From the NCBI GenBank assembly GCA_002256025.1, contig NKIB01013053.1, positions 44,899 through 64,898 on the forward strand: a stretch of DNA of 20,000 nucleotides. Direction: 5' to 3'. A model generated the notes under the pieces. It ran no database searches. It was not told the origin of the DNA and saw only the letters and a program-made list of their open reading frames with translations. Shown one piece after another: positions 1 through 20,000 of this stretch. Position 1 is the first letter of the stretch, and every line of letters begins with the position of its first letter. The position numbers were made by a program, and so were the translations under genes. The DNA comes from Asterionella formosa (lineage: Eukaryota).

Positions 1-495
1 TACAAAAATTTGGTCAACATAAACACAAATTTTGGGGTTATGAGTGCAACAATTTATGTTACAATACTCATGGTATAATATTTTTTTCTATCAGAGCGCG
101 CCCACTAATAAAAAAACAAGAAACTGATATTTCTTCACCACAACCCTAAGCCCTAACCCTTCAGCATTGTTGCAATGTGGTTCTTGTGCGTTGGTCTCCG
201 GGTTTCGGCGATCTTTTGTGGTCGTTTAAGGTCTTCTGCGGTCTTTTGCGAACCTTGCGTTCTTTTAAGGCCTTTTCGTTCGGTCTGATACTAACAGGGT
301 ACCAGAGCCAAATTGCGCTAATCTTGCTGTAACTAAAGATTTAGCTTTTTAAATCTTAGATCGAAATGCTTTTTCTGCAAAATTACCGCGACTTGCCAGA
401 TATACAATTTCTTGGGCTTTATTGGAAGGAATGTTCTTATTGCCCCTGGATGTTTAATGCTTCACCAGAGGTCAAATTTGCTTTCAAGAAATGAG

Positions 496-578
496 AGTCG
501 CGCGTACTTTTCAAGAAGTACGCGATCTTCTTAGAAGTACCAGGTAGTCGAACTGCCTTCGTAGAAGTATGCGCGACT
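496..578. repeat. Inverted and direct repeat cluster upstream of the rhodopsin-kinase gene
   Basis: AGTCGCGCGTACTT (496-509) pairs with AAGTATGCGCGACT (565-578, 1 mismatch), and CGCGTACTT (501-509) pairs with AAGTACGCG (516-524). AGAAGTA occurs three times (514, 533, 563), each shortly after TTC. Confidence 0.55.
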
Positions 579-943
579 AGAATTTCGAATGATATTTGGA
601 AAATTAATAGCGAGGTCTGTGCATGATACACATGAGAAATTTTCCAGATAACGAGGAAGCACGGAGTTTCTTTTACCTCCCAGTACCAGGAGTACCTCGG
701 ACCTACCGTACAAAGGATCATGTTGAATCAACGTACCGGTAAGGGGGTTGTGGTCTTATTCTTTGCTTGCTTCCCTCTTCTCTTTTTAGCTGATTTAAGT
801 AGACGAGGAAATATTATCATATGTATGTATGGATGCAGCCGCCGATGTATATTACCTACCGGTGTATATGTAAAAAAAACACATTATTTCTGATTTACAA
901 AACTAAATCTGGTGGAAGCCTCTGGCCCTCGTCTGTGTCCACC

Positions 944-3877
944 ATGCCAGGCTCCTCAACTCATGATCACAGCTCCTTCAAGCCCAACAGCTTCGGAAGA
1001 CTCGGCGCGCTGGGCACTCAATTCTCTTCGCACGACGTAGAGGTGAAGCGCCTTGGCGCATTTCTCAACCAGGGAGCCTTTGCAGGGTTAATCATTTGGA
1101 TTACACTTGTCTTCGTCGTCTTTTACGCATCTCCACCAGAATCCTATGAGTACCTTGAAGGCCACGAGCTCAAAGCAAACTTACTTCTCTTCGTATTGCT
1201 CTTTGTTACGAATGGCTCGCGATTGCTGCCGCTTTTTTTCAAGGAGCACTCCCAGTTCATGAACACTGGCGCCATGACTGGCTCTTTCACCATCCAGGGC
1301 ATTGCTCTCGCGTCTTGCGGGATCATGATATGTTTACCCACACCAGTTCTGATGGATACTATCACAAACCGACGGGTCCATCTGATGCGATGGGTGGAGT
1401 GGATCCCCCTTGCCTTTCTCATGACCTTCCTCACGGAAGCCATTGACATGCCCAATCACGATCAAGCCGTAGAAGTGGCGTGGGGACATGCATGGGCCCT
1501 GGCCTTCAGTACCATGGCGGGGATTATATTTCCGTTCTGTACCACCCCGTGGCAGTGGATGGTGGTCTTTGTCATTTCTTGCATTCTTTTTTGTAGTTTG
1601 TACGTCCGACTGTATCAACGAATGATGAGGTTTCGACGAACCCCCGTGGGAAATAGTGTCGATGAACAAGAATTGCACGACCGAGCCCGACTGAGTTTCA
1701 GGTTGCTTCAAGCATGCTCCATCATGTGGACGGGAATCATCGTAGCATTTGTTGCGTGCTGCGTTGCGGGAAAGTTTGCGCCAGAAGGGTCATGGTGGGC
1801 GAATCCAGCCTTGCCACTAGTGGTTGAGTGTGCTTTTGAAATTGGATCCAAGATGTGGTATCTCTTGCTTATTGCGGATGTTCATGAAAGCATATTCGAC
1901 GAAGGATTAAGGAGCATCCGTCGATTGAAAGAAATGCGGGATATGATGACCTGTGTGTGGGAATCATCGTCTGATGCAATTGCACTTTGTGTCAGGGGAA
2001 AGGAAACCATAAATGCCGTGGTGAGTCCAACTTTTTTGCGCCTGGGTACAGAAAATGCGGAAAGCGATTCCATGAAGTTGGCTCTTCTATTTGAAATTAC
2101 TCTGCAACCCAATAGTCAAACCAAACCAGAACACAGAATCGCAACCATGGCTATGGCGAAGCTTGGCAAGAGCAAAAAACATAGCCCTAGCCCACCAAAT
2201 TTGCTCTCAGAATTTTTTCACGATGACATGGACTCTTCAGATCAACGGAAAATTGCATCAATGGCGAAGCTGCTCGCCAAATCATGGCACTTTAATAGCC
2301 GAGAATCTCTTGTCATGCATGACTTGTACGGAGAAACACCGACAGGTGAACTACGAACGATTCGATGCGAAGCGAAGATTACCAAGTTAGCCAATGATGC
2401 AGCTGTGGTGGTGTTGCGCGACATTTCGGAAAGATTCCAACGATTTGAAACCGAGAAACAACTCGTTATCGCACTTACGGAGCGCAAGAAGGATTCTGAA
2501 GCGAATCGCTTTGCTCGTCACGAGGTCAAAAACAGTTTAATAGCCGCGCTTTGGATGGTCAATTCCATCAAGGATACCATGGAATCGCCGGATGGAATGG
2601 AAACGAGCAGGGAAACAATGATCAACGTGAGGAGGGAAGCTGATCAGTCTGAAAGTCAAGCGCAGGGCAGTCTTACCCTGGGAAAGGCCGATATTCCTTT
2701 GAATTTCCCGGGTTATATGCGAAAATTGGAAGAGAAGCTTCGCGAGGTCCTGGATACATTGGTGACGGAAGCCATAAGTCGTGAAGTCGTCAAAGAGATT
2801 TACCAACCTCAAAATGAGGCAACCGACATTCGTAGCCTTTTGTCGAAAAATAACCACATGGCATCTTCTGCTGTTGATGATCGCTTTCCCATTTTCGAAT
2901 CAAGGAATCCCTTTCCCAAAATCCTCATCGATCCTGATCTCGTATGTATTTTCCATCGTCACGCCGTTTCGAACGCAGTCAAATATGGCAAACAAGGTGG
3001 TGTGGTGCAAACATATCTCGCTTACGAAACTAAGAATAAGCAGTTGCTCATAAGTGTTACAAACCAGCCTGGTAAAAATCATGCAGTTTTGGTGGAAATG
3101 AACGAGGATGAGACGGCGAAAATATTTTCCTCAGGAACCCGTCTCAACGTGAATAGTAGACCAGTAGACAAAGCAAGTGATGCCCTGTTTGCTATAAGTC
3201 CGGCAGGTGGCGGGGCTTGGATCATGCAAAAGTGTGCCGCGACCATGGGGGGACAGTGTACTATCAAATTTGAGAAAGACTCAACCATATTGTCTCTTTC
3301 CTGTCCTGCCGATGTTGCATCTGACGACTTGTATACATCTGGCGTTTTGGTAAGGGATTCAGCATCACATTTTGAAGTTCCCAAGAACACGTGGGGAATT
3401 GCTGTGGATGACTCTGGTATTCAGAGAAAATTTTTGGAGCGCTTCATGTCCTTGTCCGGAATCGAAAGTAGTAGACGAAGGATTCTGGGAGGATCAGATC
3501 AAGAGATTTTTGGATTCAATGAATATCTAGAGAAACTAATTGTTGAAAACCCTGATGACAAGTTTATGGTCATTGTCGACGAGAACCTAGTGGTTGAGGA
3601 GAAAAAGATTCAACAAACAATTTCCGGTTCCAAGTGTATTGAGACACTGCTGCATAATTTGAAGCCTGAAGATTCACTGCGTTTGCTCGCACTTGTGCGC
3701 AGTGAGGCGGATTCCAGCATAGATATCGCCATGTACAAGGCCCGCACTCACGGTTTTATTTCGAAATCACACATTCACAAAGATATGGTGCTACCGATCA
3801 TTGAATGCTGGTGGAAACTGCGTTTTCCCACAGAGGCCGGGGTAGACCTTTCAAGGCAAAAATCGCTTCTTCAGTAA
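944..3877 (+). CDS. Rhodopsin-like 8-TM / PAS-like / HisKA / HATPase / receiver hybrid histidine kinase (candidate histidine kinase rhodopsin)
   Basis: 1018-aa ORF (821..3877); the likely start is ACCATG at 944 (M42). Eight hydrophobic segments lie at about aa 85-354. RWVEW (nt 1388-1402) matches bacteriorhodopsin helix C RYADW, and EIGSK (nt 1838-1852) matches helix G DVSAK. A PAS-like region runs from WESSSDAIAL to VVVLRDISERF. Kinase motifs: H-box RHEVKNSL (H at 2519), N-box SNAVKYG (N at 2972), F-box KIFSSG, G2-like AGGGAWI..MGG. Receiver motifs: IAVDDS (3407), VIVDENL (D at 3578), GFISK. Confidence 0.88.
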   Translation: MPGSSTHDHSSFKPNSFGRLGALGTQFSSHDVEVKRLGAFLNQGAFAGLIIWITLVFVVFYASPPESYEYLEGHELKANLLLFVLLFVTNGSRLLPLFFKEHSQFMNTGAMTGSFTIQGIALASCGIMICLPTPVLMDTITNRRVHLMRWVEWIPLAFLMTFLTEAIDMPNHDQAVEVAWGHAWALAFSTMAGIIFPFCTTPWQWMVVFVISCILFCSLYVRLYQRMMRFRRTPVGNSVDEQELHDRARLSFRLLQACSIMWTGIIVAFVACCVAGKFAPEGSWWANPALPLVVECAFEIGSKMWYLLLIADVHESIFDEGLRSIRRLKEMRDMMTCVWESSSDAIALCVRGKETINAVVSPTFLRLGTENAESDSMKLALLFEITLQPNSQTKPEHRIATMAMAKLGKSKKHSPSPPNLLSEFFHDDMDSSDQRKIASMAKLLAKSWHFNSRESLVMHDLYGETPTGELRTIRCEAKITKLANDAAVVVLRDISERFQRFETEKQLVIALTERKKDSEANRFARHEVKNSLIAALWMVNSIKDTMESPDGMETSRETMINVRREADQSESQAQGSLTLGKADIPLNFPGYMRKLEEKLREVLDTLVTEAISREVVKEIYQPQNEATDIRSLLSKNNHMASSAVDDRFPIFESRNPFPKILIDPDLVCIFHRHAVSNAVKYGKQGGVVQTYLAYETKNKQLLISVTNQPGKNHAVLVEMNEDETAKIFSSGTRLNVNSRPVDKASDALFAISPAGGGAWIMQKCAATMGGQCTIKFEKDSTILSLSCPADVASDDLYTSGVLVRDSASHFEVPKNTWGIAVDDSGIQRKFLERFMSLSGIESSRRRILGGSDQEIFGFNEYLEKLIVENPDDKFMVIVDENLVVEEKKIQQTISGSKCIETLLHNLKPEDSLRLLALVRSEADSSIDIAMYKARTHGFISKSHIHKDMVLPIIECWWKLRFPTEAGVDLSRQKSLLQ

Positions 3878-4289
3878 GAACTGTTAAAAATTTTATGTTT
3901 TCTTGTTCACAAAGAGTCGACAATATTCGGATGCAGATATCAAACAACCAGTTCTATGCGAGTGAGTTTGGCCGCACAACGAGGTATTTCGGATCAAAAA
4001 ATCAAGGACTGGAATCGACAATTTGTAAGAATGCCCTGTGAATCTAAACGAAAGCGTTATACCGAAAGTTGCTTAAAGACGAACCCAAATGAGCCTAATA
4101 TCCAAATGTCAGCAAAGGTAGGCACAGGTTTTGTTACATTGCTTAATGTGAAAGCTCCGTGTGGGCGAGATATACAATTATGTAACAGGGAAACATGTAC
4201 CTTTCCACAACGATTTAATTTGAACTACTATATATACAGAGACCATCATCTCAGAGTGATGAATTACGTACCATGCAACAAAATCTTTT

Positions 4290-5030
4290 TTCTTCAAGAC
4301 TCTTCTCCGAATCGAGTTCTTCTAGCCGCGCCTTCATTTCGATGATTCTCTCCTTGTGCAAATAGTCATCAATCACGTCACTGCTTCTTTCGGGTCTGAA
4401 ATCATGTCAAAGAACTGAGCAGAACCATAATCAGTGTACTCGATATACTTGTAGTCCATCCTGATCAACCCTCTTGCTGTTGGCCAGGAGGACTTCGGAT
4501 CAAGTAAGTATTGAAATTTCGTAAGTAACTCTTTTCGCCAGTCAGTTGAGGTTGTTCGGAAAATTTAAGAAATGTCATGTCCACGTTTAAGGTGAAATTA
4601 TCATTTGGAAGCCCTCCTCCAGTGGAATCCACTTCCCTGCGAGACCGTGCAAGGCATGAACATATCCATTGTCAGTTGTGACCATGACCATTGTTTCGTT
4701 GAGAATTCCATGCCGTTCTAGTTCTTCGTAGACCTTGTCAGCAGCGCTGTCAACTTCAGCAATCAAACGATAGTACTTCTTGACCATTATCTGGTACTAC
4801 TTGCATGGTTGGGTGTCAAAAGCGCAAATGATACTATCTTCGCCGACCTTCAAAGCCTCTGCAAAGGACCTGTTCTTGAGCATTTGCCAGCTCGAATCTC
4901 TTCCATTATTGGGATTCGGAATCGTATCGTTTATATAAAGCGCCATGGACTAGGGGATTGGGGCAGTAAATACTCCTTCATGGCATTCGTATCTGGGTTC
5001 TGGTCATAGTTTATAGCGCGAGGTGGATGT
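4290..5030 (-). pseudogene. Sulfatase-family pseudogene (C-terminal half, with frameshifts and stops)
   Basis: ORF 4587..4787 (KYYRLIAEVD...GILNETMVMVTTDNGYVHALHGLAGKW) carries the sulfatase D-N-G and G-K-W motifs. Fragments in other frames continue the protein: SMALYINDTIPNP...FEGRRR*YHLRF upstream and MDYKYIEYTDYGSAQFFDMISDPKE...IEMKARLEEL downstream. No N-terminal CxPxR motif was seen. Boundaries are approximate. Confidence 0.8.
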
Positions 5031-5829
5031 TGAATCACAATGGCAGGTCTGTTATACCGACTGTCGATGTGGCATTCACAATTGTAAATTCAACGAGGGC
5101 ATTGCTTCTTGCTTGCTGTTGTTGGATGATGGTCTGAAATCTTATTGATGAGTTCATTTCTTAACCCTAGCAACTCACTTTTATGCGCAATATTTGCCTT
5201 GCTAATTGCCAATCACCATGGTGCTCATTCATTGTTGCTTTTCTCGTGTTATCATTGCATTCATCTGCTTCTTCGAATGCAAGCATCCTTAATCTTGCAG
5301 TGATGAGTAGAAATGTCAAGAGAATCAAACAGTAGTCCAATGCGAAGTTGCTGGTTCTGATATCACATACGTTACATTTGTTGGCACCAATACCTGCATC
5401 CACCACTACACAAATTGCCAATACTATTATGAATAAATTCTCAGATGATTTTCACAACTTTTGTTTCATTTGCCAGCACTCATTTTATTGTTCTAGTCGT
5501 GATACTTCCTTTGTTATGCAGCCAACTACTGTGAAAGTGTCAAATCTGCTTCTAGCATTGTCGTTTTGTATTTTACATCTCTACTATTTCATGAAAAAAA
5601 ATGGACCATGGGCAACTTCAATTCTTGTTGTCAATATTTTTGTTAATAGAATAATCCTTTTATGATAAATTCACCAAAAAGGGAAGTGTTGTTCTAAATT
5701 TTTGTGGAGATGTTCGCTAGTTACGTCATGATAGTCAAGGTTGGTATGACATGATGCAGTATTCTCCAGCTGCTCACAACGCCTACCAGTATTCATGCAC
5801 ACCTAACCCTAAACCTTAATCAAATTCGC

Positions 5830-7450
5830 TTCTAGAAACTCCCAATTCCGAGGAAATTAGGTAACCCTAAGCAATACTTTCGTATTAATCGAACTGTGAT
5901 AATTTGCTCTGAAAGACAATGGCACACACTTGCGTTGAAGTTGTCTTTCCCCTTCTTCTCTTTCAAGCTCAAATTTTGGTATGCACCTTTGTTGGAACAT
6001 GCCCACATGTACTCTATTTCTTCCTCTGCAAGTTTTGCATTACATTTTGGCATCAGGAGGATTGTGATGCCAATCTTGGTTGCAGTATATTGCAGCATTT
6101 CCTCTTCATAGCAAGTGTATTTTTGTTTAGGTTTGTGCTTTAAATGAAACGTCCCCTTTCTCAAATAACTTGCAGCAAACCCTTCGCTCTTCCTTCCCAT
6201 CCTTCACGAAAATTTTCAACAGTCATGACTGTAAAATTTTTACGCAAAACACAAAGGTGAAATGACACCTTTTTTCTTTCCCTTGGTGCTGATCCCTTTT
6301 GTTTTCAGGTATAATTCCAAGGCTGAAAGATTTCTTTCATTGGTAGAGGTAGTTCTCAATTGAATGTCATGTCATGTTGCTTCCCTTAGTGTTGGAGACA
6401 TACATAATTGACCAAAATGGTCATTTGTTGTGTGTCTCCAACATTCAGTGTACATTGGCTGGAATGGGCCCAAAAATCCTTGATCGCTTTCAATGACCGT
6501 TTCTCTCATTGGAAAGTACCTTCCACCAAAAAAATTATTTATGTAGAGCTGATTGAGGCCATTAAATTGTTGCTTGAAGTTACCAGCACTGTGATCAAAT
6601 ATAAAGTCAGTCTCAAATGTTGGGCATATCAAATGAAGAACATCAACAGTATCTTCGAACTGGAGCACCATGTGGGGATAGTTCCAGCATCCCTCTCTGT
6701 TTTCTCCATATTCAAACAAAACATCAAATGGAGACTTTTCTGCCTTCAATGGATTCTTTTGTCATCCACCATACACTTGAATTGCAGCTTTCTTGTCTGC
6801 ATAGTTCATTCCAAGGTGACCAGGGTTTATTTCAGCAAGAATATTCATTGATATCTGTTGGATTATCCCATGCTCATGACAGACAAATGCAGAAATCAGT
6901 TAGACTGCATCTTCATCCTTTGGAAGTAGTGGCTGCTCTCCCTAAGGAACAACCCATATCTTGGATAAAAGTAGAAAACTATTATACTTAGCCATTTCCA
7001 ATGATCACTTTACATGTCTAGATATGCTTGAAAGCTTTCCTCACACTTAAGCTGCAGCCAAATGAGAGCTCATTGATCTTGACTTTCAACTTGTAGCTTG
7101 CATCAACATGGTACTCAACCATTTCAACTCCATCATTTAGTGTTAAAGTAAAAGCCACAATTATCTGCAATGCATATTTGGGTGCAGAACTCATGAGAGG
7201 AAGCACCTTGTTGACCACTCTTATCATCAAAGCGAAATTAAACTGTGCTGTATCCTCAATTGAGTATTTCTGGATCATGTATAGCTGCAATTGGGTTGCT
7301 GGAGGCCTGTAGCCAGTGGTCATGAAGCACACAATGTTTGCTTATGGCAGCCTTAAAACATGGGTGCATTGTTTGCAGTGTGCACCAATGTCTCTTTGTT
7401 TCATGAAGGTCACAATGGTCAGATGCAGCTATTGGTGCATTCAGGAGAAA
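5830..7450 (-). mobile_element. Degraded DNA transposon relic, DDE transposase of IS630/Tc1-mariner-like type
   Basis: Collinear fragments on the minus strand: VEMVEYHVD..FGCSLSVRK (7018-7332), GEQPLLPKDED (~6910-6945), FEYGENREGCWNY..QFEDTVDVL..FIFDHS (6372-6749), LMPKCNAKLAEEEIEYMW (5832-6200). The last resembles the PKxHxEL..IE.xW third-catalytic-residue motif of DDE_3-type transposases. Many stops and frameshifts; the ends are not defined. Confidence 0.7.
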
Positions 7451-7745
7451 AAGTAGATCTGGAGATTTTCACCACCATTGTTGGAGTGAACAAAGCACAT
7501 GTAATGACATGATAGAATTTGCAACCCAAACGAAAGCTAAAAAATAATATACCAGCTCTACTATGACTACCCAAATTTTAGTCATTGTGCACCCATTGTC
7601 AGCCATAACTCCCCATGTCTTTTTCACCATTGGACACCCTACCCTGTTCATTAGCTTCGATATGGTGATTGGTCAAAAAAATATGGGTCTATAGGTCAAC
7701 TCTATGCACGAACCTTAAATAGAAATGAAAAACTTTGTCGGATGC

Positions 7746-8062
7746 CTGAAGAGACATTATGAGCATTGCTGCGACATGGAAAATGTATAGGACCCAGCTG
7801 TCAATGACCTACCGGTGTTCAAGGAATTTCAAATGACTTTCTGGATTCATTCATTTGTCATTTGACAGATACACAATGACTATACCCGTTACAGTGTATT
7901 GTGAACGGCAATCAAAGTACATACCGGTATATCACCACATCCACAATGACTTGGGTTCACTGCACCTTGTAATTGACATAAATCATTTAAAAAGGATGTG
8001 AATGCCATGACATGTTCAACACGGGTAAATTTTGGTAATCAAATGCCGGTATGTCTCTTCAG
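7746..8062. mobile_element. Candidate MITE-like element with a 12-bp terminal inverted repeat
   Basis: CTGAAGAGACAT (7746-7757) and its exact reverse complement ATGTCTCTTCAG (8051-8062) flank a non-coding 317-bp segment. No obvious target-site duplication. Confidence 0.35.
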
Positions 8063-8636
8063 TTTATGATAGCTGGTTTACTAATGATAGCCATGACTTT
8101 CACGATTACCAGACGACATGACTGTTGTGCCCATCATATATAAATTGATATGTCAATTTTGCTGAAACGAAAACTTTAGCTATCTTTGTCTAATCTTAGA
8201 TTGTTTATTTAAGTAAAATGACCGCAACTTGCTTTTACCAGGTATTATGTTCTCGGAGTACATACCTGGTAGCGGTTGGAATGGTTACGAATTGCTTCAC
8301 CATCATTCGAGGTACTATTCCGTTGTTGTCCTCTATTAATTATTGCCCCATATTTATATCCTAGTTAGATATTTCCTTCAAACAGTCATCGCAACCCCGT
8401 TCAGATGGCTACGACAAGCCCTAAATGTAACTTTAGAATAAAAAGTTCGTTCACTATACAGCGTCAAAAGTCACTCTATTTTTTCATGATGAAGTGGTCA
8501 GAAGGTATTGCAAAACGCGACGCGAGTTGACGAGTTTTGTCACATTTGATTTCACATTATTTTTAGCATCACCCATATTATTGTTACACGCAAACCCCAA
8601 AACACTAGCATTAAAAAAGCACACACAAAATTTACC

Positions 8637-10085
8637 ATGATGCCAAGAAGTTCTCAAGACCGTGCTTTCCAACATCTCACCCATAAACCTCACGGCTTTG
8701 ATGAGATGGACCCGTTTTGTGTTCATGCGATGTTCGAGGATCGGCGGCTCCAACAACACGCGATAGCAGCAGCTGCTGCTTCAGAGTGCAACCAAAAGAA
8801 ATTTCTTTCAAACATTTTGAACCCGAAAAAAGCAGGGATACCAAAAGTCATTCGTTTTCAACAAGAAGATGCGCCAGACAAGGAAGCAGAGAAGAAGCAT
8901 TTCGAACCTTCTCCTTTTGTTGGGATGATCATTGAGGTTCAACAAGAACAACAAGTTGATGGACGTCGTACTCCTCCTCGAGGGAACTTGTCACTTGATC
9001 CAAATAATCGAAACAGATACTCAAGAAAATCTCAACCCTCCATGTCTCAAACACCACCCCGTACTCGTCAGCAATCTCTTTTTGATAATGCCATCTCCTC
9101 GGAACAATACCGACTAGGCAGGCAACATTCGGGTGAGTCGTCACATCCGCTATCAAGACGCCCGGGTGATCGATCACTAGTTAGAGATGTCAGAGATGAA
9201 ATCAATATCACAGGCGGACCGCTGTCCTCTGCATCTATTGCTACCAAGAAAAAAAGCTCCGTCAACGAGCGAAAAACTTTCACAACAAGACAAGAGGATT
9301 TGCAGTGGAAGAGCTCAGGAAATTGGACCCACGAAGTTAAAACACGTTCCAAGCGACCAAACTTACCACCGGAGCGTAGGTCAAAAACCGTCTTGGAGGT
9401 GGCCAATCATATCACTTCAAGGAGAAGCGAATTGCGGCAAAAGAGCTCAAGGGATAGCACTCATGGCGTTGCTCATTCTGCTGATAGACCTGCTTCCGGG
9501 TCCATTCGACCTTGCAAGCGACAAGAAACTGACACTTCAATTCACCCTGAAATGCAAAGACGAAACTTGGGGGATGGCAAAAGGCCTCCACATGAAATAA
9601 TTACTTCAGTGCTGGTGCGTCCGTCACATGTTCCGCTCGAAGCCATTGATCATCTCGCTTCATCCCGCCAAAAATTCTGCCAATCCCACTCCATGGGCAC
9701 AGGCCAGGAACGAATCAACCTGGGATATGACAAATCCAAGTCTATCGTGGTCTCAACTGTGGGCCCTCATTGTGCCCGATCCTTGGGACTGAATACATCT
9801 GAACGATCTGCTCAAAGATCTATAGGTTCCAAGATGTCTGCCACAAATTTAAGTTCCTCAGCTCCTGTTCACCTATCCCTCAAGAGTGAAGGTCATCGAG
9901 GGTTATTTCAAAGGCAGGAGCATAACCAAGTGGAACATCTCTCCCGGTTCATTGAGCAATCTTCAACTTCTAATAGATCTCCTCTAACACTGTCCATATC
10001 ACCAAAATCATATTCTCAACCAGGAATGGTAAAACTTGGCCCATTGTCCAAAACGAAGACTTTCTTTGGCAGCAAAGCAGCCTAG
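8637..10085 (+). CDS. Hypothetical protein, S/R/Q/P-rich, probably intrinsically disordered
   Basis: 482-aa uninterrupted ORF with ACCATG start context and AT-rich flanks. No recognisable domain. Confidence 0.65.
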   Translation: MMPRSSQDRAFQHLTHKPHGFDEMDPFCVHAMFEDRRLQQHAIAAAAASECNQKKFLSNILNPKKAGIPKVIRFQQEDAPDKEAEKKHFEPSPFVGMIIEVQQEQQVDGRRTPPRGNLSLDPNNRNRYSRKSQPSMSQTPPRTRQQSLFDNAISSEQYRLGRQHSGESSHPLSRRPGDRSLVRDVRDEINITGGPLSSASIATKKKSSVNERKTFTTRQEDLQWKSSGNWTHEVKTRSKRPNLPPERRSKTVLEVANHITSRRSELRQKSSRDSTHGVAHSADRPASGSIRPCKRQETDTSIHPEMQRRNLGDGKRPPHEIITSVLVRPSHVPLEAIDHLASSRQKFCQSHSMGTGQERINLGYDKSKSIVVSTVGPHCARSLGLNTSERSAQRSIGSKMSATNLSSSAPVHLSLKSEGHRGLFQRQEHNQVEHLSRFIEQSSTSNRSPLTLSISPKSYSQPGMVKLGPLSKTKTFFGSKAA

Positions 10086-10259
10086 AAGTACATATTACTA
10101 ATAAAAAGAGATTAACTGATAATTAGAACCAATAATTCATGTCGATAATTTCATAAAAATGATTAAAAAACGAATTCTATTCCGTTTGTGACATCCGATG
10201 TATCATATGAATCCTTTCATTTTCTATTCGCAAAAAGGAGTGTTTCGCACTACTATTTA

Positions 10260-11050
10260 TATCAAGACATTTCTTCTATTGTTCATTTTCAGGTGCCGTT
10301 GTGCTCCGCAAGTGCAGCAGTCGGGTAATGAAACCTCCACTATGGAGCAAAGCGTATCTGAAGCCGTCCCATTGAAACCATTCTGACTCAAGTTTAGGTT
10401 TGCGCCTACGTGAAGGGCAGGCACAGTTCCCGTTAGAATTATTCGTAGTCAAATCCAAAGTTTCAATTTGCAAAAAATTGCAATATTCTTCTGGCAAGGG
10501 CCCATCAGTGAATGAATTCTTTGCATATATCGTAGGGTTGCAATTTCGGCTAGAACTCTTCCTTCCAAGATATTGTTCGATAGGATAAGTTCCATCAAGT
10601 CGGGAAAGAACCGAAAGACCGTGCCTGTTAGTTCTCCTATGAGTCCACTATCGTTTAGATTAATTCCAGTCACCTTAAGGATGGATTGCATGTCGTAAGT
10701 CCTTGCCAATCACATTCACTTCCACTTGATAGCTACTATGCCACTCTGATTGCCTTTCTGTCCAATGCAATCCTTGAAACTAAGGTGCAGTAACGCAAGG
10801 CCATTTCTCTGTTGTAACGACTCGACCCATTGTGATGCTTTGTCAAATTTGATATCAAGTCCAAAATCTGCCATGTTCATGGCAGTCCACAAAGGAGAGC
10901 AATATTATCAGGTCGACAGCCATCCTTGTCAGGACCAGCATTGTAGTCGGAAACCTTTCGACACGCTCGCAGTTGATTGTACAGCGTCAATACCGGAACG
11001 GACGAGACGACAAGCGCATTGCAGAACCGGAGATGGATCTGGAGTACCTG
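10260..11050 (-). pseudogene. LRR membrane-protein pseudogene, paralog of 11286..13031
   Basis: Frameshifted fragments match the neighbour collinearly: PDPSPVLQCAC (vs PDPSPVLQCSC), GPDKDGCRPDNIAL (vs GPDDECSPENIAL), GLALLHLS (identical), LKVTGINL..GELTGTVFRFFPDL (vs LKVSAINL..GELPSSIFRFFPAL), LNLSQNGFNGTA (vs LDLSGNNFVGTA). The N-terminus/TM segment and most central LRRs are absent. Confidence 0.85.
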
Positions 11051-11285
11051 ATGGTATATATACCGGTAGTTTCCATCAACAGCCATTTTATTCATTCCAT
11101 ATTTTTGTGTGAATTCGTCACTATTTTCATGGACTATGGCATGTAACAAGGAGATCTATCAATATTTTTATCTTAGTAGGCTAGTTTAGTAAGAATGATA
11201 ATGAGGAATAAACACAAGACCTATATAGCATACATACCTTTACTTTGTGATATTAGTTTGGAGTGAAGCCTTTGCAGCATATCAT

Positions 11286-13031
11286 CTAGAAACATCCAGC
11301 TGTCGCAATACCTATTACACAACAGCTACATTGGACACTACAGGGAACTATAGCTTCGATGCTGGAACAATAGGAAGTGGGAGCAGTCCCAACAAAATTA
11401 TTGCCTGACAAATCCAAATGATAACTGACTTGAAGGGACGGCAACGAACCAGTTAGTCTGTTTGATGATAAAGTCAAAACCTGAAGATTCAATAAATTGC
11501 CAAAAACTTCCGGTAGTGATCCCGTGAAACCATTGGCATCCAAACTGAGCACAGCAAGTTTGGTTAAAATTCCAATAGTTGTTTGAAGGGTCCCAGTAAG
11601 GTCATTGTAGCTCAAATCAATAGTTTTGAGGCTTTTGTCTAAGAGTCCAAGCTCAGATGGCAAAGTCCCAATGAAAGCATTTCCTCTCAAATCAATTTGA
11701 GTGAGTGCTGTTAGTAATCCCACAGATGAAGGTAGAGACCCAATTAAACCGGTATTTTTCATGGTGACTGACTTCAGATTTGAAAGGAGGCCTAATTCTT
11801 CGGAAAGGGTACCAGTAATGGAATTCGCAGAAAAGTCTAGTTCAACAAGCGATGTGAGACTGTATAAGCCTTCGGGAATGGTACTTGACAAGATGAGATT
11901 GTTGAGAATCAAAGACGTCAGCTTTGAAAGGCGGTGAATCCCTTCAGGAATGGACCCTTCGAAATTGTTCGAGGACAGATCGAGCACCTTCAACTTAGCC
12001 AACTCCCACAACTCTACAGGAATGCGCCCGTACAACGAATTTACGGACAAGTTGAGGTACGTTAACGCAGGAAAAAAGCGAAAGATGGAGCTTGGCAGCT
12101 CTCCATTGAGCTTTTGACCCAACAAATTGATTGCTGAAACTTTTAACAAAGAATTGCATGTCACACCTTTCCATTCGCATTCACTTCCCGTTCCCAACCA
12201 CTCAGTGGAGTACGTGGACGACCACCCTCCTAAGCTGAGATGCAGCAGTGCGAGCCCAAACCGCTGCTTAATTGTATCGTTGGTTGCGAAAATCCCCGAA
12301 ACATCAGCCATATCTATGGCAGACCACCAAAGTGCAATGTTCTCCGGGCTGCATTCGTCATCTGGACCGCTATATTCTGAAAACAGCTGCGAGGCTCGAA
12401 TGTCAGAGTAAATCGTCATGGTTGATTCAGACGAAATGGAAATTTTCGAAAAACAAGAGCATTGAAGGACTGGGGAAGGATCCGGTACGGGAAAAAAATC
12501 GCATTCACCAGCTTGAGTGGCAGCACTTCCATGCGAGTTTCGATTCTCCTTGCTTGCAAAATAGGCCCCTAAGCCTCCTCCGATCATGGCAGCAACAACC
12601 ACTACAACGACAATCGCCACATGCCACCTTCGCTTGTTCGTCTCCTTCCTCAGAACGACATCAGCATCTATTGTTGGCACGATGCGAAGTGGTAGTGCTG
12701 CCGACGATCCGTGTGTCATTTCCTCTGGTGCGGGACCTGGACTAAAGTCCGTGTCCTCAGGCAATGAAGCTGTCGGATCCCAGGATCGTGTGCTGCTTCC
12801 CAACAGTCCCGAAGTATCTTGCAGCATCCTTTGGGATCTGCGAATCAGTTGTACGGCATAGGCTCCAGGAGTGGTGGTGGTACCATCCGAAGACTCCATG
12901 TTTGCTTCTCTTCCTCGATTTATTGTCCTTGCAGATGTTGCAAGGAGCGCTTCTTCATTGGTAAGAGGACCTAGCGCGGCCTTTTCGCGGCGCTCCACAG
13001 TAATAGACATTCCTCGGCTTGGACGACTCAT
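11286..13031 (-). CDS. Leucine-rich-repeat single-pass membrane protein (receptor-like, no kinase domain), predicted type II topology
   Basis: 581 aa. Disordered N-terminus with PGAYAV, basic KRR before a TM segment (WHVAIVVVVVVAAMIGGGLGAYF), Cys-containing stalk, LRRNT-like cap ECEWKGVTC, about 10 plant-type LRRs (LxxLxLxxNxLxGxIP), C-terminal CxxxCxCC. Confidence 0.9.
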   Translation of the reverse strand: MSRPSRGMSITVERREKAALGPLTNEEALLATSARTINRGREANMESSDGTTTTPGAYAVQLIRRSQRMLQDTSGLLGSSTRSWDPTASLPEDTDFSPGPAPEEMTHGSSAALPLRIVPTIDADVVLRKETNKRRWHVAIVVVVVVAAMIGGGLGAYFASKENRNSHGSAATQAGECDFFPVPDPSPVLQCSCFSKISISSESTMTIYSDIRASQLFSEYSGPDDECSPENIALWWSAIDMADVSGIFATNDTIKQRFGLALLHLSLGGWSSTYSTEWLGTGSECEWKGVTCNSLLKVSAINLLGQKLNGELPSSIFRFFPALTYLNLSVNSLYGRIPVELWELAKLKVLDLSSNNFEGSIPEGIHRLSKLTSLILNNLILSSTIPEGLYSLTSLVELDFSANSITGTLSEELGLLSNLKSVTMKNTGLIGSLPSSVGLLTALTQIDLRGNAFIGTLPSELGLLDKSLKTIDLSYNDLTGTLQTTIGILTKLAVLSLDANGFTGSLPEVFGNLLNLQVLTLSSNRLTGSLPSLQVSYHLDLSGNNFVGTAPTSYCSSIEAIVPCSVQCSCCVIGIATAGCF

Positions 13032-13993
13032 GGTTGATACATGTTGTGTTCAAAAAGTCAATGGCAAGGAACAGAACATTAATTCTATGTGCGATGGGCC
13101 CCTTCGGAATATATGCACATGACCGCTGCTGTCAGAGAGAACTGCAAGTAATACTCTCTCTTTGCGGTCACAATATAATCATTAAGTACAACATTATGTA
13201 CAAAATATCTTATTGCACCAGCCATTGCAGCATTGCAATAGCATCCTTTGACATCCTTCGCCCCTTCGGTTTTTACATACAATACAAACATCCCATATAC
13301 TGTGGTGGATTCTTCAAATTGTTTACTTGGGACAGGTAAATTAATCACGTTTCTAAGCAATCCCAATTACGGTATCTGGTACAGGTAATTGGCGATGTAC
13401 ATGGTACCTGATACCTGATTGCACCCCTAAATATCAATGCCTCCTTGGAGTTTTGTACATAGTCTTGAGTCATGTTATTTAGTATTACAGCACTGATGTA
13501 TAGCCCATTCGTGACTAAATCCAAGACAAGGATATAGTTCACCACTTATACGCATATATAATATATGTACAACACACGAAGAAAAACTTTCTACCGGGAC
13601 TGCAAGTTTGACGATGATCATTCATGAGTTCAATAAATGTTATCAAATCCTTATATATTTACATTTCTTATGAATATTCATACCGGTATATATGAATAGT
13701 TTTCCGGACAACACATAACGGAATCAAGTTTAGACATTTATTATTTCCGATGGTATTTTTTAACAGTACTTTAGATTGATGATATGACAATACATGTAAC
13801 GGGGTTTTCTCTAATTTAACTTTATGGAATACTTTTAATTGTACACAGTAGCATCTCGACCCATACTTCGTCTCCAAAGGAGACATTTCGACGAGGAGAG
13901 TGACTTCTTTCCGTTTTGTCGACAGGAACAGAGGATTGAATCTTACCTCAATATTTGTTGATCATCGCTCTATCGTATAGTCACTCGAGAATA

Positions 13994-15709
13994 ATGTCTG
14001 CAGGTAGCATCTCGTCAGGAAGGGGCAAAACGCGAAGGGATGATGCCGAAGAAACGGAGACTTGGGGCCAGCCCTTTCCGCTGGGAGGTTCCCTCGACCA
14101 ACTATCTAATCACACTCGGCAATTTGTCATGGACTCAGAAAGCCCTCCTTATAAGCCCCGACCGTCAATGACAAAGTTGGATAGTATGGGCTCATCCATG
14201 ATCTCCATCGCTCATTTTGATGACTCCCTCTCCGATCTTCGCGACAATCTCGAGAGATTTTCACAGGAAGGGACCAAGGCGCGAATGACCAACAAACCTT
14301 CCAAACAAACGAGGACTGCTTCTGTGCTTAGTAGTAGTCACAAAAAGATTCTGATTGCTTATTATATTTGGCTATTCACAGCTACAGCTGTGTTTACAGG
14401 TCTTGCCGTGAGCATGCACATGCAATCCAAAAACGCAGTCTACACCACCATTGGACAGTGCAACAATGTGTCTGGGAACCCTTACTTGCAATGTATCTGT
14501 GGCCAGAGTCAAGTCACTGGTGACGTCTCGGAAATTGTGGATCTTCGTTTCATGGAATTGAATATTCACTTTGGACTTGAAAGGGGTGCGATTTATGACA
14601 CAAACTCTTGTCAGAACCCATACAATGTAGCCCTTTGGTGGCTGGCTATGAAGACTGAAAGTCTAGATGCCAAGAGACTGATGACTCTGTTTTCATTGGC
14701 GCTTTTGTACCTTAATTTAGATGGAACTAATTGGAACCATCAGACTGATTGGATGTACCATGAAGTGAACGAGTGTGATTGGGGAGGAGTCACTTGTTCC
14801 TATGAGTTGCTCGCTGACCCGTCCACTACAAACGTTGATGCTGGTGTTGTGGTACAATTGGTTTTGGACAATATGAAGTTATCCGGGAGTTTGCCCAGCG
14901 AGATTGGCTTGTTGACCGACTTGGAAACGCTGAGCTTGGGCAACAACGATTTCTGCGGCAAATTGCCAAAAGAAATTTTGGGTCTGACCAATCTTCAAGA
15001 GTTGTCATTGCAAGGAAACGCGTTTGAAGGCACAATACCCGATCCAACTATTTTCTCACATTTAAAAGTTTTGGTACTTGGGAACAACAAGTTCTCTGGA
15101 GTTCTTCCAGAGAATAGTCTCTATAAATGGACAGGACTACAGGAGCTCATTCTTGAGAGTAACTCTTTCTCGGGAAGTTTACCAAGCTCACTGGCAACGT
15201 TGACACAGCTATCCAACCTTAATTTGGCCAAAAATACCTTCAAGGGGGCGATGCCGGACATTTTTGCACTGACAGATCTAAAATGGCTCATTGTGAATGA
15301 TAACGAACTGACCGGAACATTGAATAATTTCTTCCCTAATAGGTTGGAAACTCTTGATATGTCCAACAACATGTTCAACGGTACCCTACCAAACAACTAT
15401 GGTAGCCTATCCAAACTCAGCATTTGCAACCTCGGTCACAACAAGAACTTAAGGGGAAAACTTCCGAGCGAATACGGTTCATTGTACAATCTCAATGTAC
15501 TCGGACTCTCCTCGTGTCAACTGACAGGAATCATTCCATCGGAACTTGGAAACTTGGAAACGATATCAATATTGGATTTGGGAAATAACATGTTTAAGGG
15601 CAATATGCCAATGGAGGTGTGTAAATTGAAAGTGACTGGGTTCTTACAAGAGCTGTTGGTGAATTGTGACGTGAATTGCACCTGTTGTCCCAACGACTGC
15701 GATGCTTAA
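13994..15709 (+). CDS. Leucine-rich-repeat single-pass membrane protein (receptor-like, no kinase domain), predicted type II topology
   Basis: ORF 13955..15709 opens on TTG; the first ATG is at 13994. Disordered N-terminus, TM (ILIAYYIWLFTATAVFTGLAVSM) after HKK, LQCIC stalk, NVALWWLA, ECDWGGVTC cap, about 10 plant-type LRRs, C-terminal CDVNCTCC. Confidence 0.9.
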   Translation: MSAGSISSGRGKTRRDDAEETETWGQPFPLGGSLDQLSNHTRQFVMDSESPPYKPRPSMTKLDSMGSSMISIAHFDDSLSDLRDNLERFSQEGTKARMTNKPSKQTRTASVLSSSHKKILIAYYIWLFTATAVFTGLAVSMHMQSKNAVYTTIGQCNNVSGNPYLQCICGQSQVTGDVSEIVDLRFMELNIHFGLERGAIYDTNSCQNPYNVALWWLAMKTESLDAKRLMTLFSLALLYLNLDGTNWNHQTDWMYHEVNECDWGGVTCSYELLADPSTTNVDAGVVVQLVLDNMKLSGSLPSEIGLLTDLETLSLGNNDFCGKLPKEILGLTNLQELSLQGNAFEGTIPDPTIFSHLKVLVLGNNKFSGVLPENSLYKWTGLQELILESNSFSGSLPSSLATLTQLSNLNLAKNTFKGAMPDIFALTDLKWLIVNDNELTGTLNNFFPNRLETLDMSNNMFNGTLPNNYGSLSKLSICNLGHNKNLRGKLPSEYGSLYNLNVLGLSSCQLTGIIPSELGNLETISILDLGNNMFKGNMPMEVCKLKVTGFLQELLVNCDVNCTCCPNDCDA

Positions 15710-16376
15710 CATCGTAGCAACTGAGGGAGTTGGTCGCCTCCTCTTCGAGGTGGAATTTGGAACCTGTGTCTCAATAACATTTCATCGATCTGTATGTGGC
15801 AAGGAATTCACAGAATTTAAGTTTGCAATTCTTTGTGGCATCCAAAATATGCATTCTAAAGTTAGAGATTGCTCCTACCTTTTAGGTTTTTCATTATTTC
15901 ATTTAAGATGCTGGTGTGCCGGTGGGTTCAACTTTCTCTATTATCTCAGAAGATGCTAGGGAATTGTTTCTAGTGACGTCTCAGTTTTGCCCTGGAACAA
16001 TATGGCAAACTACTTTTAGGTAGTGAACTGATAAGATCTATGTAATTTATGTAATGAAGGGGAAATCAGTTTTCAGAAGTTTGACCCCTGAAGTAGTTGC
16101 ATAGTCTTCATATCAAACTCTTATTGATCGCACGACACCCCACTATCACTCTCAACATCAAGTCACACCTACGATGATAGCTAGTTCCCTGATCCACATG
16201 AAAGGAGGAGAAAAATTATAGATACATACGACAACAAGCACTATTTTGTCTTTTTTATTTTTCAATTGCTGGTCGCGTTTCAGTCTAGTTTGCGCGCAAT
16301 TTCGAACACGGTTGTATGCTTCTTGTTACGAGTTGGAAAATTCATCCATGATGGACCATATCCACCTATTCCAACT

Positions 16377-18279
16377 TTACGCAGCACACCATCCACCACT
16401 AGGAGGTCGGCAAGTTGTTTTACCACTGCTCACGTCAGCGGGTGCCACACAGCAGGTATAACCACCACTACAGGTGTCGACATTTCTTCTACAGTTATTC
16501 CAGTTGGGCACAGTCGAAGATGAAGCGCAATATGTAGCACTTTGGTTTGGTCGACAAGTGGCTTTGCCACTGGAAACATCAGCAGGTGCGACACAGCAAA
16601 CCCAATTATTAGCGCAAGTGCTCGATCCACGTGTGCAGGTACTCCAGTTGGGAATTAGGGGCTGTGATTGCCCCACACTAATGCAGCTGCTACCAGCAAG
16701 GTAATTGCCAATGGCACTTCTTGACTGTGGGCTAAAGCCGTTGGCCCCACTGTTGACTGTCGGCTCCATGATCCATTCGACATTAGAAGTAAATGGATCA
16801 TGGTTATAACCTGTTGTAGATAGTAGGCAGCAAAGGTTAAGTGCATGATGCAAGGTATTGCAGGTATTTGGGATGTGATTCGACAACGTACCAGCATTGT
16901 GTCCCAGTTCGTGGGCAAAGGAAACGGTTTGCGACTGTAGGTCTCGAGATGCAAAGTTATGTATAGCGTAAGAATTTGAATTACAAAGGTTTCTTGTCCA
17001 TGCACATCCAACTATACTGGACTCGAACGAAGTCCCAGTGAACAAGTGAGCTGTGTCTCGATTCACTGAGCTTCTATTGGTATTAAAGTAATTTGTGAAC
17101 CAACGGAGCAGTCCATCTCCTGAACAGCCAGATTGTCTGCTTGCGGTACCGGCTCTGTATGGGTCTGTGCTGGGATCGCAAAAGCCCTCCATGTGAGTAA
17201 TCTGGATCTTGGTGCAAAGATTACTCTGATAGATAGAGGAGGCACGAGCAACGATCTGCTGAGCAATGGCATTTGCATTGTTAGCGCCGCCAGCTTCCCT
17301 GCAGAATGAAGAATCGTACGCAATCGCAAGATCAATAACTCTGAGTGAACCACATCCTGACTGTAAGTTTCTTTCGTCCATTACTGACGAATCAGCTCCT
17401 CTCGCCATCAAGGTTCGCGACTCGTTTCCATTGCTACCATCTTTGCTCGGATCTGCATGCGCCAAAACGAATTGTTTCATTGCCTTTTTATCAAGAGCTT
17501 CAGGAAGCATAATAGCAAGTACTCCGTCTGAAATTTCATGCATTTGCATATTTGATCCATCCGTGTAGGTGATATCGACCGTTTCCACGTTTCCTCCAGG
17601 TCCTTTTGTTACCAGCATAGTACTATCAGATTCAACTTTCATGAAAGTGGCCGCTGTAGGACGTGCCTTCGCCTTTCCCTCAAACATATAAGTGGCATCA
17701 TCAGAAAACACGTCCATAGGGATGAGACCTTCCAGTGAGTGTACGGCACCATTAACCTTAATTGTGTTACGCTTCGAAATCTTTTGCATGGGCAAGTCTA
17801 CCCCCTTTTTCATGTGGTGACGTGACATGAACTTATCCATAATTTCAGTGGAAGGTACCTCGAACAAGGAATCATCATCATCTTGCTTCTGTTTCTTTGT
17901 CTTCTTCAGGACTCTGCTCACTCCTGCGCCCTTCATTCCCATCCCATTTGACCCTAAGACAGACGAAGGAGTTGCATTGATGCTGTGAGGCTCCTCTTCT
18001 TGAGACACACTCCTATGTCCGCGCAGTTCTCCCTGTACGGATGAGTTCCGAAAATTAACAAGTATTCAAAAAGAGAAGTTGTTAGAAACGTTAAAACAGA
18101 ATGTCGGGACATGTGTGTGTTCCTCAGTGTGTGTGTCATAAAATAATGAGAGGCCATTGGATCAAACGGAGGGGTGGTGATACTATGAAGATACCTACTT
18201 TTAGTCCCTCAATGTTAGTGATTGCCATGAGAGCCAATAAGACCGATAGAAGGATAGATTTCTTGTTGAGTTTAGTCAT
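16377..18279 (-). CDS. Secreted zinc metalloprotease, metzincin M12B/reprolysin-like, with pro-region and two Cys-rich C-terminal repeats; 3 exons (18279-18199, 18032-16892, 16810-16377), about 551 aa
   Basis: Exon 1 encodes a signal-peptide-like MTKLNKKSILLSVLLALMAITNIEGLK. After splicing the zinc motif reads HELGHNAGYNHD (HExxHxxGxxHD), followed by the Met-turn WIMEP. Other reprolysin-like segments: IDLAIAYDSSFC, RDTAHLFTG, IVGCAW..LC. Confidence 0.88.
16380..16655 (-). repeat. Two tandem ~45-aa six-Cys coding repeats
   Basis: IPNWSTCTRGSSTCANNWVCCVAPADVSSGKATCRPNQSATYC and VPNWNNCRRNVDTCSGGYTCCVAPADVSSGKTTCRPPSGGWC share the core CCVAPADVSSGKxTCRP. Confidence 0.9.
16811..16891 (-). other. 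Spliceosomal intron 2 of the metalloprotease (81 nt, phase 1, in-frame, stop-free)
   Basis: Donor G|GTACGT at 16891, branch-like CTTAAC, acceptor CAACAG| at 16811. Removal restores HELGHNAGYNHD. Confidence 0.85.
18033..18198 (-). other. Spliceosomal intron 1 of the metalloprotease (166 nt, phase 0)
   Basis: Donor AAA|GTAGGT at 18198 and acceptor TACAG|GGA at 18033. Splicing joins the signal peptide in frame to GELRGHRSVSQEE; the unspliced read-through hits a stop. Confidence 0.8.
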
Positions 18280-18654
18280 CTTGCTGGAAGTGTTGACTGA
18301 AACGAGTGAATACAATGGTTTGCAATTTCTGGCCTCTTGCTATTTTGGATTTTATGAGACATTCATATCCACTTGTTATTTCGAATGAACTAATCGTTTT
18401 CAAAATTGCACAATCGAAGCATGACTTTTTGTTTGTACGATCATCCATGAGTTGGGTTCCGAGTTGATGCTTGTGTACCATGATCAGCATGGTGTCATGC
18501 ATGTTTGAATTGTGATGAGTCGATTATTTCGCTGTATGATTACTAGCAAAATGCATTGATGATTTAAGTCATGCATAATAATCCTATCCCGCAGTATATC
18601 GGAATTTTAATCTTGCTTCTTCTTCTTACTGGCTGGAATCATGATGCTCGTCAG

Positions 18655-19017
18655 GGTACCAGGTACCGTACCGTAATTGGTAAAATTAAACCCAAGTTGT
18701 ATTTTCCCGTCGGCCTCTGTTATGTGTCTACTGCGTCATTTTAATACTGGCACGGTATTGATCTAAAAATACTAGTGGAAGCACCGTGTTACAACAGTAT
18801 TTGCCAGTAGAAAAATTAAACCCGGTTTAACTGGGGGTTTAATTTTTTGGTTTAATTAAACCATAACTGTACGCACGATCATCGTAGGAATATACACTGT
18901 ACGAGTACATAAAATTAGCTATTACACTGTAGTACCTGGTACCTGGTACCGGTCGTACACACAAATTAAACCCCATCCTCATTCATGCACCGGTACCTGG
19001 TACCTGGTACCAGGTAC
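18655..19017. repeat. Palindrome/simple-repeat cluster (AATTAAACC units in both orientations, GTACCAG/CTGGTAC heptamers)
   Basis: 13-bp inverted repeat AAAAATTAAACCC (18811-18823) / GGGTTTAATTTTT (18835-18847); perfect palindromes TGGTTTAATTAAACCA (18848-18863) and GTACCTGGTACCAGGTAC (19000-19017); further AATTAAACCC copies near 18684 and 18964. Confidence 0.75.
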
Positions 19018-20000
19018 TCGGTATTTCGGTATGCAGCAGCGGTAAGGAGAGGAAGGTGTGACTGATGGGACACCAACAGCAGGTGAAGGAGGGAAGTATG
19101 AGCTGCCAGTTTGTTTTTGGAACTATATTACTTGGGTTGTACTCCCAGCAGATCGAGATGCAATGTCGCCTAGTTTTGAAACTAAGGTGGATGACATCAG
19201 CCAGTCGACTCTCGTCTTGAAGGAGTGTTGACTCCTGACTACTACTAGTTATTGGTGGTAGCAGGAGTGACAAGTATGCAGAATGATGATTGAGAGTCCA
19301 GAAATGCCTCAAATGCGGTGTTTGAAGAAGTTTTCAACAATTAACAAGTTGATGAACCAACAGAAATGATGCAGGATGTGTGTCAAAGTGGTAGGAGGGA
19401 GGAAGCAATTCGGTCAGTATTGTAGTCTTTCTTTTACACCAAAAACTATTTGTTCTGTGGTAGGAATGCAAAAAGTTGGAATTAGGTTTGTAAGGTTGCT
19501 GAAAATTTTACAAGGGTTGAGCAGGATATAGTAAGAATGGTGGAGTATTGTTGGTTGGCAAAGCGTTGTGTGTGGGATAGCTATGATGACTGCCCTACTT
19601 TGAGCTGTGTTCTTTTCACTGCCACATTGCAAATTGACAAAATGTATGAGGTATATATTCCAGATAGAACAATGCCACAGATTAGATTGCCAATCAATTG
19701 ATATCTGCTGATCATCACGCTGGTGGTCATACACAGCTAGTATGTATTTAGGCTATTATTACACAGATGCATGATTTCATACTACTGTAGCTACATTATT
19801 TTTTTCACTATTTTTCATTAGCTATATATTGATTGTTTTCACTTCATTTCGGGTTTATGTATATTAGACATATACACACCTACCAATAATAGACTTGGTC
19901 CTCTATTTACTGTAATATAGTGCTATAGTATATGTACTCGTGGTGACTCCATATTAAGTACTCTAATATATACAATGGTCTATTCCCCGCATACACGTAC

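Follow-up and report, generated by a model that had tools for sequence, protein, structure and literature searches.

A putative histidine-kinase-type enzymerhodopsin from Asterionella formosa, and the diatom protein family to which it belongs

The window analysed here, a stretch of 20 kb of DNA from the freshwater diatom Asterionella formosa, carries on its + strand a gene that is intact and has no introns. Its open reading frame extends from 821 to 3877 and encodes 1,018 amino acids (ORF list and translation); the residue numbers of the initial annotation, which had been counted on this frame, agree with the translation and are used throughout. Similarity to relatives starts near residue 54, which fits initiation at the ATG at 944 (context ACCATG). 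Contigs assembled from RNA libraries begin at 799-898 and are colinear with the gene, with no joints. Positions 898-3877 are covered in this colinear, joint-free manner by contigs from four runs, of which three are lake metatranscriptomes (poly-A or cDNA) and one is a transcriptome (poly-A), and the gene is contained in RNA libraries from several studies. Inside the ORF these contigs show 32 differences from the genomic copy, 15 synonymous and 17 non-synonymous; a replacement-to-silent ratio of 17:15 is below the roughly 3:1 expected without selection and constitutes a moderate signal of selection on this copy. The features of the gene are as follows.

944..3877, + strand: likely coding sequence, M42 to stop (longest ORF from 821)
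1070..1132, + strand: extra N-terminal helix TM0, aa ~84-104 (long first helix of the model; hydropathy segment 78-108)
1151..1900, + strand: predicted seven-helix microbial-rhodopsin core, aa 111-360 (VIA-align, Foldseek and profile matches)
1388..1402, + strand: TM3 motif R190-W-V-E193-W194, comprising the Arg, the predicted counterion Glu and a pocket Trp (HMMER alignment, conservation)
1727..1729, + strand: W303, predicted TM6 pocket tryptophan (81 of 81 rows; aligned on the W of 'WVLY' in bestrhodopsin domain 1)
1838..1852, + strand: TM7 motif E340-I-G-S-K344, predicted second counterion and putative Schiff-base lysine
1898..1966, + strand: helical linker that prolongs TM7, aa 360-382 (seen as helix 2-33 in the cytoplasmic and as helix 302-323 in the membrane model)
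1976..2422, + strand: PAS-like domain rich in beta strands, aa 386-534 (the loop around aa 450-470 is modelled with low confidence)
2426..2791, + strand: DHp (HisKA-like) hairpin, aa 536-657 (model helices 187-239 and 280-308)
2519-2521, + strand: H567 of the H-box 'RHEVKN' (H in 92 of 99 rows)
2816..3316, + strand: CA (HATPase) domain, aa 666-832 (fold matches, profile, Pfam HATPase_c)
2972-2974, + strand: N718 (N in 99 of 99 rows)
3062-3064, + strand: Asn748 at the G1 position, which is Asp in kinases
aa 796-798, + strand: G2 box GGG (G796 and G798 each in 98 of 99 rows)
3377..3829, + strand: receiver, aa 853-1003 (beta-hairpin insert after beta3, aa ~922-935)
3830..3877, + strand: 15-residue tail and stop, with no HPt-like domain (sequence, downstream stop-to-stop frames, tail HMM)

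Little of this architecture is apparent from routine database searches. With the protein itself as query, Pfam returned only HATPase_c, at an E-value of 0.026 that is below the cut-off, and no match to Bac_rhodopsin (PF01036) at E≤10, while phmmer against the PDB gave nothing significant, with Rh-PDE appearing at E 9.8. Among 31 members of the family, HATPase_c was found in 27 at E≤0.01 and in all 31 at E≤5, PF01036 matched two (best E 0.32), and PAS, HisKA and Response_reg were absent from the Pfam families listed. Since the domains are invisible to standard single-sequence searches, family profiles and structural models were used for testing. The comparison with PF01036 proposed in the initial annotation thus yielded no Pfam match, despite the rhodopsin fold seen in the model; we read this as divergence, because both the fold and the family profile do match rhodopsins.

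The AF2 model of residues 60-400 (pLDDT 91.2, pTM 0.87) contains eight helices, with a beta-hairpin ahead of the third helix in the seven-TM core. A Foldseek search of this membrane model against the PDB gave 58 matches at E≤1e-3, all of the listed ones being microbial rhodopsins and the best among them the TM domain of Rh-PDE (E 6.9e-6). VIA-align gave Z values of 22.1 and 21.9 for Rh-PDE and of ~20 for bacteriorhodopsin (BR) and sensory rhodopsin II (213-225 of ~220-230 residues, rmsd 2.6-2.9 Å), pairing model residues 52..301 with residues 5..231 of the bacteriorhodopsin chain. Although the identity to solved rhodopsins is only 9-16%, an 81-row family profile matched bestrhodopsin (7pl9_A) at E 3.3e-6 and Rh-PDE at E 5.4e-4. 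The rhodopsin-like transmembrane bundle that had been noticed from the sequence alone is therefore upheld, and the membrane part, as modelled, is an eight-helix microbial (type-1) rhodopsin fold.

The alignment to Rh-PDE starts at model residue 18-20, so that TM0 is included, and the Rh-PDE structure, described as 'TM domain and linker', is followed as far as model residue 340. An extra TM0 helix is a feature of enzyme rhodopsins and the source of their 8-TM definition, according to the accessible part of a 2025 review (PMC12558739). In the models of the diatom protein, TM0 is likewise combined with a cytoplasmic effector that is joined to helix 7 via a helical linker, and the N and C termini of the eight-helix domain should both be cytoplasmic. 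Heliorhodopsins are absent from the Foldseek and VIA-align matches listed; TM0 together with a cytoplasmic kinase would point to the type-1 orientation rather than to the inverted topology of heliorhodopsins.

Within this fold lies a predicted retinal site. HMMER aligned the TM3 motif RWVEW on 'RYAEW' of Rh-PDE and 'RYMEW' of bestrhodopsin; its key residues (R190 in 80, E193 in 75 and W194 in 77 of the 81 rows) are presumably the counterparts of BR R82, D85 and W86, and W303 is taken to be that of BR W182. K344, which lies midway along helix 7, occurs in 80/81 rows, and a Glu or Asp four residues ahead, at position 340, also in 80/81. If residues are counted backwards from where the aligned ranges end, K344 corresponds to position 205 in sensory rhodopsin II and to position 296 in Rh-PDE, which we take to be their Schiff-base lysines; the same counting in the bacteriorhodopsin rows puts it on residue 215, one short of K216. 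From the aligned ranges and motifs only, we infer that K344 faces inward and is the putative retinal lysine. Glu occupies both counterion positions and Leu both of the pump positions, which we number as BR 89 and 96, a combination that favours a sensor and opposes a proton pump. The position that we take to correspond to BR Y185 is Leu or Ile.

With the cytoplasmic model, Foldseek returned 316 matches at E≤1e-3; those at the top are PAS-kinases and LOV-kinases, together with the hybrid kinase ShkA and HK853. The first domain of this model consists of seven strands and two helices in the order b-b-a-b-b-(loop)-a-b-b-b. When VicK, WalK, the LOV-kinase YF1 and a bacteriophytochrome are aligned to the model by Foldseek and VIA, the matched region begins at model residue 1 and extends across the kinase. 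Of the PAS module proposed in the initial annotation, what stands is a beta-rich domain at the very site where PAS is found in PAS-kinases; its identification as a PAS domain is likely rather than proven, the multi-domain alignments to PAS-kinases that cover this region having an rmsd of 11-14 Å. The kinase and receiver modules, assigned earlier from their motifs, are all recovered by the models. The two DHp helices comprise residues 536-588 and 629-657 and form the helical hairpin around H567, the matches to HK853 and ShkA having VIA Z values of 16-17. The CA domains of ThkA, HprS and WalK superimpose on the region around N718 (Z 16-17, rmsd 2.6 Å), and the family profile matches YycG at E 9e-5. 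For the receiver, CheY gave VIA Z 14.8-15.0 at rmsd 2.0 Å over 126-127 of its 127-128 residues (model 504..654 on CheY 2..129), 29 of the 30 named Atlas matches are Response_reg, and the full acidic/Ser/Lys set is kept: D863 in 96, D864 in 99, D920 in 98, S961 in 99 and the terminal lysine, K982, in 99 of 99 rows. On the evidence of the models, the rhodopsin, the DHp/CA kinase and the receiver share one polypeptide.

The nucleotide pocket is unusual, as the G1 box of the ATP lid reads N-x-P-G, not D-x-G-x-G, and Asn takes the place of the adenine-binding Asp in 97/99 rows. In other GHKL proteins, an Asp-to-Asn change at the G1 position abolishes ATP binding. Kinase activity therefore cannot be assumed. 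The Asterionella copy further departs from the family at seven near-invariant residues (N714H, S794P, D797G in the G2 box, A962E, N963A, P981S and P984H), and in relatives at 87% identity an Asp replaces the phospho-His (H567D).

The initial annotation had described a protein with no output domain, and indeed only 15 residues follow the receiver; a search with the family-tail HMM detected no HPt-like segment in any of the six frames of the whole window at E≤10. Most relatives differ in this respect, the same HMM matching 120 of the 150 relatives collected whose length is 950 aa or more. The likeness of this tail to HPt domains is weak: when 27 tails were compared with six E. coli HPt domains by hhalign, the alignment spanned 90 columns at E 0.026 and placed the conserved family motif LHxLKGD on the HPt phospho-His motif, and the whole-family profile gave one local match to the HPt domain of ArcB, at that same motif, with E 0.61. 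Atlas scores of the tail for HPt were 0.87-0.88, and the tails of relatives had no Pfam or PDB sequence match. The HPt-like segment is likewise missing from family members encoded in the annotated Fistulifera and Nitzschia genomes, a finding that suggests a functional sub-type, and the lack of the tail is a secondary loss in the sublineage of this gene. The earlier proposal of signalling through a separate HPt protein hence applies to this HPt-less sublineage only, since most relatives have their own C-terminal HPt-like domain.

The family is large, comprising 760 representative clusters at 50% identity. All organism names among the listed relatives are diatoms, from both centric and pennate groups by our own assignment of the hosts, and one and the same species can carry several members, as do Cylindrotheca closterium and Nitzschia inconspicua. 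A search with the kinase-receiver part gave this diatom family in all of its best 120 matches. The product names of the listed relatives are limited to 'hypothetical', 'uncharacterized' or 'histidine kinase', and our literature search found no description of this diatom rhodopsin-kinase family; together with HATPase_c as the only Pfam match, this agrees with the initial suggestion of a distinct, poorly characterised family. As its ATPase domain is the only recognisable one, the family would have been overlooked in surveys that rely on Pfam domains. One such rhodopsin survey used PF01036, PF18761 and PF10192, and a kinase survey, in its accessible text, admitted a kinase if it showed two or more of the Pfam domains HisKA, HATPase_c and REC, and reported bacteriorhodopsin HKs, found by domain tools, from green algae and Thecamonas (PMC6324907).

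Taken together, these data make a sensory enzymerhodopsin of the histidine-kinase type, that is, a putative photoreceptor, the probable product of this gene. In such a protein, all-trans retinal would be bound to K344 as a protonated Schiff base, and its isomerisation by light would move helices 6 and 7. Within a dimer, this movement could reach the DHp bundle by way of the linker helix and the PAS-like domain, where it would shift the balance between H567 autophosphorylation and dephosphorylation and, hence, how far D920 is phosphorylated. For most members, transfer of the phosphoryl group would continue to the His of the built-in C-terminal HPt-like domain and on to a separate response regulator. 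In the present copy, the loss of the tail means that output would need either hand-over to a separate HPt protein or action via the phosphorylated receiver itself. A broader proposal, that diatoms possess a large unrecognised family of 8-TM rhodopsins driving, through a PAS-like module, a complete His-Asp-His phosphorelay of kinase, receiver and HPt within a single chain, with an atypical Asn-type nucleotide pocket and with this gene as an HPt-less offshoot, appears to us evenly balanced.

The photoreceptors known from diatoms comprise aureochromes, cryptochromes, phytochromes, pump-type rhodopsins and heliorhodopsins. A phosphorelay-coupled sensory rhodopsin, if confirmed, would be a new input to diatom light signalling and would bring retinal-based light sensing to a main group of ocean primary producers. 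Because its family is recorded in databases solely as unknown proteins or plain kinases, this gene may represent a light receptor that has been overlooked in diatoms; protein engineering might find in the family a natural rhodopsin-PAS-kinase coupling with a possibly altered nucleotide pocket.

Several other readings have to be weighed against this one. We regard it as very unlikely that the membrane domain, while opsin-like in fold, has ceased to bind retinal and acts as a chemical, voltage or lipid sensor, or as a mere anchor or dimeriser for an ordinary hybrid kinase. Such a fold would fit the missing Pfam rhodopsin match, the low identity to solved rhodopsins and the aliphatic residue at the Y185-equivalent position. 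Clusters with a rhodopsin fold but lacking the lysine have in fact been found in a survey, as far as its accessible text goes (PMC13739731). Yet the lysine, both carboxylates, the TM3 Arg and the two pocket Trp are kept in 75-81 of 81 diverse rows, and such conservation across diverse relatives is hard to account for without a chromophore. The CA domain might also be a pseudokinase or use a nucleotide other than ATP, the output being a light-dependent conformation or binding event or GTP-dependent phosphorylation. Against this stands the near-invariance of Asn718, which binds Mg, of the glycines in the G2 box and of the His and Asp of the H-box and the receiver, a pattern to be expected only if phosphoryl chemistry is retained. 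This reading, whose main argument is the almost universal Asn in the G1 box, is therefore considered unlikely.

Another possibility is that the family is photosensory while this copy is a decaying or re-purposed paralogue, which might soak up phosphate, act as a phosphatase or serve intact paralogues as a non-catalytic partner. The absence of a tail that 120 of the 150 long relatives possess, the seven altered near-invariant positions, including D797G that weakens the G2 box, the H567D change in close relatives and the 17:15 ratio among lake variants all speak for it. We nevertheless think it quite unlikely, given that the frame of 1,018 codons is open, that H567, N718, D863/864, D920, S961, K982 and all predicted retinal-site residues are intact, that the gene is present in RNA libraries from several studies and that the HPt-less proteins of Fistulifera and Nitzschia suggest a working sub-type. 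It seems equally unlikely that we are dealing with merely a diverged member of the known HKRs (green-algal HKR1/COP5, Ot-HKR, 2c-Cyclops), with only the host lineage being new. The order of modules, rhodopsin, kinase and receiver, is indeed the same; TM0, modelled here, belongs to enzyme rhodopsins in the accessible part of the literature (PMC12558739), and 'Bacteriorhodopsin HKs' have been recorded outside green algae, in Thecamonas, in the part of the kinase survey available (PMC6324907). However, that survey, in the same part, needed two or more of HisKA, HATPase_c and REC (PMC6324907), and the diatom family matches HATPase_c only; the available portions of reviews describe HKRs with neither a PAS-like insert nor an HPt-like tail; and the rhodopsin part is closest to bestrhodopsin and Rh-PDE, in a PDB that holds no HKR structure.

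As to the sensory enzymerhodopsin that we favour, HKR1/COP5, Ot-HKR and 2c-Cyclops, in the accessible descriptions, likewise carry, within a single chain, an N-terminal microbial rhodopsin, a two-component kinase and a receiver, and are presumed to signal by phosphotransfer, as proposed here for the diatom proteins. Compared with those descriptions, the diatom family has a PAS-like domain between rhodopsin and DHp, mostly an HPt-like tail, no cyclase and an Asn in the G1 box; its hosts are diatoms, and Pfam recognises neither its rhodopsin nor its DHp and receiver. The best structural match, Rh-PDE of Salpingoeca rosetta (7cj3, 7d7q), covers TM0, the 7-TM core and the helical linker, but its effector is a phosphodiesterase and its identity to the diatom domain is 13-16%. 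Bestrhodopsin, a rhodopsin-bestrophin fusion (7pl9), is the best sequence match of the profile, with both of its rhodopsin domains aligned, yet it carries tandem rhodopsins on an ion channel and has no kinase.

On the cytoplasmic side, the tripartite hybrid kinases ArcB, BarA, EvgS and TorS have the order kinase, receiver and HPt found in most diatom members, but they are bacterial, their sensors are not rhodopsins, the HPt likeness of the diatom tail is weak and the present copy has no HPt. The top Foldseek matches of this part, namely YF1 (4gcz), SB2F1, a bacteriophytochrome (9eut) and WalK/VicK (E 1e-14 to 2e-10), are aligned across the sensor domain, DHp and CA. In PAS and LOV kinases, however, the PAS or LOV domain is the sensor itself, whereas the PAS-like domain of the diatom proteins would be an intermediate module, with no recognisable cofactor site. 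Control of a histidine kinase by a rhodopsin, finally, is also exerted in the system of sensory rhodopsin II, HtrII and CheA, the rhodopsin of which has a similar fold (Z ~20); that system is archaeal and consists of separate proteins coupled via a transducer.

The gene on the forward strand of the window would encode an enzymerhodopsin of the histidine-kinase type, a kind known from green algae. The fusion of rhodopsin, kinase and receiver noted in the initial annotation is confirmed, and its interpretation is supported by the folds and module order shown in the predicted models and by conserved residues. The gene lies in a single open frame on the forward strand (821..3877, 1018 codons; ORF list and translation), in which the residue numbers of the initial annotation are positions. 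Its start is likely at 944, as had been proposed, because conservation with the relatives begins at about residue 54 in the alignment and ATG 944 (M42) stands in the context ACCATG. At least part of the stretch is present in 20 public sequencing runs, 8 of them on record as RNA, mostly lake-water metatranscriptomes. Contigs from four RNA-library runs are colinear with the gene from 799-898 to beyond 4400 without joints, and therefore no intron is seen in it over that range; these contigs are evidence of presence, not of expression level. Positions 500-761 are without RNA-contig cover in the four runs, which is not proof of a transcript start. Between the contigs and the window ORF there are 32 differences, 15 synonymous and 17 non-synonymous, a balance that points to moderate constraint on this copy.

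The AlphaFold2 model of aa 60-400 (pLDDT 91.2, pTM 0.87) has eight long helices, with a beta-hairpin immediately ahead of the R190-W194 helix. Foldseek finds 58 matches for it in the PDB at E≤1e-3, all microbial rhodopsins among the matches listed. The best, at E 6.9e-6 and with a target TM-score of 0.63-0.67, is the transmembrane domain of the Salpingoeca rhodopsin phosphodiesterase, Rh-PDE; next come Chrimson, archaerhodopsin-2, sensory rhodopsin II and bacteriorhodopsin. VIA-align places model residues 18..340 on residues 45..353 of Rh-PDE chain 7d7q_B, TM0 and linker included (Z 22.1, 283 aligned), and gives Z 21.9 at 3.4 Å rmsd for 7cj3_A and Z ~20 at 2.6-2.9 Å over 213-225 residues for bacteriorhodopsin and sensory rhodopsin II. 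The profile of alignment A2 (window aa 60-400 and 80 relatives, 81 rows) matches both rhodopsin domains of bestrhodopsin 7pl9_A (E 3.3e-6) as well as Rh-PDE (E 5.4e-4 and 8.1e-4); in these alignments the family motif RVHLVRWcEW pairs with VWLMRYAEW of Rh-PDE and RVYAVRYMEW of bestrhodopsin. A heliorhodopsin reading was set aside: none is among the structural matches listed, and TM0 together with a cytoplasmic kinase would imply the type-1 orientation.

Conservation of rhodopsin residues in alignment A2
R190: kept in 80/81 rows
W191: kept in 78/81 rows
E193: kept in 75/81 rows
W194: kept in 77/81 rows
W303: kept in 81/81 rows
Position 340: carboxylate in 80/81 rows (48 E, 32 D)
K344: kept in 80/81 rows

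Both the membrane bundle and its putative retinal lysine, K344, thus stand as initially annotated: the lysine, present in 80 of the 81 rows, lies mid-helix in the model, 13 residues from the start of helix 7, which is 29 residues long, and the TM7 motif reads MDVVAKV in some family members. If helix 7 is taken as gapless, counting back along the aligned ranges from their ends puts K344 at residue 205 in 5 of 6 rows for sensory rhodopsin II, at 296 for Rh-PDE and, for bacteriorhodopsin, at 215 rather than 216. The Schiff-base lysines are residues 205, 296 and 216 of these proteins, respectively; in bacteriorhodopsin numbering, positions 85, 89 and 96 are E, L and L in the window's protein, and 212 is E.

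The cytoplasmic part (aa 350-1018) was modelled by AlphaFold2 with pLDDT 84.4 and pTM 0.70, and was aligned with 98 relatives (alignment A3, 99 rows).

Predicted modules of the cytoplasmic part (forward strand, positions on the 1018-aa frame)
aa 351-382: helix running on from TM7
aa 386-534: beta-rich PAS-like domain
aa 536-588 and 629-657: long helical hairpin (DHp), the loop between them modelled poorly
aa 666-832: alpha/beta domain (CA)
aa 853-1003: (beta/alpha)5 domain (receiver), with an additional beta-hairpin after strand 3

Conservation of phosphorelay residues in alignment A3
H567: H in 92/99 rows (3 gaps, 2 Q, 1 D, 1 N)
N718: kept in 99/99 rows
G796 and G798: each kept in 98/99 rows
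D863: kept in 96/99 rows
D864: kept in 99/99 rows
D920: kept in 98/99 rows
S961: kept in 99/99 rows
K982: kept in 99/99 rows

Structural alignments of the cytoplasmic model (VIA-align)
ShkA: Z 17.3
CA domains of HprS, ThkA and WalK: Z 16-17, 2.6-2.7 Å
HK853 DHp and CA: Z 16-17
CheY: Z 14.8-15.0, 2.0 Å, 126-127 of 127-128 residues, model 504..654 on CheY 2..129

Against the PDB the cytoplasmic model gives 316 Foldseek matches at E≤1e-3. They include a WalK model at 1e-14 over 497 columns and, at 4e-12 to 9e-12, the LOV-kinases SB2F1 and YF1 (~473 columns, the targets being 364-366 residues long); the hybrid kinase ShkA, VicK, a full-length bacteriophytochrome and HK853 are also among them. When aa 848-1018 were looked up with a language model, 29 of the 30 named matches were Response_reg clusters, at 0.91. 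The three phosphorelay modules that had been read from the sequence are upheld: the HisKA module with H567 (92/99 rows) by the modelled hairpin and its likeness to HK853, the HATPase module with N718 by the CA-domain alignments and invariance of the asparagine, and the receiver with D863/D864, D920 and its terminal lysine by the fit to CheY and retention of these residues in at least 96/99 rows. For the proposed PAS-like module, a beta-rich domain is indeed predicted between rhodopsin and kinase. Superpositions on VicK, WalK and the bacteriophytochrome begin at model residue 1 and so span it, at an rmsd of 11-14 Å, because of which we name aa 386-534 PAS-like rather than PAS. The hairpin inserted in the receiver (window 3584-3625, aa ~922-935) directly follows the phospho-Asp strand and terminates in S935-G936-S937, kept in 98/99, 99/99 and 99/99 rows, respectively.

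All key residues are intact in the window's protein, although at positions nearly invariant in the family it carries the changes N714H, S794P, D797G, A962E, N963A, P981S and P984H. The kinase G1 box is unusual in the family: it reads N-x-P-G, as against D-x-G-x-G, and Asn748 (window 3062-3064), aligned with the Asp of YycG, is kept in 97/99 rows. The G1 Asp of GHKL ATPases contacts the adenine amino group, and its replacement by Asn abolishes ATP binding in other GHKL members. The N-x-P-G box may mean an altered nucleotide pocket, and the family CA domain may have a changed nucleotide preference or a pseudokinase role. The remaining phosphoryl machinery of the family is conserved, and because of this we infer kinase activity as the main reading for the window's protein. 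In two N-terminally cut relatives, P0003 and P0004, the H-box is RFARDEVKD, with Asp replacing the phospho-accepting His; the remainder is kept, including the rhodopsin motifs present.

Most relatives run ~100 residues past the receiver, with a conserved LHxLKGDLKTM. Scored with HMMs built from the family's own alignment (E≤1e-5, coverage ≥60%), 120 of the 150 stored proteins of at least 950 aa (295 are stored in all) combine rhodopsin, kinase, receiver and tail, 21 have the first three without the tail and 9 show other partial patterns. In hhalign, 27 tails match the HPt domains of six E. coli proteins (CheA P1, BarA, RcsD, ArcB, TorS and EvgS) at E 0.026, a 90-column alignment that pairs the His motifs, and the whole-family profile gives a single local match to the ArcB HPt at the same His motif, at E 0.61. 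The hhalign probabilities are low (1.9% and 0.09%, respectively), although the E-values and the paired motif fit an HPt. An Atlas look-up of the tail returned Hpt clusters at 0.87-0.88, a lead only; by sequence there was no PDB match to an HPt at E≤10, and the listed Pfam families do not include Hpt. The tail of the relatives is thus probably HPt-like.

The window's protein terminates 15 residues past the receiver. Neither an HPt exon nor a separate HPt gene was seen in the downstream frames, and the family-tail HMM has no match at E≤10 in six frames of the 20-kb window, in keeping with the lack of an output domain noted initially. The same tail-less end is found in P0002 (98% identical) and in P0003 and P0004 (87%, for P0004 over the cytoplasmic part). 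Because the next closest relatives, P0005 and P0006 (56 and 54% over the cytoplasmic part), have the tail and P0002-P0004 do not, its absence here is, by sequence comparison, a secondary loss. The annotated genomes of Fistulifera and Nitzschia likewise contain members without an HPt. Signalling through a separate HPt, as first envisaged, therefore stands as a proposal for such members and does not extend to the 120 of 150 long relatives with a built-in HPt-like tail.

In the proposed course of signalling, K344 would carry the retinal, and E193 and E340 would serve as its counterions. Light would move helices 6 and 7, and the movement would pass along the continuous helix to the PAS-like domain of a dimer and on to the DHp, altering phosphorylation of H567 and D920. 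In most relatives the protein's own HPt-like domain would then receive the phosphoryl group; from the window's copy it would pass to a separate HPt or partner.

Domain libraries detect little of this protein. Alone, it matches only HATPase_c in Pfam (E 0.026, 15.4 bits against a cut-off of 26.4), and phmmer against PDB sequences gave nothing significant, with Rh-PDE at E 9.8. Among 31 family members scanned singly, HATPase_c is found in 27 at E≤0.01 and in all 31 at E≤5. The Bac_rhodopsin match, proposed initially as a check, did not materialise beyond 2 of the 31 (best E 0.32), and HisKA, Response_reg, Hpt and PAS are absent from the 25 of 41 Pfam families listed for these members.

A word-indexed search returned 43 relatives at E≤1e-3, and exhaustive phmmer of 1.84 billion cluster representatives returned 760 at E≤1e-3, 552 at ≤1e-10 and 289 at ≤1e-30. 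With the kinase-receiver part of the relative P0009 as query there were 355 matches at E≤1e-5, of which the best 120 all belong to the family, all below 1e-119. Among the matches listed, every organism name is that of a diatom: Licmophora paradoxa, Cylindrotheca closterium, C. fusiformis, Seminavis robusta, Ditylum brightwellii, two Thalassiosira, Bacillariaceae sp., Fistulifera solaris, Nitzschia inconspicua, Rhizosolenia setigera and one name beginning 'Core'. Product names are 'hypothetical', 'uncharacterized', 'unnamed', 'expressed unknown protein', 'histidine kinase domain-containing' or 'signal transduction histidine kinase'. The family thus appears large and diatom-wide, and it looks undescribed, in agreement with the distinct, poorly characterised family first suspected. 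There are at least four members in Cylindrotheca closterium, at least two in Seminavis robusta and at least two clustered sequences in Nitzschia inconspicua, which suggests gene-family expansion within single species. Of 16 pattern matches to giant viruses in IMG/VR, none was confirmed by tblastn.

Compared through published descriptions only, the window's protein would work like the histidine-kinase rhodopsins (HKRs), whereas the PAS-like insert, the HPt-like tail of most members, the Asn-type G1 box and the sequence divergence that hides the protein from domain libraries appear to be features of the diatom family. According to a 2025 review (PMC12558739), enzyme rhodopsins occur in fungi, green algae and choanoflagellates, and they are described there with the eighth helix, TM0. 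Green algae and Thecamonas are the hosts of 'bacteriorhodopsin HKs' in a survey of eukaryotic histidine kinases (PMC6324907) that took only proteins with two of three Pfam domains, a filter that excludes the diatom family; the survey gives none for Fistulifera solaris, in which we find a member. Rhodopsin-histidine-kinase transcripts were reported as not detected in an open-ocean metatranscriptome study (PMC8017926). A 2026 network of ~40,000 rhodopsins has 17 uncharacterised clusters, none described in the available text as a diatom kinase fusion; the diatom family might be among these clusters (PMC13739731). We found no description of a diatom rhodopsin kinase in the openly accessible article texts searched.

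The other genes of the window are eukaryote-like. A 482-aa ORF at 8637-10085 (+) has no Pfam match at E≤1e-3. A convergent Sulfatase-family gene at ~4250-4800 on the minus strand, in several short frames and apparently with introns, gives Pfam Sulfatase at E 4.4e-8 for 4587-4796 (minus), and the RNA-library contigs continue across ~4250-4800. Two leucine-rich-repeat proteins and one reprolysin-type (M12B) metalloprotease are encoded at 11286-13031 (-), 13955-15709 (+) and 16377-18008 (-).

Follow-up and report, generated by a model that had tools for sequence, protein, structure and literature searches.

The window, the whole stretch of 20,000 nucleotides of Asterionella formosa DNA analyzed here (contig NKIB01013053.1), carries an uninterrupted open reading frame whose product runs from an eight-helix (8-TM) rhodopsin domain through a PAS-like linker to a histidine kinase and a receiver (Table 1). 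RNA contigs span the frame from position 897 without any listed joint. M42 (944) is a likelier start than M1 (821), because paralog L002 begins there and, as a weak hint, because the RNA contigs begin at 897-898 (two runs, both from one study; runs with shares under 0.2 were left out). Residue numbers are counted from M1. The linker, which we take to be PAS-like from its motifs, gave no Pfam hits, and neither did the receiver-like domain, assigned by motif. A C-terminal guanylyl cyclase is absent, as no cyclase match was found and the frame stops about 35 residues past the receiver Lys.

Table 1. Coordinates of the features of the rhodopsin-kinase gene (positions in the window)
Feature	Position	Strand	Remarks
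Open reading frame	821..3877	+	1018 aa
Extra helix TM0 (model H2-34), including W93	1031..1129	+	W93 equivalent to RhPDE W63
Helices A-G, microbial-rhodopsin fold	1160..1897	+	beta-hairpin in B-C loop
Helix C pocket: R190, E193, W194, P196, L197, F199, M201, L204	1388..1432	+	R190 1388-1390; E193 1397-1399; P196 1406-1408
Helix F pocket: C299, W303, I306, I307, F310	1715..1750	+	W303 1727-1729
Helix G: E336, E340, S343, K344	1826..1852	+	E340 1838-1840; K344 1850-1852
Helical linker and PAS-like region	1901..2440	+	conserved WxxSSD, SP, CEAK and RDISER motifs
H box with candidate phospho-acceptor H567	2507..2539	+	His in 72/75 long members
Divergent HATPase domain	2957..3268	+	N box, NxPG, F and G2 boxes
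Receiver-like domain with D863/D864, D920, S961, K982	3401..3769	+	by motif

Structure prediction, which had been proposed as a check, gave an eight-helix rhodopsin fold for the membrane domain (pLDDT 95.7). The best four Foldseek rows were all RhPDE (E 2-4e-5), and the best VIA match was likewise Salpingoeca rosetta RhPDE (Z 21.5, rmsd 3.6, 264 aligned residues, TM0 included), with model residues 8-301 superposed on 46-320 of 7D7Q. Bestrhodopsin aligned with Z 18.9 and rmsd 5.2 over 288 residues; the first 36 VIA rows were microbial rhodopsins or a BR-based design, and the first non-rhodopsin appeared at Z 14.5. Profile matches in the PDB were found for bestrhodopsin (E 1.1e-6) and RhPDE (E 3.8e-6), identity to solved rhodopsins being only 7-17%. 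W93 in TM0 and S165 in TM2 correspond to the W63-S136 pair of RhPDE, with Ser or Thr at 165 in 150/166 homologs. By positive-inside counts, the basic loops are A-B, C-D and E-F together with the C-terminus, which fits a predicted N-in/C-in topology with both termini cytoplasmic. The membrane part thus has the type-1 microbial rhodopsin fold with equivalents of the Schiff-base Lys, the counterion acids, R82, W86 and W182, and also the features of 8-TM enzyme rhodopsins, namely, TM0, both termini inside (by the predicted topology) and an enzyme fused after helix G.

Sequence searches were largely silent. Pfam assigned no rhodopsin family to this protein, Bac_rhodopsin matched 0/31 long members, and 5/46 members matched it below the cut-off (best E 0.012). 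NCBIfam on this protein, phmmer against PDB sequences and a viral fold library at E<=0.001 each gave 0 matches. The ESM Atlas returned nothing usable with the membrane part and bacterial hybrid kinases only with a whole Seminavis member. A PF01036 genome search gave no match, but control genomes were equally silent, so this is no proof of absence.

The pocket residues named in the original prediction all lie where it had placed them, and its register against bacteriorhodopsin (BR; E193=D85, W303=W182, E340=D212 and K344=K216) agrees with both profile and structure alignments. In helix C, R190, E193, W194, L197, F199, M201 and L204 occupy the positions of R82, D85, W86, T89, P91, L93 and D96; helix F has W303, I306, I307 and F310 at W182, Y185, P186 and W189; and helix G has E336, E340, S343 and K344 at position 208, D212, A215 and K216. 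In profile alignments, RWxEW falls on RYAEW in S. rosetta RhPDE and on RYMEW in bestrhodopsin 7PL9, W303/I306/I307 on RhPDE W264/F267/P268, and E340/K344 on D292/K296; E164, D292 and E271 of RhPDE are the reported equivalents of BR D85, D212 and W189 (PMC7644710). K344 also falls on ChRmine K257. A model cut at residue 312 terminated on RhPDE 273, ChRmine 232 and residue 191 of a designed soluble BR, and W303 is therefore equivalent to RhPDE W264 and BR W182. The cut model and the RhPDE profile alignment ruled out a helix-F register four residues off (I307 = W182), as given by a ChRmine HMM alignment. The structural alignment with RhPDE is out by two residues at its C-terminal end in the offset to K296, probably because of a gap in the linker, and the register was taken from the cut model and the profile alignment rather than from this stretch. 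Helix-C positions beyond W194 depend on the unbroken model helix and ungapped profile alignments. The bulky Leu at the T89 position adjoins the Schiff-base position, and a third acid, E336, overlooked in the original prediction, lies one turn ahead of E340.

A homolog alignment, suggested beforehand as a way to ask whether E193, E340 and K344 are conserved, revealed no free variation at these residues. In a set dereplicated at 60%, K344 is conserved in 148/149 homologs, W303 in 153/154, R190 in 145/149 and E193 in 138/149 (lost in 11/149), with Trp or Phe at 194 in 146/149; the loop lysine K318, used as a control, is conserved in just 12/149. Position 340 is Asp or Glu in 147/150 and Ser in 0, upholding the acidic helix-G ExxxK that had been set against the heliorhodopsin SxxxK. 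Leu occupies position 197 in 135/151, with Asp missing from the residues listed there; 152/154 have L/M/F/V/I at position 204, and an acid is present at 336 in 118/151. W303, K344 and R190 rank as the top three among 284 columns (median column 0.39), and the most conserved columns are retinal-facing (W303, K344, R190, G234, E193, W194 and M201). The predicted membrane light-sensor pocket is conserved across a large algal family whose members standard annotation misses as rhodopsins. The homologs without E193 include one Seminavis gene under purifying selection.

The pocket had been called unusual, and its oddities are real; they are not peculiar to this gene, since Leu at T89, the absence of P91, Leu/Ile at Y185 and Val/Ala at P186 are family-wide traits. 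The Glu/Glu pair (E193/E340), for its part, marks one of two subfamilies (44/137 dereplicated members). The E340 subfamily carries S343 and L/I227, the D340 subfamily mostly A343 and Q227, and the two are probably distinct photochemical classes.

We consider it likely that the protein is a non-pumping, retinal-binding sensor that controls a phosphorelay. Leu at both the D96 and T89 positions, the eight helices and the kinase fusion support this predicted function, in line with the sensory rhodopsin originally proposed, and helix C reads E-L-L in place of the outward-pump motif (DTD/DTE). One alternative, which we judge unlikely, is that the rhodopsin fold holds no retinal and that K344, E340, E193 and R190 make up a conserved polar site whose ligand (an ion, a proton, a lipid or another aldehyde) is sensed by the kinase. 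The family-wide replacement of T89, Y185 and P186, the very low identity to known rhodopsins and the frequent extra acid at 336 would all suit such a site. It is nevertheless the retinal-facing columns that are most conserved, and such substitutions do occur inside rhodopsin families, since NeoR-like proteins that lost all three pocket aromatics are reported (PMC10622942).

The kinase is of a divergent type with the H box RFTRHEVKNG, which Pfam HisKA misses, and its HATPase domain matches Pfam below the cut-off (E 0.026); 27/31 long members match at E<=0.05. Of 103 kinase-region matches, 90 carry the rhodopsin domain; of the other 13, most start within the linker or kinase, and the N-terminus of at least one looks unrelated. 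N714, D797 and the RSAND motif set this copy apart from the family consensus, and the phospho-His is missing from both paralogs in the genome (Asp in L002, Gln in L003), leaving the kinase output of this subclade uncertain. About as improbable as a retinal-free fold is that the protein is a true pigment whose subclade kinase is weak or dead, and that it works in heterodimers as a modulating subunit, the role NeoR plays with RGC1/2. L002 and L003 retain E/E/K without the H-box His, P0255 is likewise His-less, dN/dS against the nearest paralog is 0.40 for the kinase region and lower, 0.16, for the membrane domain, and NeoR is a named E/E precedent. However, the window protein retains H567, N718, the G boxes, D920 and K982, and across the long members His is kept at the H567 position in 72/75 and Asp at 920 in 67/75.

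Far less probable is descent from heliorhodopsins with the helix-G acid regained. The likeness to heliorhodopsins drawn in the original prediction holds for the local RWxE motif, but the wider connection is largely unsupported (profile probability <1%), and RxxEW is common to 8-TM enzyme rhodopsins. RhPDE, bestrhodopsin and NeoR all normally have Glu at D85; because the first two share it, it is not diagnostic for heliorhodopsins. The genome's own heliorhodopsin also has RWVE, Ala at T90, Met at L93 and no P91, one distant family member gave a weak heliorhodopsin match (E 0.14), and heliorhodopsin 6IS6 aligns with Z 18.2 and rmsd 3.4 over 216 residues. In contrast, hhalign against the genome's own heliorhodopsin gave probabilities of 0.35% and 0.6%, and a PF18761 genome search found four other places and not this locus, and on these grounds we reject such an origin; PDB profile searches at E<=10 list no heliorhodopsin, and Asp/Glu rather than Ser at D212, TM0 and the predicted C-in topology also oppose it. 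Least tenable is decay of this copy from retinal binding, a drift that had been proposed and to which the absence of several canonical pocket residues might point, since identical substitutions are fixed family-wide, K344, D/E340, W303 and E193 are conserved among homologs, dN/dS against the nearest paralog is 0.16-0.20 (0.16 in the membrane domain), and the frame is intact and present in RNA libraries.

For the favored retinal-binding sensor, retinal would be bound to K344 as a protonated Schiff base, with E340 as the main counterion and a proton or charge shared between E340 and E193, as described for RhPDE (E/D) and NeoR (E/E). E336 may pair with R190 on the outer side, and the Leu residues replacing T89 and D96 would remove the pump pathway. 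Isomerization could then move helices F and G and the helix continuing from G, altering H567 autophosphorylation and transfer to D920 on the intracellular side. Our low-confidence guess is absorption from green to orange, because a red shift is what the loss of P186 favors, and the Asp of the far-red triad is missing. Atypical tuning or bistability, also raised originally, is plausible, and sequence cannot tell. In keeping with a retinal-binding sensor, the genome has carotenoid oxygenase genes (4 matches).

Named family members come from diatoms and one haptophyte. A literature search, with key subscription papers outside its reach, found no description of the family; PMC13739731 has 17 uncharacterized rhodopsin clusters. 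The portions available of the algal photoreceptor papers searched class diatom rhodopsins with pumps, heliorhodopsins or GPCR-like proteins, treat kinase rhodopsins as green-algal and name no diatom rhodopsin kinase. Seminavis member Sro138_g064650 is annotated merely as an HK/HSP90-like (kinase-like) ATPase; the Seminavis "GPCR rhodopsin-like" genes, described as GPCR-type, are probably a different family. Tentatively, diatoms and some haptophytes may hold a large class of rhodopsin-PAS-kinase photoreceptors that has escaped annotation, fused independently of green-algal histidine kinase rhodopsins (HKRs), whose E-L-L helix C, lack of Y185/P186 and extra helix-G acid might yield new photochemistry (for example, a non-13-cis photoproduct, a red shift or bistability), with Glu/Glu and Glu/Asp as two colour classes that form, together with kinase-dead paralogs, a green-to-orange sensing system. 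If true, this multi-copy family would supply centric and pennate diatoms with a membrane sensor for green-orange light, and its natural Glu/Glu versus Glu/Asp series, free of the far-red triad, would test the Glu/Glu share in NeoR colour.

Among known systems, heliorhodopsins (PF18761) share the RWVE word, Glu at D85 and the absence of P91, but differ in their Ser at D212 (PMC13739731), seven helices and inverted topology, with profile similarity limited to the motif. Green-algal HKRs (HKR1, 2c-Cyclop, Ot-HKR), likened here by architecture alone, have the same order of 8-TM rhodopsin, histidine kinase and receiver, whereas the present protein has no cyclase, a PAS-like linker and a divergent kinase and belongs to diatoms and a haptophyte. 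NeoR of chytrid fungi (PMC12875766, PMC8815786), compared by description only, likewise has Glu/Glu at D85/D212 and lacks Pro at P186, where it has Thr, but carries D140/E141 at T89/T90, where Leu/Ala stand here, and a cyclase; the third carboxylate at T89, a feature of NeoR and far-red bestrhodopsin, is replaced by Leu. Bestrhodopsin Tara-RRB (PDB 7PL9), the best match in two of the profile searches, has a similar B-C hairpin and RYMEW start and likewise lost both prolines (in the profile alignment, P91 is Cys and P186 is Gly), unlike in its triad Asp at T89, Tyr at Y185, Asp at D212 and bestrophin channel. RhPDE (S. rosetta, PDB 7CJ3, 7D7Q; PMC7644710) resembles the present protein in TM0, eight helices, the Trp-Ser pair, Glu at D85, a hydrophobic residue at D96, a non-Tyr residue at Y185 and an enzyme beyond helix G; its Asp at D212, Thr/Pro at T89/P91, Pro at P186, Glu at W189 and phosphodiesterase (PDE) contrast with Glu, Leu/Phe, Ile, Phe and a hybrid kinase here.

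The product of the subject ORF (residues numbered from its first Met, M1) matched no rhodopsin family in a Pfam scan, the sole match being a sub-threshold HATPase_c, and phmmer with this protein found no structurally solved relative. Homologs were collected by word search (39) and as 358 representatives at E≤0.001, 150 of the 358 being listed, and a structure model of residues 70-385 was built on a 95-sequence alignment. This model (mean pLDDT 95.7) comprises eight membrane-length helices, a beta-hairpin ahead of helix C and a helix running on from helix G. Foldseek ranked the Salpingoeca rosetta rhodopsin phosphodiesterase (RhPDE) first (E 2e-5), as did a wide VIA structure search (Z 21.5, rmsd 3.6, 264 aligned, TM0 included), in which pumps scored Z 19-20, bestrhodopsin Z 18.9 (rmsd 5.2, 288 aligned), and heliorhodopsin Z 18.2 (rmsd 3.4, 216 aligned); the best non-rhodopsin reached Z 14.5. 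Family profiles compared with PDB sequences matched RhPDE (E 8.6e-4 to 3.8e-6) and bestrhodopsin 7PL9 (E 1.1e-6), the latter not being among the matches listed in two of these searches.

All pocket residues named by the original prediction are present at their places in the translation, and its register to bacteriorhodopsin (BR) holds in profile alignments and a truncated model. No gap is needed to align helix C with RYAEW of RhPDE or with RYMEW of 7PL9, and W303, I306, I307, E340 and K344 fall on RhPDE W264, F267, P268, D292 and K296; the accessible part of PMC7644710 equates RhPDE E164 with BR D85, D292 with D212 and E271 with W189. The final residue of a model of residues 70-312 lies opposite RhPDE 273, ChRmine 232 and position 191 of a BR-based design, and W303 therefore corresponds to W182. 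A helix F shifted by four residues, seen in a single ChRmine alignment, was ruled out by the same model. In the full model, K344 lies opposite ChRmine 257, its Lys by count from the alignment if helix G is gapless, and the end offset to RhPDE is wrong by two residues, likely reflecting a gap in the linker.

Across an alignment of 181 sequences with 284 columns (median 0.39), conservation is highest at W303, K344 and R190. Residue counts come from a set that was enlarged with later matches and then dereplicated at 60% to 161 representatives, n being those that cover the site. The lysine and both acids of the predicted pocket proved conserved among homologs, with K344 in 148/149, D/E at position 340 in 147/150 (D 91, E 56) and E193 in 138/149, alongside R190 (145/149), W303 (153/154) and position 194 (W 134 and F 12 of 149). 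The non-canonical substitutions are fixed equally firmly across the family: L197 (135/151), F/G at 199 (142/151), M201 (140/153), L/I at 306 (142/154), V/A at 307 (137/155) and an aromatic at 310 (141/155), with P196 in 106/151. This family-wide conservation, together with a dN/dS against paralog L002 of 0.16 in the membrane domain (0.40 in the kinase region; one pair), refutes the suggested drift away from retinal binding. Subgroups represented by P0033, P0034, P0085, P0041 and P0103 have Val, Gly or Ala in place of E193, P0103 also lacking K344, and are candidate shifted or non-pigment members. Four other proteins (P0045, P0049, P0051, P0063) carry 300-650 residues ahead of the rhodopsin domain, where Pfam is uninformative.

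Of the 75 members with at least 900 aa, 72 retain H567, 69 N718, 67 D920 and 68 K982, a gap counting as a miss. HATPase_c matched 27 of 31 members scanned at E≤0.05, and HisKA or a rhodopsin family none of the 31. A membrane domain is carried by 90 of 103 kinase-region matches, most of the other 13 beginning within the linker or kinase. No library domain matched as PAS or receiver in the window protein; from their motifs we take the linker to be a PAS and the C-terminal part a receiver. The 68-Mb assembly holds at least three family copies. Paralogs L002 (1195-3669) and L003 (58-2457) keep the E/E/K pocket, but the phospho-accepting His of the H box is Asp in L002 and Gln in L003, whose frame stops ahead of the receiver; both are possibly pseudo-kinase subunits.

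M42, at 944, is a likelier start than M1 because the close paralog L002 begins there. RNA contigs from four runs (three studies) map onto the ORF with no joint listed, starting at 897-898 in two runs of one study, and are proof neither of transcription nor of the start site. In one run the membrane-domain contig differs from the window at 78 of 1012 letters, and is therefore probably the paralog. Upstream of the gene, short matches at 8-42 and 420-460 belong to RNA contigs that then diverge, suggesting dispersed repeats. Telomere-like short words lie at 142-160, 5805 and 5863; AACCCTAA occurs three times against 0.51 expected, a count reached in 2 of 200 shuffles for a pattern picked post hoc.

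Coordinates of the ORF, its kinase deviations and other features of the window
Feature	Position	Strand	Remark
Single ORF, 1018 aa	821-3877	+	whole finding falls inside
N714 (family consensus His)	2960-2962	+	family alignment
D797 (consensus Gly)	3209-3211	+	family alignment
RSAND (consensus RSEAD)	3704-3709	+	family alignment
Low-complexity ORF, 482 aa	8637-10085	+	no Pfam match
Leucine-rich-repeat protein	11286-13031	-	divergent pair with next; one membrane-like segment
Leucine-rich-repeat protein	13955-15709	+	one membrane-like segment
M12B reprolysin-like metallopeptidase	16377-18008	-	Cys-rich C-terminal repeats; intron may sit right after HELGH motif

Beyond the demonstrated fold, register, conservation and kinase fusion, we consider it probable that the protein is a light-regulated kinase. 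Retinal would attach to K344, with E340 as main counterion and E193 protonated or sharing charge; a pump pathway would be absent, and light would shift helices F and G and the linker helix to alter kinase activity. Our guess for the absorption colour is green to orange. Carotenoid oxygenases (RPE65 family) match at four genome places (L008-L011), and may make retinal. Averaged over the family, Lys+Arg number 3.0-7.6 in loops A-B, C-D and E-F and at the C-terminus, against 0.4-1.5 in the loops on the other side and 1.9 in the N-terminal stretch, a distribution that fits a cytoplasmic kinase.

It is unlikely that the domain is a sensor working without retinal; a pigment with a weak kinase working in heterodimers is just as doubtful. 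Descent from heliorhodopsins, whose likeness the original prediction had seen in helix C, is very improbable. The genome does contain true heliorhodopsin gene pieces (L004-L007), which carry RWVEY and SxxxK and agree with the window protein in RWVE, in Ala at T90 and in Met at L93; one distant family member matches heliorhodopsin weakly (E 0.14). However, comparing family profiles with the genome heliorhodopsins gave probabilities of 0.35% and 0.6%, none was found among PDB matches of the family profiles, Ser never occurs at position 340, and the domain includes a TM0. There, position 93 is W in 123 and Y in 24 of 156, and TM2 position 165 is S/T in 150/166, corresponding to the W63-S136 bond of RhPDE in the accessible part of PMC7644710. 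Decay of the window copy, an uninterrupted ORF, is hardly credible.

Those family records that bear a name cover the diatoms Licmophora, Seminavis, Entomoneis/Amphiprora, Cylindrotheca, Fistulifera, Nitzschia, Mayamaea, Amphora and Ditylum, two centric diatoms whose names are truncated, the haptophyte Tisochrysis and one ciliate record that may be prey sequence. With diatoms as its named relatives, the host is probably a diatom as well. Seminavis Sro138_g064650, a member without E193, is a core gene annotated just as HK/HSP90-like ATPase (piN/piS 0.078) in the portion of PMC7335047 available. The family was not found described in the accessible portions of the full-text literature, including PMC6324907, PMC12558739, PMC8017926, PMC13436692, PMC10962995, PMC12875766, PMC10622942, PMC7335047, 10.1101/2020.11.23.393678, 10.1101/2025.04.02.646541, PMC7644710, PMC13739731, PMC8815786 and PMC12291454; the bestrhodopsin paper or the PMC13739731 supplement could already contain it.

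The pocket is a real, family-wide variant of an eight-helix kinase rhodopsin, and most of its features, viewed one by one, are known from elsewhere. RhPDE, bestrhodopsin and neorhodopsin (NeoR) share the Glu at D85 with the window protein, and 7PL9 likewise lacks both prolines in the alignment. Positions 3.50-3.51 are T90 and P91 by our own count, and 6.53 and 6.54 are Y185 and P186. According to the accessible text of PMC13739731, 3.50-3.51 differ among families, and 6.53 and 6.54 are well conserved inside characterised clusters. In RhPDE, Trp occupies the D96 position and Phe that of Y185 (PMC7644710, in part); P186 is replaced by Thr in NeoR and by Ile in Ruby-ACRs, with shifts of 440-610 cm-1 (PMC8815786, in part), and RGC(a)s at ≥550 nm lack this Pro (PMC10622942, in part).

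Three points appear rarer: the Glu/Glu pair, Leu at T89 and an acid at 336. As far as the available part of PMC12875766 goes, many rhodopsins have DD or ED and NeoR has EE; among dereplicated family members, EE occurs in 44/137 and ED in 81/137. In a midpoint-rooted FastTree of 166 sequences, with residue counts taken from labels, one group (support 0.77) has Glu at 340 in 73/81, and the weakly supported remainder Asp in 77/85. E340 accompanies S343 (78/81) and mostly L/I/M227, and D340 accompanies Q227 (74/87) and often A343 (45/87), pairings that do not prove co-evolution since kin share labels. At T89, NeoR and bestrhodopsin bear a third carboxylate, whereas the window protein has Leu. The acid at 336, overlooked by the original prediction, lies one turn ahead of E340 and is found in 118/151 dereplicated members; at the site of E336 in the window protein, RhPDE carries Asn, 7PL9 Trp and ChRmine His.
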